Below, piece after piece: positions 1 through 64,000 of a stretch of DNA of 64,000 nucleotides. The stretch comes from Escherichia coli. GTDB taxonomy: Bacteria > Pseudomonadota > Gammaproteobacteria > Enterobacterales > Enterobacteriaceae. Numbering within the stretch: position 1 is the first letter of the stretch; each line of letters starts with the position of its first letter. The DNA lies in assembly GCF_029227855.1 (NCBI RefSeq), contig NZ_CP074356.1; one strand, 5' to 3'. Under the pieces are notes generated by a model. The model searched no databases and was not told the origin of the DNA. It was given only the letters and a program-made list of their open reading frames with translations. Made by a program: the position numbers and the translations under genes.

Positions 1-655
1 AGGGCAATAAAGGTCAGGATGATGTACTCCAGAGACATGGCGTAAACGCCCTGAAGTGCAAAAATAACGACGCTAATCACGTTAATAATCACCCACAACA
101 GCCAGTTTTCCACATACTTACGCGTCATCAGAATCATTGCCACGATAGATAACACCATCATGCAGGAATCCCAGAACGGGAAAGCGTCCGGTTGCAGTTC
201 AGGCATCACAACCTGTAATCCTAATGCTTGCATGATCATGACTGCCACGCGGGTCAAAAATGCAAACACCGGATTGATAAATACCGTCATCAGACCAATC
301 GAAACAACGCAAACCGCCAACCAGCTTAGCGCCTTCGGCAATGGCAACCAGCGAATTTTCAACTCCGCCTCGTTCTGACTGGTTTGTCGCGACCACGCAT
401 ACCAACCGTAAATATTCGCGGCAAAGAAAAACACCTGTAATAGCAGGCTGGCATACAGCTGAATCTGAAAGAAAATAATGCCAAACAAGGTGACGTTGAT
501 CAGGCCAAAGAAGTAGTTGCTGATCTTCTCCAGACTGGCAAGGCCAATACACAGCAACCCGGCGATCGTGCCTACCGCTTCGATCCATGAGAGATCATAA
601 CCGCCTGCTCCTATTGGTATATGTACCAGGATATTCTGCACACTAAAAAAATCCA
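1..655 (-). CDS. pnuC: Nicotinamide riboside transporter PnuC (partial; 3' end runs off the window start)
   Basis: Minus-strand frame open from ATG (complement of 653-655) to the window edge; translation begins MDFFSVQNILVHIPIGAGG, hydrophobic multi-pass; directly downstream of nadA as in the nadA-pnuC operon. Absent from the ORF track because no stop codon lies inside the window. Confidence 0.85.
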
Positions 656-693
656 TCTTTCCCCCAAAGCGTAACGTTACGCCTTATTATTCG

Positions 694-1737
694 TTATCCA
701 CGTAGTGTAGCCGCAAAATCCAGCATACGATTGAGCGGCACCAGCGCCCTCTCTCGCAGCCTTTCATCAACATGAACCTCGTGATTGCTTCCTTCCTGTT
801 CTAATGCCTCTGCGATGGCCTGAAGGCCATTCATGGCCATCCACGGACAATGCGCGCAGCTGCGGCAGGTTGCACCCTCACCTGCGGTTGGTGCTTCCAG
901 TAACTCTTTATCTGGCACCGCCTGCTGCATTTTGTAGAAAATACCCCGATCGGTTGCCACAATAAGCCTCTGATGTGGCAATGTTTTCGCAGCAGCGATC
1001 AGTTGACTGGTGGAACCGACCGCATCCGCCATATCGACAATAGCTTGTGGTGATTCTGGATGCACCAGTATGGCAGCATCCGGGTATTCTTCTTGCAAGC
1101 GGGTTAACGCCTGAGTCTTAAATTCATCATGCACAATGCAGGCACCCTGCCAGCATAAAATGTCTGCGCCCGTCTGTTTTTGCACGTAACGCCCCAGATG
1201 TTTGTCGGGTGCCCAGATGATTTTTTCACCCAAACTATCCAGATGATCAATAAGTTCGACGGCAATGCTTGAAGTTACCACCCAATCTGCCCGCGCTTTT
1301 ACCGCAGCAGAAGTGTTGGCGTAGACGACGACAGTATGATCGGGATGGGCATCGCAAAATGCGTTAAATTCTTCAACAGGGCAGCCGAGATCCAGTGAAC
1401 ATTCAGCCTGAAGTGTCGGCATCAGAATTGTTTTTTCCGGACTGAGAATTTTGGCGGTTTCTCCCATAAATCTCACCCCAGCGACTAACAACGTAGAAGC
1501 GGGATGCTTTGCACCGAAGCGCGCCATTTCCAGAGAATCAGAAATACAGCCACCGGTTTCTTCTGCCAGTTGTTGAATTTCGGGATCGGTATAGTAATGG
1601 GCAACCATCACCGCATTACGTTCTTTTAGCAGACGTTTTATCTTCTCGCGGTAATACGCTTTTTCATCAATGCTTAACGGCGTCGGCTTCGGGGGGAAAG
1701 GATAAATCGCCGTGTCTGGATCAAACATCACGCTCAT
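694..1737 (-). CDS. nadA: Quinolinate synthase A
   Basis: 347 aa [21 protein letters not shown]..., Cys-containing motifs typical of NadA; synteny with pnuC and the lysT tRNA cluster. Confidence 0.95.
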
Positions 1738-1809
1738 CTTACCATCTCGTTTTACAGGCTTAACGTTAAAACCGACATGAGCGTAATATTCGCTGTTATC
1801 GGTGTAATT

Positions 1810-1827
1810 TGTTTTATATGCTAAACA
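1810..1827. promoter_or_regulatory. Candidate NadR operator (NAD box) in the nadA promoter
   Basis: TGTTTT-ATATGC-TAAACA palindrome, matching the TGTTTA-N6-TAAACA NadR consensus, about 75 bp upstream of the nadA start codon. Confidence 0.55.
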
Positions 1828-1983
1828 AGATAGTCGAATGGTGGGGAAAAGTCACTCGAATTACGTATGAGATGCCGAATGCCACACTTTGCGTCTTATT
1901 TCTCCGACGTAAAGTTGTTTACGCAGCAAACGCGGAGTATGTCATCTGGGTTAAGAATTGAAATTGAGAGATGCCTGAATAGC

Positions 1984-2012
1984 AAAAAAGCGCCTTTAGG
2001 GCGCTTTTTTAC
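1984..2012. terminator. Palindromic rho-independent terminator (distal copy)
   Basis: aaaaaaGCGCCtttagGGCGCtttttt: GC stem flanked by A-run and T-run, so it can act in both directions; exact second copy at 2140-2168. Confidence 0.6.
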
Positions 2013-2014
2013 AT

Positions 2015-2139
2015 TGGTGGGTCGTGCAGGATGACTCGCTTCGCTCGCCCTACGGGCCGTCGCCGCGAGCGGCTCCGTTATTTCGCTGCGCTCAACTCGA
2101 ACCTGCTGCAGGTTCGAATCTTTGAGTATCGCAGATAGT
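2015..2139 (-). repeat. tRNA-Lys 3'-end fragment plus spacer between the two terminator copies
   Basis: Begins with tggtgggtcgtgcagga (the first 17 nt of the minus-strand tRNA-Lys genes) then diverges; also contains tcgaacctgc. Related fragments at 2404 and 2897. Confidence 0.5.
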
Positions 2140-2168
2140 AAAAAAGCGCCTTTAGGGCGCTTTTTTAC
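2140..2168 (-). terminator. Rho-independent terminator immediately downstream of the last tRNA-Lys gene
   Basis: Same palindrome as 1984-2012, starting 3 nt after the tRNA 3' end on the transcribed (minus) strand. Confidence 0.7.
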
Positions 2169-2170
2169 AT

Positions 2171-2246
2171 TGGTGGGTCGTGCAGGATTCGAACCTGCGA
2201 CCAATTGATTAAAAGTCAACTGCTCTACCAACTGAGCTAACGACCC
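2171..2246 (-). tRNA. lysQ: tRNA-Lys (UUU anticodon)
   Basis: 76 nt exact match to the canonical E. coli tRNA-Lys gene sequence (reverse complement GGGTCGTTAGCTCAGTTGGTAGAGCAGTTGACTTTTAATCAATTGGTCGCAGGTTCGAATCCTGCACGACCCACCA); symbol assigned by position in the cluster. Confidence 0.95.
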
Positions 2247-2279
2247 CTTGCGGGATTATGCTGCTTTAATCATTCAGGA

Positions 2280-2355
2280 TGGTGGGTCGTGCAGGATTCG
2301 AACCTGCGACCAATTGATTAAAAGTCAACTGCTCTACCAACTGAGCTAACGACCC
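2280..2355 (-). tRNA. lysZ: tRNA-Lys (UUU anticodon)
   Basis: Identical 76 nt tRNA-Lys sequence; symbol by cluster order. Confidence 0.95.
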
Positions 2356-2403
2356 ATACGGGTGTTACCTGAAAGATTTCTACTCGGAACCAATCTTTAA
2401 AAT

Positions 2404-2501
2404 TGGTGGGTCGTGCAGGATGACTCGCTTCGCTCGCCCTACGGGCCGTTGCTGGCGCAACGTTATCCTTCACGCTTAACATCTGAGTTTGATGTTAAAA
2501 T
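2404..2501 (-). repeat. Inter-tRNA spacer repeat containing a tRNA-Lys 3' fragment
   Basis: tggtgggtcgtgcaggatgactcgcttcgctcgccctacgggccgttgctggcgcaacgttatccttcacg; near-identical copy at 2897-2996. Confidence 0.5.
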
Positions 2502-2577
2502 TGGTGGGTCGTGCAGGATTCGAACCTGCGACCAATTGATTAAAAGTCAACTGCTCTACCAACTGAGCTAACGACCC
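2502..2577 (-). tRNA. lysY: tRNA-Lys (UUU anticodon)
   Basis: Identical 76 nt tRNA-Lys sequence; symbol by cluster order. Confidence 0.95.
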
Positions 2578-2580
2578 GAG

Positions 2581-2656
2581 TGGTGGGTGATGACGGGATC
2601 GAACCGCCGACCCCCTCCTTGTAAGGGAGGTGCTCTCCCAGCTGAGCTAATCACCC
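2581..2656 (-). tRNA. valZ: tRNA-Val (UAC anticodon)
   Basis: 76 nt match to E. coli tRNA-Val (reverse complement GGGTGATTAGCTCAGCTGGGAGAGCACCTCCCTTACAAGGAGGGGGTCGGCGGTTCGATCCCGTCATCACCCACCA). Confidence 0.95.
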
Positions 2657-2707
2657 GATACTGCGCTGGATACTACAAACTACTTCCACCGAACCCACCG
2701 TAATTAG

Positions 2708-2783
2708 TGGTGGGTCGTGCAGGATTCGAACCTGCGACCAATTGATTAAAAGTCAACTGCTCTACCAACTGAGCTAACGACCC
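2708..2783 (-). tRNA. lysW: tRNA-Lys (UUU anticodon)
   Basis: Identical 76 nt tRNA-Lys sequence; symbol by cluster order. Confidence 0.95.
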
Positions 2784-2785
2784 GG

Positions 2786-2861
2786 TGGTGGGTGATGACG
2801 GGATCGAACCGCCGACCCCCTCCTTGTAAGGGAGGTGCTCTCCCAGCTGAGCTAATCACCC
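2786..2861 (-). tRNA. valT: tRNA-Val (UAC anticodon)
   Basis: Identical 76 nt tRNA-Val sequence, 2 nt after the preceding tRNA-Lys. Confidence 0.95.
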
Positions 2862-2896
2862 GATACTACGCTGGATACTACAACTAACTAGGTTAG

Positions 2897-2996
2897 TGGT
2901 GGGTCGTGCAGGATGACTCGACTTCGTCTCGCCCTTCGGGCCGTTGCTGACGCAACGTTATCCTTCACGTTTTACTACCGCTTCCACCTTAGCGAT
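2897..2996 (-). repeat. Inter-tRNA spacer repeat containing a tRNA-Lys 3' fragment
   Basis: Starts tggtgggtcgtgcagga then ...ccgttgctgacgcaacgttatccttcacg, near-identical to 2404-2501. Confidence 0.5.
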
Positions 2997-3072
2997 TGGT
3001 GGGTCGTGCAGGATTCGAACCTGCGACCAATTGATTAAAAGTCAACTGCTCTACCAACTGAGCTAACGACCC
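2997..3072 (-). tRNA. lysT: tRNA-Lys (UUU anticodon), first gene of the cluster
   Basis: Identical 76 nt tRNA-Lys sequence; promoter region lies between 3073 and cpoB. Confidence 0.95.
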
Positions 3073-3236
3073 ACTTTTTCGTTGCTTTCGGTTTGTTTGA
3101 TATCCCGTGGCAACGGCGGCATATATTACTGATTTCAGACTTGAGCGCAACAAAAATTTCGATGTAGATCACTCAACTGCTTATGATTCGCACGACACGA
3201 CCAGAAATAATGCGACTTCTGGTCGTGTGTTATGCA

Positions 3237-4028
3237 TTACATCGCGTTCAGACGTTTTTGTGCCTGTTTAGCGCCATCAGTACCAGGGTATTTACTGATA
3301 ACCTGCTGGTATACGGCTTTCGCTTTTGCGGTGTCACCTTTGTCCTGCATGATGACGCCGACTTTAAACATCGCATCTGCAGCCTTTGGTGACTTCGGAT
3401 AGTTTTTTACTACCGAAGCAAAATAGTACGCCGCATCATCTTTTTTACCCTTGTTGTAGTTTAACTGACCCAGCCAATAATTGGCGTTTGGCAGGTAAGT
3501 TGAATCAGGGTAATTTTTGATGAAATTCTGAAATGCCACCATTGCGTCATCCTGGCGGGATTTATCCTGCACCAGCGCAATTGCTGCATTGTAATCCGTG
3601 TTTGCATCGCCGCTTTTCACCGGCGCGCCAGCATTCGCAGTACCAGCATCAGCTGTCGGCGTCGTTGATGCCGCCGCACCGCTTTGATCACCGCTGGTTG
3701 ATTGCGCCGCTGCACCACCGCTGCTGAGGCTGTCGATCTGCAACAGGATCTGCTTTTGCCGCTCCACGACCTGATTCAGTTGATACTGATTTTCCTGAAT
3801 CTGGCCACGCAGGGAATCAATATCGGATTGATTATCAGAGAGTTGTTGCTGGAGTTGGGTTAAAAGCTGGCTGTGAGCATTTGAAATACGCTCAAGTTGA
3901 GTGACGCGGTCTTCGACCGAGCCTGAGCCGACACTACTGATTGGTGCCTGAGCAAAAGCGGCCCAGGGGGCCGCTATACCAACCAGTAACGACAGACTCA
4001 ATAGTTGATGTCTGAAGTTACTGCTCAT
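3237..4028 (-). CDS. cpoB: Cell division coordinator CpoB (YbgF), TPR-repeat periplasmic protein
   Basis: 263 aa, signal peptide, coiled-coil Q-rich N-terminus and TPR-like C-terminus; downstream of pal. Confidence 0.9.
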   Translation of the reverse strand: MSSNFRHQLLSLSLLVGIAAPWAAFAQAPISSVGSGSVEDRVTQLERISNAHSQLLTQLQQQLSDNQSDIDSLRGQIQENQYQLNQVVERQKQILLQIDSLSSGGAAAQSTSGDQSGAAASTTPTADAGTANAGAPVKSGDANTDYNAAIALVQDKSRQDDAMVAFQNFIKNYPDSTYLPNANYWLGQLNYNKGKKDDAAYYFASVVKNYPKSPKAADAMFKVGVIMQDKGDTAKAKAVYQQVISKYPGTDGAKQAQKRLNAM

Positions 4029-4037
4029 GCAATTCTC

Positions 4038-4583
<546 letters not shown>

Positions 4584-4593
4584 TTAATTATTA

Positions 4594-5886
4594 TCACAGA
4601 TACGGCGACCAGGCAGGGAATTTGACCTGTCCATCAGTTGCCGGAAGACGCGCTTTGAAACGCCCATCTGTAGAAACCAAATTCAGCACGGATCCCATCC
4701 CCTGAGAAGAGCTGTAGATTACCATAGTGCCGTTAGGTGCCAGACTTGGCGTTTCATCCAGGAACGTGGACGACAGAACTTGTACGCCTCCCGTTGCCAG
4801 ATCTTGTTTGGCAATGTGCTGCTGCCCACCATTGGAGCTGACCATTACCATAAATTTACCGTCGCTGCTGACATCCGCATCCTGGTTCTGCGAACCTTCC
4901 CAGGTAATACGTTGTGGCGCACCGCCGTTGATATTCACTTTATAAACCTGTGGACGACCGGCCTGGTCAGAAGTAAATGCCAGGTTCTGGCTGTCCGGGA
5001 ACCAGGTCGGTTCGGTATTGTTACTGCGACCATCCGTCACCTGGCGGATCTGACCAGAAGCCAAATCCATTACGTACAGGTTCAGACTACCGGTTTTCGA
5101 CAAGGCGAATGCCAGTTTGCTGCCGTCTGGCGAGAATGCAGGTGCACCGTTGTGACGCGGGAATGAAGCCACCTGACGTACAGCGCCATTTGCCAGCGTT
5201 TGGATGACCAGCGCGGAACGACCGCTTTCGAAGGTCACATAAGCCAGTTTAGAACCGTCTGGTGACCACGCCGGAGACATCAGCGGCTGCGGTGAACGGT
5301 GAACGACAAACTGGTTGTAACCGTCATAGTCAGATACGCGCAGTTCATACGGGAACTGACCGCCGTTGGTCTGAACAACGTAGGCAATACGGGTACGGAA
5401 CGCACCTTTAATGCCGGTCAGTTTTTCAAACACTTCATCACTGGCGGTATGACCAGCATAACGCAGCCACTGCTTGTTCACTTTGTACGAGTTCTGAGCA
5501 AGTACAGTACCCGGTGCGCCGCCAGTGTCAACAAGTTGATAAGCAACATTGTAAGAACCATCCGGATTCGGAGTGACCTGACCGACAACTACAGCGTCAA
5601 TGCCCAGTGCGGACCATGCAGCTGGTTGTACTTCCTGCGCACTACCCGGCTGCTGTGGCAGACGAGCGCGATCTAACGGATTAAATTTACCGCTGTTACG
5701 CAAGTCAGCAGCAACGATGCCGCCAATATCTTCAGGTGCCGCACCAGGACCCGCCCACTGGAAAGGAACAACACCAATAGGACGACCGGAATCTACACCG
5801 CTGTCGATCACAATGCGGACTTCAGCATGCAGAACTGATGCCCACAGTATGAGAAAACCAAATGCTACTCGTAATGCCTGCTTCAT
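4594..5886 (-). CDS. tolB: Tol-Pal system periplasmic beta-propeller protein TolB
   Basis: [21 protein letters not shown] signal peptide, about 430 aa; synteny. Confidence 0.95.
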
Positions 5887-6018
5887 CATATCTCCCTTAT
5901 CTGGACCGATGGCCCACGATAATTTAGCAGAATGTTAACAAACTAAAATACACAAAACTACCAGAACCCCGTGGCAACCGGTGCCTGATGTTGACCGTCG
6001 GAACAGTCAACATCGCGA

Positions 6019-7329
6019 TTACGGTTTGAAGTCCAATGGCGCGTTTTTGAACACTTCATATACTGCCTGGCTTGGTGGTTTCGGGATCTTCGCAAGTTTA
6101 GCTGCTGCCAACGCAGCCTGACAAAGTGCGGGATCGCCACCTTCAGGTTTGATATCCAGTAACATACCATCGGGTGCCAGTTTTATGCGCAGCGTACAGG
6201 TTTTGCCTGCATAGGACGATGCGTCATAGAACTTACTTTCGATAGCAGATTTAATCTGCCCGGCATAGTTATTGATATCGGCCCCTGATGCGCCATTGTT
6301 TTTAGTATTACCACTCCCGGCAGGCGAAGCATTGTTCCCTTTCGCCCCTCCCCCCGTTTTCGGTGCATTCTTACCAGAGCTTAGCTCACCGAAAATATCA
6401 TCTGCCTCTGCGGCAGCTTTTGCTGCAGCGGCTTTTTCAGCTGCTGCTTTTGCAGCTGCTGCTTTTGCAGCTGCCGCTTTTTTGTCTGCGGCGGCTTTTT
6501 CTGCCGCTGCTTTCTTATCAGCTGCTGCCTTTTCAGCAGCTGCCTTTTCAGCAGCTGCCTTTTCAGCAGCCGCTTTTTCTGCTGCTTTTTTGTCGGCTGC
6601 AGCTTTCTCTGCTGCCACTTTCTTATCAGCTGCAGCCTTTTCAGCAGCCGCTTTCTTCTCAGCTTCTGCCTTGGCTTTTTCAGCAGCTTCAGTTGCCGCT
6701 TTCTTTCTTGCTTCAGCTGCAGCTGCTTCTGCCGCTTCCGCTTTCTTCTTCAGTGCCGCAGCGGCTGCCTCGGCTTTTTTCTGCGCTTCGGCTGCGGCTT
6801 TGGCGGCTTCTGCTTCTGCTTTTTTCTTCGCGTCTGCAGCCGCTTTCTTCGCAGCTTCTTCCGCAGCTTTAGCATCCGCTTCAGCCTTCGCTTTAGCATC
6901 TTCCGCCGCTTTCGCTGCCGCTTCTTCCGCTTGCTTCTGCTTTAACTCGGCCTGTTTTGCGGCTTCTTCAGCCTGCTTTTTCTGTTCCTGAGCAGCTAAC
7001 CGCTCTTTCTCAAGTTGCTTCAGGCGTTCCTGTTCAGCCGCTTGTTTCTCACGCAGTTCTTCAGCAGCCTGCTGTTCCTTCATCTTGCGCTGCTCATCAG
7101 AACGCTTCGCGCTTGATTCCTGGCTTTGCATGCGTTTGTACTGCTCAACTACCGCACCTGAATCAACCATGACAGCGTCGATGGATGAACCACCGCCGCC
7201 TCCGGCTGAAGCTTCTATATTCTCATCGAACGAACTCCAGATCAGCGCCGCAAATAAGATGACATGCAGCACTGCTGAAATAATTATCGCCCGCTTGAGC
7301 TTGTCGTTTTGTTCGGTTGCCTTTGACAC
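6019..7329 (-). CDS. tolA: Tol-Pal system protein TolA
   Basis: N-terminal TM anchor, long Ala/Lys/Glu-rich helical domain II, globular C-terminal domain III; 436 aa here. Confidence 0.95.
   Translation of the reverse strand: MSKATEQNDKLKRAIIISAVLHVILFAALIWSSFDENIEASAGGGGGSSIDAVMVDSGAVVEQYKRMQSQESSAKRSDEQRKMKEQQAAEELREKQAAEQERLKQLEKERLAAQEQKKQAEEAAKQAELKQKQAEEAAAKAAEDAKAKAEADAKAAEEAAKKAAADAKKKAEAEAAKAAAEAQKKAEAAAAALKKKAEAAEAAAAEARKKAATEAAEKAKAEAEKKAAAEKAAADKKVAAEKAAADKKAAEKAAAEKAAAEKAAAEKAAADKKAAAEKAAADKKAAAAKAAAAKAAAEKAAAAKAAAEADDIFGELSSGKNAPKTGGGAKGNNASPAGSGNTKNNGASGADINNYAGQIKSAIESKFYDASSYAGKTCTLRIKLAPDGMLLDIKPEGGDPALCQAALAAAKLAKIPKPPSQAVYEVFKNAPLDFKP
6400..6960 (-). repeat. Degenerate tandem repeats encoding the Ala/Lys/Glu-rich TolA domain II
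   Basis: Reiterated gcagc(t/c)gc...ttttcagc units visible on the plus strand, encoding (K/E)AAAEKAAAD-type repeats. Confidence 0.7.
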
Positions 7330-7393
7330 TCTCGGTTTCCAAAAACTGTTCGCCTGTTACCCGCTCTCTTTCAAGCAAGGGAAACGCAGATGT

Positions 7394-7822
7394 TTAGATA
7401 GGCTGCGTCATTAAACCAACCGATTTCACACCCGCACTATGTAACAAGTTCAGTGCTTTAATTATTTCATCGTAAGGCACATCTTTTGCGCCACCGATCA
7501 GAAAGACCGTTTTCGGGTTGGCCTTGAAACGGCTGGACACTTCCGCCACCACCTGCTCTGGTGGTAAACGCTCCAGGCGATCTTTCTCAACCACCACGGT
7601 GTACTGACCAATACCAGACACTTCAACAATCACTGGCGGATTATCGTTACTGCTAACCGCCTGTGATTCAGTAGCGTCTGGCAGATCGACCTCCACGCTC
7701 TGGGTGATGATGGGCGCTGTCGCCATAAAGATCAGCAACAGCACCAGCAGTACGTCCAGCAACGGTACAATGTTGATTTCGGACTTGAGATCGCGACGAC
7801 CTCGTCCACGCGCTCTGGCCAT
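7394..7822 (-). CDS. tolR: Tol-Pal system protein TolR
   Basis: 142 aa ExbD/TolR family, single TM; synteny. Confidence 0.95.
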   Translation of the reverse strand: MARARGRGRRDLKSEINIVPLLDVLLVLLLIFMATAPIITQSVEVDLPDATESQAVSSNDNPPVIVEVSGIGQYTVVVEKDRLERLPPEQVVAEVSSRFKANPKTVFLIGGAKDVPYDEIIKALNLLHSAGVKSVGLMTQPI

Positions 7823-7825
7823 GGC

Positions 7826-8919
<1,094 letters not shown>

Positions 8920-9015
8920 TTTACATCCCGGTAATGCAACAAAAGTTAGAGCTTTTAAACGCTGCTACTATACGCGCGCGATTGAGGTTTGGGAATGAGG
9001 GCAAGTTAAGGGAGC

Positions 9016-9053
9016 GTAAAAATTTATGGGCCTGGAGCGGCCCATAATTTTTT
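9016..9053 (-). terminator. Candidate terminator after ybgE (end of the cydAB-cydX-ybgE transcript)
   Basis: ttATGGGCCtggagcGGCCCATaa hairpin flanked by A/T runs. Confidence 0.45.
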
Positions 9054-9068
9054 AAAGAGAATTCTGAT

Positions 9069-9362
9069 TTAAAAGAAGAAGAAAATCAGCCCGACAATGA
9101 GAACAATATCAGCAAGCAATGGGCAAAAAATCCCTTGCCAAAGAACCTTCTGCGGACGAAAGCCCACGCCGTGAATCACACCAGCACAGACGGCCCACAT
9201 CAGCAATAAACCATGCCAGATTTCCAGTTCACTGGTCTTCGCGGCGAAACGTGATGGGTCCCAAAACATACATCCGGCTAACAGAAGCGCCATCACGAAG
9301 GAAAGCGCCCGCAGGGGGCGCTTGTCCATTACCGCATACAAGGTTGCGATAATCTTACTCAT
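9069..9362 (-). CDS. ybgE: Small inner-membrane protein YbgE (cyd operon)
   Basis: 97 aa, hydrophobic; start codon overlaps the cydX stop by 1 nt. Confidence 0.85.
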   Translation of the reverse strand: MSKIIATLYAVMDKRPLRALSFVMALLLAGCMFWDPSRFAAKTSELEIWHGLLLMWAVCAGVIHGVGFRPQKVLWQGIFCPLLADIVLIVGLIFFFF

Positions 9363-9475
9363 CAGATGTCTTCTTGACCGGCTTTGCCTGATTCGACGTG
9401 CTCAAGCGCCAGCGCGGTGATTACCCCAAACGAACAGGCAAGAAGCGTTCCCAGAATCCATGCGAAATACCACAT
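9362..9475 (-). CDS. cydX: Cytochrome bd-I oxidase small subunit CydX
   Basis: 37 aa ORF MWYFAWILGTLLACSFGVITALALEHVESGKAGQEDI found by manual translation; too short for the ORF track; between cydB and ybgE. Confidence 0.85.
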   Translation of the reverse strand: MWYFAWILGTLLACSFGVITALALEHVESGKAGQEDI

Positions 9476-9489
9476 TTTTAGCTCCTTAC

Positions 9490-10629
9490 TTAGTACAGAG
9501 AGTGGGTGTTACGTTCAATATCTTCTTTGGTGATACGACCGAACATTTTCCAGTAACACCAGGCGGTGTAGAGCAGAATGATCGGTACCAGAACCACCGC
9601 AACCCAGGTCATGACGTTAAGCGTCAGCTGGCTGGAAGTTGCATCCCACATTGTCAGACTTGCGTTCATCATGGTGCTGGACGGCATCACAAACGGGAAC
9701 ATTGCGATACCGGCAGTCAGGATGATGCAGGCCAGCGTCAGGGAGGAGAACACAAACGCCCACGCGGCTTTATCCATACGTGCAGTCAGGATGGTCAGCA
9801 GCGGCAGAACCACACCCAGTGCCGGAATAGCCCACAGAATTGGCGTGTTGTTGAAGTTTACCAGCCATGCGCCAGCTTCACGAACCACTTCTTTATTCAG
9901 TGGGTTAGAGGCTGCGTAATGGTCCATTGTCGATTTCACGACATAACCATCGATACCGTACATCACCCATACGCCAGCCAGTGCGAAACAGACCAGTGTC
10001 ACCAGTGCCGCCACCTGAGCCGTTGCACGGGTACGCAGGTGCAGTTCGCCCACGGTACGCATTTGCAGATAGGTTGCGCCCTGAGTAATGATCATCCCTA
10101 CGCTCACCACGCCTGCCAGCAGGCCGAACGGGTTAAGCAGCTGGAAGAAGTTACCGGTGTAGTACAGACGCAGATATTCATCAACGTTGAACGGTACGCC
10201 CTGCAACAGGTTACCGAACGCTACACCAATCACCAGCGGCGGAACGAAGCTACCAATGAAGATGCCCCAGTCCCACATGTTACGCCAGCGGGTTTCTTCA
10301 ATCTTGGAGCGGTAGTCAAAACCGACCGGACGGAAGAACAAAGACGCCAGCACGAGGATCATCGCCACATAGAAGCCGGAGAACGCAGCGGCATAGACCA
10401 TCGGCCAGGCAGCAAAGAGTGCGCCGCCTGCGGTGATCAGCCAAACCTGGTTACCGTCCCAGTGTGGTGCAATGGAGTTAATCATAATTCGACGCTCGGT
10501 GTCGTTACGACCGAGGAAACGGGTGAGCATGCCCACCCCCATGTCGAAACCGTCAGTGACTGCAAAACCAATCAGCAGAACGCCAACCAGCAGCCACCAG
10601 ATAAAACGCAATACTTCATAATCGATCAT
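9490..10629 (-). CDS. cydB: Cytochrome bd-I ubiquinol oxidase subunit II
   Basis: 379 aa polytopic membrane protein; synteny with cydA. Confidence 0.95.
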   Translation of the reverse strand: MIDYEVLRFIWWLLVGVLLIGFAVTDGFDMGVGMLTRFLGRNDTERRIMINSIAPHWDGNQVWLITAGGALFAAWPMVYAAAFSGFYVAMILVLASLFFRPVGFDYRSKIEETRWRNMWDWGIFIGSFVPPLVIGVAFGNLLQGVPFNVDEYLRLYYTGNFFQLLNPFGLLAGVVSVGMIITQGATYLQMRTVGELHLRTRATAQVAALVTLVCFALAGVWVMYGIDGYVVKSTMDHYAASNPLNKEVVREAGAWLVNFNNTPILWAIPALGVVLPLLTILTARMDKAAWAFVFSSLTLACIILTAGIAMFPFVMPSSTMMNASLTMWDATSSQLTLNVMTWVAVVLVPIILLYTAWCYWKMFGRITKEDIERNTHSLY

Positions 10630-10644
10630 TTGACGACTCCTGTC

Positions 10645-12213
10645 TTAGCGTGCCGGCTGAGTAGTCGTGGAAGACTGCTCAAAGTGATAGCGACCGGTTT
10701 TCAGGCTGCTTGGGCCGAGGCGTGCAAACTTGAACATTAAGAACAATTCTGCCACCAGGAACAGGGTATACAGGCCGCAAATCAGCACCATTGAGAAGAT
10801 GAGATCGCCTGCGGTCAGTGACGAGTTCGCCACAGCTGTCGGCAGCACTTCACCGATAGCCCACGGTTGGCGGCCATATTCAGCCACAAACCAGCCCGCT
10901 TCTACAGCAATCCACGGCAGCGGAATACCGTACAGCGCGGCGCGCAGCAGCCATTTTTTCTCGCCAATGCGGTTGCGGATGACACTCCAGAAAGAGAGCG
11001 CGATGATTGCCAGCAGTAGGAAGCCACACGCCACCATGATACGGAACGCGAAGTACAGCGGCGCTACACGCGGAATGGAGTCTTTGGTTGCCTGTTGAAT
11101 CTGCGCTTCAGTCGCATCAGCCACGTTTGGCGTATAGCGTTTCAGCAGCAGACCGTAACCGAGGTCTTTCTTCATGCTATTGAACTGGTCACGAACCGCC
11201 TGGTCGGTAGAACCAGAACGCAGTTGCTCGAGCAGAGAGTACGCCTTCATCCCGTTACGAATGCGTTCTTCATGCTGCACCATCAGTTCTTTCAGGCCGA
11301 TAACTGGAGTATCCACGGAACGCGTTGCAATGATGCCCAGCGCGTAAGGGATCTGGATCGCAAATTTGTTCGTCTCCTCTTCCTGATCAGGAATGCCGAA
11401 CAGAGTAAAGGCAGCAGGCGCAGGTTGCGTTTCCCACTCGGCTTCAATAGCAGCCAGTTTGGTTTTCTGCACGTCGCCCATTTCGTAACCAGATTCATCA
11501 CCCAGAACAATAACAGACAGAACGGCAGCCATACCGAAGCTGGCAGCGATAGCAAAGGAGCGTTTAGCGAAGGCGAAGTCACGACCTTTCAGCATATACC
11601 ATGCGCTGATACCGAGGATGAACATCGCGCCAGTCACATAACCAGACGCTACAGTGTGAACGAATTTCACCTGAGCAACCGGGTTAAGCACCAGCTCGGA
11701 GAAGCTCACCATCTCCATACGCATAGTTTCAAAGTTGAAATCGGACGCGATTGGGTTTTGCATCCAGCCGTTCGCAACCAGAATCCACAGTGCGGACAGG
11801 TTTGAACCGAGCGCCACCAGCCAGGTGACACACATATGCTGAACTTTACCCAGACGATCCCAACCGAAGAAGAACAGACCTACAAAGGTGGATTCGAGGA
11901 AGAAGGCCATCAGACCTTCGATTGCCAGCGGCGCACCGAAGATATCCCCTACATAGTGGGAATAGTAAGACCAGTTAGTCCCGAACTGGAACTCCATGGT
12001 CAGACCGGTAGCCACACCCAGAGCGAAGTTGATACCAAACAACTTGCCCCAGAACTTGGTCATATCTTTATAAATCTGTTTGCCGGAAAGGACGTAGACC
12101 GTTTCCATAATGGCCAGCAGGAACGCCATACCGAGCGTCAGTGGCACAAAAAGGAAGTGGTACATCGCGGTCAAGGCAAACTGTAAGCGCGACAGTTCGA
12201 CTATATCTAACAT
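10645..12213 (-). CDS. cydA: Cytochrome bd-I ubiquinol oxidase subunit I
   Basis: Starts [28 protein letters not shown]; about 522 aa. Confidence 0.95.
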
Positions 12214-12950
12214 CATGACTCCTTGCTCATCGCATGAAGACTCCGAGAGTGAACCCCGTTAGAAAGGGTCACACGCATGCCCCAATACAAAATTATTTGC
12301 TCGCCTCTATCGTTGCCATTTCATCAAAAGAGGAAAAGACAATGATAAAAAAGTTACAAATATGTTAATGAATAAACCAAATTGATCCCGTAATTATATT
12401 ACGCCGCAAAATCCTTACAATAAACATGTTTTTATTGAGCAAATTTGCATTTTTCGACAGTGATCAATTTATAGCGAAATTGTCACGATCTCACCAATTT
12501 GATCTACGACAATTTATCGTGTTTTGCAGATTTTTTTCAAGAATTAAAAATTGATTTATATCAAAACCAACCAAATATGTTAATTGTGTATAAACCATAG
12601 ATCATTGGTGATTTTATTGTTAATTTATTGTGAAATATTTATGCAACACAATTATTACAATGAAAAGGTATAGATAAAAAACCAGTGTTTTATTTAACAG
12701 AACCGCCTTATCCACTTTTTATAATACCAATTGATTAGATTAGCCAATTTGTTGCTATTTTACATAACATATTTTTATCAAAGTTAATTGATTGTTGCGT
12801 TTATGAGCACCGGCCGTAAGCCCGTTATGTTATTGTTTCATTAGTAATAATCACTTAAATGTATCGATGAAACAGGTATGACTTAGCGGGAGTGATTGTT
12901 TCTGAGTGAACAGAGACCACTTTCGCCTGATAAATGAAAAATGAGCGATT
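12214..12950 (-). promoter_or_regulatory. Long AT-rich cydAB upstream regulatory region
   Basis: About 0.7 kb non-coding AT-rich DNA upstream of cydA; the cyd promoter is known to be complex (FNR, ArcA, H-NS). Confidence 0.6.
12551..12564. promoter_or_regulatory. Consensus FNR binding site
   Basis: TTGATTTATATCAA is a perfect TTGAT-N4-ATCAA palindrome, about 340 bp upstream of the cydA ATG. Confidence 0.6.
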
Positions 12951-13018
12951 TTTGCAAGTTAGTTTTTCTATAGCCGAGTACGCTCAGCGCCTCGCTTGAT
13001 TACAATGAGGTTGCTGCT

Positions 13019-13963
13019 ATGAGTCCTGATAATATCAGTTCTGCTGTCAATCGCTTCTCAGGTTGGCCATCTAATGATCCTCTAAAAACAGATAAAGAAT
13101 CAATGACATCACCCATGACTGTGCAGGTAATAAAGATGATTGCCGCCATCCTTGACCCACATCGGATAGTCGTTGGAATCGATACACTTTATACAACGCA
13201 GCGCGAAACATTTACCTCAGAGAGTCAACAGCTCATTGAATCAGCATTGCAAACACTTCATGTGATGAATTTAAATAACCTGGAAACAAATCTCGATGAG
13301 GAAGGTCACTATCTGGCTTTTGGATATAACGTTGACACTCCTGACAGAATAACCGTTTCTGCTTATAATGAAAAAAAGCCTGGCTGCTATGGCCAATGTC
13401 TTTTAATACAGGATGACGAAACAGACTTATTTAACCTGATAAAAGTTAAAATTTTTGAAGCCAGGCATAATTATGTCGCTCAATTGATGAGCGATCCGGA
13501 ATTTATGTTCAAATTTAGTTATAGCGCTCAACAAAATAGATTAGAACCTCATCTTCTGGTTCCCACTTATTTCCCTCTAAAAACAAACGAACCGGTTACG
13601 CAAGAGGATGTACTGTTACTTTATCGTTTCTTTAAAATGGATGGTGATTTTAATATATTAACATCAGATGAATACATGAGTATCATGACACCTCTAATGA
13701 AGTGTGAGCGTAGCATCCACGACCACAACAGGTATGTGACGGGCAAAGATACCCTTCTTCTGGACTATCCTCCTTCTGGTAACCAGATATATTTCCATAT
13801 TTTTCCTGACGAATCAGCAACACTAGTCCTTTATTTTTCAAACAATGACATTGAATGTTTCGTCTTTGAAAGAGATATTCCGAGCCAGTATCGCTTTTTC
13901 AAAATGTTTACCAATCTGGCACTGGTTATTGATCAGTTAACCGATGCCAATCAAATACTTTAA
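13019..13963 (+). CDS. Hypothetical protein, AT-rich, no recognisable family
   Basis: 314 aa ORF, soluble, no motif I can recognise; codon usage and base composition unlike flanking core genes. Confidence 0.6.
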   Translation: MSPDNISSAVNRFSGWPSNDPLKTDKESMTSPMTVQVIKMIAAILDPHRIVVGIDTLYTTQRETFTSESQQLIESALQTLHVMNLNNLETNLDEEGHYLAFGYNVDTPDRITVSAYNEKKPGCYGQCLLIQDDETDLFNLIKVKIFEARHNYVAQLMSDPEFMFKFSYSAQQNRLEPHLLVPTYFPLKTNEPVTQEDVLLLYRFFKMDGDFNILTSDEYMSIMTPLMKCERSIHDHNRYVTGKDTLLLDYPPSGNQIYFHIFPDESATLVLYFSNNDIECFVFERDIPSQYRFFKMFTNLALVIDQLTDANQIL

Positions 13964-14043
13964 TTTTTATATATTCCCTGTGGCAAATATTGCTAAACAA
14001 TGCCCGGGGATTAATTTTTATTACTCACGGAAAGATTTAAATA

Positions 14044-14466
14044 ATGATCCCATCTCAAATCTCTTTCAACACCCTTCCTGTCAATGCAACATACGCTTCA
14101 GAGACAACAGTTGACACACAAAAATTCTCTGACATCCTCTACTCAGCGGGGTGTTCCCTAAAGGATCTGGCTTATTTGAGCAGATGTCTGGCATCAATAC
14201 ATCCGACTATCGCCAAAAACATTTATGAAACAGAAAATCTCAGCGATCAAAAATTACTACATATTGATTGCCGTAGTACAAATGAAATCAAGATAAATAT
14301 CTTTTTTGGTCGACAACGAGAAGGATTAATTGAAATTAGTTCTGACACAGTCATTTTTTCGATACTGTCTTCATTGATTGACTCCACCATTTCTAAATTT
14401 CAACACCAAAACCCCGTTAACGGTTCTGTAAATCCTGACCTATTGTATGAGGATTATACTGATTAA
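14044..14466 (+). CDS. Hypothetical protein, AT-rich, no recognisable family
   Basis: 140 aa ORF 80 bp downstream of the 314 aa ORF, same strand; likely co-transcribed. Confidence 0.55.
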   Translation: MIPSQISFNTLPVNATYASETTVDTQKFSDILYSAGCSLKDLAYLSRCLASIHPTIAKNIYETENLSDQKLLHIDCRSTNEIKINIFFGRQREGLIEISSDTVIFSILSSLIDSTISKFQHQNPVNGSVNPDLLYEDYTD

Positions 14467-15013
14467 ATCCCTCCTGTCGCGAAAAATGGCCTGCGTTATT
14501 GCCAGACGTAATAAAACTTTTGATTAACGTTTCTCGTACTGGTAGCACCCTCATGTACTTTTCTTTTTTACGAAAAATCAAAAGAGCTAACAAAGGTCAT
14601 AATTCGCATGAATCATTAATTATTTGTTATTTTCAACATTATTTTTACATTAAGCAGAGATGAATTGCAGTGAAATTCGACTTAACTTTTATGAAATGCA
14701 TTTACTCATGGCTAAAGCCACGTCACAAAAATGCAAATTAGAAGTTGATCACAATTATCTCAATACATCAAATCAAGTTAATTTTAAAAATTTAACATTC
14801 ATGACATCAGTTGACATAACACACTGAATTAAAATGAGAATTTGAAAACACACTTTAAACAATCATTTCCCGAAAGACATTTTGAAAATAGATCAATTGC
14901 AACATTACGGTCAGATAAAGACACTCCTGTGATATTAAACCTGTGCCGTTATGAACGGCCATAAATACGACGTGTGTAACTTATTTTACTCTCTGTCTTA
15001 CAAAGGATTACCC

Positions 15014-15463
15014 ATGAAGAAAGCAACACTTGTGATTGGCGTTATTGGCGCGGACTGCCATGCAGTAGGCAATAAAGTTCTGGACCGCGTTTTTAGCAAC
15101 CATGGCTTCAGAGTCATTAATCTGGGCGTAATGGTCAGCCAGGACGAATATATTGATGCTGCCATTGAAACTGGTGCTGACGCGATTGTCGTCTCCTCTA
15201 TCTATGGGCATGGCGATATCGACTGTCTGGACATGCGCGAACGCTGCATCGAGCGTGGACTGGGGGACATCCTGCTCTATGTGGGCGGTAACCTGGTGGT
15301 CGGAAAACATGACTTCGCTGACGTGGAAACCAAATTCAAAGAGATGGGATTTGATCGCGTCTTTGCCCCAAGTCATGACTTAGAAGATGTTTGTCAGCTG
15401 ATGGCCCACGATATCAACCAACGTCATGACGTTGATACTCGTATTCTTGAAGAGGCAATCTGA
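15014..15463 (+). CDS. glmS: Glutamate mutase sigma (S) subunit, B12-binding
   Basis: [21 protein letters not shown]: the DxHxxG cobalamin-binding motif of methylaspartate mutase S; AGGA RBS 7 nt upstream; start chosen at internal ATG of the track ORF. Symbol follows clostridial glutamate mutase usage, not glucosamine-6-P synthase. Confidence 0.85.
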
Positions 15464-16851
15464 TGCAAATCGTCTCTGTCGATATTGGATCGACGTGGAC
15501 CAAAGCAGCCCTCTTCGCCCGGGAGGGGGACGCGTTAACGTTGGTTAACCACGTACTGACCCCAACCACCCCCCATCATCTGGCGAAGGGGTTTTTCTCC
15601 AGTCTGAACCTGGTGTTAAACGTAGATGATGCCCTCCCCCTGTTTAACAGCGGTGAGGTTGCATTGAAGTATTCCTCCTCTGCCAAAGGTGGGCTGGCGG
15701 TTGCCGCAATGGGATTGGTGCCTTCTATCACCCTGGAAACCGCGAAAGTAACCGCTCACTCTGCGGGGGCTAAAATTGCGCAATATTACGCCTACAAGCT
15801 GAACCGCCGTGATATCCAGGCACTGGAAGAAACGCAGCCCGATATTCTCTTGTTCACCGGCGGCACCGACGGCGGAGAAGAAAGCTACGGCCTGAATAAC
15901 GCCCGTGTGCTGGCAGAATCCAAACTCGACTGCGCCATTATTTATGCCGGAAACCGGGATATTCAGGACAAGGTGCAGGAGATCCTAGGGCATAAAGACC
16001 TGACCATCGTCGACAACGTTCTGCCCGATCTTGACCATCCGAACCCTTTAGCTGCACGCCAGGCTATCTGCGACATATTCCTTAAACGCATCGTTAAAGG
16101 GAAAGGGCTGGATGTCGTTGTTGATAAAACAGGCGAAGAACCAATGCCGACACCGTGGACAGTCTTTGAACTGGTTAAGGCAATCAGTAATGTCGATCAC
16201 AGCTGGAAAGAGTTCATGCTGATCGACATGGGCGGCGCAACCACCGATGTCTATTCCGCCTGTGCCAACACGCTCTCGCCCGACACCGTTTTACACGGCG
16301 TACCGGAACCCTTCGTGAAACGGACGGTGGAAGGCGATCTGGGAATGCGCGTCTCGGCAATGGTGGTTGGTGAAAGTGCGAAAGAGTTAGTCAATGTGAA
16401 TTTTGCTCAGCAACCCGCACAGCTGGACGCTTTTTATCATTACCTCCGTCATCTAGTCGCTCATCCCGACTACTTACCCGCGAATTCAGAAGAAAAATAT
16501 TTCGATACCGTCCTGGCCGGACTGTGTGTGGGTTATGCCACCGAAAGACATGCGGGCACCAAAAAAGAGGTCTGCACCTGCGTCGGCAATGTCGATTTAC
16601 AGATGGGACGTGACCTGACAACCGTGCGTAAAGTCGTCGGATCCGGCGGATGGCTCTCGCGTGCCAGTCAGTTCGATATGCATCACTGGTTGAAATACCG
16701 CAAGTTAAACGACGACGGTAAACGCATTCTCTTACCGACCGAATTTGAATATTACCGCGATTCCCGGGGGCTATTACCATTGCTGGCAAACGTCGCCAGA
16801 GTCGATCCGCTGGCCGCCGCGCGCACCAGTATTCAATGCTTAACCCTATAA
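15463..16851 (+). CDS. glmL: Glutamate mutase L component (MutL/GlmL reactivase-like protein)
   Basis: 462 aa ORF between S and E subunits as in clostridial operons; ATGA overlap with the S subunit. Confidence 0.75.
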   Translation: MQIVSVDIGSTWTKAALFAREGDALTLVNHVLTPTTPHHLAKGFFSSLNLVLNVDDALPLFNSGEVALKYSSSAKGGLAVAAMGLVPSITLETAKVTAHSAGAKIAQYYAYKLNRRDIQALEETQPDILLFTGGTDGGEESYGLNNARVLAESKLDCAIIYAGNRDIQDKVQEILGHKDLTIVDNVLPDLDHPNPLAARQAICDIFLKRIVKGKGLDVVVDKTGEEPMPTPWTVFELVKAISNVDHSWKEFMLIDMGGATTDVYSACANTLSPDTVLHGVPEPFVKRTVEGDLGMRVSAMVVGESAKELVNVNFAQQPAQLDAFYHYLRHLVAHPDYLPANSEEKYFDTVLAGLCVGYATERHAGTKKEVCTCVGNVDLQMGRDLTTVRKVVGSGGWLSRASQFDMHHWLKYRKLNDDGKRILLPTEFEYYRDSRGLLPLLANVARVDPLAAARTSIQCLTL

Positions 16852-16869
16852 CAATTAAGGCTGCAATCA

Positions 16870-18315
16870 ATGGAACTTCGAAATAAGAAATTAACCCATG
16901 ACGAATTCATGACCGAGCGGCAACAGGTACTGAAAACCTGGGAAACCGGCAAGGATGTTGAAAACTTTGAAGATGGCGTTAAATACCAACAAACCATTCC
17001 TGAGCATAAACGCTTCTCTCTTGCGCTGTTGAAAGCAGACAAGGAAGGTAAAACCCTTAGCCAACCGCGCGCAGGTGTGGCGCTGATGGACGAACACATC
17101 GAACTACTGAAAACACTACAAGAAGAGTGCGATCTGCTGCCGAGCACTATCGATGCATATACCCGTCTGAATCGGTACGAAGAAGCGGCTGTAGGGATTA
17201 AAAAATCCATCGAAGCCGGAACCTCTAAACTGAACGGTTTGCCGGTAGTTAACCATGGCGTCGCAGCTTGCCGTCGCCTCACCGAAACCCTGCAAAAACC
17301 GCTACAGATCCGCCACGGCACGCCAGATGCGCGTCTGCTGGCTGAAATCTCGATGTCCAGCGGCTTTACCAGTTACGAAGGCGGCGGCATTTCCTACAAC
17401 ATTCCGTATGCCAAACGCGTAACGCTGGAAAAATCGATCCGCGACTGGCAGTACTGCGACCGTTTAATGGGGATGTATGAAGAACACGGGATCCGCATCA
17501 ACCGCGAACCGTTTGGCCCACTAACAGGTACGCTGATCCCGCCGTTTATCTCGCACTCTATCGCGATAATCGAAGGCTTGCTGGCGCTGGAACAGGGTGT
17601 GAAATCTATCACCGTTGGTTATGGACAGGTCGGCAGCCTGACGCAGGATGTTGCGGCGATCCAGTCTCTGCGTGAACTTGCACACGAATATTTTCAGAGC
17701 TATGGCTATACCGACTATGAATTAAGTACCGTGTTTCACCAGTGGATGGGCGGCTTTCCGGAAGACGAATCGAAAGCGTTCGCTATTATCTCCTGGGGCG
17801 CAGCCGTCGCGGGGATGTCTGGTGCCACCAAAGTCATCACCAAAAGCCCGCACGAAGCCTGGGGTATCCCGACTGCCGCTGCCAACATTCAGGGGCTGAA
17901 AGCCTCCCGCCAGATGCTCAACATGGTCAACGAGCAGAAATTCCCGCCGTGCCCTGCGGTTGAACTGGAAATTGAACTGATTAAGAGCGAGGTTCGCGCG
18001 GTACTGAATAAAGTGTTCGAACTGGGTAATGGTGATATTGCGCGCGGTACGGTGCTGGCATTTGAAGCGGGCGTACTGGATGTGCCGTTTGCGCCAGCCG
18101 CCTGCAACGCGGGCAAAATTCTTCCGGTCCGTGACAACACCGGCGCGATACGCGTACTGGAAGCCGGAGCCGTTCCATTGCCAAAAGATATTCTCGACCT
18201 CCACCACGATTACGTTGCTGAACGCGCACGCTTTGAAGGACGCCAACCGACATTCCAGATGGTTGTAGATGACATCAATGCTGTATCCCACAGTAAATTA
18301 ATAGGAAGACCATAA
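16870..18315 (+). CDS. glmE: Glutamate mutase epsilon (E) catalytic subunit
   Basis: 481 aa, size and gene order match methylaspartate mutase E. Confidence 0.8.
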   Translation: MELRNKKLTHDEFMTERQQVLKTWETGKDVENFEDGVKYQQTIPEHKRFSLALLKADKEGKTLSQPRAGVALMDEHIELLKTLQEECDLLPSTIDAYTRLNRYEEAAVGIKKSIEAGTSKLNGLPVVNHGVAACRRLTETLQKPLQIRHGTPDARLLAEISMSSGFTSYEGGGISYNIPYAKRVTLEKSIRDWQYCDRLMGMYEEHGIRINREPFGPLTGTLIPPFISHSIAIIEGLLALEQGVKSITVGYGQVGSLTQDVAAIQSLRELAHEYFQSYGYTDYELSTVFHQWMGGFPEDESKAFAIISWGAAVAGMSGATKVITKSPHEAWGIPTAAANIQGLKASRQMLNMVNEQKFPPCPAVELEIELIKSEVRAVLNKVFELGNGDIARGTVLAFEAGVLDVPFAPAACNAGKILPVRDNTGAIRVLEAGAVPLPKDILDLHHDYVAERARFEGRQPTFQMVVDDINAVSHSKLIGRP

Positions 18316-19556
18316 TGAAAATAAAACAGGCCCTTTTTACCGCTGGCTACTCCTCATTCTATTTCGATGACCAGCAGGCGATAAAAAACGGAGCGGGTCA
18401 CGACGGTTTTTTTTATACCGGGGAGCCAGTAACACAGGGGTTTAACGCCGTACGTCAGGCCGGGGAGTGCGTATCGGTACAGTTGATTCTGGAAAACGGC
18501 GCGGTCGCCGTAGGTGACTGTGCTGCCGTACAGTATTCCGGGGCAGGCGGTCGCGATCCACTGTTCCTCGCGGAGCACTTTATTCCGTTCCTCAACGACC
18601 ATATCAAGCCATTACTGGTAGGCCGCGATGTGGATGTTTTCCTGCCGAATGCCCGTTTCTTCGACAAATTGCGTATTGACGGCAACTTGCTGCATACCGC
18701 CGTGCGCTACGGATTATCACAGGCTCTGCTTGATGCTACCGCGCTGGCAACCGGCCGTCTGAAAACTGAAGTGATCTGTGATGAATGGCAGTTGCCACGC
18801 GTGGCGGAATCCATTCCATTATTTGGTCAGAGCGGGGACGATCGATATATCGCCGTCGATAAGATGATCCTTAAGGGCATCGACGTGCTGCCCCATGCGC
18901 TGATTAATAACGTCGAAGAGAAGCTGGGCTTTAAAGGTGAAAAACTGCGCGAATATGTCCGCTGGTTGTCGGATCGCATTCTGAGCAAGCGCACCAGCGC
19001 ACGCTACCACCCAATCCTGCACATCGATGTATACGGCACTATCGGTCTGATCTTCGATATGGATCCGCTTCGCTGTGCGCAATACATCGCCAGCCTGGAA
19101 AAAGAAGCGCAAGGCCTGCCGCTCTACATTGAAGGGCCGGTCGATGCCGGTAACAAGCCCGATCAAATTCGCCTGCTGACCGCGATTACCAAAGAGCTGA
19201 CGCGCCTCGGTTCCGGCGTGAAACTAGTGGCCGATGAATGGTGTAACACCTACCAGGATATTGTTGATTTCACAGATGCCGCCAGTTGCCACATGGTGCA
19301 AATCAAAACCCCGGATCTGGGCAGTATTCACAACATCGTCGATGCAGTTCTTTATTGCAACAGCCACAGCATGGAAGCGTACCAGGGCGGCACCTGCAAT
19401 GAAACTGATGTCAGTGCCCGCACCTGTGTCCACGTCGCCCTTGCCGCTCGCCCCATGCGTATGCTGGTAAAACCAGGGATGGGCTTTGACGAAGGCCTCG
19501 ATATCGTCTTCAACGAAATGAATCGTACTATCGCGCTGTTGCAGGCTAAGGATTAA
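18315..19556 (+). CDS. mal: Methylaspartate ammonia-lyase (beta-methylaspartase)
   Basis: 413 aa; N-terminus MKIKQALFTAGYSSFYFDDQQAIKNGAGHDGF matches the enolase-superfamily methylaspartase N-terminus; start overlaps the glmE stop. Confidence 0.85.
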   Translation: MKIKQALFTAGYSSFYFDDQQAIKNGAGHDGFFYTGEPVTQGFNAVRQAGECVSVQLILENGAVAVGDCAAVQYSGAGGRDPLFLAEHFIPFLNDHIKPLLVGRDVDVFLPNARFFDKLRIDGNLLHTAVRYGLSQALLDATALATGRLKTEVICDEWQLPRVAESIPLFGQSGDDRYIAVDKMILKGIDVLPHALINNVEEKLGFKGEKLREYVRWLSDRILSKRTSARYHPILHIDVYGTIGLIFDMDPLRCAQYIASLEKEAQGLPLYIEGPVDAGNKPDQIRLLTAITKELTRLGSGVKLVADEWCNTYQDIVDFTDAASCHMVQIKTPDLGSIHNIVDAVLYCNSHSMEAYQGGTCNETDVSARTCVHVALAARPMRMLVKPGMGFDEGLDIVFNEMNRTIALLQAKD

Positions 19557-19559
19557 CAA

Positions 19560-20930
19560 ATGGCTCGTTCTTTTAAAGTCTTATCGCCAACGGCAATCCT
19601 CGGGTATGGATTCCCGGAAGAGAGCTTCCGCAAAGCGATGGCAGAATCGCCCGATCTGATCGCCGTTGATGCAGGCTCTTCCGATCCTGGCCCCCACTAC
19701 CTCGGGGCGGGCAAACCGTTTACCGATCGCGCAGGGGTCAAGCGCGATCTGCGCTATATGATCACCGCAGGCGTGCAAAATAATATACCGGTGGTGATCG
19801 GAACGGCCGGCGGTTCTGGTGCCGCTCCACACCTGGAGTGGTGCCGAGAAATAATTCATGAGATTGCCCGGGAAGAGCACCTCTCGTTCTCGATGGCGTT
19901 GATCCCGGCAGACGTTGACAAAGCCATCGTCCACCAGGCGCTGGATAACGGCAAAATCACGGCGCTGGAGTTTGTCCCGCCGTTAACCCACGACGCGATT
20001 GACGAAAGTACGTATATCGTTGCGCAAATGGGCATCGAACCCTTCCAGCGGGCGCTGAAAGAAGGCGCGCAAGTGGTGCCGGGCGGGCGCGCTTACGACC
20101 CGGCCTGCTTTGCTGCGCTTCCGATCATGCAAGGCTTTGATGAAGGTCTGGCGCTTCATTGTGGGAAAATCCTTGAATGCGCGGCAATCGCCGCAACGCC
20201 CGGCTCAGGCTCTGACTGTGCGATGGGCATCATTGATGACAACGGCTTTACGCTGAAGACATTTAATCCGAAGCGTAAATTTACCGAAACGTCAGCAGCT
20301 GCACACACACTGTATGAGAAATCCGATCCCTACTTCCTGCCTGGACCTGGCGGCGTGTTGAACCTGAAAGGCTGCACATTTAAAGCGGTCAATGACAGCG
20401 AAGTGTACGTCAGCGGTTCTAAGCATGAAGAAACGCCGTATTCCCTGAAACTGGAAGGTGCGCGACGGGTGGGCTTCCGCTGTCTGACCATCGCAGGAAC
20501 GCGCGACCCGATCATGATCGCCGGGATCGATAAAATCATCGATGAAGTCAAAACCAGCGTTTCGCGTAACCTGTCGCTCGACGATGACAGCATTCACATC
20601 AATTTCCACCTGTACGGCAAAAACGGGGTGATGGGCGACCATGAACCGATGCAAACTGCCGGGCATGAGCTGGGGATTGTCCTAGATGTAGTTGCGCCGA
20701 CCCAGGAAATTGCCAACAGCGTTTGCTCGCTGGTGCGCTCTACTATGCTGCACTACGGCTATGAAAACCGCATCGCTACCGCAGGCAACCTGGCGTTCCC
20801 GTTCTCCCCTTCTGATATCCAGGGCGGGCCGGTATACGAATTTTCCATATATCACCTGATTGAAGCCAACGACGCTCTGCGTTTTGATTTCCATATTGAA
20901 CAGGTGACGCCAGAAGGAGTTCAGGCATGA
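19560..20930 (+). CDS. Conserved protein of unknown function (possibly DUF1446/AtuA-like)
   Basis: 456 aa, starts 4 nt after mal; family assignment is from memory of N-terminal pattern only. Confidence 0.5.
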   Translation: MARSFKVLSPTAILGYGFPEESFRKAMAESPDLIAVDAGSSDPGPHYLGAGKPFTDRAGVKRDLRYMITAGVQNNIPVVIGTAGGSGAAPHLEWCREIIHEIAREEHLSFSMALIPADVDKAIVHQALDNGKITALEFVPPLTHDAIDESTYIVAQMGIEPFQRALKEGAQVVPGGRAYDPACFAALPIMQGFDEGLALHCGKILECAAIAATPGSGSDCAMGIIDDNGFTLKTFNPKRKFTETSAAAHTLYEKSDPYFLPGPGGVLNLKGCTFKAVNDSEVYVSGSKHEETPYSLKLEGARRVGFRCLTIAGTRDPIMIAGIDKIIDEVKTSVSRNLSLDDDSIHINFHLYGKNGVMGDHEPMQTAGHELGIVLDVVAPTQEIANSVCSLVRSTMLHYGYENRIATAGNLAFPFSPSDIQGGPVYEFSIYHLIEANDALRFDFHIEQVTPEGVQA

Positions 20931-21244
20931 AACAGTCAATTGTCTCACTGGCGCAAGTCATTCGTTCGAAAAATGCCGGACCTTACGAACTGGTTTTAGA
21001 TATTTTATTTAAAACGAAAGAAAACTATGAGCGAGTTAAATCATCAGGGCAATTAACCCCAGAACTGATTGCGCGCTTATATCATGTTGAACCTGACTTT
21101 ATTCACCGTATTGTCTGGTTTGATCCTTCTAACGCAGTAAAAATCGTCATGCCACGAGATATTATCTCCGGGAATGTAGGTGACAATGATGTCTATGGTG
21201 CACAGCAACATGCACCTTTATTAAATATGAGTTTCGATTTGTAA
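20927..21244 (+). CDS. Small conserved protein of unknown function (possibly DUF4387-like partner)
   Basis: 105 aa, ATGA overlap with the preceding gene. Confidence 0.5.
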   Translation: MKQSIVSLAQVIRSKNAGPYELVLDILFKTKENYERVKSSGQLTPELIARLYHVEPDFIHRIVWFDPSNAVKIVMPRDIISGNVGDNDVYGAQQHAPLLNMSFDL

Positions 21245-21327
21245 AAATCCGAATACTTTTAGCCAACTGACATCCCGTCACTTATTGCAGTTCAACACTT
21301 CAGCTATTTGTAAGGTTGTAATAGCAG

Positions 21328-21359
21328 GTAGATGCCTGAATCTCTATTCAGGCATCTAC
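21328..21359 (+). terminator. Perfect 14 bp inverted repeat; candidate terminator or operator between operon and transporter gene
   Basis: GTAGATGCCTGAAT-ctct-ATTCAGGCATCTAC followed by T-rich ttctcctgattctgattt. Confidence 0.55.
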
Positions 21360-21404
21360 TTCTCCTGATTCTGATTTATCGCCGTGCACCTGATGGAGGA
21401 AAAA

Positions 21405-22685
21405 ATGAAGAAAATAAGTTTAACCACGATGATTCTTTTGGCGCTGGTACTTGGAATGATTATCGGCGTAGTGCTCAATAACACTGCTTCACCGGAAACC
21501 GCAAAACTCTATGCGCAAGAAATATCGATATTCACGACGATTTTCTTACGACTGATAAAAATGATTATCGCTCCGTTAGTGGTCTCTACCCTGGTGGTAG
21601 GTATAGCTAAAATGGGCGATGCCAAAGCCCTTGGTCGTATTTTTTCTAAAACACTCTTTTTATTTATTTGCGCCTCATTGCTGTCAATTGCCTTAGGCTT
21701 GATAACAGTAAATTTCTTCATGCCAGGCACAGGAATTAATTTTGTTGCACACGGAGCCGAAACCACCGGAGTGGTCGCGTCAGAACCCTTTACGCTAAAA
21801 GTATTTATTTCGCATGCTTTCCCCACCAGCATTGTCGATGCCATGGCGCACAATGAAATTTTGCAAATCGTGGTGTTCTCAATTTTCCTCGGCTGTAGCC
21901 TGACGGCGATTGGCGAGAAAGGCAGCGCCATCGTTCACGCCTTAGATTCGCTGGCACATGCCATGTTAAAGCTCACTGGCTACGTCATGCTCTTCGCTCC
22001 CCTGACCGTATTCGCTGCTATTTCAGCATTGATTGCTGAACGAGGACTGGCAGTTATGGTGAGCGCCGGGATCTTTATGGGTGAATTTTATTTCACCATG
22101 TTATTACTTTGGGTGCTGCTTATCGGTCTGGCCATCGTTTATGTTGGCCCCTGCATCAGACGCCTGACCCGCGCCCTTTCGGAACCCGCCCTGCTGGCAT
22201 TTACCACATCCAGTTCTGAAGCGGCTTTTCCGGGAACGCTTGAAAAACTGGAGCAATTTGGCGTTTCCCCAAAAATTGCCAGTTTTGTCTTACCCATTGG
22301 CTACTCATTTAATCTCGTTGGATCAATGGCCTACTGCTCCTTCGCCACAGTTTTCATCGCCCAGGCCTGCAATATCCATTTATCCATCGGTGAGCAAATC
22401 ACCATGCTGTTGATCCTGATGTTGACCTCGAAAGGAATGGCTGGCGTACCACGCGCCTCAATGGTGGTTATCGCCGCCACGCTCAACCAGTTCAATATTC
22501 CGGAAGCGGGGCTGATCTTGCTGATGGGCGTTGATCCGTTCCTTGATATGGGGCGTTCAGCGACAAACGTCATGAGCAACGCAATGGGCGCTGCGATGGT
22601 GAGTCGGTGGGAAGGCGAACATTTCGGCGAGGGCTGTCGGGGTAAAGCATTAAAACCCAATGAATCGAACGTTGCTCTGCCCTGA
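21405..22685 (+). CDS. Dicarboxylate/amino acid:cation symporter (GltP/DctA family), probable glutamate uptake
   Basis: About 426 aa polytopic protein; GGAGGA RBS 5 nt upstream of ATG 21405 (track ORF starts at an upstream GTG). Confidence 0.8.
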   Translation: MKKISLTTMILLALVLGMIIGVVLNNTASPETAKLYAQEISIFTTIFLRLIKMIIAPLVVSTLVVGIAKMGDAKALGRIFSKTLFLFICASLLSIALGLITVNFFMPGTGINFVAHGAETTGVVASEPFTLKVFISHAFPTSIVDAMAHNEILQIVVFSIFLGCSLTAIGEKGSAIVHALDSLAHAMLKLTGYVMLFAPLTVFAAISALIAERGLAVMVSAGIFMGEFYFTMLLLWVLLIGLAIVYVGPCIRRLTRALSEPALLAFTTSSSEAAFPGTLEKLEQFGVSPKIASFVLPIGYSFNLVGSMAYCSFATVFIAQACNIHLSIGEQITMLLILMLTSKGMAGVPRASMVVIAATLNQFNIPEAGLILLMGVDPFLDMGRSATNVMSNAMGAAMVSRWEGEHFGEGCRGKALKPNESNVALP

Positions 22686-22792
22686 GGGGGATCTTAAGCA
22701 ATCAGAAGCCAATGACTACGCATTTTTATAAGCCGGATCATGAAGTTAGACGGCAATTAAGTAAAACTAACGTTTAAGGTGAAAAGTGAAAT

Positions 22793-24445
22793 ATGTCCAA
22801 ACCATTTATCTGGCAAGAACCGTTTCTACAAAATAAAGACGGTACAGAATATACATTAATTAGCGATCAACATATTACAGTAACGGAATTAGACGGCGAA
22901 GAAGTAATAAAAATCGCTCCTGAAGCATTAACGCTGCTTGCCCGGCAGGCATTTTATGAAGCCTCTTTTTTCTTACGTTCCGCTCATTTGCAACAGGTCG
23001 CCAGCATTCTTAACGATCCGCAGGCCAGTAGTAATGATAAATACGTTGCGTTGCAGTTATTACGTAATGCTGAAGTCTCAGCAAAAGGGGTATTACCCAA
23101 CTGTCAGGATACCGGCACCGCAACTATTGTTGCCAGTAAAGGGCAACAGATATGGACGGGAGGTAACGACGCTGAAGCCTTAAGCAAAGGCATTTACACC
23201 ACTTTTCAGGAAAATAATCTGCGCTTTTCACAAAATGCGCCACTGGATATGTTTACCGAAGTCAATACGCAAACCAATCTCCCGGCGCAGATTGATATCA
23301 GCGCCGTCGCTGGTGATGAGTACCATTTTCTCTGTATTAATAAAGGGGGCGGCTCTGCCAATAAAGCCGCGCTTTATCAGGAAACCAAATCCCTATTGCA
23401 ACCAGAAAAACTGACCGCATTTTTAATCGAAAAAATGAAATCGCTGGGCACCGCTGCCTGCCCGCCTTACCACATCGCCTTTGTCGTCGGAGGACTTTCA
23501 GCCGATCAAACCTTAAAAGTTGCCAAGCTGGCCTCAACGAAATATTACGACAATTTGCCCACCAGCGGAAACGAGCAAGGACAAGCATTCCGTGATATTG
23601 AGCTGGAAAAAGTATTGCTCGAGGCCAGTCAGCAATTTGGTATTGGTGCGCAATTTGGGGGTAAATATTTCGCTCATGATATTCGCGTCATTCGTCTGCC
23701 GCGTCACGGTGGCTCTTGCCCGATAGCTATGGCGCTCTCCTGTTCTGCGGATCGCAATATCAAAGCAAAAATTAACAAGCACGGTATCTGGCTGGAAAAA
23801 CTCGAACACAATCCGGGGCAATATATTCCAGCCTCACTGCGGGAAGAAAATCACGCGCAACATGTACAGCTGGATCTAAACCGTCCGTTGCGTGACGTGA
23901 TGCAGGATCTCGCCAGATTACCGGTAGGCACCCGCGTGTCGTTAAGTGGTCCCATCGTAGTGGCGCGCGATATCGCCCACGCCAAAATAAAAGCGCGGCT
24001 GGATAGCGGCGAACCGATGCCGGATTACCTGAAGCATCATATTGTCTATTACGCTGGCCCGGCGAAAACACCGGAGAACATGGCCTGCGGTTCACTGGGT
24101 CCAACCACGGGCGGTCGAATGGACGGTTATGTCGATACCTTCCAGGCGGTTGGCGGCAGTCTGGTGATGTTATCGAAAGGTCACCGCAGCCAGCAGGTCA
24201 CCGATGCCTGTCACAAACATGGCGGCTTCAATCTGGGAAGTATTGGCGGTGCAGCTGCGTTACTGGCGCAAGAATATGTCAAAAGTCTGCGTTGCCTGGA
24301 ATACCCGGAGCTGGGTATGGAAGCGGTGTGGATGATGGAAGTGGAAAATCTGCCCGCATTCATCCTGGTAGATGATAAAGGCAATAATTTCTTTAGTCAG
24401 TTTGAGCAGCAACACCGCTGCGCCAGTTGCCCTGCGGGACATTAA
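22793..24445 (+). CDS. fumD: Class I (Fe-S) fumarate hydratase family enzyme, probable mesaconase
   Basis: 550 aa; N-terminus closely parallels FumA ([31 protein letters not shown]); linkage to glutamate mutase/methylaspartase as described for the E. coli O157:H7 mesaconase FumD. Confidence 0.8.
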
Positions 24446-24454
24446 GGAAAATGA

Positions 24455-25057
24455 ATGGAAGCGCGAATTTCAACTGAACGGCATGTGCAGCGCCAGCAGA
24501 AATTGAAGGAACAGGTCGATACGCGCATCGCGGCGGCGATAGAGAAAAAAGGGATTTTGATTGTTTTCACCGGCAATGGCAAAGGGAAATCCACTGCCGC
24601 GTTTGGTACTGTGACGCGCGCGGTGGGTCATGGCAAAACGGTGGGGGTTGCGCAGTACATCAAGGGGCAATGGGACAACGGCGAATACAACCTTCTCCAG
24701 CCGCTGGGGGTTGAGTTTCATATTATGGGAACCGGTTTTACCTGGGAGACACAGAACCGGCAAGCGGATATCGACGCGGCGAAAGAGGTCTGGTCGGAAA
24801 GCAAACGGATGCTGGCTGACAAGCGTTACGACTTAGTGGTGCTTGATGAGCTGACCTATATGCTGGCTTACCATTATCTGGATACCGAAGAAGTGATCGC
24901 TTCTCTGCAAAACCGCCCGGCACAACAAAGTGTCATTGTCACCGGACGCGGTTGCCACAGTCAGATATTAAAAATGGCGGATACGGTCAGCGAAATCCGC
25001 CCCGTCAAACATGCTTTTGATAACGGCATTCAGGCGCAGCCGGGTATCGACTGGTAA
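24455..25057 (+). CDS. ATP:cob(I)alamin adenosyltransferase (CobA/BtuR paralog)
   Basis: 200 aa; GILIVFTGNGKGKSTAAFG P-loop and strong collinearity with E. coli BtuR. Confidence 0.85.
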   Translation: MEARISTERHVQRQQKLKEQVDTRIAAAIEKKGILIVFTGNGKGKSTAAFGTVTRAVGHGKTVGVAQYIKGQWDNGEYNLLQPLGVEFHIMGTGFTWETQNRQADIDAAKEVWSESKRMLADKRYDLVVLDELTYMLAYHYLDTEEVIASLQNRPAQQSVIVTGRGCHSQILKMADTVSEIRPVKHAFDNGIQAQPGIDW

Positions 25058-25060
25058 TAA

Positions 25061-25093
25061 CTGCGCCTGGCATCCCGCCAGGCGCAGGTTTTA
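25061..25093. terminator. Bidirectional terminator hairpin between convergent cobA-like and LysR genes
   Basis: CTGCGCCTGGC-atccc-GCCAGGCGCAG then gtttta. Confidence 0.6.
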
Positions 25094-25996
25094 CATCTCC
25101 TGCGGTACAACCGATTTCGCCAGCAACCATTCACGAAATTGCTGCAAGTGCGGTGAGTCAGACTTCTCTTCCTGCCACGTCATAATAAAACGATTACCGG
25201 TACGAATAGGCACATCACAGGGGATCACCATATCGCCACTATCCAAATCATGTTGAATAGCGAAACGTGGTAACAGCGCCACGCCGAGATTAGAGCGCAC
25301 GGCGGCAATCAGCATTGAAAGCAAATCGAAACGTGGTCCGTTGTTGACCAGTGGACTGCTAACGCCAGATAAAGCAAACCACTCTTCCCAGCCAGTAATA
25401 CGGGTGCTTTGATGCAGAAGTGGTAACTCAGTAAGCAGTTCTGCCACTGACAGTTTTTGATCGGACATTGCAAGCAAACTGCCGCTGCATACCGGCAAAA
25501 TCTCCTCATCAAAGAGATATTCTACTTCCGCCCAGGGCGCGCAAAAATTTTCGCGCATAATGACAGCATCGTACTCCCGATTAAGAAAATCGCCGTTATT
25601 AGCTAAAGAGTGAATATTAACAATAATATCGGGATGTAACTTTGTGAATTCATGTAAATTTGGGATTAACCAGTGGGTACTAAACGTAGGATTCACGGCA
25701 AGTTCAATAACCTGAACCGTAGGCTGCCAGGTCATAATAGTATTGGTATCGCGTTCCAGCTTATTTAATGTTTCTTTTACTATCCCCAGGTAATACTTCC
25801 CTGCATCATTAAGAAAAATACGTTTTTTAGAGTGTGAAAATAACGGAGTATGTAAAAATTCCTCCAGCGCACTCACTTGTCTGAATACAGCACTTTGGGT
25901 TAACGCTAACTCCTCTGCCGCTCTGGTATAACTTTCATAACGTGCGACGACCTCAAAAGTCACCAGCAGCTCCGTTTTAGGTATTTTTCCTCGCAT
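25091..25996 (-). CDS. LysR-family transcriptional regulator
   Basis: N-terminal HTH (TRAAEELALTQSAVFRQVSALE) and LysR substrate-binding domain; start at ATG 25996 with RBS; divergent from the RtcB-like gene. Confidence 0.85.
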   Translation of the reverse strand: MRGKIPKTELLVTFEVVARYESYTRAAEELALTQSAVFRQVSALEEFLHTPLFSHSKKRIFLNDAGKYYLGIVKETLNKLERDTNTIMTWQPTVQVIELAVNPTFSTHWLIPNLHEFTKLHPDIIVNIHSLANNGDFLNREYDAVIMRENFCAPWAEVEYLFDEEILPVCSGSLLAMSDQKLSVAELLTELPLLHQSTRITGWEEWFALSGVSSPLVNNGPRFDLLSMLIAAVRSNLGVALLPRFAIQHDLDSGDMVIPCDVPIRTGNRFIMTWQEEKSDSPHLQQFREWLLAKSVVPQEM

Positions 25997-26585
25997 AATT
26001 CCGTCCGTGAAAAAATAACAATTCAAAAATTATTTTATAAAAAACAGTAGCACTAATGAATATCATAATTCAAATAAACAAACCAGTCAGCTATATGTCT
26101 AACCAGGAAAATAAAGTGACAATAATCCTAAAACAGGAATTTCACCTCAGTTATCCGCATGCAATACTTTAAAGCTATTATTGCAAGAATATTATTCATA
26201 TACATGAATATACTCTAAATAAGTCAAGTTGCAGGAAGGGAACAAATAATGAATTTCCAGAAGCTTACATAAGTAAGTGACCTGAGTGAGCGAACATCGA
26301 TGCAGCACATGCAACTTGAATTATGACAAGTATACAATGATAAATTTATATACCCTATGTTATATATTATCTATGTCCGGTTAAATTGAATGAGTCATGG
26401 CCTTAAAAGACTTCACAAAAGATAATTCCTCTTTAACAATAAGCCAGATTTACCACTTGTAAAACTTGCTATCGCCACATACACTACGCGCGTTTTCTTT
26501 CCCTTTTGCTGGCTGCTGACCGGAAAGACAAAATTACCCTCGCAATACAGGGGGTTGTTTAACGTCTATATTTCAGGACAGCGTT

Positions 26586-27983
26586 ATGCATCATCTTTCA
26601 AGGCTTGATAAAGCCTTTCTGCGCAAAGGGATCCAACTTTCCCGCGCCAACAATATTGTTTCATTATCTCGTCCATCAGGTGCCAGTGCCCGCGTACTGC
26701 TGCCGGACGAACTGCCGCTGGAAGAAAAAGCAGTAACACAACTGCTTGATTTTGCAGAAGTGAAGCTACCAGACCACCCAGGTTATGTGCGCCAGACGTG
26801 CGCGACGCCAGATTTTCATCCCGGCAATGGCGTCCCCGTTGGCGCGGTGGTGGCCTCAACGCCGGATTTAGTCATTCCCGCCGCCATCGGCACCGATATT
26901 TCTTGTGGCATGCGGCTGCTGACGACCGGATTAACACTTGAGCAAGCCGAAGCGCATAAAGACATCATCGCTCAGCGGTTAACGCAAGTGCTGCTGCAAA
27001 ATGAGCGCGATGTTCCGTTATCCGCACAGGCGTTCACTGCGCTTTTTGATGGCGGACCGGCAGATTGCGTGTCGACCTTGCCATCAGCAGGTCTCTGGAC
27101 ACGCACGAATATCCCCCGAATGGTACAAGAGATTGACTGCTGCATTGGGCTTAACGAGCATAACAGTCATTCGCGTTATGCCCCACCCGCCCTGCTGGCA
27201 ACGGACCGCGCATTACTCCGCGATCCTTGTCTGGGTACGCCGGGTTCAGGTAATCATTTTATTGAACTTCAGGTCGTTGATAGCGTGGTTGATCGCCATG
27301 TAGCCTGGCAACAAGGGCTGAAAACAGGCGATATTGTGGTGATGATCCACAGTGGATCGCGAGATGTTGGCTTTTACGTCGGAAGACGCTGGATGGATCG
27401 CGCCCGTGCTGAATGGCCCACCGGACATAAACATCCACAAAGCGGGTTATATGGTCTGGCAGGCGGACTGGCGGAGGAATATCTACAAGCGATAGGAATG
27501 GCTGCGCGTTACGCGTGGTTAAATCGCGTCACAATTGCCGAAATGGTGCGCGTATGTCTCGCCAATCTCTTTCATCAGGACAATTCGCATCTGGTGGTGG
27601 ATGTGCCGCATAACATCATCCTTCGCGAGCATGAAATGAATATTCATCGCAAAGGTGCAACACCGGCACGAGTGGGCGATCTGGCATTAATCCCCGGTTC
27701 AATGGGCGATTATTCGTGGCTTGCAGTCGGTTGCGGCAACCCGGAGTGGCTGTGGTCATGCAGTCACGGAGCAGGACGCAGCCAGCGTCGACAGGCCATG
27801 CGCTCAAGCGCGACTGAAGAGTCAACGCTGCCGTGGCAATGCGTCACATTGCGTGAAGAACGACGTCTTGAAGAAGCGCCAGCGGCTTATAAAGATATTG
27901 GTCCGGTTATCGAAGCCCAACAAGAAGCCGGATTAATTCAACCAGCGGTCAGATTTCGACCGTGGTTAACGTTTAAGGGGTAA
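26586..27983 (+). CDS. RtcB-family RNA ligase paralog (stand-alone)
   Basis: 465 aa with RtcB signature blocks DISCGMRL, GSGNHFIE, MIHSGSRDVG, HRKGATPARVGDLALIPGSMG, CSHGAGR, APAAYKDIGPV; all metal/GMP-binding Cys/His positions appear conserved. Confidence 0.8.
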   Translation: MHHLSRLDKAFLRKGIQLSRANNIVSLSRPSGASARVLLPDELPLEEKAVTQLLDFAEVKLPDHPGYVRQTCATPDFHPGNGVPVGAVVASTPDLVIPAAIGTDISCGMRLLTTGLTLEQAEAHKDIIAQRLTQVLLQNERDVPLSAQAFTALFDGGPADCVSTLPSAGLWTRTNIPRMVQEIDCCIGLNEHNSHSRYAPPALLATDRALLRDPCLGTPGSGNHFIELQVVDSVVDRHVAWQQGLKTGDIVVMIHSGSRDVGFYVGRRWMDRARAEWPTGHKHPQSGLYGLAGGLAEEYLQAIGMAARYAWLNRVTIAEMVRVCLANLFHQDNSHLVVDVPHNIILREHEMNIHRKGATPARVGDLALIPGSMGDYSWLAVGCGNPEWLWSCSHGAGRSQRRQAMRSSATEESTLPWQCVTLREERRLEEAPAAYKDIGPVIEAQQEAGLIQPAVRFRPWLTFKG

Positions 27984-28066
27984 CTGAAATGATAAATGGC
28001 CTGCGGTTCTCACGCAGGTCAAATCTGGTATCTGCGTAAGCTAACAAACTTGTTTATCAACAATCT

Positions 28067-28088
28067 CAGGCCATCCGAAGATGGCCTG
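28067..28088. terminator. Hairpin between convergent RtcB-like gene and mngB
   Basis: CAGGCCATC-cgaa-GATGGCCTG, 9 bp stem. Confidence 0.5.
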
Positions 28089-28127
28089 AAATTATTGCCC
28101 CCCTTAGATACACTTTTAGCGCAATAA

Positions 28128-30761
28128 TCAGCCAAGGCGGTAGCTAAATGTCCGTGACTGCCCCGGTAAAAATGCCCCCAGTTCCTTTAAATTATCTCTT
28201 TCCGCTGTGCTGATGCTTTCATCCATCATCGTTTGCGTACATGAAATCACCTCACGACTGAACGCGACAGTTGCCTCACAGGTTGTCGATTCTGCCGGAT
28301 TAAACAGTCGCAATACCACTTCTTGCCGGTCTTCCGCTTTTTTAAGAGCGCTAATCAGGCATCCCACAGGGGGCATTTTCAGCAAGCTATAGCTTTCCGG
28401 CACATTGAATCCGGCTTTATTTAACTTCATCGCATCCCACGGGATTTTGTTGTAACACTGTACTGGCGTCAGCCATGCACGCGCCTGCTGGGCTACACCG
28501 GCGGTCGAAGGCGTACCTGTATAACTAAATAAGCTCAGACGGCAGCTAAAGGAGCCACGTAATTGTGAATCGGGCACCGGCATTTTTATACCCGAAGGAC
28601 GTCCAGGCCTTAAAAGCAGATCTTCTTTCCCCAGTAAGCCCACGCCACGCAGCAACGTAATGGCAAAGGTTTTCTTCTCTTCACCGATGACTTCGAATTC
28701 ACGTAGCCCTTCGCTAAAGACAGCCAGACCGTTACGCCCTTCCTGTAAGGCAGCATAGTTGAGCATATTCCATACCGGAACAGGCGCTTCTTTCCAGCCT
28801 TCTTGTTGCCAGACATCCATCGCACTGTCGCTCACCGGGCGCGTTAGCGAACCAAACTGGGTATCGGCCAGAACATTGTCGGTGTTGAAAGGTGTAGGGA
28901 CCAGGACGCGAAGGCGATGATCGTCAGCCTGGTTATCAAGGTTGATAACCACATCAATGCGCCTGCTGTTATCACTCAGAGTGACAACCAACTCCACCCC
29001 TACTCTACCCGTGCATTGCCGTGCGCTGCGTTCTTGTAGATTACGCGGCACCGCCATGTCATAGCGGATAACAGCCCTGCTCTGCCAGGCCTCATGAATA
29101 ATCTCGCATTGCGGTTTCGCATTCGCCGAAGTAATTACCCACTCTTCTTTTGCAGGTGAATAGTCATATTCATCACCATCATCAGAGCTTTCTTCAATTT
29201 GCAATACCCGGTCATAGCGCACACCGCTGTCTTTATCTACCAGTTGTAGCGTTCCATCCTCATTGAGCGCAATTTGCCAGAAAGCATTTTCCAGTATCCC
29301 TTCAGCGTCACTTTTTGCCGCAATCACGTTGCCAGGCTGATTCGTTTCGATATAAAGCGTGCGATAGCCCATAGAAGGGACAATCTGGTTGATCTGAATA
29401 TCAAACTCCATAAAGGGATCGTAATTACCGTAATGAACGATTTGCCGATCGATTAGGCCAGGATCGATCTCACGGGCATGGCGAATAAAATACGGTACAG
29501 GCTGACCGCGATCGTCCCGCAAATTAAACTGGCTAGCGCGCAGCCGCACAGTGGTGTTGATCACTTCTTCCCGCGGCCAGGGCATCAGGTTAAACAGCAC
29601 AAGTTTGTCGGCATCACTCTGTGGCATGTTATCGGCAATTTTGCGCATGTAGAAACGAATCAGATTATCCGCCATGTCTTCAGCCAGTTCGAAGCGGGCG
29701 ACGATTTCGCGATGAACTTTGTCACTGCAACAACAACCGATACTGTCGTGGGCATGATTTTTTAAGATCTCTTTCCACATTTTCTCCAGCAAGCCGTGGT
29801 GGTATTCAAAACCTAAAGTCCAGGCCAGTGTTGCCAGCGGTTCCAGCAGATTAACAATCTTATTTTCAATACGCGCGTGGGCAATTTTGATATCCATGCG
29901 CGTGGAACCGATGGTGCGATGCACGCGCATATATTTGCCATCGATAAATTCACCTTTCAGAGTCGCCAGATTATCTCGCTGCGCTTCAATCTGCTCGAAT
30001 ACCTCTTCAAAGCGGCTCATCACAAACTTTCGTTGAGGATAAATTTCGCGAAGTTTCTCCATCACTTCGAAGATATTTTGCTGCAATGGCATCTGATCAT
30101 GACCATTCGGCAATAAAATTTCTTTGGTTACTGACGCTTTTTCCAGCACGTCAAAATAACTGTCGAGACGTTTGCGTAATCCGTCTTCGTCGGCAGGTAA
30201 GTACTTACCGATGGCGTAGCCCAGCGGCAGCACCTGCGCCGTCACTTCGCTACCATCACTGCTTTGCCACAAAAACTCGGTTTTATCAGTACCGTGGCGC
30301 TCAGAACATCCGCGCCAGAACATGGTGCGGGTAATGCCAAATCCATTGTAAATATGCGGCAGTTGCTCGGACATGCCAAAGGAATCTGGTAAATAACCTA
30401 TTTTCATCGGCTCGCCAAACGCGAGGCAGTCACGCATTCCGTACATCAGATTACGGACGATGGATTCCGCAGAAACAATCGTGGTATCGGTCTGGGTATA
30501 CCAGGGGCCGATAATCAACTTACCGGCTTCTACCAGTTTCTTCACGCGCTCTTTGTTTTCCGGTTTCACCGCGAAATAATCTTCGAGGATCGCCGTTTGC
30601 CCGTCGAGTACGTAATATTTGTATTCGTTGTCCTGTTCCAGTCGGCGCAGGATCTCTTCCATATTATTGACCAGCAGAATGCGTGACTCTTCGGTGGTGA
30701 AATACCACTCCCGATCCCAGTGCATATGCGGGGTGATGTGAACGCGAGATACCGCTTTCAT
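28128..30761 (-). CDS. mngB: Mannosylglycerate hydrolase (GH38 alpha-mannosidase)
   Basis: 877 aa; [21 protein letters not shown]; synteny with mngA/mngR. Confidence 0.95.
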
Positions 30762-30778
30762 CGTCGTTTCCTTTTTGT

Positions 30779-32749
30779 TTATGGCATTACGCCATCAGTC
30801 AGATAGTTGCCATGCTTAACCGCGTAACGCCGCCAGATCAGGAGAATTGCAGTCGAGATTGCAGCCCCCACCAATGCCGCACCAAACCAGCCAATTGCCG
30901 CCATAACACCGCCCGCGCCATTATCATGAAGTAAAAAGAGCGAGAAAATGCCGGCACCGGGTGTCGAAAGGCCGATATTCATCGCGCCGACAATAGCGCC
31001 CGTTACCATAGAGCCCAGCACAAACGAACCAATAACCCGCAGCGGATCTTCAATCGCCATCGGGATCGCCCCTTCGGTAATACCTGCCAGCCCTAACAGC
31101 CAGGTGGATTTCCCGGTCTCAATTTCAAACTCTTTAAACAGGCGCGGTGCGAGCATCGTGGAAGCGGTTACGGTAAATGCCGAAACCATTTTGACGGAGG
31201 CGAAAATGGCATACGGGCCGTAAACGCCGTTCGCCATTGCGCCCAGGCAGAATGCATAAGCGGCTTTGTTCACTGGCCCTCCAAGGTCAAAGGAACACAT
31301 AAAACCGAGAATGGCACCCAGCAACAGCGCGTTACTTCCTGACAGACCGTTCAGCCAGGCGGTAAGCGAGTTATTGATCCAGGCGACAGGTTCCCCCACC
31401 ACAAACAGCATCAGACTGCCCGCTCCCAACGTACCGAGCACCGGGTAGAGATAAAAAGTCAGGAATCCATTGAATTTACTGCTAAGACGTAAGTGATTTT
31501 TCACCCAGCGCATCAGATAACCGGCTATCAATCCGCCAACGACCGCGCCGAGAAACCCGGAACCGATCATGTTGGCGGCAAGTCCAGCCGCAAAGCCCGG
31601 CGCTAACGCCGGTTTATCTGCCAGCGAATAGGCGGTATAGGCTGCCAGCACCGGCACCATCAAAATCCCGAGCATCCCGCCGCCCAGTTTGCGGTACATC
31701 CACAACCAGGAGTTTTCTTCATTAAATAGATCTTGTAGCCCGAAGATTTGCGACAGTAATACCGCAACCGCCAGCACCGTACCCCCCGCGACAATCAACG
31801 GCACGGCGAAAGAGATCCCGCTTAACAGCGCCTGTTTCAGCTCCGTTTTGACGCTTTTCGCCGGTTGCGTATCTTGCTGTACGGTACGCGTCTCACCGCT
31901 ACGCTCGAGGGTCAGTGCTTGTTGGATCAACGCTTCAGCATGGCGAATCGGCTCGGCAACAGGCACTGAAAGCGCGGGAATGCCGTTAAAACGCTCACTC
32001 TCCTTGATGGCGACTTCAGCCGCAAAAATACAGGCGGTTGCACTATTGAGTTGCTCTGCCGTTAAACGCCCTTCAATACCGTTAGCGCCTTGTTTTTCAA
32101 CGTAGACATTCACGCCGAGTTTGCGTCCGGCTTTTTCCAGATATTCCGCAGCCATATAGGTGTGAGCAATACCCGCCGGGCAGGCCGTTACGCAGACGAT
32201 AGTTGGCGCGTTGGAAAAAGAAGCTGAGGGTTGCGTGCCTCCCTTGTCATCCAGCGCCGAAAGCAATTCATCAGGCGTCGTCGCCGACTGTATACGCGCC
32301 CGTATCTCATCATCCGCCAGGCGCGTGGTCAGCGCTGTCAGCAGTTGCATGTGCGTAGTACCCGCTTCATTGGGGGGAATCGCCAGCAACACCACTAAAT
32401 CAACCGCTTCCGGGCCATCCACGCCTTCCCACTGAAGCGGCTCACTCAGTGTCGCAACGGCAAACGCTGCTTCTTTTACCGCAGCAGTTTTACCATGCGG
32501 CACAGCCAACCCTTCACCTAAGGCGGTCGGGCCAAGGCTTTCACGGCGATACACTTCTTCCAGAAATTGCTCAGTACTGGAAATTTTCCCCAGAGCAGCA
32601 AGACGTTGAGTCAACGCGTGGATGGCCTCTTCACGGCTGGTAAAGCGCGCATTCAGACACAACGCATCGCGGTGGGTCAGAGTCGTCAGGTTCATCATGA
32701 TCCTCACTTGATCGTTTTTATAGTCGCGCCAGTGTGCCCGATAAAACAA
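30779..32749 (-). CDS. mngA: PTS 2-O-alpha-mannosyl-D-glycerate-specific EIIABC component
   Basis: About 656 aa with EIIA, EIIB ([12 protein letters not shown]) and EIIC domains; exact start uncertain (track ORF may begin at a non-ATG codon). Confidence 0.9.
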
Positions 32750-32864
32750 TACTATTATGTGATCAATTTCACTTGATTGAAATTATTTGTATTGTATTTG
32801 TATTATTTACAGGATGAATTTATCGTGCATAATGGCTAAATTCGTATTAATGAGATGCTAAATA

Positions 32865-33587
32865 ATGGGACGGAAACCCTTATATCGACAGATTGCCGAT
32901 CGCATTCGTGAGCAAATTGCGCGTGGCGAGCTAAAACCTGGCGATGCGTTACCTACCGAATCGGCATTGCAAACAAAGTTTGGCGTCAGCCGGGTTACGG
33001 TGCGTCAGGCTTTGCGCCAGCTAGTCGAGCAACAGATCCTCGAAAGCATTCAGGGCAGCGGGACTTACGTCAAAGAAGAGCGGGTCAATTACGATATTTT
33101 TCAGTTAACCAGTTTTGATGAAAAACTGTCGGACCGTCACGTCGATACACACAGTGAAGTTCTGATATTTGAAGTGATTCCGGCTGACGATTTTCTTCAG
33201 CAACAGCTACAAATCATCGCGCAGGATCGTGTGTGGCATGTGAAGCGCGTGCGCTATCGCAAGCAAAAGCCAATGGCGCTGGAAGAAACCTGGATGCCGC
33301 TTGCGTTGTTCCCGGATCTCACCTGGCAGGTTATGGAAAATTCGAAATATCACTTTATTGAAGAAGTGAAGAAAATGGTTATCGATCGTAGCGAACAGGA
33401 AATCATTCCTCTGATGCCAACCGAAGAGATGAGCCGTCTGCTTAATATCAGCCAGACTAAGCCGATTCTTGAAAAAGTATCGCGTGGATATTTAGTTGAT
33501 GGCCGGGTGTTTGAATATAGCCGCAACGCTTTTAATACTGATGACTATAAATTTACCCTGATAGCGCAGCGAAAATCATCGCGATAA
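32865..33587 (+). CDS. mngR: GntR-family repressor MngR
   Basis: 240 aa, N-terminal GntR HTH, UTRA C-terminal domain; divergent from mngA. Confidence 0.9.
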   Translation: MGRKPLYRQIADRIREQIARGELKPGDALPTESALQTKFGVSRVTVRQALRQLVEQQILESIQGSGTYVKEERVNYDIFQLTSFDEKLSDRHVDTHSEVLIFEVIPADDFLQQQLQIIAQDRVWHVKRVRYRKQKPMALEETWMPLALFPDLTWQVMENSKYHFIEEVKKMVIDRSEQEIIPLMPTEEMSRLLNISQTKPILEKVSRGYLVDGRVFEYSRNAFNTDDYKFTLIAQRKSSR

Positions 33588-33591
33588 GCAT

Positions 33592-33690
33592 AAAAAAGGC
33601 CATCATACGATGGCCAACCATGTCGAAACCGACAACCCTTCGCCATTCCTGTAGAGGGAAGCGGCGAGGGCTATTTCTTATTACAGATAT
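33592..33690 (-). ncRNA. sdhX: Candidate 3'UTR-derived sRNA SdhX (RybD) with intrinsic terminator
   Basis: Region immediately downstream of sucD on the minus strand ends in hairpin GGCCATCGTATGATGGCC plus U-run (complement of 33592-33615); position matches the known sdh-suc 3'UTR sRNA. Boundaries approximate. Confidence 0.45.
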
Positions 33691-34560
33691 TTATTTCAGA
33701 ACAGTTTTCAGTGCTTCACCGATATCCGCCAGGCTGCGAACGGTTTTCACGCCTGCGGCTTCCAGAGCAGCGAATTTCTCATCCGCAGTCCCTTTCCCAC
33801 CGGCAATGATGGCACCCGCGTGGCCCATACGTTTGCCTTTCGGCGCAGTTACACCAGCGATGTAACCTACAACTGGCTTGGTAACGTGCTCTTTGATGTA
33901 CGCAGCCGCTTCTTCTTCAGCACTACCGCCGATCTCACCGATCATCACGATCGCTTCGGTCTGCGGATCTTTTTCGAACATTTCGAGGATGTCGATAAAG
34001 TTAGAGCCAGGGATCGGGTCGCCGCCGATACCAACACAGGTCGACTGACCGAAACCGTAATCCGTGGTCTGTTTAACTGCTTCATAGGTCAGTGTACCGG
34101 AACGGGAAACGATACCCACTTTACCCGGTTTGTGAATGTGACCAGGCTGGATACCGATTTTGCATTCACCCGGAGTGATAACGCCTGGGCAGTTCGGGCC
34201 GATCATGCGAACGCCCGCTTCATCCAGTTTCACCTTCACGGTCAGCATATCCAGCGTCGGGATGCCTTCAGTGATGGTGATAATCAGTTTGATGCCTGCA
34301 TCAATAGCTTCCAGAATGGAGTCTTTGCAGAACGGTGCTGGTACGTAGATAACAGAAGCGGTAGCGCCAGTAGCAGCAACAGCTTCACGCACGGTGTTGA
34401 ACACCGGCAGGCCGAGGTGGGTGGTGCCGCCTTTACCTGGGGTTACGCCGCCAACCATTTTAGTGCCGTATGCAATGGCTTGTTCAGAGTGGAAAGTCCC
34501 CTGGCTACCGGTAAAGCCCTGGCAGATAACCTTGGTGTTTTTATCAATTAAAATGGACAT
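33691..34560 (-). CDS. sucD: Succinyl-CoA synthetase alpha subunit
   Basis: 289 aa, [24 protein letters not shown]. Confidence 0.97.
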
Positions 34561-35726
34561 TATTTCCCCTCCACTGCGGCAACAACCTGCTGAGCTGCAT
34601 CCGTCAGACCTTTTGCTGCAATAATATTCAGGCCGCTGTCAGCCAGTTTCTTCGCGCCGAGTTCGGCGTTGTTACCTTCCAGACGTACCACGACCGGTAC
34701 GTTAACACCCACTTCCGCTACCGCGCCGATGATACCGTCAGCGATCAGGTCGCAACGAACGATACCGCCGAAGATGTTAACCAGAACGGCTTTCACTTTG
34801 TCGTCAGATAGGATGATTTTGAACGCTTCGGTTACACGTTCTTTGGTTGCGCCGCCGCCAACGTCCAGGAAGTTAGCTGGTTCGCCGCCGTGCAGTTTAA
34901 CGATGTCCATCGTACCCATCGCCAGACCTGCGCCGTTAACCATACAACCGATGTTACCGTCCAGCGCAACGTAGTTCAGTTCCCACTGTGCAGCCTGTGC
35001 TTCACGCGGATCTTCCTGCGACTGGTCACGCATTTCGCGCAGATCAGGCTGGCGGAACAGTGCGTTGCCATCAGCGCCCAGTTTGCCGTCGAGGCAAATC
35101 AGATCGCCCTGTTTGGTGATGACCAGCGGGTTGATTTCGATCAGCGCCAGGTCGCGCTCCAGGAAAATGGTCGCCAGGCCCATGAAGATTTTGGTGAACT
35201 GCTGAACCAGTTTACCTTCCAGACCCAGTTTGAACGCCAGCTCGCGTCCCTGATATGGCATCGGGCCAGTCAGCGGATCAAGCGCAACTTTGTGGATCAG
35301 GTGCGGAGTTTCTTCCGCCACTTTTTCGATTTCCACGCCGCCTTCAGTGGAGGCCATAAAGACCACGCGACGGGAACTACGGTCTACAACGGCACCGAGA
35401 TACAGCTCTTTAGCGATATCGGTCGCCGCTTCAACCAGAATCTGGTTAACCGGTTGGCCATTGGCATCTGTTTGATACGTTACCAGACGCTTGCCCAGCC
35501 AGTTTTCTGCAAAAGCACGGATGTCTTCTTTGCTGTTTACAACTTTCACACCGCCCGCTTTACCGCGGCCACCAGCGTGAACCTGACATTTCACTACCCA
35601 CGGACCGGCACCGATTTTTGAAGCGGCTTCTTCTGCTTCGCGCGGAGTAGTACAGGCATAACCCACCGGTGCTGGTAAGCCATAGCGGGCAAAAAGTTGT
35701 TTTGCCTGATATTCATGTAAGTTCAT
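34560..35726 (-). CDS. sucC: Succinyl-CoA synthetase beta subunit
   Basis: 388 aa, [18 protein letters not shown]; 1 nt overlap with sucD. Confidence 0.97.
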
Positions 35727-35819
35727 GTGTTCTGTCCATCCTTCAGTAATCGTTATCTTTTAAACCGTAGACCGACACCCTATCCACGTCGGTCTACAGT
35801 GCAGGTGAAGCTTAAACTA

Positions 35820-37037
35820 CTACACGTCCAGCAGCAGACGCGTCGGATCTTCCAGCAACTCTTTGATCGTTACCAGGAAGCCCACGGATTCGCGACCATC
35901 GATCAGACGGTGATCGTAGGACAGCGCCAGGTACATCATCGGCAGGATCTCAACCTGACCATTCACCGCCATCGGACGATCTTTGATAGCGTGCATACCC
36001 AGAATTGCGCTCTGCGGCGGGTTGATGATCGGCGTAGACATCAGGGAACCGAACACACCACCGTTGGTGATGGTGAAGTTACCACCGGTCAGATCTTCAA
36101 CCGTCAGCTTGCCGTCACGGCCTTTAACTGCCAGCTCTTTGATTTTCTTCTCGATGTCTGCCATGCCTAGGGTATCGACATCACGCAGTATCGGCGTCAC
36201 CAGGCCGCGCGGCGTAGAAACCGCCATGCTGACGTCGAAATAGTTGTGGTAAACCACATCATCGCCGTCGATAGACGCGTTCACTTCCGGGTAACGTTTC
36301 AGGGCTTCAACCACCGCTTTCACGTAGAAGGACATAAAGCCCAGACGAATACCGTGACGTTTTTCAAACGCTTCACCGTACTGCTTACGCAGATCCATAA
36401 TCGGCTTCATGTTGACTTCGTTGAACGTGGTCAGCATAGCGGTGGAGTTTTTCGCTTCCAGCAGACGCTCTGCCACACGCTTACGCAGGCGAGTCATCGG
36501 CACACGTTTTTCGCTACGTGCAGCCAGAGCCGGTTGCGCCGCCGGAGCAGCCGCTGCCGGAGCAGACTCTTTCGCCGGGGCTTTCGCCAGATGTTTTTCC
36601 ACATCTTCACGAGTCAGACGACCACCCACACCGGTGCCTTTAATGGCGCTGGCGTCGAGGTTGTGTTCAGCCAGCAGGCGACGGATCGCCGGGCTTAACG
36701 CATCGTTGTTTTGCTCTTCCAGAGACGCCTGCTGGCGTTGCGCCGGAGTGGACGCTTTCTCTTCAGATTTGGCGCTGGTTTCTTTACCGGCGCTGTTGCC
36801 TTCACGCAGGCGACCAAGGATCTGACGAGACGTTACCGTTGTACCTTCATCTTCCAGAACCGCATCCAGAATGCCGTCTGCTGATGCCGGTACTTCCAGT
36901 ACCACTTTGTCAGTTTCGATTTCTACCAGCACTTCATCACGTACGACTGCGTCGCCGGGTTTTTTATGCCAGGTTGCGACGGTGGCATCGGCTACGGATT
37001 CAGGCAGGTCAGGGACCAGAATATCTACGCTACTCAT
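35820..37037 (-). CDS. sucB: 2-oxoglutarate dehydrogenase E2 (dihydrolipoyllysine succinyltransferase)
   Basis: 405 aa, lipoyl domain ([11 protein letters not shown]), Ala/Pro linker, catalytic domain. Confidence 0.97.
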
Positions 37038-37051
37038 TGTGTATCCTTTAT

Positions 37052-39853
37052 TTATTCGACGTTCAGCGCGTCATTAACCAGATCTTGTTGCTGTTTCTGG
37101 TGAACGGACATATACCCTACCGCCGGAGAGGCGGAGGCCGGGCGGCCTGCATAACGCAGAGAAGCCCCAAACGGAATCACTTCACGGAAATGATGCTGGC
37201 TGCAGTACCATGCGCCCTGGTTGAGCGGCTCTTCCTGGCACCAGACAAAATCCTTGACGTGAGCAAACTGCAGCAACACTTCCTGCATCGCTTTATGCGG
37301 GAACGGGTAGAGTTGCTCGATACGCACAATGGCGACATCGTGTTGATTGTTCTTACGACGTTGTTCCAGCAGGTCGTAATAAACCTTACCAGAACACATC
37401 ACTACGCGCTTCACGCCCTTCGGATCAAGCTCGTCGATTTCACCGATGGCTGGCAGGAAGGTGCCGTTCGCCAGTTCTTCGAGGCTGGATACCGCCAGCG
37501 GATGACGCAGCAGGGATTTCGGCGACATCACGACCAGTGGACGACGCATCCCGCGCAACGCCTGACGACGCAGCATGTGGTAAACCTGTGCCGGGGTAGA
37601 CGGTACGCACACCTGCATGTTTTGCTCAGCGCAAAGTTGCAGATAACGTTCCAGACGCGCGGAGGAGTGCTCCGGTCCCTGCCCTTCGTAACCGTGCGGC
37701 AGCAACATCACCAGGCCACACATCCGGCCCCATTTCTGCTCGCCAGAGGAGATGAACTGGTCGATAACCACCTGAGCACCGTTAGCGAAGTCACCGAACT
37801 GTGCTTCCCAGATAGTCAGAGTGCGTGGTTCTGCGGTGGCATAACCGTATTCAAACGCCAGCACTGCTTCTTCAGACAGTACGGAGTCCCAGACACGGAA
37901 CGCGCCCTGGCCGTTATGGATGTGTTGCAGCGGCGTGTAAGTGGAACCGTTAGACTGGTTGTGGATCACCGCGTGGCGGTGGAAGAAGGTACCGCGACCG
38001 GAGTCTTCACCCGACAGGCGAACCGGAATGCCTTCGTCAACCAGCGTGGCGTAAGCAAGGTTTTCCGCGCCGCCCCAGTCGAACAGTTTCTCACCGGCTG
38101 CCATCGCCTGGCGATCGCCATAAATCTTGGCAACGCGAGACTGCATTTCAACTGCTTCCGGCACCGTGCTGATGCGTTTAGCCAGTTCCTGCAGGCGCTT
38201 CATCTCAACTTTGTTCGGGTACTCTTCGTCCCATTCGTGGTTGAGGTACGGCGACCAGGTGAAAGAGTGCATGTTCATCGGACGCCACTCTGCCACTACG
38301 CAATCGCCAGCATCCAGCGCATCGCGGTACAGGTTAACCATCTCGGTGGCATCTTCCAGCGTCGCGACTTTTTCCTGCTCCAGCTTGTCAGCGTAGATTT
38401 TGCGCGGCGTCGGATGTTTTTTGATTTTCTGATACATCAGCGGCTGGGTTGCGCTCGGCTCGTCGGCTTCGTTGTGGCCGTGACGGCGGTAGCATACCAG
38501 GTCGATAAAGACATCACGTTTAAAGGTGTTACGGAAATCGAGCGCCAGACGGGTCACAAAAGCAACGGCTTCCGGATCATCCGCGTTTACGTGGAAAATC
38601 GGTGCCTGAACCATCTTACCGATATCAGTACAGTACGGTGTAGAACGAGCATCCAGCGGATTAGAGGTGGTGAAGCCAACCTGGTTGTTGATAACGATAC
38701 GTACCGTACCGCCAACTTCATAACCACGCGCTTTCGACATGTTCAGGGTTTCCTGAACTACGCCCTGCCCGGTCACTGCGGCGTCACCGTGGATGGTGAT
38801 TGGCAGCACTTTGTTGCTGCTCGGCTCATCGAGTCTGTCCAGACGGGCACGAACAGAACCGATAACTACCGGGCTGACAATCTCAAGGTGAGACGGGTTA
38901 AACGCCAGCGCCAGATGCACCAGGCCGCCATCGGTCTGGAAGTCAGACGAGAAGCCCATGTGGTATTTCACGTCACCCGTGCCGAGGTGTTCTTTATGTT
39001 TACCGGCAAACTCGTCGAACAAGTCTTGCGGTTTTTTACCCAGCACGTTCACCAGCACGTTCAGACGACCACGGTGCGCCATCCCGAGAACCACTTCACG
39101 GGTGCCGCTGTTGCCAGCGTGGCGGATCATCTCTTTAAGCATCGGGATTAACGCGTCACCGCCTTCCAGCGAGAAGCGTTTTGCGCCAGGGAATTTTGCA
39201 CCGAGGTAACGTTCAAGGCCTTCAGCGGCGGTCAGTTCGCTTAAGAAGCGTTTTTTCTCTTCGCTATTGAAAGTCGCGCGACCAGACTCGATACGCTGTT
39301 GGATCCAGCGTTTTTCTTCGGTGCTGGTAATGTGCATATACTCGGCACCAATCGGGCCGCAGTAGGTTTGCTTGAGGGCTTCCAGCAGCTCGCCGAGTTT
39401 CATGGTTTCTTTGCCGCTGGCAAATGAACCGACGTTGAAGGTCTCCTGGAAGTCTGCTTCGGTCAGATCGTGGAAAGACGGATCCAGATCGGCCACTTTA
39501 TCTTGCTGCCACAGTCCCAGCGGATCGAGATTCGCATGCTGGTGACCACGGAAGCGGTATGCGTTAATGAGCTGCAGGACTTTAACCTGCTTCACATTGG
39601 TGTCAGGGTCGGAGATCGTTGAAGAGTAACGTGAAGCGTCTTTCGCCAGGCGGCGGAAATATTCACGCGTTTGAGAGTGGAATTGATCCGGTTTGACTCC
39701 CGTACCAGGTAACTGCTGGAACGTCGAACGCCAGTTAGCGTCAACCGAGTCAGGATCGGTTAAGAAGTCTTCATAGAGCTGTTCTATCCAGCTCTGGTTT
39801 GCGCCAGAGAGGTAAGAAGAGTCCAACCAGGCTTTCAAAGCGCTGTTCTGCAT
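37052..39853 (-). CDS. sucA: 2-oxoglutarate dehydrogenase E1 component
   Basis: 933 aa, [30 protein letters not shown]. Confidence 0.97.
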
Positions 39854-40053
39854 CGTGATCCCTTAAGCATCTTTTTTATGCTTACTTCGCCGTGGATACT
39901 ACCACGCACAGTGATGTGCGTGCCGGGGTTCACTTGCGAGCTCTTGTCTACGTAGTGGCTCGCGAAGGAACCTTTAAAAACTGTCTTAGTGTCAGGGGCA
40001 GTTTTTAAAGATTTCCTGAATAGCCGGGGGATTTCCCCGGCATCAACATTTAA

Positions 40054-40770
40054 TTACGCATTACGTTGCAACAACATCGACTTGATATGGCCGATGGCGC
40101 GCGTCGGGTTCAGCCCCTTCGGACATACACTGACGCAGTTCATGATGCTGTGACAGCGGAATACACTGAATGCATCGCTCAAACCGTCGAGGCGGCTGTC
40201 AGTCTCGGTATCACGGCTATCGATCAGGAAACGATATGCCGCTAACAAGCCTGCCGGGCCGATAAACTTATCGGGATTCCACCAGAAAGACGGACAAGAG
40301 GTTGAACAACATGCGCAGAGAATACATTCATACAACCCGTCGAGTTTTTCGCGCTGCTCTGGCATCTGTAAATGCTCGCGAGCTGGCGGATTTTGTCCAT
40401 TATTCAACAGGTAAGGCTTAATTTTCTCATATTGCGCATAGAATTGTCCCATGTCTACCACCAAATCGCGGATCACCGGTAAACCTGGCAGCGGGCGAAT
40501 CACAATCTTCTTGCCCGGCTGGTTGAGTGCCGAAATCGGGGTAATACAGGCCAGACCATTCTTGCCGTTCATGTTCAGACCGTCGGAACCGCACACACCT
40601 TCACGACAGGAGCGACGGAACGACAGGCTGGGATCTTTCTCTTTCAGCTGGATAAGCGCATCCAGCAGCATCATGTCGCGACCTTCTTCCGCTTCCAGGG
40701 TGTAATCCTGCATACGCGGAGCATCATCAACATCCGGGTTATAGCGATAAATTGAAAACTCGAGTCTCAT
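40054..40770 (-). CDS. sdhB: Succinate dehydrogenase iron-sulfur subunit
   Basis: 238 aa with three Cys clusters for the Fe-S centres. Confidence 0.97.
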   Translation of the reverse strand: MRLEFSIYRYNPDVDDAPRMQDYTLEAEEGRDMMLLDALIQLKEKDPSLSFRRSCREGVCGSDGLNMNGKNGLACITPISALNQPGKKIVIRPLPGLPVIRDLVVDMGQFYAQYEKIKPYLLNNGQNPPAREHLQMPEQREKLDGLYECILCACCSTSCPSFWWNPDKFIGPAGLLAAYRFLIDSRDTETDSRLDGLSDAFSVFRCHSIMNCVSVCPKGLNPTRAIGHIKSMLLQRNA

Positions 40771-40785
40771 TTTCCTGTCTCCGCA

Positions 40786-42552
40786 TTAGTAAGTACGAAT
40801 CTTCGGCGGGAATGCCGGGCGCAGTTTCGGTTCCATGTTGACGCTTCGGCGCGTCATGGATTCCGACTCTGGCAGATACAGGGAGTGGCACAGCCAGTTT
40901 TCATCATCACGATCCGGGAAGTCGAAGCGGCTATGCGCGCCGCGGCTTTCGGTACGGAAGTTGGCAGAAACAGCCGTTGCATACGCCGTTTCCATCAGGT
41001 TATCCAGTTCCAGGCACTCAACACGCTGGGTGTTGAACTCGCTGGAAGTGTCATCCAGACGGGCATTTTTCAGACGCTCACGGATCACTTTCAACTGCTC
41101 AAGCCCTTTCGCCATCGCATCACCTTCACGGAAGACCGAGAAGTTATGCTGCATACATTCTTGCAGTGCTTTACGGATCGCCACCGGATCTTCACCGTTA
41201 CGGTTGTTGTTCCAGCGGTTCAGGCGATCCAGAGACGCTTCTACATCAGACTCGCTGGCATCGCGCAGTGCGCCCTGCTCGGCGATAGACTCTTGCAGAT
41301 GCAGACCCGCTGCGCGACCAAAGACCACCAGGTCCAGCAGCGAGTTGCCGCCCAGACGGTTAGCGCCGTGTACCGATACACAAGCGATTTCACCAACGGC
41401 AAACAGCCCCGGAACAACCACATCTTCGCCTTTCTCATTCACGGTCAGCGCCTGACCGGTCACTTTGGTCGGAATACCGCCCATCATGTAGTGACAGGTT
41501 GGGATAACCGGGATCGGCTCTTTCACCGGATCAACGTGAGCGAAGGTACGGGAGAGTTCCAGAATACCCGGCAGACGGGATTCGAGAACTTCTTTACCCA
41601 GGTGGTCAAGTTTCAGTTTCGCGTGTGGCCCCCACGGACCATCACAGCCGCGACCTTCACGGATTTCAATCATGATGGAACGCGCCACCACGTCACGGCC
41701 CGCCAGGTCTTTGGCGTTCGGCGCATAACGCTCCATAAAGCGTTCGCCATGTTTGTTCAGCAGATAACCGCCTTCACCACGGCAACCTTCGGTGACCAGT
41801 ACGCCCGCTCCTGCAATGCCGGTCGGGTGGAACTGCCACATTTCCATATCCTGCACTGGTACGCCTGCACGGATAGCCATGCCGACGCCGTCGCCAGTGT
41901 TAATGTGGGCGTTGGTAGTGGACTGATAAATACGCCCTGCCCCGCCAGTCGCCAGCACGGTAGCGCGGGCTTTGAAATAAACCACTTCACCAGTTTCGAT
42001 GCACAGTGCGGTACAACCGACCACCGCGCCATCCTGGTTTTTCACCAGATCCAGCGCATACCACTCGGAGAAAATGGTGGTGTGGTTTTTCAGGTTCTGC
42101 TGATAAAGGGTGTGCAACAGTGCGTGACCGGTACGGTCAGCAGCCGCCGCAGTACGTGCCGCCTGCTCGCCGCCGAAGTTTTTCGACTGACCGCCAAACG
42201 GACGTTGATAGATACGACCATCATCAAGACGCGAGAACGGCAGACCCATATGTTCCAGTTCCAGAATCGCTTCCGGCCCGGTTTTACACATATATTCAAT
42301 CGCGTCCTGGTCACCGATATAGTCCGAACCTTTTACGGTGTCGTACATATGCCATTCCCAGTTATCTTCATGGGTATTACCCAGCGCAACGGTAATGCCG
42401 CCTTGCGCAGAAACGGTATGGGAACGGGTCGGGAAGACTTTAGAGAGCAGCGCACAGGTCTGACCGCTCTGGGAAATTTGCAGCGCCGCGCGCATACCTG
42501 CGCCACCGGCACCAATCACAACTGCATCAAATTCTCTGACTGGCAATTTCAT
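40786..42552 (-). CDS. sdhA: Succinate dehydrogenase flavoprotein subunit
   Basis: Starts [24 protein letters not shown] (FAD-binding), about 588 aa; internal ATG used instead of the longer track ORF. Confidence 0.97.
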
Positions 42553-42899
42553 CACACACCCCACACCACAACGAATCCATAAATCACGTAAACCACCAGA
42601 GCAACGACAATCACCAGTTGCAGCATCAGGCGCAAGGCCAGCGGTTTAACGTAGTCGGTCAACACCTGCCACATGCCGATCCAGGCATGGATCAAGATAG
42701 AAAACAGCGCCAGCAGGGTGAACACTTTGGTGAACGCAGAGGCGAAGAAACCGATCCAGACTTCATATGTCAGCTCGCCACTGGTAGCGAAAAAACCGAC
42801 CATATAAATGATGTAGAGCGTCAGGACGATAGCGGTAGCGCGAACGAGGATGAAATCATGTACGCCATTGCGTCCTAATGCGGAGGCGTTGCTTACCAT
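42552..42899 (-). CDS. sdhD: Succinate dehydrogenase membrane anchor subunit
   Basis: 115 aa hydrophobic; overlaps the sdhA start. Confidence 0.95.
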
Positions 42900-43282
42900 A
42901 CGAGGACTCCTGCGAGAAGTGAAAGCACGACAGTAATAACAAAGGAGATTTTGGCGGAGCGTTTACCCGCTTCGAATGTTTCTTCCAGATAGCCAAAATC
43001 CATCATCATGTGGCGAATACCTACGACGACGTGATACGCCAGAGCGGTAAGGATGCCCCACATGATAAATTTGACGAAGAAGCTGCCCATAATCGCGGAA
43101 GCTTGCTCGAAACCTTCAGGGGAAGAGAGGCTGGTACCCAGAAGCCACAGCAGGATGCCCACTGCAACAAAGGTGATCACACCGGAAACGCGATGGAGAA
43201 TGGACGCTATCGCCGTGATGGGGAACCGGATGGTCTGTAGGTCCAGATTAACAGGTCTTTGTTTTTTCACATTTCTTATCAT
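42893..43282 (-). CDS. sdhC: Succinate dehydrogenase cytochrome b556 subunit
   Basis: Starts [21 protein letters not shown], about 129 aa. Confidence 0.95.
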
Positions 43283-43990
43283 GAATAACGCCCACATGCT
43301 GTTCTTATTATTCCCTGGGGACTACGGGCACAGAGGTTAACTTTCTGTTACCTGGAGACGTCGGGATTTCCTTCCTCCGGTCTGCTTGCGGGTCAGACAG
43401 CGTCCTTTCTATAACTGCGCGTCATGCAAAACACTGCTTCCAGATGCGAAAACGACACGTTACAACGCTGGGTGGCTCGGGATTGCAGGGTGTTCCGGAG
43501 ACCTGGCGGCAGTATAGGCCGTTCACAAAATCATTACAATTAACCTACATATAGTTTGTCGGGTTTTATCCTGAACAGTGATCCAGGTCACGATAACAAC
43601 ATTTATTTAATTTTTAATCATCTAATTTGACAATCATTCAACAAAGTTGTTACAAACATTACCAGGAAAAGCATATAATGCGTAAAAGTTATGAAGTCGG
43701 TATTTCACCTAAGATTAACTTATGTAACAGTGTGGAAGTATTGACCAATTCATTCGGGACAGTTATTAGTGGTAGACAAGTTTAATAATTCGGATTGCTA
43801 AGTACTTGATTCGCCATTTATTCGTCATCAATGGATCCTTTACCTGCAAGCGCCCAGAGCTCTGTACCCAGGTTTTCCCCTCTTTCACAGAGCGGCGAGC
43901 CAAATAACAAACGGGTAAAGCCAGGTTGATGTGCGAAGGCAAATTTAAGTTCCGGCAGTCTTACGCAATAAGGCGCTAAGGAGACCTTAA
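43283..43990. promoter_or_regulatory. Divergent sdhC / gltA promoter-regulatory region
   Basis: About 0.7 kb AT-rich non-coding region between divergently transcribed sdhCDAB and gltA; individual sites not resolved here. Confidence 0.6.
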
Positions 43991-45274
43991 ATGGCTGATA
44001 CAAAAGCAAAACTCACCCTCAACGGGGACACAGCTGTTGAACTGGATGTGCTGAAAGGCACGCTGGGTCAAGATGTTATTGATATCCGTACTCTCGGTTC
44101 AAAAGGTGTGTTCACCTTTGACCCTGGCTTCACTTCAACCGCATCCTGCGAATCTAAAATTACTTTTATTGATGGTGATGAAGGTATTTTGCTGCACCGC
44201 GGTTTCCCGATCGATCAGCTGGCGACCGATTCTAACTACCTGGAAGTTTGTTACATCCTGCTGAATGGTGAAAAACCGACTCAGGAACAGTATGACGAAT
44301 TTAAAACTACGGTGACCCGTCATACCATGATCCACGAACAGATTACCCGTCTGTTCCATGCTTTCCGTCGCGACTCGCATCCAATGGCAGTCATGTGTGG
44401 TATTACCGGCGCGCTGGCGGCGTTCTATCACGACTCGCTGGATGTTAACAATCCTCGTCATCGTGAAATTGCCGCGTTCCGCCTGCTGTCGAAAATGCCG
44501 ACCATGGCCGCGATGTGTTACAAGTATTCCATTGGTCAGCCATTTGTTTACCCGCGCAACGATCTCTCCTATGCTGGTAACTTCCTGAATATGATGTTCT
44601 CCACGCCGTGCGAACCGTATGAAGTTAATCCGATTCTGGAACGTGCTATGGACCGTATTTTGATCCTGCACGCTGACCATGAACAGAACGCCTCCACCTC
44701 CACCGTGCGTACCGCTGGCTCTTCGGGGGCGAACCCGTTTGCCTGTATCGCAGCAGGTATTGCTTCACTGTGGGGACCTGCGCACGGTGGTGCTAACGAA
44801 GCGGCGCTGAAAATGCTGGAAGAAATCAGCTCCGTTAAACACATTCCGGAATTTGTTCGTCGTGCGAAAGACAAAAATGACTCTTTCCGCCTGATGGGCT
44901 TCGGGCACCGCGTGTACAAAAATTACGACCCGCGCGCCACCGTAATGCGTGAAACCTGCCATGAAGTGCTGAAAGAGCTGGGTACCAAAGATGACCTGCT
45001 GGAAGTGGCTATGGAGCTGGAAAACATCGCGCTGAACGACCCGTACTTTATCGAGAAGAAACTCTACCCGAACGTCGATTTCTACTCTGGTATCATCCTG
45101 AAAGCGATGGGTATTCCGTCTTCTATGTTCACCGTGATCTTCGCTATGGCACGTACCGTTGGCTGGATCGCCCACTGGAGCGAAATGCACAGTGACGGTA
45201 TGAAGATTGCCCGTCCGCGTCAACTGTATACAGGATATGAAAAACGCGACTTTAAAAGCGACATTAAGCGTTAA
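43991..45274 (+). CDS. gltA: Citrate synthase (type II)
   Basis: 427 aa, [36 protein letters not shown]. Confidence 0.97.
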
Positions 45275-45303
45275 TGGTTGATTGCTAAGCCGTTTACTTT
45301 CCG

Positions 45304-45335
45304 GACCCGCCTTTAATAGAGCGGGTTCTTTTTTA
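45304..45335 (+). terminator. Rho-independent terminator of gltA
   Basis: GACCCGC-ctttaatagagc-GCGGGTT then cttttttat. Confidence 0.7.
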
Positions 45336-45663
45336 TATGGCTGAACATAATAAATTGTAAAAATTAAACCAGATGCAAATACCCATTAATAAGGTGAAAA
45401 AATGTGACAAGTCACATACTGAGCAGAATGATAAGTTTATTTTTATACTTTCCTGCCGGTAGCATTGTTAACCCAATGAAAATTATGCATATCCATCCCA
45501 CCCCATCTTTCATCTCATTAAACAATAAATTTATGCACTCAATTATTCCATTCTTTATATAACAAGCTTTTTAATATTGTTAAATAAAACCAAATACATT
45601 CAACTGTCAGTTAATATATTCTTGCCTCGCAACACTCTATCTCATTATTTAAAGGACTCAGCT

Positions 45664-46230
45664 ATGTTTAAAGGACAAAAAACATTGGCCGCACTGGCCA
45701 TATCTCTGCTATTCACAGCACCTGTTTATGCGGCTGATGAAGGATCCGGTGAAATTCACTTTAAAGGTGAAGTTATTGAAGCACCGTGTGAAATACATCA
45801 GGATGATATTGATAAAGAGGTTGAACTCGGTCAGGTGACCACCAGCCACATTAATCAGTCACATCACAGCGATGCCGTTGCTGTCGACCTGCGCTTAGTC
45901 AACTGCGATTTGGAAAACTCCAACAACGGTTCCGGCGGCAAGATTTTTAAAGTTTCAGTCACCTTTGACAGCTCAGCGAAAACCACCGGCGCAGATCCGA
46001 TTCTCAACAACACCAGCACGGGTGAAGCGACCGGTGTCGGCGTGCGTTTAATGAATAAAGATCAAAGCAATATCGTTTTAGGCACCGCTACTCCAGATAT
46101 CGACCTGGCACCAACCTCCAGCGAACAAACGTTAAATTTCTTTGCGTGGATGGAACAAATTGATCAGGCTACGCCCGTAACACCAGGCGCAGTTACGGCG
46201 AATGCGACCTACGTACTGGATTATAAATAA
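45664..46230 (+). CDS. ybgD: Fimbrial major subunit-like protein (cryptic chaperone-usher fimbriae)
   Basis: 188 aa, signal peptide MFKGQKTLAALAISLLFTAPVYA, pilin-like size, C-terminal aromatic residue; RBS upstream of ATG 45664. Confidence 0.85.
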   Translation: MFKGQKTLAALAISLLFTAPVYAADEGSGEIHFKGEVIEAPCEIHQDDIDKEVELGQVTTSHINQSHHSDAVAVDLRLVNCDLENSNNGSGGKIFKVSVTFDSSAKTTGADPILNNTSTGEATGVGVRLMNKDQSNIVLGTATPDIDLAPTSSEQTLNFFAWMEQIDQATPVTPGAVTANATYVLDYK

Positions 46231-46280
46231 GTATCACTTTGGCGGCGTCATCGCCGCCTTTCTTCAAATATTTATCAGGT

Positions 46281-48740
46281 ATGGACACCGTGAATATTTA
46301 TCGACTCTCTTTTATATCCTGCCTGGTCATGGCGATACCTTCCGCATTGGCGGTCGAATTCAACCTGAATGTCCTCGATAAATCGATGCGAGATCGCATT
46401 GATATTTCATTATTAAAGGAAAAAGGGGGCATTGCTCCCGGTGAATATTTTGTTAGCGTTGCAGTAAATAACAACCAAATCAGTAACGGACAAAAGATTG
46501 ACTGGAAAAAGAACGGTGACCAAACCATTCCGTGTATTAATGATTTACTGGTAGATAAATTTGGTTTAAAACCTGAAGTTCGTCAGTCGTTACCACGGTT
46601 AAACCAGTGCGTCGATTTTAGCTCCCGGCCTGAAATTCTCTTCATTTTTGATCAGGCTAGCCAGCAACTGAATATCACTATTCCACAAGCCTGGCTGGCG
46701 TGGCACTCAGATAACTGGACTCCCCCCTCAACATGGAAAGAAGGTGTCGCCGGCGTCCTGATGGACTACAACCTGTTTGCCAGCAGCTACCGCCCACAGG
46801 ATGGTAGCAACAGCACTAACCTGAACGCCTATGGAACAGCCGGAATTAACGCGGGAGCATGGCGTTTACGCAGTGATTACCAATTGAATCAGACCGATAG
46901 CGATGATAACCATGAACAGTCAGGCGAAATATCACGCACCTATCTTTTTCGTCCATTACCGCAATTAGGTTCAAAATTAACCCTTGGTGAAACGGATTTC
47001 AGTTCCAATATTTTCGACGGCTTTTCTTATACCGGCGCGGCACTGGCAAGTGACGATCGGATGTTACCGTGGGAGCTACGCGGCTACGCCCCACAAATCA
47101 GCGGCATTGCACAAACCAACGCCACCGTCACCGTGAGTCACTCAGGGCGAGTTATTTACCAGAAAAAAGTCCCACCAGGTCCGTTTATCATTGATGACCT
47201 TAATCAGTCCGTCCAGGGTACGTTGGATGTCAAAGTGACGGAAGAAGATGGTCGGGTGAACAATTTCCAGGTTTCGGCAGCATCGACGCTCTTCCTTACG
47301 CGCCAGGGGCAGGTTCGCTATAAACTTGCTGCCGGTCAGCCGCGAACATCTATGTCTCATCAAACTGAAAATGAAACCTTTTTTAGCAATGAAGTTTCCT
47401 GGGGGATGCTGTCAAACACCTCGCTGTACGGCGGCCTGCTGATTTCGGGTGATGACTACCATTCTGCCGCAATGGGTATCGGGCAAAATATGCTGTGGCT
47501 TGGTGCGCTGTCTTTTGATGTCACCTGGGCCAGTAGTCAGTTTGATACTCAGCAGGACGAGCGGGGCTTAAGTTACCGCTTTAATTACAGCAAACAAGTG
47601 GATGCCACTAACAGCACGATTTCGCTCGCCGCTTATCGCTTCTCAGATCGTCATTTTCACAGCTACGCCAACTATCTGGATCACAAATACAACGACAACG
47701 ATGCGCAGGACGAAAAACAGACGATCAGCTTATCCGTGGGCCAACCGATTACCCCACTAAACCTCAATCTTTACGCCAACCTGCTGCATCAAACCTGGTG
47801 GAATGCAGACGCCTCCACGACCGCCAACATCACGGCGGGTTTTAATGTTGATATTGGTAACTGGAGAGATATCTCGATCTCGACGTCATTCAATACAACC
47901 CATTACGAAGATAAAGATCGCGACAATCAGATTTACCTGTCGATTTCGCTCCCCTTCGGTAATGGGGGGCGGGTCGGTTATGACATGCAAAACAGTAGTC
48001 ACAGCACCACGCACCGCATGTCGTGGAATGATACGTTAGATGAACGTAATAGCTGGGGCATGTCTACCGGACTGCAATCCGACCGTCCGGATAATGGAGC
48101 CCAGGTGAGCGGTAACTATCAGCACCTGAGTTCAGCGGGTGAGTGGGATATTTCTGGTACCTATGCCGCCAATGATTACAGTTCCGTCAGCAGCAGCTGG
48201 AGCGGTTCTTTCACAGCAACCCAATATGGTGCGGCGTTCCATCGTCGCAGCTCCACCAATGAACCACGCCTGATGGTCAGCACCGATGGCGTGGCAGATA
48301 TTCCGGTTCAGGGCAATCTCGACTACACCAACCATTTTGGCATTGCGGTGGTGCCGTTGATTTCCAGTTACCAGCCTTCCACCGTGGCGGTGAACATGAA
48401 TGATTTACCCGACGGCGTAACAGTGGCAGATAACGTTATCAAAGAAACGTGGATTGAAGGCGCGATAGGTTACAAATCGCTGGCTTCCCGTTCCGGTAAA
48501 GACGTTAACGTCATCATTCGCAACGCCAGCGGTCAGCTCCCCCCCCTCGGTGCGGATATCCGCCAGGAGGATAGCGGCATTAGCGTGGGAATGGTTGGCG
48601 AGGAAGGACACGCCTGGTTAAGTGGAGTCGCTGAAAATCAACAATTTACCGTGTTCTGGGGTGATAGCCAGCGTTGCTCGATCCATCTTCCTGAACATAT
48701 GGAAGACACCGCAAATCGCCTGATTTTACCTTGTCATTAA
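46281..48740 (+). CDS. ybgQ: Fimbrial outer-membrane usher
   Basis: About 819 aa with signal peptide MDTVNIYRLSFISCLVMAIPSALA; usher-family length and composition; start placed at internal ATG. Confidence 0.85.
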   Translation: MDTVNIYRLSFISCLVMAIPSALAVEFNLNVLDKSMRDRIDISLLKEKGGIAPGEYFVSVAVNNNQISNGQKIDWKKNGDQTIPCINDLLVDKFGLKPEVRQSLPRLNQCVDFSSRPEILFIFDQASQQLNITIPQAWLAWHSDNWTPPSTWKEGVAGVLMDYNLFASSYRPQDGSNSTNLNAYGTAGINAGAWRLRSDYQLNQTDSDDNHEQSGEISRTYLFRPLPQLGSKLTLGETDFSSNIFDGFSYTGAALASDDRMLPWELRGYAPQISGIAQTNATVTVSHSGRVIYQKKVPPGPFIIDDLNQSVQGTLDVKVTEEDGRVNNFQVSAASTLFLTRQGQVRYKLAAGQPRTSMSHQTENETFFSNEVSWGMLSNTSLYGGLLISGDDYHSAAMGIGQNMLWLGALSFDVTWASSQFDTQQDERGLSYRFNYSKQVDATNSTISLAAYRFSDRHFHSYANYLDHKYNDNDAQDEKQTISLSVGQPITPLNLNLYANLLHQTWWNADASTTANITAGFNVDIGNWRDISISTSFNTTHYEDKDRDNQIYLSISLPFGNGGRVGYDMQNSSHSTTHRMSWNDTLDERNSWGMSTGLQSDRPDNGAQVSGNYQHLSSAGEWDISGTYAANDYSSVSSSWSGSFTATQYGAAFHRRSSTNEPRLMVSTDGVADIPVQGNLDYTNHFGIAVVPLISSYQPSTVAVNMNDLPDGVTVADNVIKETWIEGAIGYKSLASRSGKDVNVIIRNASGQLPPLGADIRQEDSGISVGMVGEEGHAWLSGVAENQQFTVFWGDSQRCSIHLPEHMEDTANRLILPCH

Positions 48741-48754
48741 TTAAGGAAATGAAA

Positions 48755-49487
48755 ATGACATTTATGAAAGGACTACCCCTTTTGTTGTTGGTTGCCAGTC
48801 TGTGCAGCCACGCTGCACTACAACCCGATCGCACTCGTATTGTGTTTAACGCTAATGATAAAGCTACCAGTCTGCGCGTGGATAATCGTAGCGATAAACT
48901 CCCCTACCTCGCTTATTCCTGGCTCGAAAATGAAAAAGGGGAGAAAAGCGACGATCTTCTGGTCGCCCTGCCACCGATACAACGTCTGGAACCGAAAGCA
49001 ACAACGCAGATGCGGATAGTCAAGCAAGCCTCGACCGCGAAATTACCGGGCGATCGCGAAACGCTATTTTTCTACAATATGCGTGAAATTCCTCCCTCCC
49101 CAGAAAAAAAACAGCGGCCATGCCGTTCTGCAGGTCGCCATCCAGAGTCGTATCAAGGTGTTCTGGAGACCGTCCGCGTTACGCAAGAAAGCAGGAGAAA
49201 AAGTCGAGCTACAGTTACAAGTCAGCCAGCAGGGCAATCAACTTAACTTAAAAAACCCGACCGGCTATTACCTGACAATCGCCTACTTGGGACGAAATGA
49301 GCAAGCTGTTCTCCCGGGCTTCAAAACCGTGATGGTTGCGCCTTTTAGTACAGTAATTACAAACACCGGAAGTTATAGCGGCAGTCAGTTTTATCTCGGT
49401 TATATGGATGATTACGGCGCGTTACGCATGACGACGCTCAATTGCAACGGACATTGCCGTTTACAAGCAGTGGAGGCGAAGAAATGA
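48755..49487 (+). pseudogene. ybgP: Fimbrial periplasmic chaperone (PapD-like) disrupted by a frameshift in an A8 homopolymer
   Basis: N-terminal half (MTFMKGLPLLLLVASLCSHA...FFYNMREIPPSPEK) is in one frame and the C-terminal half (NSGHAVLQVAIQSRIKVFWRP...) in the +1 frame; the switch maps to the run of eight A at 49104-49111. Seven A would give a continuous chaperone of about 240 aa. Confidence 0.75.
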
Positions 49488-50545
49488 GTACTGGCAAAGG
49501 ATTGTTGCTCGTCATCTGTCTGTTATTTCTGCCATTGAAGTCTGCGCTAGCGCTGAACTGCTATTTTGGTACTTCCGGCGGAACGGTAGAAAAATCGGAA
49601 GCGATTCAACCCTTTGCTGTGCCAGGTAATGCCAAACCCGGCGATAAGATCTGGGAATCTGACGATATTAAAATTCCCGTCTATTGTGACAACAATACCA
49701 ACGGCAACTTTGAAAGCGAACATGTCTACGCATGGGTAAACCCCTACCCGGGGGTACAGGATCGTTATTATCAACTCGGCGTGACATACAATGGTGTCGA
49801 TTACGATGCCAGTCTGGGGAAAAGCCGCATCGACACCAACCAGTGTATCGACAGTAAGAACATTAACATTTATACCCCTGAGCAGATTATCGCGATGGGC
49901 TGGCAGAACAAAATATGCTCGGGTGACCCCGCTAATATTCACATGTCGCGAACCTTTCTTGCTCGTATGCGGTTATACGTTAAGATTCGCGAAATACCGC
50001 CGCATGATTATCAAAGTACGCTTAGCGACTACATCGTCGTGCAATTTGATGGTGCCGGTAGCGTTAACGAAGACCCTACCGCCCAAAACCTGAAATACCA
50101 TATTACTGGTCTGGAAAACATTCGTGTACTGGATTGCAGCGTCAATTTTTCTATTTCACCAGAAACACAGGTGATTGATTTTGGTAAATTTAACCTGCTG
50201 GATATTCGCCGCCACACAATGTCGAAAACATTCAGTATTAAGACGACAAAATCACAAAATGACCAGTGCACCGACGGATTTAAGGTCAGCTCTTCGTTTT
50301 ATACCGAAGAAACATTGATTGAAGAGGATAAAGCACTGCTGATTGGTAATGGACTGAAGCTACGTTTGCTGGATGAAAATTCTTCACCCTATACTTTCAA
50401 CAAATACAGCGAATATGCTGATTTCACCAGCGATATGCTGATCTACGAAAAAACCTATACGGCTGAACTTTCGTCCATTCCCGGCACCCCCATCGAAGCG
50501 GGTCCCTTCGATACAGTGGTGCTTTTTAAGATTAACTATAACTAA
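49484..50545 (+). CDS. ybgO: Fimbrial adhesin-like tip protein
   Basis: 353 aa, signal peptide [23 protein letters not shown]; last gene of the fimbrial operon; GGAGG RBS. Confidence 0.8.
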
Positions 50546-50697
50546 TTTATCATGATGCCCTTTGCAGTCAGTAAAGGGCATCTCTTTCAGAAAATTGCTG
50601 ATTTTCCCCTTTTCCTTGATTGCTGTTATTTTTTCCTGGCCCGGCTTTCTTTATGCTGTATCGATACACCAAAGAGAAAATAATGAGGGAGCGAAGG

Positions 50698-51744
50698 ATG
50701 CCAGTTTTGCAGTGGGGAATGTTATGTGTGATATCACTTCTCCTTTCTATTGGTTTCCTCGCGGTACATCTCCCGGCGGCACTATTACTTGGGCCGATGA
50801 TCGCCGGGATCATCTTTAGTATGCGCGGAATTACTCTGCAACTTCCCCGCTCCGCTTTTCTCGCCGCCCAGGCCATTCTTGGCTGCATGATTGCGCAAAA
50901 CCTCACTGGTTCGATTCTCACCACGCTGGCCGTCAACTGGCCGATCGTGCTTACAATTTTACTGGTGACGCTGCTTTCCAGCGCCATTGTTGGGTGGCTA
51001 CTGGTGCGCTATAGCTCATTACCTGGAAATACTGGTGCCTGGGGTTCTTCTCCTGGCGGCGCGGCGGCAATGGTCGCTATGGCGCAAGATTACGGCGCAG
51101 ATATTCGCCTGGTGGCGTTTATGCAATATCTGCGAGTGCTGTTCGTCGCGGGGGCCGCTGTTCTGGTCACCCGCATGATGCTGGGCGAAAACGCTGAAGC
51201 GGTTAACCAGCAGATCGTCTGGTTCCCGCCAGTGAGCATTAATCTCCTGCTTACGATTTTGCTCGCGGTCGTTGCCGGTACGGCGGGATGCTTGCTACGT
51301 CTTCCTTCCGGCACGATGCTCATCCCGATGCTGGCGGGCGCAGTGCTCCAGTCTGGTCAGCTCATCACCATCGAACTACCAGAATGGCTGCTGGCGATGG
51401 CGTATATGGCAATTGGCTGGCGGATTGGTCTTGGTTTCGATAAGCAAATCTTACTGCGGGCATTGCGCCCGCTGCCACAAATCTTGCTGTCGATTTTTGC
51501 TCTGCTGGCTATTTGTGCAGGTATGGCGTGGGGGCTGACCCGGTTTATGCATATTGATTTTATGACCGCCTACCTCGCCACCAGTCCCGGCGGGCTTGAT
51601 ACCGTGGCGGTCATCGCCGCAGGGAGCAATGCCGATATGGCGCTTATTATGGCGATGCAAACCCTGCGCCTGTTCAGTATTTTGCTGACGGGGCCAGCCA
51701 TTGCGCGGTTTATTTCAACCTATGCGCCGAAACGGTCGGCCTAG
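50698..51744 (+). CDS. abrB: AbrB-family membrane protein (putative transporter/regulator)
   Basis: About 348 aa polytopic membrane protein; start at ATG 50698 with GAAGG RBS. Confidence 0.8.
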
Positions 51745-52532
51745 TGCTGGCAACCCGGACACCAGTAAAACGGGCGAGATGACAGCGTGGTTTTCTCAAT
51801 GATGCTGCCACAGCGTTCACACGGTTCGCCATCACGATGAAAAACCTTAAAGCGAAACAACGCCCCATGATGTTTATTCTCATCCACCTGCCCCCGCGTA
51901 GCGTAAGAAAGTCGAGGAATATCCAGTAACGCGTCTGCGAGTGCATCCAGTTGCGCCGCATTGAGATCTTTCGCTTTATGATTTCCAGTCAACCCCACCT
52001 GCCAGAGGATCTCCACCCGCAAATAATTGCCAAGTCCTGCCAGAAACGCCTGATCGAGCAGTAATCCAGCAAACTGACGGTTACGAAAGCGCAGCGACAA
52101 TAATCGTTCCTTTACCACCTCTGGCGTCAGATTCGGATCCAGCACATCTGGACCAACGCGTTGTAAAAACGGATGCGTGGTCAGTTGTTCCGGGGTCAAC
52201 ATCTCAATATCCGAGGCGCTATAAAGCAGAATGGTTTTGTCAGCCGTTTGCAGTTTTACCCGCAATACTCGCGTGGTCTGCGGCTCTTCGCCGGTATCAA
52301 CCACGCGCCAGACGCCGTAAAGCTGATTATGGCTGTAGAGCGTTAAACCGTTGGAAAAATGAGTTAACAACGCCTTACCTCGCGTTTCCACATGGCTAAC
52401 GTGTTGACCGATAAGTTGTGATTGATAAGGTTTTAACTGCGGGAAGGCAAACCAGACATCAGTTAGTGGTTTGCCTTTGATCGCCGCCTCCAGGTTATCC
52501 GCTGCGCGGCGGATCTCCGGGCCTTCAGGCAT
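51741..52532 (-). CDS. nei: Endonuclease VIII (DNA glycosylase/AP lyase)
   Basis: 263 aa, [22 protein letters not shown]-terminal catalytic Pro and C-terminal zinc finger ([10 protein letters not shown]...CPGCQ). Confidence 0.95.
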
Positions 52533-52567
52533 GGTGATATCCTTTTTTCATTCTTTATTAAGCGGGG

Positions 52568-53302
52568 TTATGCTGCGACAACAATCCCCTTTTCGGAAAA
52601 TGTAGAGCGTAGTCGGCGGGCGAATGCCAGTGCGTGTTCTCCATCGCCATGCAGGCAGACCGTTTGCGCCGTGACCGTTGCCCATTCGCCGTTGATACTT
52701 TTGACTCTGCCGTGTTGCACCATCTCCAACGTTTGCGCCAGCGCCTGTTCTTCGTTTTCAATCAACGCGCCTGGCTGGCTTCGCGGCACCAGCGAGCCGT
52801 CAGCCTGATAACCGCGATCGGCAAACACTTCCTCGCGCGTTGTCAGGCCATATTGCTTGCCTGCACGAATCAGCTCGCTTCCTGCCAGCCCGACGAGAAT
52901 CAATGCCGGATCGCAAGCGTATACCGCTCTGGCGATGGCGTCTGCCAGTTGTGCCTCTTTCGCCGCCTGGTTGTATAACATGCCGTGCGGTTTGACATGA
53001 CACATTACGCCGCCTTGCGCACGGGTAATCGCTGCCAGCGCGCCAATTTGATACAGCGTCTGGGCGTAAACGGTTTCTGGCGGCAGCTGCATGGCGCTGC
53101 GACCAAAATTTTCCCTGTCGGGAAAACTCGGGTGAGCGCCAATCGCGACACCATTTTTTATTGCTTCACGCACGCAAGCCTGCATGGTTTGCGCATTGCC
53201 TGCATGAAATCCACAGGCAATATTGGCAGAGGAAACCAGCGTTAATAGCTCTGCGTCGCTGGCGCAGCCTTCGCCCAGATCGGCGTTCAGGTCAATTTTC
53301 AT
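52568..53302 (-). CDS. pxpA: 5-oxoprolinase subunit A (LamB/YcsF family)
   Basis: 244 aa, [20 protein letters not shown]. Confidence 0.9.
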
Positions 53303-54224
53303 TGTGCAGCCGCCACGCTAATTGTTCGAAATAACGTTGTTGATCTTGCCGCGCTTTCAGTGCCTCTTCCAGTGAACACTGGACAAAATGAATCGGCTGA
53401 CCGAGCGGAATTTGCGCCAGATGGTACATATCAGCCTCAATGATACAGGCAATACGCGGATAACCACCGGTGGTCTGTGCGTCGTTCATCAATACAATCG
53501 GCTGGCCGTTATGCGGCACTTGCACCACACCCGGCAACAAACCGTGAGATAACAGTTCGCGATCGGTGGTGCGTTTTAAAATTTGCCCCTGTAAGCGATA
53601 GCCCATTCGGTTACTTTGCGAGCTAAGCTGCCAGGGCGAACGCCAGAATGCATCCTGCGAGGCGCGATCGAACTCATGATATTCCGGCCCCGGCAAGGCG
53701 CGAATGCGGTTGCCCCACAGCAGCTGTTTAACGCCCTGCGCTTCCATAAAATCACGCTTCGCTTTGCCAATCGGGAGTCGGTCACCATCCTTCAGTAAAC
53801 GGCCTTCCAGCCCGCCAATCCCCACTTTGAGATCGGTGCTGCATGACCCCATTACCGGCGGAACATCAATACCACCCGCGACCGCCAGATAACTGCGCAT
53901 CCCGTGCTGCGGGCGTTTAAGCGTTAAACGCTGGCCTGCTTTCATCGGCAATCGCCAGCCAGTCCAGACGGCGTTATCATCCAGCCGCGCTTCGCAACCG
54001 GCCCCCGTCAGAGCAAACCACCCATCAGTTTCGAACTCAACCGTTAACTGGCCGAGCGTGATCTCCAGCGCGGGGGCATTGGCGTCATTACCCACCAGTA
54101 GGTTAGCAATGCGTAACGCGGGCATATCCAGTGCGCCGCAGTGGCTGATACCCGACTGGCGAAAACCGTGACGACCGCCATCCTGCACAGTGGTATACAT
54201 GCCCGCACGAATAATCTTCAGCAT
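53292..54224 (-). CDS. pxpC: 5-oxoprolinase subunit C
   Basis: 310 aa; operon position between pxpB and pxpA. Confidence 0.9.
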
Positions 54225-54874
54225 ACTCCCTCCTTCTGCGGTACAAAGCGCACGCTGTCTCCCGGTCGTAATAAGATGGGTTCGTCACGCGCCGGATCAA
54301 ACAGGCTGAGTGAGGTATGACCAATCAACTGCCAGCCACCCGGCGTTGCCAGCGGATAAACACCAGTCTGCGGCCCGCCGATCCCGACAGAACCTGCCGG
54401 AACGAGCAAGCGCGGTTCAGCGCGCCGTGGCGTATGTAGTTGTTCCGGCAAACTCCCGAGATACGGGAAGCCCGGTTGAAAACCTAAAAACCAGACCACG
54501 TATTCCACGGAGGAGTGCAATTCAACAACCTGTTTTTCGCTCAATCCACAATGCGCCGCGACCACCGCCAAATCCGGTCCGGCTGCGCCACCGTAAACCA
54601 CCGGAATTTCAATAAAGCGAGACTCCGGCTCCAGCGCCTCACTCTCCTCCCACCAGCGTTGCAAACGCTCTATGGCATCCAGCGCCAGCGACTCAGGATT
54701 ACGCAAAATCACCGTGATATTGTTCATGCCGGGAATGGCTTCAACCACATTCGGCATATCCACCAGACGCTGTGCCAGTCGCCAGATCCGTTTCTGGCTA
54801 GCCAGCGTCACCGGCGGTTCCAGCTCCAGCACTACCGCCGTTTCACCTATCAGATAACAACGCGCTCGTTGCAC
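54218..54874 (-). CDS. pxpB: 5-oxoprolinase subunit B
   Basis: 218 aa; operon position. Confidence 0.9.
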
Positions 54875-54896
54875 TTTCGATCCCTCTGATTATTCG

Positions 54897-55640
54897 TTAT
54901 GCAGGATTAGGAATATCAATAAAGGTCACATCAAGATCGGTATTTTCATTCAGCCACTCGCTCAATGCGCGAATACCACCGCGTTCAGTGGCATGGTGAC
55001 CCGCAGCATAAAAATGCAATCCCTGCTCGCGGGCTGAATGAATGGTCTGTTCAGAAACTTCGCCAGTAATAAAAGCATCCACGCCAAAACGCGCGGCGCT
55101 ATCGATAAAACTCTGCCCGCCGCCCGTGCACCAGGCAACGCGCTGGACCACCTCAGGTCCGGTATCGCCACACCATAACGGCTTACGTCCCAGACGCGCT
55201 TCAATCCAGGAAGCCAGCTCCAGTCCCGGCACAGGCATGGTCAGTTCGCCCCACGGCACCAACGGCTCAATTTCGCCCATGACCGTGATCCCCAGTAACG
55301 CCGCCAGCTGTGCGTTATTGCCCAGCTCAGGATGTGCGTCAAGCGGCAAATGCCAGCCATACAGGTTGATATCATTTGCCAGCAACGTTTTTAAACGGTT
55401 ACGCTTCATTCCGCGAATGACCGGAGATTCGCCTTTCCAGAAGTAGCCATGATGCACAATGACCGCATCCGCGCCCAGACGCACTGCCTCATCGAGCAAA
55501 GCCTGGCTGGCAGTGACACCGGTAACAATTTTTTGCACCGTCTCTTTGCCTTCCACCTGCAAACCATTCGGCGCGTAATCACTAATCGCCGCGCTGTTCA
55601 GTTTTTCGTTAATCAGTTGTTCCAGTTCGGTGTTTTTCAT
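54897..55640 (-). CDS. ybgI: Nif3-family metal-binding protein (GTP cyclohydrolase 1 type 2 homolog)
   Basis: 247 aa, MKNTELEQLINEKLNSAAISDYAPNGLQVEG. Confidence 0.9.
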   Translation of the reverse strand: MKNTELEQLINEKLNSAAISDYAPNGLQVEGKETVQKIVTGVTASQALLDEAVRLGADAVIVHHGYFWKGESPVIRGMKRNRLKTLLANDINLYGWHLPLDAHPELGNNAQLAALLGITVMGEIEPLVPWGELTMPVPGLELASWIEARLGRKPLWCGDTGPEVVQRVAWCTGGGQSFIDSAARFGVDAFITGEVSEQTIHSAREQGLHFYAAGHHATERGGIRALSEWLNENTDLDVTFIDIPNPA

Positions 55641-55727
55641 CTTCGCGCCTTCCGTATTCTGATAGCTACACCGTTAACATAGCGTTACCTCGCCTGTTCG
55701 TCGATAGCCAATCTTTTGACATATTAA

Positions 55728-57392
<1,665 letters not shown>

Positions 57393-57434
57393 CAGGCCAG
57401 CACCGATGCCTGATAAAACGCTCGCTGCGTTTTA

Positions 57435-58853
57435 TCAGGCTCCTTTCCTCGCTTCTTCGTACGCTGCCAGCGTTCGCAGCCTTGCCTCTTTGTGATCAAC
57501 TATCGGTTGCGGATAATCCAGCGTCACACCTGCTTTCTGCGCCCACTTCCACGGCTCATGCACCACTTTCCCTGGCACATCGCGCAGTTCCGGTAGCCAC
57601 TGGCGGATAAACTCGCCTTCGCGGTCAAATTTCTCGCCCTGGGTTGTCGGGTTAAAAATACGAAAATACGGCGCTGCATCGGTTCCGGTTGAAGCGGCCC
57701 ACTGCCAGCCACCGTTATTAGCTGCCAAATCACCATCAATCAGCTGCGACATGAAATATCGCTCGCCTTCGCGCCAGTCGATCAACAAATCTTTCACCAG
57801 AAAACTGGCTGTAATCATCCGTAGCCTGTTATGCATCCAGCCAGTGCTGTTAAGCTGACGCATGGCAGCATCGACAATCGGGTATCCCGTTTTGCCTTCC
57901 TGCCAGGCCTGTAAATGTGCGGGATTGCTCTGCCACTGCACACGATCCGTCCAGGCAATAAACGGACAATGTTTACACAACGAGGGGTAATACGTCATCA
58001 GATGACGGTAGAACTCGCGCCAGATCAGCTCACTAAGCCAGACACTACCGGCCCCACCGTCCAGCGCCTGCGGCTGTTCCGCCAACAGGCGATGCAGACA
58101 CTGGCGAGGCGATAACCCGCCCGTTGCCAGGCTGGCGGACAAACGGCTGGTACCTTCAACAGCCGGAAAATCTCTTTGTTGCTCATACTCTCCGGCACCG
58201 TTCTGGCAAAACTGGCGTAATTGCGCAATCGCCGCTTTTTCTTCCACCGGGAAATGCGCAGTATCGAAAGGCTGACGAGGATAATTCAGCGTAATGGATG
58301 GCGCGGGTTCTATCATTCCGCTACTACGTACTTTTGGCGCAGCGACGCACTCCGGCATCCCTTCTCGCAGCCGTTTCAGCCAGGCATTTTGAAAAGGCGT
58401 AAAGACTTTGTACATCTCATGATTGCCAGTCATCACCGCGCCAGGCGGCAGGATCACGCTGTCATCAAATCCTTCACACACCACGTTACGCAGCGTTCTC
58501 TCAACCTGCACATCCCGCGCCCGCTCATTCACCTCATACTGATAGTTATAAAACAGATGGGTAACACGATTTTCCGCGCACACCTGTTCAACTATTTCGA
58601 CGCTGGCGGCAAAGTCATCCACTTCATGAAACAGCAAAGGAATGCCTTTTTCCGCCAGCGCGATTTGTAGCCCGTTCAGTTGTGCATTGATAAATTCAGC
58701 CTGACGCGGCGACATATTATGCGCCGCCCACTGGCGTGGTGTAGCGATATACAACGCCAGCACGCGTGCAGACGAATAGCGGCAAGCGGCAGCCAGTGCG
58801 AAATTATCGTGCAGACGTAAATCCTGGCGAAACCAGACCAGATGGGTAGTCAT
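57435..58853 (-). CDS. phrB: Deoxyribodipyrimidine photolyase
   Basis: 472 aa, MTTHLVWFRQDLRLHDNFALAAA. Confidence 0.95.
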   Translation of the reverse strand: MTTHLVWFRQDLRLHDNFALAAACRYSSARVLALYIATPRQWAAHNMSPRQAEFINAQLNGLQIALAEKGIPLLFHEVDDFAASVEIVEQVCAENRVTHLFYNYQYEVNERARDVQVERTLRNVVCEGFDDSVILPPGAVMTGNHEMYKVFTPFQNAWLKRLREGMPECVAAPKVRSSGMIEPAPSITLNYPRQPFDTAHFPVEEKAAIAQLRQFCQNGAGEYEQQRDFPAVEGTSRLSASLATGGLSPRQCLHRLLAEQPQALDGGAGSVWLSELIWREFYRHLMTYYPSLCKHCPFIAWTDRVQWQSNPAHLQAWQEGKTGYPIVDAAMRQLNSTGWMHNRLRMITASFLVKDLLIDWREGERYFMSQLIDGDLAANNGGWQWAASTGTDAAPYFRIFNPTTQGEKFDREGEFIRQWLPELRDVPGKVVHEPWKWAQKAGVTLDYPQPIVDHKEARLRTLAAYEEARKGA

Positions 58854-59359
58854 AAAACTCCTGCATGGCGCAAGTTAATCACACGCGGCCAAAGTTCGAA
58901 ATAACGCTGCTCTGAAAGCCAGGCGTCAGGATAAAACGCCATATAGTGTTTGATACGCATCAGCGGCGCAAGAAGCGGTTGCTCGCCACGGCGATAACTG
59001 TCGATAAGCGCCGCCAGCTGCTGGCGTTCTGTGGAATCAATATGTGGGCGAAAATATCCCTGAACGTGCATCAAAACGTTAGTATGATCACGCCGGTTGG
59101 CAGGGTGAGAAAGCAAAACAATTACGCGTTGGCGGTACTGGTTGTAATAGTCATCCAGATTTTGCCACTGGTGAATATCAGCCACAAACGGGCCAAGTTT
59201 GCGGTACTCGGGCTGGGAATGGGCCAGAAAGACGAGTTTATAGCGGCTGTGATAATCGTTGAGTGCCCCGCGCGTTAAGCCATGTTCTTTCAGTCGATGT
59301 AACTCATGAAGGGCGAAGATACGGATTAGGGTGCTGTCATCAAATCGTTGCTGATTCAT
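58850..59359 (-). CDS. ybgA: DUF1722-family protein co-transcribed with photolyase
   Basis: 169 aa; 4 nt overlap with the phrB start. Confidence 0.85.
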   Translation of the reverse strand: MNQQRFDDSTLIRIFALHELHRLKEHGLTRGALNDYHSRYKLVFLAHSQPEYRKLGPFVADIHQWQNLDDYYNQYRQRVIVLLSHPANRRDHTNVLMHVQGYFRPHIDSTERQQLAALIDSYRRGEQPLLAPLMRIKHYMAFYPDAWLSEQRYFELWPRVINLRHAGVL

Positions 59360-59476
59360 TACTGCTCCTGAACGGTTTACAGGAGTAAGTGTAGACGTTG
59401 GGAAATGATATTTGTGAAGTTAATCCTGTTGTAGCAGGGCAAGATTACGAAAGCCCGCTCCCCGCAAGGACTGACG

Positions 59477-60268
59477 TCAGGTAGTTTCTGTCCATGGCTG
59501 CCCTTTCCATTCAAACGTGAAATCAATAAGTTCATCAGGGACATCGCAAACAATGTGAAGACGGATTTCTTCTCTGCCGTGACTCTTTTCACTCATTGCG
59601 TAACTGCCATGCTCTGGATTATTTAATTCTTTCAGCGGAAACTTTTCCTCAAAGGCTTTATTTAGCCGCCCCTGGTTTCCTTTTACAGCGAATAAATAAT
59701 CACCGCCCTGTTTTTGTATCTTCTCTGCGATATCTTTCTGGCAACCCATCGCATCAGTTGTGATAATTTTTCCTTTAATATCCAACATGTTAAGAAGTTC
59801 AGGGATAGCTGTAATTTCATTGGATTTCTCATCCGTCCTGATCTGTCCGATGACCAGACTGTGCATTGTTGAGAACGAACTAATGACATGAATCGCTCCC
59901 CTGCGGCGACTCTAGTCATAAGAGTGCCGGAGCGTTTTTCCATCAATTGCAATGACGCCTTTATCATCTGAAGAATGGCAGTCACGCATCCAGTTAATAA
60001 AGCACTCGTGAAATTTTGCAGGACTGATACAGGATACAACTCTGGCAATGGTATCGTGAACAGGAATACCATTTTCAAAATCACCATATTGCTTCAAAAA
60101 ATCGAGATGTGTTTCCCCAAAATCCTCTATATCTTCCCAGCCTTCTGCACCAGAAATAACGGCACAAATAGTCAACAGTAGAATATCCGACAATTTATGT
60201 TCCACTTTCCAGGCTTGTCTGTAATCGGGGATAATAGAAATATGTTCCATCAATTTTTTAAGTTCCAT
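59477..60268 (-). pseudogene. H-repeat-associated (ISAs1-family) transposase interrupted by an in-frame amber codon and C-terminally truncated
   Basis: N-terminal segment [32 protein letters not shown]...[10 protein letters not shown], then TAG (complement of 59912-59914), then the same frame continues [40 protein letters not shown]...FEWKG and ends early. Both track ORFs 59912-60268 and 59477-59866 are in one frame. Confidence 0.8.
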
Positions 60269-60375
60269 TTTGTTCTCCTTAATTATGTAAGGAGTATTTG
60301 ATCATGTATAAGCAATAAAAAACAGCTTCAGGTAATGAGGAATATCTCAATTTTTAAACATAAAATGCGAATTAT

Positions 60376-60993
60376 TTAGTACAAAAAGTGTACTTCTGAT
60401 GATCTTTCCCTGTCCTTGGCACCATCATTTTTTGACGCTTCAAAAATACTACTACAAGTGAGTTTAGAAAACTCTTTTCCAGATAATTCTCCAGGTTGTA
60501 ATCCTCCGCCGCCAAAAATCCTACTCCCAGGATTTCCATACCTATTTAGAGCATATGAATAGCAATTATTTACGGCAAGATAATACGCATCTGAATTTAG
60601 TTCTCGATTGAATACTGGAGCAGGTTTATCAATTAAGCCCAGCGGATCAATAGAATAGGTTGGATGTATGGAAGCATATACATACTGATTCCACCCGCCT
60701 TCCAGCCCAATCGGATCCTGAGTGATATACCGCCCCTGCAGCGGGTCATAATAGCGGTGGCGGTTGTAATACAGGCCGGACTCCTCATCATACTGCTGCC
60801 CCGGCAGACGGATAAGCTGCTGCAGGTGCTGCGGGTTCTCTTCAGTCAGCAGGTTGTCCCATTCATCATATTCTGCGCACCATTCTGTTGCCCCGTCAGG
60901 GCTGATAAGCGTCAGCGGCAGGCCGCGATAGTCGCAGTGGTAGAGGTGGATTATTCGCAGTGATCTATATGCCAACGTCATCTTATTTTTCAT
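60376..60993 (-). CDS. Orphan Rhs C-terminal fragment (core-end homology plus distinct toxin tip)
   Basis: First about 100 aa ([82 protein letters not shown]) parallel the end of the main Rhs core at 62.0-62.3 kb; the remaining about 100 aa are unrelated to the main Rhs tip. Confidence 0.75.
60700..60970 (-). repeat. Rhs core 3'-end homology block (copy 1; partner at about 62020-62290)
   Basis: Nucleotide-level near-identity, e.g. gtgatataccgcccctgcagcgggtcataatagcggtggcggttgtaatacaggccggactcctcatcatactgctg at both loci. Confidence 0.8.
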
Positions 60994-61045
60994 CTACTCC
61001 AACGAGTAGACAAGTTTTTTATTAAACCATTTATACCTTTTACGA

Positions 61046-61549
61046 TTAAATTTTCTTATGTAATAGAGGTGAATAATCTTCCCAAAAATCCATACAAGCT
61101 TTACTTGCATAAAAGAATCCAGCGTCTGATTCATAAGACATAAACTGTGCAATAATAGATAGTTGTATATCTGAAAAATTAAAAACAAAATTCAAAAAAT
61201 CATCGTGATCCCGATACTCAGGACATAAATATTGTTGAATAAAATCGGATTCAAAAACCCAAAAATCATTCTTATTAAACAACGAGGCATAAATATACAG
61301 AGGGATGTAATAGCAGAATACTTTCTCAGGGAGGAATGTAATTCCTAACTCTAAAGCATAAGAGTCATCCTTTATTTTAAAATTGTTGGCTATTTCATTC
61401 CATTGTTTCTTTTGGAAAAAATTATATACAATATCCAGTTCCTCCAGCCCTGTAATATCATTTGAAATATGAGGTAATGGCTGGCATGGGAAATGAATCA
61501 TAAGTTCATCATAGACTGCACTCTCGTTAGAGAAAATTATTTTTTTCAT
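61046..61549 (-). CDS. Probable Rhs immunity protein (RhsI) for the main Rhs toxin tip
   Basis: 167 aa AT-rich ORF starting [12 protein letters not shown]; its ATG overlaps the Rhs stop codon (ATGA); location typical of rhsI genes. Confidence 0.65.
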
Positions 61550-64000
61550 TTTATTAAGCCACTGCAATCAGCTGCTGTTTTATATGCTTTATTCTCTTCT
61601 TCCATATGGGCCTTATCTCCACCACCAAAGCACTGATTATTAATCTGCTTTCTGACCGAAGCGCACGCCAAATTTATCTCGTACCGTCTCAATATTTCTT
61701 TTCTCAGCATCTGAGGAGCGCAAGCTCTAGACTGGTTACATAATCTGTTTTTTTCATTTTGTAAGTCACTCAGGTTCTGGGGACTACAGTTACCACCAGG
61801 ATTTACACCTGACTTATGTTCATCTGTTAATTTGTCGGCTTCTGGATTAACTTTACGGCCATATTGATCTCTGCGTTGTTGCCCACTTTGGATAACACCA
61901 CCTGATGAAAACAAACCGCAACTCATCAGTGCTACAACACTAAGAATTAACGGATTTAACCCTTGTGGGTCTATCTCTGAGATCGGATTTAACGGATACT
62001 GATAAAAATTCCATCCCCCCTTCAGTCCAATCGGATCCTGAGTGATATACCGCCCCTTCAGCGGGTCATAATAGCGGTGGCGGTTGTAATACAGGCCGGA
62101 CTCCTCATCATACTGCTGACCCGGCAGGCGGATGAGCTGCTGCAGCTGATGCGGGTTCTCTTCATTCAGCTGGTTACCCCATTCATCGTATTCTGCGTAC
62201 CACGCTGTTGTCCCTTCCGTGCTGACAAGCGCCAGCGGCAGGCCGCGATGGTCGCAGTGGTACAGGTGGATTTTTCGCGCCGGCGTGTACACCGGGTCCA
62301 TCTGGTTTTGCATCTGCTCCACCGTCAGGCCGCACGATGCCAGCCAGCGGCGGCTTTCCTCGCTCACCCGGTCAGTAAGGATTTCACTTTCCAGCCGGTC
62401 GAGCATCTGCACCAGCACCGGCGGGAACACCACTCTGCCACCGTCTTCGCCGCCGGACTGCTGAAGGGCATCCGCCAGGCTGCGGCGCTGCGTTTTCGCC
62501 AGCTCACCGGTGGCGGTTTCAACTCTGATGAGTGGCGTGAAGCTCCCCGGCTGATAAACCGTCTGGATGCGGGTTCTGTCGTTCTGTATTGTGGTCAGCC
62601 GGTCGCCGTCCCAGCCGTACCAGGTCACTTCCGGTTTCCGTGACAGCGACATCCAGCCCGTCAGGTCCCGTTCACGCCGCCATACCCGTTTTGCCACCCT
62701 GCGGCCCAGCGGGTCGTAAAGATAGCGACTTTCGACCAGCGGCTCTGCATATTGTGTCCGCGTGTAGTGCACCAGCCGGTGCCGGCTGTCGTAATGATAC
62801 CGGTGAGTCCGCTCATCATCCGTGCGGATAACCCCTTCCGGGATGAGGTCGGTTTTCTCTGTCAGCCTGCCGTGACGGTCATACCGGTAAAGATAGTGCG
62901 CGTCACGGGCGATACGGTTATCCGGCCACATGCTGAGGGTGCTGTCCGGGTGCAGCTCCGGGTCGGGCAGGCGGTTGCCTGCCGGGTCCGTGGCATACGG
63001 GATGCGGATATCCAGGTTCGCTGCCGTGGTGTGGACGCCGGTCAGCCTGCCGGTGTCGCTGTAGCTGTAACTCCGGGTCTGGCGCGGGCTGCTGATGCGG
63101 ATGAGTTCGCCGTTGTCGTTCCAGGTGTAATCGCGGTCATACTGCAGGCTGTTCAGGTGCTGGCTCTGTAACTGCCCGGCAGGGGTGTAAGCGGTGGTGA
63201 GTTCATAACGGCCGAAGCTGCGCAGCGTTTCCCGGTGCAGGCGGTCGCGGGTGAAATCCACCAGCGGTGTGTCGCCGAGTTTCATGCCTGACAGCCAGCC
63301 GCTGCCGTAGGTCAGCCATTCCACGGCGGGCAGGCTGTCCGGTATACAGCGGTTCGCCAGTCCCTGCGCGTTGTAAGCATGTCTGGTTTCATGCTGCCAG
63401 AGCAGTGCTTCCGTCTGCGGGTGATGCACCGTCTGGCGCTCACCGGTCAGGCGGCCTTTCTCATCATACCCGTAATGCACCGTCACCCGGTGGCCTTCGC
63501 TGAGATAGCTGATTTGTGTCAGCCAGCCGCGTTCGTCGTACCGCCACTGTTCTGCGGTTTCACCATTCACCGTTCGCTGTGTGATGCGGTCTGCTTCGTC
63601 ATAGTGCCAGTGGGTGACCAGCCCCTCATCCTCGCTGCGGATAAGTTTGCCGGTCAGGTCGTGGTGATAACGCTGTGTGCGGCCGTCAAAGCCGGTTTCC
63701 TGTATCAGCCGGTCGAGTACATCGTAACGGAAGGTGGTGTGGCTGCCGTTTTCACTGGTCAGGCGGATGACCCGTCCGGCAGCATCGTATTCCATACTGC
63801 GCGTCAGACCACCCTGCGTGGTACGGATGGCCTTTCCCCACGTATCGTACTGTGTCCCGTTTCTGCTGCCGTCCGGGGCAATGACGGCGGTCAGGTCACC
63901 GGCGGCGTTGTATTCATACCGCGTTTCATGGCCCTGCATGTCTTTCACCGCAATTAACTGTCCACGGCTGTCGTATGCGCGGTACTGACTCAGGCCTTCC
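61546..64000 (-). CDS. rhsC: Rhs protein, C-terminal part (YD-repeat core plus polymorphic toxin tip); 5' end beyond the window
   Basis: YD-repeat-rich translation (…RYDAAGRV…[10 protein letters not shown]…), core-terminating DPxGL motif, then a distinct C-terminal domain of about 140 aa; symbol by synteny with ybgA-phrB only. Confidence 0.8.

Follow-up and report, generated by a model that had tools for sequence, protein, structure and literature searches.

A toxin-tip fragment cut by an H-rpt element at the Escherichia coli rhsC locus, very probably a non-functional relic

Introduction

A toxin without an antidote is an apparent paradox, and it is this paradox that the rhsC region of an Escherichia coli genome (RefSeq assembly GCF_029227855.1, contig NZ_CP074356.1) presents in the window analyzed here, a stretch of 64,000 nucleotides. 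An earlier note, made from the sequence of the window, had described an open reading frame on its minus strand as an orphan Rhs C-terminal toxin module, displaced from its original gene and lacking an immunity gene; it proposed that this gene was deleted when a neighboring H-rpt element arrived, that the immunity function lies elsewhere, or that the tip is not toxic. Dissociated rhs tips have been described as mostly silent and often degenerate, within a model of C-terminal displacement (Jackson et al., 2009, PMC2935791). The question is thus whether the ORF encodes a live toxin at all, and what became of the gene that should accompany it.

Results

Composition of the locus

The window covers the rhsC region in reverse orientation; on the minus strand, the order is rhsC, a 173-residue ORF, the reported ORF, a broken ISAs1-family transposase, ybgA, phr and dtpD, with the reported ORF sitting between rhsC with its 173-residue neighbor and ybgA. 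The features referred to in the following are, all on the minus strand:

61546-64000: 3' part of rhsC, with a frame open to the window edge and a tip different from that of the reported ORF
61046-61567: 173-residue ORF overlapping the rhsC stop codon, with a weak match to Pfam DUF6714 (E=5.8e-5)
60376-60993: reported ORF, in which an Rhs core end is joined to half a toxin domain and a tail encoded by the IS
60634-60993: Rhs core-end fragment, codons 1-120, recognized by its translation and its match to NCBIfam RHS_core
60688-60958: 271-nt direct repeat of the rhsC 3' core (partner 62008-62278, 90% identity, spacing 1320 nt)
60413-60633: N-terminus of a native toxin tip, 74 codons (I121-D194), recognized by its identity to the RhsC tip of strain 1190 and from a family alignment (A3, below)
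60376-60412: tail of the ORF contributed by the IS (last base of the D194 codon, 11 codons and TAA), being the left end of H-rpt/ISEc1
59435-60412: remnant of H-rpt/ISEc1 (ISAs1 family), 978 bp, equivalent to K-12 ybfD
59912-60268 and 59477-59866: the two pieces of the broken ISAs1-family transposase
59360-59434: native sequence upstream of ybgA

A break in the main rhsC gene, for which a GTG start is listed at 63948, was rejected, as its frame continues without a stop to the edge of the window. The current rhsC tip (about 137 residues, rich in cysteine) found no match in a PADLOC scan; the 173-residue ORF is a candidate immunity gene for this tip, not for the orphan. The same gene order is found in the RefSeq genome of JNEC-KY178 (99.9% identical), where PGAP annotates the equivalent of the reported ORF as an incomplete, partial pseudogene.

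The reported ORF is an open frame of 205 codons. Over its residues 1-120 it aligns with the C-terminal 119 positions of the NCBIfam RHS_core model (1143-1261, E=2.9e-56), and TIGR03696 (E=1.3e-22) and Pfam RHS match there as well. The core end closes with the motif PxxxxDPxGL (P111-L120, 60634-60663), which demarcates the start of Rhs tips (PMC3150448), and the GC content, at 51-59% in the core fragment, drops to 31-36% across most of the tip. Two features of an orphan module are thus found, homology of the core end to the upstream rhs gene (as seen in the 271-nt repeat and the RHS_core match) and the motif at the start of the tip (residues 111-120). Two others are missing: the polymorphic toxin domain is incomplete, as the IS replaces the rest of it after 74 of about 148 residues, and no cognate immunity ORF follows directly 3', where H-rpt is located, the 124-residue ORF described below being absent from the window. 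One residue of the core fragment sets the window apart: codon 46 (60856-60858) encodes Asp (EYDEWDNLL), where Gly (EYDEWGNLL/QL) is found in three related orphans (L003, L004, P0002) and in the main rhsC; by this comparison it is a private substitution in a core fragment that appears silent.

Beyond the core end, the segment L120-D194 (75 residues, of which L120 is the last of the motif) is 100% identical to the corresponding first 75 residues of the full-length RhsC tip of strain 1190. The stub retains the invariant cysteine of the family motif NNCYSYA and contains no family residue past position 75. What had been taken for a distinct C-terminal domain of about 100 residues is therefore made up of 74 native residues, 11 residues encoded by the IS, and a stop. 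The ATG is preceded by GGAG; given this start and the unchanged tip segment in the two window-type genomes read at sequence level (below), a translated product could arise from the ORF. A consensus scan for promoters and terminators gave no promoters above shuffled expectation, and no promoter-like site upstream of the ORF.

The H-rpt terminus lies within the ORF

The left terminus of the H-rpt element, CAGGGAAAGATCA, is present as an exact 13-mer at 60400-60412, inside the reported ORF; the right terminus, CAGGGCAAGATTA, is found at 59435-59447 as an inverted copy with two mismatches. ISAs1 ends begin with CAGGG (ISfinder), and terminal inverted repeats with this start are present at both ends of the remnant. 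Both ends align to full-length ISEc1 in blastn, with an internal deletion of about 302 bp between them, and the two ORF pieces of the transposase, separated by an internal stop, match NCBIfam transpos_ISAs1 (NF033564) with E=1e-35 and 2e-39. Four left ends of H-rpt/ISEc1, from the window, GTEN_24, DH1 and ACN001, are alike from CAGGGAAAGATCA inward and unrelated outside; it is these unrelated flanks that place the IS boundary at 60412 and make the last 11 codons and the stop of the ORF IS-derived. In agreement with this boundary, Megablast matches to other ISEc1 copies begin at window positions 60412-60415.

The distance of 107 bp that the earlier note had measured from the stop codon to H-rpt is thus the distance to the transposase start codon; the element itself begins 37 nt inside the ORF. 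The stretch 60269-60375 belongs to the IS, as the conserved leader 5' of its transposase ATG, and harbors no small immunity ORF, a possibility the note had considered and likewise dismissed. No target-site duplication is present, the 8-bp flanks GCCAAGGA and CTACAACA being different; since the flanks are unlike and the ancestral locus has lost 813 bp (see below), the arrangement is not that of a simple insertion.

Two further genomes show H-rpt elements next to Rhs sequences. In GTEN_24 (L002, 2384-4623), an intact ISEc1 at another locus has Rhs fragments on both sides, one abutting its left terminus and another lying past its right end, with a small ORF downstream; from this arrangement, ISEc1 and Rhs tips appear to come together repeatedly. 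In the wolf strain LFB1-1-1R (L001, 533-6453), a VgrG-linked full-length Rhs protein with a different tip is followed by a 130-residue ORF with a hydrophobic N-terminus and then by an H-rpt with a diverged left end, a layout like that of the window locus before decay.

The IS-free allele

A protein word-index search with the tip of the stub found one match that extends beyond the break, a partial Shigella flexneri protein (P0001), which matches through ...NDGAKD and continues for another 73 residues (LDNGSCPSGYHKAQLF...DYHWYRQD...IFLPN). Its contig (L005) represents the same locus without H-rpt, where the toxin end and an overlapping ORF of 124-128 residues are followed by ybgA, phr and dtpD. 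Up to contig nt 119 (window 60413), window and contig are 97.7% identical; the IS terminus is the exact point at which they part, and homology returns at contig nt 933 (window 59413). The 978-bp remnant thus stands in for 813 bp, comprising 73 toxin codons, the whole of the small ORF and most of the ybgA spacer. In the IS-free order, the rhs core and PxxxxDPxGL are followed by a tip of about 148 residues, an overlapping ORF of 124 residues with a putative signal peptide, and ybgA.

The 124-residue ORF is likely the immunity gene of the parent tip. A tblastn search of the whole window with the cognate immunity protein was empty, and neither this protein nor the C-terminal half of the toxin occurs elsewhere in the window; the earlier note's statement that no immunity ORF follows the tip thus holds, H-rpt directly adjoining it. 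A tblastn search for the full tip on plasmids gave no match, and the immunity family comprises only a few close variants in E. coli and Shigella.

Distribution of the junctions in E. coli

The intact tip and the small ORF adjoining ybgA are found in 41 of 5,426 complete E. coli genomes; according to the annotation, the tip is part of a full-length RHS core protein in 39 of the 41 and of a fragment in the other 2. The two of these genomes inspected in detail, strain 1190 and the fragment-bearing E300010, are without H-rpt. The arrangement of the window is present in 242 genomes, with identities of 96.5-99.9%, and the two of them whose sequences were read show no change in the tip segment (60413-60636). 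Among the matches listed, the window-type genomes have a single match place for the toxin segment, which covers only its nt 1-119. The equivalent of the orphan in Br_112_kylling (L004, ~3100-3165) carries near its 5' end a 23-bp tandem duplication, CACTGCGAATAATCCACCTCTAC, which puts the codons after the ATG out of frame.

On the right side of the element, the ybfD remnant meets ybgA in a junction (window 59435-59560) that is far more widespread, occurring in 3,436 of the 5,426 complete genomes (~63%), including K-12 DH1, which is collinear with the window through the site of the internal deletion. It is an old, widely inherited scar. In ACN001 (L009, 6925-7411) and many other genomes, the right terminus of a full-length H-rpt abuts nt 570 of the immunity gene, leaving the 3' 132 nt of that gene and the ybgA spacer in place; this is a further IS junction within the one ancestral module, and it shows a history of more than one step. 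Among the matches listed, no genome has both the junction at toxin nt 119 and that at immunity nt 570, and one genome has two match places.

The family of the parent toxin

A HMMER scan with the native half yielded 14 representatives, whose C-terminal regions align over about 150 residues (alignment A3). Invariant in this alignment are N24, C25, Y26, A29, P48, G49, G53, C61, I64, A67, D71 and G72 before the break, and C81, L90, D103, Y104, H105, W106, R108, G113 and K118 beyond residue 75; the family motif, as seen in the strain 1190 RhsC tip (L007, 5890-6342), reads NNCYSYA...PQPG.SG...LTC...DYHWYRQD..G.WSHK...CG.LC.PN. A full-length A3 profile retrieved 1,548 clusters, many of them Rhs-linked, and among the 120 clusters listed no Pfam domains other than Rhs-related ones or IPT/TIG were found. 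Neither the stub nor the reconstructed full tip nor the 124-residue partner had matches in Pfam, NCBIfam or PADLOC other than to the Rhs core, and the A3 profile gave only a chance-level match to LytA (E=0.21) among PDB sequences.

In a confident AF2 model of the tip (pLDDT 86.9, pTM 0.83), N-terminal helices, with C25 opening the helix 25-30, precede a five-stranded sheet over residues 85-147, in which H105 is located on strand 103-109. Outside the Escherichia and Shigella copies, AFDB50 contains strong structural matches, with E down to 1e-13, to uncharacterised proteins; they come from bacteria, archaea, a viral metagenome, corals, rotifers, algae and molluscs, and the mollusc and coral relatives include proteins named 'insoluble matrix shell protein 1'.

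The ORFs that follow three unrelated homologues (L007, 6327-6701; L011, 3345-3773; L012, 3250-3645) start, as judged by eye, with sequences resembling signal peptides or lipoboxes (MFTKLSIAILLAFSAYVHA/ETS in E. coli, ...LFSIGC in L011, ...PALGMC in L012). This suggests that they may be exported immunity proteins and that the toxin may act in the periplasm; the extra conserved cysteines of the family point the same way. Together with the arrangement of C25 and H105 in the model, we infer that the parent tip would be a papain-like Cys-His hydrolase acting in the periplasm. It is a tentative proposal, more doubtful than not, that this large family, for which neither a Pfam or NCBIfam match nor a functional annotation was found, represents a new kind of Cys-His hydrolase toxin that acts in the periplasm and is paired with an exported immunity protein; the relic, a dead N-terminal half, would then mark the ancestral rhsC tip of E. 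coli. A distant member (L012, 2501-5596) lies in an array after an integrase gene, in which an orphan tip is followed by a 131-residue lipoprotein-like ORF, a protein with a Tlde1 domain and more small ORFs; Tlde1 proteins are a family of T6SS effectors that act in the periplasm.

Discussion

Origin of the relic and alternatives to it

Of the orphan layout that the earlier note had proposed, the displaced core-end and tip fragment at the rhsC locus stands, supported by the repeat, the motif and the drop in GC content; in place of an intact module, however, there is very probably a non-functional pseudogene relic of a former rhsC toxin tip. Since the break has removed H105 and all β-strands, leaving only the cysteine helix, the stub should neither fold nor catalyse. 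Judging from the model, it is almost certainly non-toxic and in no need of immunity; selection would thus not have kept an immunity gene, and its absence requires no special explanation. The role that the note had considered for the H-rpt element is well founded, as the IS remnant replaces the second half of the tip and the immunity gene, and so is its first option, the deletion of the immunity gene upon arrival of the element: the 124-residue gene is present in genomes without H-rpt and absent here, with the addition that the toxin was cut as well. The frame-breaking duplication in one strain and the incomplete-CDS flag given by PGAP are further signs of decay.

The relic would have originated from an ancestral rhsC gene with the parent tip and its 124-residue partner. 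H-rpt would have entered this locus, followed by successive IS-adjacent deletions; alternatively, the replacement could have resulted from recombination between two IS copies. As the junctions have no target-site duplication, one of these two routes, insertion with adjacent deletion or IS-IS recombination, was probably taken. The frame now runs on across the IS terminus for 11 codons before it meets its stop. Before or after the arrival of the IS, a newer tip with its 173-residue partner would have pushed the crippled tip downstream by C-terminal displacement.

The tip and H-rpt could also have reached the locus already joined, by homologous recombination of an imported rhs fragment::H-rpt unit with a resident H-rpt by ybgA, leading to the same end state. 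Three observations are compatible with such an import, namely that the right junction is common to so many genomes, K-12 among them, while the left flanks differ, that ISEc1 termini adjoin further Rhs fragments elsewhere, and that a target-site duplication is absent; the intact module, however, occupies exactly the same position by ybgA in IS-free genomes, from which it follows that an origin in place needs fewer steps, and import is thus rather unlikely, if the most serious of the other readings. Quite improbable is that the truncated product was kept for a new, non-toxic role, be it as a recombination cassette that silences rhsC or as a small protein formed of an Rhs plug and the helical half of the tip. 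The arrangement is indeed carried by 242 genomes, with an unchanged tip segment in the two read at the sequence level, the repeat would permit a 1,320-bp deletion fusing rhsC to the dead tip, and in Salmonella, orphan and main rhs genes have been documented to recombine (PMC3967940); yet clonal descent explains the sharing, given the high identities, the duplication in Br_112_kylling argues against selection on translation, and the consensus scan found no promoter-like site upstream of the ORF.

That the ORF is an intact, potentially active orphan toxin whose immunity gene lies elsewhere in the genome, an option the note had left standing, is hardly credible. It has an open frame, a start codon and the conserved cysteine motif in its favor; against it, the IS terminus cuts the domain at residue 75 of about 148, the invariant histidine and the β-sheet are gone, no immunity homologue occurs within the window, the listed window-type genomes contain one match place limited to nt 1-119, and the immunity family is restricted to its few close variants. 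The same two last findings speak against immunity provided from another place.

Significance

The apparent paradox is thereby resolved: the IS has made a pseudogene, and there is very probably no live toxin for which an antidote would be missing. Decay of this kind is ordinary for rhs loci of E. coli, and the partial status of the feature is already flagged in RefSeq. For scans of polymorphic toxins it advises caution, in that the end of an ORF should be checked for IS origin before an orphan toxin is called. The junction probably records the first entry of the widespread ybfD H-rpt remnant into the rhsC locus, and as such is a datable scar of modest value. The one way in which the relic could still matter is as a recombination partner, as recombination across the two 271-nt repeats would remove the present rhsC tip along with its partner, joining rhsC to the dead tip. 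Only the uncharacterised family of the parent toxin is worth following up, and the locus points to a specific toxin/immunity pair for doing so, the tip of WP_001605137.1 and WP_000494465.1.

Comparison with known systems

By its model, the parent tip would resemble the papain-like (clan CA) peptidoglycan hydrolase effectors NlpC/P60, CHAP, Tae3, Tse1 and TseH, with a cysteine opening a helix near its N-terminus and a histidine on a predicted β-sheet, and its partners, like the periplasmic immunity proteins of the Tai/Tsi type, are predicted to be exported. It differs from papain-like effectors in having no significant sequence or Pfam match, in structural scores that lie in the twilight zone, and in its extra conserved cysteines.

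The rhsC element of K-12 occupies the same locus, between kdp/ybfA and ybgA/phr, and shares with the window the ybfD remnant, its internal deletion and its junction to ybgA. It carries the H-rpt fragments ybfQ/ybfL/ybfD and a different orphan, ybfO (rhsO), whose downstream partner ybfC has been kept; there, ybfD adjoins another H-rpt fragment on its left, whereas in the window its left end meets the truncated tip directly. At the same locus, the RhsC protein of strain 1190 (WP_001605137.1), whose tip is identical over L120-D194, differs from the window in being a full-length Rhs with a complete tip of 148 residues, in having an exported partner of 124 residues (WP_000494465.1), and in the absence of H-rpt.

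With the orphan rhs-CT tips described in the literature (PMC2935791; Poole et al., 2011, PMC3150448), the ORF shares a core-end repeat of the 3' end of the upstream rhs gene, the motif PxxxxDPxGL, an AT-rich, non-homologous tip, and a position downstream of the current tip/immunity pair. In contrast to orphan rhs-CT/rhsI modules, it has a half-domain tip and no rhsI; it thus fits the degenerate class of these papers and not the class of functional cassettes.

Follow-up and report, generated by a model that had tools for sequence, protein, structure and literature searches.

The two direct-repeat blocks of Rhs core-end sequence at the rhsC locus of the Escherichia coli DNA analyzed here (a stretch of 64 kb, referred to as the window) are very likely the scar of a C-terminal displacement, in which the displaced orphan tip has since decayed through an ISAs1 element, leaving recombination between the blocks as a dead end. 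This reading draws on the anatomy of the locus, the truncation of the orphan tip, the counts of alternative arrangements among complete genomes and the chimeric make-up of the blocks, all of which are direct observations. An earlier note made from the sequence alone had proposed a toxin switch; with its orphan reduced to a truncated remnant, the locus does not function as a switch between two toxins.

Results

The locus is that of E. coli rhsC (ybfA-rhs-ybgA), within the gene order kdp-ybfA-rhs-...-ybgA-phr. The reading frame of the main rhs gene is open from position 63999 down to its stop at 61546 (Table 1); in near-identical genomes the product has 1379 aa, the N-terminal 562 codons lying outside the window. 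The part inside the window matches RHS_repeat (PF05593, E = 1.3e-39, six stretches) as well as TIGR01643, and aligns with profile positions 575-1261 of NF041261 (RHS_core). These matches are complemented by a core end (PF03527, E = 3.5e-15, and TIGR03696) that is followed by a PxxxxDPxGL motif, and the GC content is 0.62 in the core, 0.41 in the main tip and 0.30 in rhsI-main, the gene downstream. In another genome (L001), the full-length counterpart of the gene carries the annotation "RHS element core protein", and its N-terminus contains DUF6531 and a KPAARQGD motif, with a Pfam PAAR match (E = 0.013) that falls below the cut-off of that model. The combination of YD/RHS repeats, a core end with DPxGL and a variable tip marked by a drop in GC identifies the main gene, on sequence grounds, as a Rhs polymorphic toxin.

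The start of rhsI-main overlaps the stop of rhs by 4 nt, and its product has only a weak match, to DUF6714, below the curated cut-off. The exact protein is found at the rhsC locus in all 10 contexts listed, and thousands of public assemblies have it in their index. The gene always travels with the Ntox16 tip and is presumably its cognate immunity gene.

Table 1. Features of the rhsC locus, in window coordinates.
Feature	Position	Strand	Remarks
Main rhs gene	61546..64000	-	C-terminal 817 codons and stop; gene continues past the window end
Main repeat block	62008..62278	-	271-nt core-end copy; encoded peptide ends GLKGGWN
60-nt identical run in main block	62059..62118	-	Block positions 161-220; 60739-60798 in the orphan block
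PxxxxDPxGL motif, main Rhs	61957..61986	-	Marks the toxin tip start
Main toxin tip	61549-61956	-	Contains the Ntox16 domain
Ntox16 domain of main tip	61558..61797	-	Pfam PF15523, E = 1.3e-11 (5e-13 with the tip alone as query)
rhsI-main, presumed immunity gene	61046..61549	-	167 aa, ATG at 61549; RefSeq CDS WP_000720081.1 in L001
AT-rich spacer	60959..61045	-	GC 0.31
5' edge of orphan fragment	60959-61003	-	~45 nt of degenerate core continuation, ~63% identity
Orphan repeat block	60688..60958	-	271-nt core-end copy; PF03527 and TIGR03696 matches
PxxxxDPxGL motif, orphan	60634..60663	-	Behind the orphan repeat block
Orphan toxin tip remnant	60413..60633	-	Residues 1-74 of 147; includes the conserved NNCYSYA cysteine
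Orphan ORF as now read	60376..60993	-	ATG start, 205 aa; RefSeq pseudogene
ISAs1-family (H-repeat, ybfD-like) remnant	59501..60412	-	DDE_Tnp_1_assoc and DDE_Tnp_1 matches

A repeat search and a blastn comparison of the window with itself revealed an ungapped direct repeat of 271 nt (E ~1e-102), whose copies have a start-to-start spacing of 1320 and bracket the main tip (61546-62007) and the immunity gene (61046-61549). We detected no other copy pair of this block within the 64-kb window. Both blocks are coding on the minus strand and share the same reading frame. They match PF03527 (E = 1.7e-10 for the orphan copy) and TIGR03696 and are each followed by a PxxxxDPxGL motif, so that the description of them as Rhs core-end homology in the earlier note was correct, as were their direct orientation (the self-comparison yields a single direct repeat) and their placement on either side of the toxin-immunity pair; that the genes lie on the minus strand had gone unmentioned. 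The repeat is real and its length of about 270 bp was right, but pairwise alignment makes "near-identical" a generous term: the copies are 89.7% identical, with 28 mismatches over 271 nt that translate into 16 amino-acid differences in 90 codons. The coordinates first given (60700-60970 and 62020-62290) were about 12 nt too high.

The longest exact run shared by the blocks measures 60 nt, followed by one of 31 nt, and past the blocks, upstream on the coding strand, a similarity of ~63% extends for ~45 nt more. The minimal efficient processing segment of E. coli is roughly 20-30 bp. By its length, identity, exact runs and common frame, the homology is thus predicted to be long enough for RecA-type recombination, with the 60-nt run as the likeliest crossover site and also the putative site of the original insertion crossover; the 10% divergence of the blocks should lower the rate. 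That the repeat reflects chance similarity or an assembly artefact has negligible probability, and we rejected this explanation in view of the E value, the presence of the same two-tip arrangement in ~242 independent complete E. coli genomes, which therefore cannot all be misassembled, and the occurrence of rhsI in thousands of assemblies.

The orphan fragment (60413-61003) is made of ~316 nt of core end and an older tip, with neither the N-terminal nor the repeat region of a full-length rhs, and RefSeq lists it as a pseudogene of an incomplete Rhs. About half of the genomes that carry the arrangement have a 23-nt duplication, which lies at the block's 5' edge and falls in the 5' part of the ORF at 60376-60993. 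The orphan tip is unrelated to the main Ntox16 tip and matches the main tip of E. coli strain SW4848 with 100% identity as far as position 60413, where the left end of an ISAs1-family element abuts it. The position of the tip-IS junction (60412/60413) agrees with the ISAs1 matches found in more than 5,000 genomes, which begin at 60412-60418, and homology to the IS-free locus picks up again near 59425. The element is itself a remnant, its transposase gene having an internal stop and lacking the 3' end. The last 11 codons and the stop of the orphan ORF are contributed by the IS end.

The break is a severe one for the toxin domain. It removes 11 of the 18 positions that are conserved in an alignment of the tip family (A3), including the invariant His104 and Arg107, and in the AF2 model of the intact tip (pLDDT 93) the entire beta-sheet lies beyond it. 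The cognate immunity gene is also gone: where a homologue of the SW4848 gene (L002:6483-6857) would be expected there is none, and the tip runs directly into the ISAs1 remnant. The orphan rhs-CT/rhsI module hence comprises neither a complete toxin domain nor a downstream cognate immunity gene, and we infer that the 74-residue tip remnant is inactive. These features also bear on the idea that the orphan is expressed alone, starting internally, and acts inside the cell as a toxin or regulator, with the repeat being incidental. The ATG-initiated 205-aa ORF and the precedent of Salmonella rhs orphans reported to behave like type II toxin-antitoxin systems (PMC7043789) speak for such expression, but a promoter scan found no sigma-70-like promoter upstream of the ORF, its toxin domain is truncated and has no antitoxin or immunity partner, RefSeq treats it as a pseudogene, and in about half of the carriers the 23-nt duplication lies in its 5' part. 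We consider independent expression extremely improbable.

The intact form of the orphan tip is still found elsewhere. At the same locus, 41 of 5,426 complete E. coli genomes carry it on a full-length Rhs, together with a 124-aa immunity gene and with neither an orphan nor an IS at the locus; five of these loci were inspected (L002 and L005-L008). Neither the intact tip nor its immunity protein had a match in sequence searches of Pfam, NCBIfam and PDB, a profile search of the tip against PDB matched only the Rhs core-end flanks of the alignment members, and a Foldseek search of the tip model against PDB returned nothing significant. The intact tip points to a large un-named toxin-domain family, putatively one of NlpC/P60 or papain-like cysteine hydrolases that would act in the periplasm.

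The earlier note predicted that recombination between the blocks would remove the main toxin-immunity pair and place the orphan tip on the full-length Rhs, thereby switching the deployed toxin. The predicted rearrangement holds up: because both blocks share a frame, a crossover would fuse the orphan tip in frame, with a loss of 1320 bp and a product of 1329 aa. The predicted consequence does not, since the orphan tip is cut in half at 60412/60413 and recombination between the blocks therefore gives no working toxin switch. In the set of 5,426 complete E. coli genomes, which we searched by junction counts and with a balanced 1000-nt diagnostic query, the diagnostic query detected the predicted main-orphan recombinant in none (0/5,426), and the junction counts gave no surplus pointing to recombinants. 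An exact look-up of the two predicted chimeric Rhs proteins found neither on record, which is a weak negative because only exact matches count.

A switch of this kind has been demonstrated experimentally in Salmonella Typhimurium LT2, where the locus was first duplicated and main and orphan rhs then recombined (Koskiniemi et al. 2014, PMC3967940), and among CDI systems an orphan of Yersinia pestis Microtus has become joined to the main gene through a natural deletion (Poole et al. 2011, PMC3150448). The window resembles LT2 (PMC3967940) in having a full-length rhs with its tip and immunity gene, followed by an orphan core-end fragment with a different tip; in having direct repeats through which the main gene can acquire the orphan tip at the cost of rhsI-main; and in that the orphan tip type is attached to a full-length rhs in other strains. 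It departs from LT2 in the homology, which is 271 bp at 89.7% as compared with 522 bp at 95%; in the orphan toxin and immunity gene, which are intact and functional in LT2 whereas here the tip has been halved by ISAs1 and no immunity gene remains; and in the recombinants, which were observed in LT2 and number zero among the 5,426 genomes. The CDI orphan cdiA-CT/cdiI modules (PMC3150448) likewise lie behind a full-length toxin gene and keep a short conserved upstream stretch, but the delivery protein belongs to another family, CdiA with a VENN motif rather than Rhs with DPxGL, and the CDI orphan is intact.

As a working switch, in which the main pair is deleted and the orphan toxin deployed on the full-length Rhs, the repeat pair could thus point to its direct in-frame copies with their 60-nt identical run, to the Salmonella and Yersinia precedents and to a tip type functional enough to be retained on the full-length Rhs of 41 genomes. 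The tip at issue nevertheless lacks residues 75-147 with both invariant residues, has no immunity gene while the deletion also takes rhsI-main, has left no recombinant in the genomes searched, and is joined to shorter and more divergent homology than in LT2. We regard the switch as very unlikely.

The sequences of the blocks point instead to the scar of a displacement. Compared with genomes of the resident type, positions 1-160 of the orphan block show 20 (ST2747) or 16 (SW4848) differences, as opposed to a single one in the next 386 nt past position 160. The main block displays the converse, with 2 or 7 differences in its 5' part and 7 in positions 161-271. The 28 discriminating sites accordingly have a reciprocal distribution, with a switch between positions 160 and 221 and a few discordant sites, and in ST2747 all 6 of the 6 discriminating sites of the 3' part are orphan-like (hypergeometric P = 7e-5). 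The two blocks are reciprocal chimeras, as would be expected if an Ntox16-rhsI cassette had been inserted by homologous recombination.

The discordant sites consist of orphan-type alleles at positions 68-81 and 103-108 in SW4848-type cores and at 103 and 108 in ST2747, and a second haplotype among the carriers (L003) has orphan/resident alleles at 8 sites of the main block. These sites and the second haplotype led us to reject the view that one clean crossover explains everything; a single simple crossover is an idealization. Later gene conversion, or exchange with other rhs paralogues, has blurred the chimeric record.

We infer the order of events, and the selective cost of deletion, as follows. 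An incoming cassette, consisting of a core-end fragment, the Ntox16 tip and rhsI, would have entered a resident rhs by homologous recombination, with the crossover in the 60-nt stretch where the core end is most conserved; this insertion would have duplicated the core end and displaced the resident tip downstream. Later, an ISAs1 end would have taken away the far half of this tip along with its immunity gene. The blocks can still recombine, through RecA-type deletion or by releasing a 1320-bp circle, and the deletion product would be an in-frame Rhs with half a toxin domain and no new immunity gene, from which Ntox16 and rhsI have been lost. Deletion of rhsI-main would leave the cell exposed to Ntox16 delivered by its siblings. 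For the 41 single-tip genomes, the sequences are equally compatible with an ancestral state and with reversion.

The donor of the cassette was sought in two ways: no relative of rhsI turned up when 100,044 species-representative genomes were scanned at the peptide level, and a distant-mode search of plasmids found no Ntox16-rhsI cassette, the only match being a core-like one of 51 nt. These searches weigh on the possibility that the repeat pair is kept as an excision and integration site, through which a 1320-bp circle moves the cassette to other rhs genes or cells. Reciprocal chimeric blocks would fit the insertion of such a unit, an episomal pool of tips has been proposed (Jackson et al., PMC2935791), and the two main-block haplotypes, which toggle at sites discriminating main from orphan, show continuing exchange. 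Against this, the cassette occurs in E. coli at the rhsC locus only, and neither on plasmids nor in the representative genomes of other species; a linear fragment with two crossovers gives the same pattern with no circle, and we saw no sign of selection for the repeat itself. An excision site is therefore unlikely, and slightly less likely still is its stronger form, in which the blocks are an attachment-site pair that reversibly excises the cassette as a 1320-bp circle to supply a mobile pool of Rhs tips, and the decayed orphan is kept since its core-end fragment enables excision and re-capture.

Discussion

The displacement that we favor for the origin of the blocks has a close counterpart in the model of Jackson et al. 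(2009, PMC2935791). Shared with that model are a GC-rich core with AT-rich tips, a dissociated tip downstream whose core fragment belongs to the same clade, the occurrence of one tip in attached or dissociated form at the same locus depending on the strain, and insertion by homologous recombination within the core end; the circular episomal intermediate of the model is a proposal only. The same survey found E. coli clade I rhs loci to be generally devoid of dissociated tips (PMC2935791), whereas the present lineage has one at the rhsC position. Main-plus-orphan rhs architecture, its origin by displacement and the fusion of orphans via core-end homology have all been published already.

The rhsC locus also offers a comparison within the species. 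As described by the Hill laboratory and in the K-12 annotation, E. coli K-12 rhsC has an H-repeat (ISAs1-family ybfD/ybfL) downstream, adjoining ybgA, and an orphan rhs fragment downstream of the main gene. The window agrees with K-12 in the chromosomal position (ybfA ... ybgA-phr), in the ISAs1 element beside ybgA and in the presence of a downstream orphan; it differs in its main tip, which is Ntox16 here, and in its orphan, which here is a different and shorter one with an IS end inside the tip.

The significance of these findings beyond correct annotation is small. The correction gained is that the orphan survives as a truncated relic. As a by-product, its intact form is a pointer to a large un-named toxin-domain family. 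The blocks themselves provide a clean base-level example of the reciprocal hybrid repeats that homologous insertion of a tip cassette would be expected to leave.

Anatomy of the rhsC locus and its direct repeat

The main rhs gene encodes RHS repeats, a PF03527 core end and, at the C-terminus, Ntox16 (family search), and its product aligned to the last 687 positions of the NCBI RHS_core model. Its stop codon overlaps the start codon of the presumed immunity gene, rhsI-main, by 4 nt, suggesting translational coupling of toxin and immunity. The 205-aa ORF beyond the AT-rich spacer, with a PxxxxDPxGL motif of its own, is an orphan core-end fragment whose tip differs. All genes involved lie on the minus strand. 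The core has a GC content of 0.62, which drops to 0.41 in the Ntox16 tip, 0.38 in the orphan tip and 0.30 in the immunity gene. A 4.7-kb stretch is 99.8% identical to E. coli strain AR_0006, in which kdp-ybfA and ybgA-phr flank the locus and the complete Rhs has 1379 aa; the locus is thus the rhsC position, and the window is E. coli. In a near-identical genome with a full-length rhs (L001), the Rhs begins with a PAAR-like motif (MSGKPAARQGD...) ahead of DUF6531, with Pfam PAAR_motif scoring only E=0.013, below the cut-off.

A repeat search of the last 10 kb found a single long direct repeat, an ungapped pair of 271-nt blocks spaced 1320 nt start to start, and blastn of the region against the whole window recovered the same pair (E ~1e-102) and no third copy. 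Both blocks are GC islands (0.57). The earlier note had described two near-identical direct blocks of about 270 bp bracketing the main tip and immunity gene; the blocks and the bracketing are borne out by the repeat and the gene layout, with positions about 12 nt lower, but "near-identical" overstates a pairwise identity of 89.7% (28 mismatches, base by base). Without a mismatch, the blocks align for at most 60 nt (block positions 161-220), and the next-longest such run is 31 nt. Codon phase is identical for both blocks in their ORFs, and the encoded residues differ at 16 of 90.

Features of the rhsC locus and its surroundings (window coordinates unless a locus is named)
Feature	Position	Strand	Remark
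Main rhs, in-window part	window end down to stop at 61546	minus	open frame
Main block	62008-62278
rhs/rhsI-main overlap	61546-61549
rhsI-main, 167 aa	61046-61549	minus	ORF, presumed immunity gene
AT-rich spacer, 87 nt			between rhsI-main and orphan ORF
Orphan ORF, 205 aa	60376-60993	minus	PF03527 + TIGR03696
Orphan block	60688-60958
23-nt duplication site	about 60958-60963; L003:5700-5730		L003, second main-block haplotype
Last base shared with SW4848 tip	60413
Broken ISAs1-family transposase gene, then ybgA, phr			downstream of orphan
ISAs1 pseudogene end to resumed homology	59425-59500
dtpD/phr inverted repeat	57391-57457
tRNA array with RtT repeats; cpoB/ybgF RNA thermometer	2015-3072 and 3999-4137
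PAAR-like motif, then DUF6531	L001:4316-4400		outside window
SW4848 immunity gene, 124 aa	L002:6483-6857
IS21 in Ntox16 tip	L004:4482-7062		strain WP4-W18-ESBL-09
IS21 in rhs core	L014:1642-4265		a carrier genome

Three observations concern the wider window. An imperfect inverted repeat between the convergent dtpD and phr genes (31-nt arms, 74% complementary) is probably a shared terminator. The seven-gene tRNA array, which has RtT repeats, and likewise the cpoB/ybgF RNA thermometer are normal parts of an E. coli chromosome and have no connection with the rhs finding.

Both blocks appear to be hybrids of resident and incoming sequence

We compared the 28 block-discriminating sites with single-tip, resident-type genomes, in which the orphan's tip type is intact on a full-length Rhs at the same locus. 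Between positions 6 and 160, resident cores carry the main-block allele at 20/22 sites in ST2747 and 15/22 in SW4848; all six sites between positions 221 and 265 have the orphan-block allele in these cores. Put the other way round, 16-20 of the first 160 nt of the orphan block depart from resident cores, as against 1 of the following 386 nt, and the reverse holds for the main block. This reciprocal pattern argues that both blocks are hybrids, the main block joining a resident 5' part to an incoming 3' part and the orphan block an incoming 5' part to a resident 3' part, with the switch falling inside the 60-nt identical run. A unit of short core-end fragment, Ntox16 tip, rhsI and spacer would have entered by a homologous crossover in the core end, and the allele pattern is the footprint expected from such an insertion, as Jackson et al. 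(PMC2935791) propose in their C-terminal displacement model. Two crossovers with a linear fragment would leave an identical pattern.

The record is not perfectly clean under the insertion model, a few discriminating sites being discordant. A second haplotype is present in about half of the roughly 243 carriers; its sole representative examined (L003) carries the orphan or resident allele at 8/28 main-block sites; there the blocks differ at 21 sites and have an 83-nt identical run in common. In about half of carriers, L003 among them, the orphan block has a 23-nt tandem duplication, CACTGCGAATAATCCACCTCTAC, at its 5' edge. These sequences indicate that the blocks later took part in gene conversion or exchange.

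The orphan tip is truncated by an ISAs1 element

Most of the orphan-specific tip DNA was matched in 283 genomes; in some the match ends at query base 275, under a full-length "RHS element core protein". At the same locus, SW4848 has one full-length Rhs (1391 aa) ending in the orphan's tip type, then a 124-aa ORF and directly ybgA, with neither orphan nor IS; this single-tip form occurs in 41 of 5,426 complete genomes (five inspected). Aligned to the SW4848 tip, the window orphan is 100% identical up to a point beyond which the window reads CAGGGAAAGATC..., which is the end of an ISAs1 element. With a junction-spanning probe, matches begin exactly there in >5,000 genomes, and the tip-IS junction itself is found in only 242. 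The ISAs1 is truncated on the ybgA side too, and about 75 nt separate the annotated pseudogene end from resumed homology to the IS-free locus upstream of ybgA.

Beyond DPLGL the intact tip runs for 147 residues, of which the window retains 74, followed by 11 IS-derived codons. No relatives of the intact tip were found in Pfam, NCBIfam or PDB sequences; its family is large (825 cluster representatives at E<=1e-3). His104 and Arg107 are present in all 65 sequences of an alignment, in which 16 further positions reach at least 90% conservation; 11 of the 18 lie past residue 74. In the AlphaFold2 model (pLDDT 93.3, pTM 0.87), helices form the N-terminal part, one of them starting at Cys24, and a five-stranded sheet from residue 84 on carries His104. 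We infer that the remnant, devoid of the putative catalytic His and most of the fold, is inactive. Because the SW4848 immunity protein begins with an apparent Sec-type signal peptide (MFTKLSIAILLAFSAYVHA|E), the intact orphan-type toxin may act in the periplasm; the Ntox16 immunity protein of the window has no such leader. The orphan's cognate immunity gene is absent from the window locus. Two hallmarks of a functional orphan module, an entire toxin domain and its own immunity gene, are missing from the locus.

Recombination between the blocks and its trace in populations

Every element here is an already known feature of rhs loci: GC-rich core, AT-rich exchangeable tips and dissociated downstream tips (PMC2935791), orphan rhs-CT/rhsI modules that elsewhere occur joined to full-length genes (PMC3150448), recombination across the homology that main and orphan share (PMC3967940), and tips replaced by toxin-immunity cassettes (PMC3482391). 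In PMC3482391, Ntox16 appears as an alpha-helical domain that bears R and [DNE]xxH motifs and for which no immunity family is known. In its RHS repeats, core end and exchangeable tip the locus matches an Rhs toxin, with a presumed immunity gene, and it also matches a displaced tip.

A crossover between the blocks would delete 1320 bp, or release a circle of that size, and fuse the orphan remnant in frame onto the main core in a predicted Rhs of 1329-1333 aa, with loss of Ntox16 and rhsI-main. The deletion and fusion that had been proposed are mechanistically possible, the blocks being direct and in frame, but the fused protein would hold only half a toxin domain. Efficient RecA-dependent recombination in E. 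coli requires a minimum of roughly 20-30 bp, which the 60-nt run exceeds. In Salmonella, recombination was seen only after locus duplication, because loss of rhsI-main leaves recombinants open to their siblings' toxin (Koskiniemi et al., PMC3967940). Homology spans 522 bp at 95% in Salmonella, versus 271 bp at 89.7% here, and the rate should be lower than in Salmonella, lowered further by mismatch repair.

The Ntox16 tip with rhsI and the orphan's 5' junction each occur in 243 genomes; set beside the 242 tip-IS junctions, there is therefore no junction surplus betraying a fused allele. A diagnostic 1000-nt query (a chimeric block and the 275-nt tip remnant between 227-nt stretches of main-only core and ISAs1), of which only a recombinant could attain at least 80% coverage, found no such genome among the 5,426 complete genomes, the best being resident type at 77%, and two predicted chimeric proteins had no exact match on record in a large assembly collection. 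Switching of the deployed toxin, as the earlier note had it, is unsupported for this genome, with the tip truncated, its immunity gene gone and no recombinant found. In the large assembly collection, 7,835 blocks list the exact rhsI protein, and its genomic context is the same locus in 10 of the 10 listed; the arrangement is common and stable. An IS21-family element interrupts the main rhs in some carriers, in the tip or in the core, so that the main toxin has repeatedly been inactivated in this lineage.

Follow-up and report, generated by a model that had tools for sequence, protein, structure and literature searches.

Organization of the rhsC locus and its module boundary

The window, by which we mean the whole 64,000-nucleotide stretch of Escherichia coli DNA analysed herein, ends within an rhs gene of the rhsC locus, and this gene is directly followed by a small AT-rich gene on the same strand. 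The features of the region are as follows:

61957..64000, minus strand: C-terminal portion of the YD-repeat (Rhs) shell protein encoded at the rhsC locus (Pfam RHS_repeat and RHS)
61957..61971, minus strand: DPQGL motif, the end of the conserved Rhs core (translation)
61876..61956, minus strand: tip residues 1-27, a hydrophobic linker without charged residues, as long as a transmembrane helix (hydropathy)
61798..61875, minus strand: pre-toxin stretch of conserved sequence, tip residues 28-53, made up of a predicted hairpin and a helix at residues 38-49 (conservation, model)
61549..61797, minus strand: Ntox16 toxin core, tip residues 54-136, with three predicted helices (PF15523 match, conservation, AlphaFold2)
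61651-61653, 61615-61617 and 61606-61608, minus strand: R102, D114 and H117, respectively, of the candidate active site (conservation)
61546..61549, minus strand: ATGA overlap, in which the immunity start codon (61547-61549) shares its TG with the Rhs stop codon TGA (61546-61548) (sequence)
61046..61549, minus strand: putative immunity gene for a 167-aa protein, probably a divergent DUF6714 member (PF20461 score, homologues, gene order)

The Rhs reading frame, which stops at the TGA codon on the minus strand, is still open at the window end (position 64000), and strain 7/2 carries the identical gene at full length, the 1379-aa product of which opens with MSGKPAARQGD plus DUF6531 and continues with RHS repeats, the RHS domain and Ntox16. 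The core encoded in the window matched Pfam RHS_repeat (1.4e-34) and the RHS core domain (3.4e-15). YD repeats, an RHS core domain that ends in PxxxxDPxGL (DPQGL in this protein) and a variable tip behind it, the features by which polymorphic Rhs toxins are recognized, were thus all found. The layout given in the original prediction, namely the core end at DPQGL, the tip, the AT-rich 167-aa reading frame and the ATGA overlap, was reproduced on the minus strand, and the peptide quoted for the tip was located exactly; the tip itself is present but comprises 136 aa (61549-61956, directly after DPQGL) instead of the about 140 aa proposed.

Comparison with 5426 complete E. coli genomes revealed that the similarity among rhs genes ends inside the DPQGL codons in 3884 of them (query 531-544, window 61957-61970), a recurrence that argues against a chance feature. 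By this sequence comparison, DPQGL is the recombination boundary, with the variable module starting directly after it, and the motif is also the expected autoproteolysis site. The tip together with the downstream reading frame was present in only 243 of the same genomes, always with at least 99% identity, and the GC content falls from 0.606 in the Rhs core to 0.407 in the tip and 0.304 in the downstream reading frame. A scan of 60900-62100 detected no sigma-70-like promoter, and the only terminator-like hairpin within that range lay on the wrong strand. A tblastn search of plasmids returned only three weak, unannotated matches, and none of the PADLOC defence models matched.

Family assignment of the tip and its downstream partner

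The tip matched the Pfam family PF15523 (Ntox16) with 49.6 bits (E 4.8e-13, model positions 2-84 of 85) against a curated gathering cut-off of 25 bits, and the match persisted when the search was made within the 800-aa reading frame (45.1 bits) or the full 1379-aa protein (44.1 bits). The domain ends three residues before the stop codon, and such C-terminal placing is general, as 133 of 153 homologues end no more than 15 residues past it. All of the aligned homologues (67/67) likewise matched Ntox16, and a Rahnella homologue, 63% identical, already bears the name "Novel toxin 16 domain-containing protein" in UniRef. Ntox16 was described as alpha-helical with a conserved R and a [DNE]xxH motif (Zhang et al., 2012, PMC3482391), and the tip shares the helical nature, both conserved elements (D114-K-A-H117 being its [DNE]xxH motif) and the C-terminal place behind an Rhs core, with no feature setting it apart. 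The carriers of the family (Rhs, eCIS/PVC metallopeptidase and Sec signal) are shared as well. Judged by its sequence, the tip belongs to Ntox16.

For the downstream protein, the match to PF20461 (DUF6714) reached 24.4 bits (E 3.3e-5), 2.6 bits under the curated cut-off of 27 bits. Among its close homologues, 20 of 22 matched the same family at E < 0.01 (best 2.2e-7), and five with 58-65% identity carry a precomputed PF20461 match; a second protein search with the alignment of the immunity homologues reached no further than the first. The proteins of DUF6714 and the one encoded here have the same length, an all-helical character, the motifs F-x-x-K-x-W, Y-Y-x-P and Q-L-x-x-I-A-x-F, and an identical place in the gene order, immediately behind Ntox16, the sub-threshold score being what distinguishes the latter. 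The protein thus probably represents a divergent enterobacterial branch of DUF6714. An upstream TTG was considered as its start codon and rejected, as the homologues start at the same MKK as the ATG.

Neither protein has an NCBIfam model, and the downstream protein is named "hypothetical" in RefSeq. In the literature searched for Ntox16, PF15523, DUF6714 and PF20461, nothing turned up apart from the 2012 catalogue and a preprint without relation to the subject; no experimental report on any Ntox16 member and no published function of DUF6714 were found. The original prediction had described both families as unrecognised and had named a match of the tip to a known toxin family as the observation that would overturn this. 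The PF15523 match, together with the published signature, overturns that description for the tip, and the DUF6714 relationship speaks against it for the downstream protein. Its companion statement, that the tip can be assigned to no nuclease or deaminase family, still applies, as Ntox16 has no known activity or solved structure.

The gene order around Ntox16 in other bacteria linked the two families. The next gene encodes a clear DUF6714 protein in eight of 12 non-enterobacterial Ntox16 loci and a weakly related protein in two more; the genes directly after Ntox16 scored 45.8, 66.4, 40.5, 37.6 and 62 bits at loci L006, L007, L008, L009 and L012, respectively, and DUF6714 is also next at L015, L016 and a locus in which Ntox16 is joined to eCIS_core. 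The pairing thus holds behind three kinds of carrier (Rhs, eCIS-core and signal-peptide). The product of the neighbouring gene in Neisseria was related to the immunity family with 83% probability in a profile comparison, and Lelliottia and Enterobacter quasimori each probably have the toxin and immunity homologues on the same contig, as the contigs bearing the two are equal in length. From this gene order we infer that DUF6714 is an immunity family, and Ntox16 and DUF6714 very likely constitute a toxin-immunity pair. The predicted succession of a polymorphic Rhs tip and its cognate immunity gene therefore stands, given the boundary after DPQGL and the recurrence of the family pair in distant bacteria.

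Rhs toxin/immunity cassettes are textbook matter, and the tip already has a Pfam name; what is new is the assignment of DUF6714 to Ntox16, for which the founding catalogue listed no immunity family ("-"; PMC3482391). Because of this blank entry, the pairing appears not to have been reported before, and it provides DUF6714 with a probable function.

Predicted structures and conserved residues

AlphaFold2 modelled the tip as four helices with a pLDDT of 96-99 for the Ntox16 core. The linker that opens it has a Kyte-Doolittle 19-residue mean of 1.98 and was modelled with low confidence (pLDDT 53-59); its sequence varies among homologues while its hydrophobicity is kept. In the pre-toxin stretch (pLDDT 96-97), D30, Y32, G33, P38, E39 and A40 are invariant among close homologues, and a D-x-x-G-x-x-V-x-P-x-A-like motif was present in 28 of 108 family members. 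When the two family profiles were run against the sequences of every PDB chain, nothing matched, although E values up to 10 were admitted, and the tip model showed no solved structural relative and no likeness to a known catalytic fold. Ntox16 is thus a confidently modelled, cysteine-rich helical domain without a solved relative, which is a second new point and makes it a reasonable target in the search for a new toxic mechanism. As the cassette occurs in about 4.5% of the complete genomes of E. coli, experiments should be easy.

Across 138 sequences, the position of R102 is always R (138/138), that of H117 is H in 137, and position 114 holds D (117 sequences), N (20) or E (one). Six Cys residues (C57, C73, C79, C98, C109 and C131), which are placed on separate helices, are invariant or nearly so in the same set, and an extra Cys pair is present with both members in 38 sequences, with one in nine and with neither in 91 (Fisher p = 4e-24). 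The invariant Cys residues and the co-gained pair point to disulfides. The copy in the window retains all residues that are invariant in the family.

Disulfides suit an oxidizing compartment better than the cytoplasm, and Sec signal peptides were found in 19 of 147 family representatives; both observations sit uneasily with a cytoplasmic action. A literature search for cysteine-rich or disulfide-containing Rhs effectors retrieved nothing relevant.

The immunity protein was modelled with a pLDDT of 84.7, and its fold matched helical-repeat proteins; it is predicted to be an acidic, all-helical, alpha-solenoid-like protein. Its pI of 4.5 (4.1-5.3 among the immunity proteins overall) compares with 8.9 for the toxin (family median 8.4). 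The hydropathy maximum is 1.16, with no hydrophobic segment, and neither a signal peptide nor a lipobox nor a membrane helix was found in this protein or in five distant DUF6714 proteins.

Two known toxin groups resemble the tip in being small and all-helical, namely HEPN ribonucleases and the Ntox15/Tde DNases, whose catalysis is ascribed to a His and an Arg or Asp located near a helix start. Membership in either was rejected: the Rx4-6H motif of HEPN ribonucleases is absent, R102 and H117 being 15 residues apart with no R 5-7 residues before H117, and, with E values up to 5 allowed, none of 67 members matched Ntox15, the motif being D/N-x-x-H and not HxxD.

Proposed action of the cassette and alternative readings

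The characterized Rhs cassettes, such as those of the Dickeya dadantii nucleases RhsA and RhsB, Salmonella Rhs and the Serratia Rhs NADases, have the same YD-repeat shell, DPxGL boundary and variable AT-rich tip, and likewise a small immunity gene directly adjacent with orphan fragments downstream. Whereas their tips have known folds and activities (HNH or other nucleases, ADP-ribosyltransferases and NADases), the Ntox16 tip has neither. We regard it as probable that the locus carries an exchangeable toxin/immunity cassette of the rhsC-locus Rhs protein. By analogy with established Rhs proteins, the YD-repeat shell would enclose the tip, the core would cut itself at DPQGL, a contractile type VI secretion system would carry the assembly into neighbouring cells in a PAAR/VgrG-dependent manner, and the immunity protein would bind the toxin one-to-one and so protect sibling cells. 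The toxin would act in the target cytoplasm, a location somewhat favoured here since the immunity protein lacks a signal peptide, and the uncharged 23-residue segment that opens the tip may aid the crossing of, or docking on, the inner membrane. As the most speculative step, R102 and H117, with D/N114, N106, Q66 and R77, would form an active site at the last inter-helix turn and would bind and cleave a phosphodiester substrate, e.g., RNA or DNA. Nucleic-acid cleavage is a tentative best guess, made because of the likeness to HEPN ribonucleases and Ntox15/Tde DNases.

A bolder joint reading, which we hold to be rather unlikely as a whole, is that Ntox16 represents an enzyme fold not seen before, in which ~85 residues form a cysteine-stapled bundle with an R...GG(D/N)xxH site and a novel toxin chemistry, that DUF6714 is its dedicated helical-repeat inhibitor, and that the hydrophobic and DxxGxxVxPxA stretch is a membrane-crossing device; if so, the E. 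coli cassette would be a handy genetic model for all three.

Action in the envelope is the alternative that fares best, and even so it is decidedly unlikely. In this reading, the hydrophobic N-terminal segment would anchor a disulfide-stapled toxin that is oxidized by DsbA of the target; acting on the inner membrane or within the periplasm, it would attack an envelope component, e.g., lipid, a cell-wall precursor or the integrity of the membrane. The six invariant Cys residues on separate helices form a typical inter-helix disulfide pattern, the extra pair co-occurs strongly, many relatives are exported via the Sec pathway, and a segment of transmembrane length opens the tip. However, toxins that act in the envelope are normally countered by immunity proteins located in the periplasm or bound to the membrane, whereas the one encoded here, like distant members of DUF6714, lacks a signal peptide, lipobox or membrane helix; moreover, the toxin core has a polar and mildly basic character, and the co-occurring Cys pair may reflect one clade and not repeated events.

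There is a slim chance that the tip is not an enzyme and poisons the cell by binding tightly to some essential protein or nucleic acid of the cytoplasm; R102 and H117 would then belong to a binding surface or to a metal-cysteine structural site. The very small core (~83 aa), the lack of a familiar catalytic fold and the restriction of strictly invariant polar residues to one R and one H, with no invariant acidic residue (D114 is N in 20/138), are in line with this idea. On the other hand, polymorphic toxins, which are delivered a few molecules at once, are nearly always enzymes, and the invariant GG-D/N-x-x-H turn next to an invariant R resembles an active site.

It is very improbable that the cassette has lost its function, as many E. 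coli Rhs elements have, and survives as a relic with a downstream reading frame that no longer protects. A neighbouring orphan rhs fragment has been truncated by an insertion sequence, and the classic E. coli rhsA-D loci are not known to adjoin type VI genes, both of which fit a relic; yet the family-invariant residues are all intact, both reading frames are of full length, and 243 genomes carry the module with 99-100% conservation. Finally, the notion that the tip and its partner both belong to families nobody has recognised, to which the missing NCBIfam models and the "hypothetical" RefSeq label might lead, deserves next to no credence, as it is refuted for the toxin by the Ntox16 score well above the cut-off and countered by the overlap of the immunity family with DUF6714 and by the UniRef name of the Rahnella homologue.

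Layout of the rhsC locus and boundary of the cassette

The window covers the E. coli chromosome surrounding the rhsC locus, and an identical, annotated stretch is present in strain 7/2 (NZ_CP023820.1), where the genes are ordered as the kdp operon, ybfA, an 'RHS element core protein' (1379 aa), a 'hypothetical protein' (167 aa), a partial RHS fragment, an ISAs1/ybfD pseudogene, ybgA, phrB, dtpD, ybgI and pxpBCA. In the window, the minus strand encodes the genes of the locus, with the Rhs gene passing the window end at 64000.

Features of the Rhs cassette and the adjacent fragment
61957-61971, minus strand, DPQGL codons (from translation)
61549-61956, minus strand, tip of 136 residues (from translation)
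61546-61548, minus strand, Rhs stop codon TGA
61046-61549, minus strand, downstream ORF of 167 aa (start ATG 61547-61549, end 61046)
60376-60993, minus strand, orphan rhs fragment, immediately following the immunity gene

The peptide quoted in the original prediction as following DPQGL was found exactly in the translation, the tip measuring 136 residues instead of the proposed 140 or so. The 167-aa ORF was likewise seen to start, as described, on an ATGA sharing three bases with the Rhs stop, and its reported AT-richness was borne out by GC contents of 0.304 for the ORF, 0.407 for the tip and 0.606 for the Rhs core. Since 20 of 21 homologues of the immunity protein start at the same MKK, the ATG was taken as the start rather than an alternative upstream TTG present in the ORF list.

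When a query across the core/tip junction was compared with 5426 complete E. coli genomes, it matched rhs genes in 3884 genomes, but these matches ended by query position 531-544, corresponding to 61957-61970 in the window, i.e., the DPQGL codons. The match extended through the tip and the ORF in only 243 of the 5426 genomes, in which the module was always chromosomal and at least 99% identical. The exchange boundary at DPQGL is biologically real.

The orphan rhs fragment repeats the final ~120 residues of the Rhs core and ends in DPLGL, followed by a tip unlike the main one, for which no Pfam match other than the RHS core domain was obtained. Because the DNA turns at ~60418 into sequence matching the terminal part of ISAs1/H-repeat elements, which >5000 E. 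coli genomes contain, this second toxin is broken off after ~72 residues of its tip, and it lacks an immunity gene. Sequence specific to the orphan was found in 242 genomes, which are probably those that carry the main cassette. The 52 bp separating the immunity stop from the fragment contain a 7-bp hairpin with a T-run after it (plus strand, 60993-61010, opposite in orientation to the genes); one terminator-like site against 0.8 expected from shuffled sequence is about chance level.

The tip as a member of Ntox16

The tip had been considered to belong to an unrecognised family, which proved wrong for the toxin because its score against Pfam PF15523 (Ntox16, 'Novel toxin 16') was 49.6 bits (E 4.8e-13; positions 2-84 of the 85 in the model), the curated cut-off being 25 bits. 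All three of the defining features examined for this family, which originates in a 2012 catalogue of polymorphic toxins (PMC3482391), were found in the tip. The signature published for Ntox16 is an alpha-helical domain with a conserved R and a [DNE]xxH motif, to which R102 and D114-K-A-H117 of the tip correspond. Furthermore, a Rahnella homologue 63% identical to the tip is named 'Novel toxin 16 domain-containing protein' in UniRef. The window thus holds a typical Rhs cassette with an Ntox16 tip, which in itself is unsurprising to a specialist.

When 1.84 billion representative proteins were searched with a profile, 296 relatives were retrieved at E ≤ 0.001. In 133 of 153 relatives, no more than 15 residues separated the end of the domain from the C-terminus, and Ntox16 was matched by all 67 aligned members, among which no second family recurred. 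RHS repeats were found in 17 of the 65 long relatives and an eCIS core domain in four, and a simple hydropathy test indicated an N-terminal Sec-type signal peptide in 19 of 147 representatives. Ntox16 Rhs genes also occur in arrays at two of the surveyed loci: in L008 (1-2954) a second Rhs protein, weakly matching the AHH nuclease family and having its own small downstream gene, lies just upstream, and in L016 (355-1793) an Rhs fragment and a small ORF lie ahead of the Ntox16 gene. Stacking of this kind, seen at both loci, is typical of toxin cassettes.

Across 138 aligned sequences, C57, C79, C98 and R102 were invariant, C73, C109, C131 and H117 were kept in 137, G112 in 136 and G113 in 133, and position 114 was D in 117, N in 20 and E in one; Q66, R77, N95 and N106 were also well conserved. 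AlphaFold2 (67 sequences) modelled residues 28-136 with pLDDT 96-99 and predicted helices at 38-49, 59-73, 85-109 and 115-135, so that the GG-D-x-x-H turn would connect the last two. No structural relative was detected by Foldseek against the PDB (best E 0.67, TM-scores up to 0.37), and nothing was matched when all PDB sequences were searched with the profile of the tip family. An Ntox16 fold with no solved relative is one of two points that go beyond the databases.

Residues 1-27 (61876-61956), modelled with low confidence, carry no charge and reach a 19-residue hydropathy of 1.98, forming a transmembrane-length segment between the predicted DPQGL cleavage site and the toxin core whose sequence varies among close homologues while its hydrophobicity is kept. 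By raw count, a hydrophobic 15-mer lies at most 90 residues ahead of the core in 49 of 108 Ntox16 members (~45%), and about a quarter (28/108) have a D-x-x-G-x-x-V-x-P-x-A-like motif placed between the hydrophobic stretch and the core, matched by an 11-residue stretch in the window's tip.

The DUF6714 pairing

The other point beyond the databases is the pairing of Ntox16 with DUF6714. The immunity protein itself scored 24.4 bits (E 3.3e-5) against Pfam PF20461 (DUF6714), slightly below the cut-off of 27 bits; among 22 close homologues from Citrobacter, Enterobacter, Salmonella, Lelliottia and other genera, 20 matched DUF6714 at E < 0.01, and for five of the close homologues a PF20461 hit is already precomputed. 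At the level of the family, there is good evidence that the immunity protein is a divergent DUF6714 member.

Gene order provided the decisive evidence for the predicted immunity family. As summarized below, the survey covered non-enterobacterial Ntox16 loci having a complete downstream gene.

Gene following Ntox16 at the surveyed loci
Clearly DUF6714 (8 loci): L006 (Hyphomicrobiales, 45.8 bits), L007 (66.4), L008 (40.5), L009 (37.6), L012 (62 bits, 331-aa tandem form), L015, L016, and an eCIS_core-Ntox16 locus
Weakly related to DUF6714 (2 loci): L011 (14.3 bits), L002 (Neisseria, 83% probability by profile comparison)
No convincing relation to DUF6714 (2 groups): Cardiobacterium (L004), L010

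The pairing is kept behind Rhs, eCIS and signal-peptide carriers, as expected of a cognate immunity family. At the level of sequence, the Ntox16 tip and the DUF6714 gene were thus shown to form a conserved pair, and its recurrence outside enterobacteria upheld the assignment of the ORF as a cognate immunity gene. In Lelliottia wanjuensis, and likewise in Enterobacter quasimori, the homologues of toxin and immunity protein were found on contigs of equal length and probably share one contig. No mention of DUF6714 was found in the literature searched.

At L012 (3582-4577; also L013), the 331-aa product encoded after a signal-peptide Ntox16 protein contains two DUF6714 stretches and, judged by these matches, is a tandem double immunity protein. 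The immunity sequence (167 aa) was clustered with partial Rhs tip proteins (representative P0001) in a protein collection built at 90% identity, and this grouping could mislead automated annotation.

The AlphaFold2 model of the immunity protein was helical throughout (mean pLDDT 84.7, pTM 0.84). No N-terminal signal peptide was present in it or in five distant DUF6714 proteins, and its maximum 19-residue hydropathy was 1.16. With a calculated pI of 4.5 (4.1-5.3 in relatives) and net charge of -13, these properties showed the predicted protein to be soluble and acidic, the pI of the toxin core being 8.8-9.0 (Ntox16 family median 8.4).

Proposed action of the toxin

On the established model of Rhs action, the shell would encapsulate the tip, the core would cleave itself at DPxGL and a type VI secretion system would deliver the assembly; a full-length copy of the Rhs protein carries DUF6531 and the N-terminus MSGKPAARQGD. 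The hydrophobic leader may aid passage of the tip across the inner membrane. Because of the location of the immunity protein, the target is probably cytoplasmic.

At a glycine turn, the conserved residues are a single invariant Arg and a single invariant His, backed by Asp/Asn, Asn, Gln and another Arg; no acidic residue is invariant. Phosphodiester binding and cleavage fits best with these residues, a basic toxin and an acidic inhibitor, and we tentatively consider the toxin a candidate nuclease acting on RNA or DNA.

The main alternative, a disulfide-dependent toxin acting on the envelope, draws on the cysteines and the hydrophobic segment. The six invariant cysteines occur singly, scattered across helices and loops, which is the pattern of inter-helix disulfides; a metal-cysteine site is also possible. 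In line with disulfides, extra cysteines occur between C79 and C98, at the start of the third helix (44 members), and in the C-terminal tail (41 members). Both were present in 38 members (about 30% of Ntox16), only one in 6 and 3, and neither in 91, a co-occurrence (Fisher p = 4e-24) that may reflect a single gain since the test ignores shared ancestry. This pair, spanning Rhs-like, Sec-signal and other architectures, looks like a putative fourth disulfide, which is odd for a toxin with a cytoplasmic immunity protein. That immunity protein contradicts an envelope target, which we regard as unlikely. That the tip is a non-enzymatic binder appears more doubtful still, and that the cassette is a dead relic highly improbable.

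As for the possible nuclease, a HEPN RNase was rejected because the Rx4-6H motif is absent, and an Ntox15/Tde DNase because no profile match was obtained among the 67 members and the motif is reversed; as small helical nucleases, both serve as analogies only.
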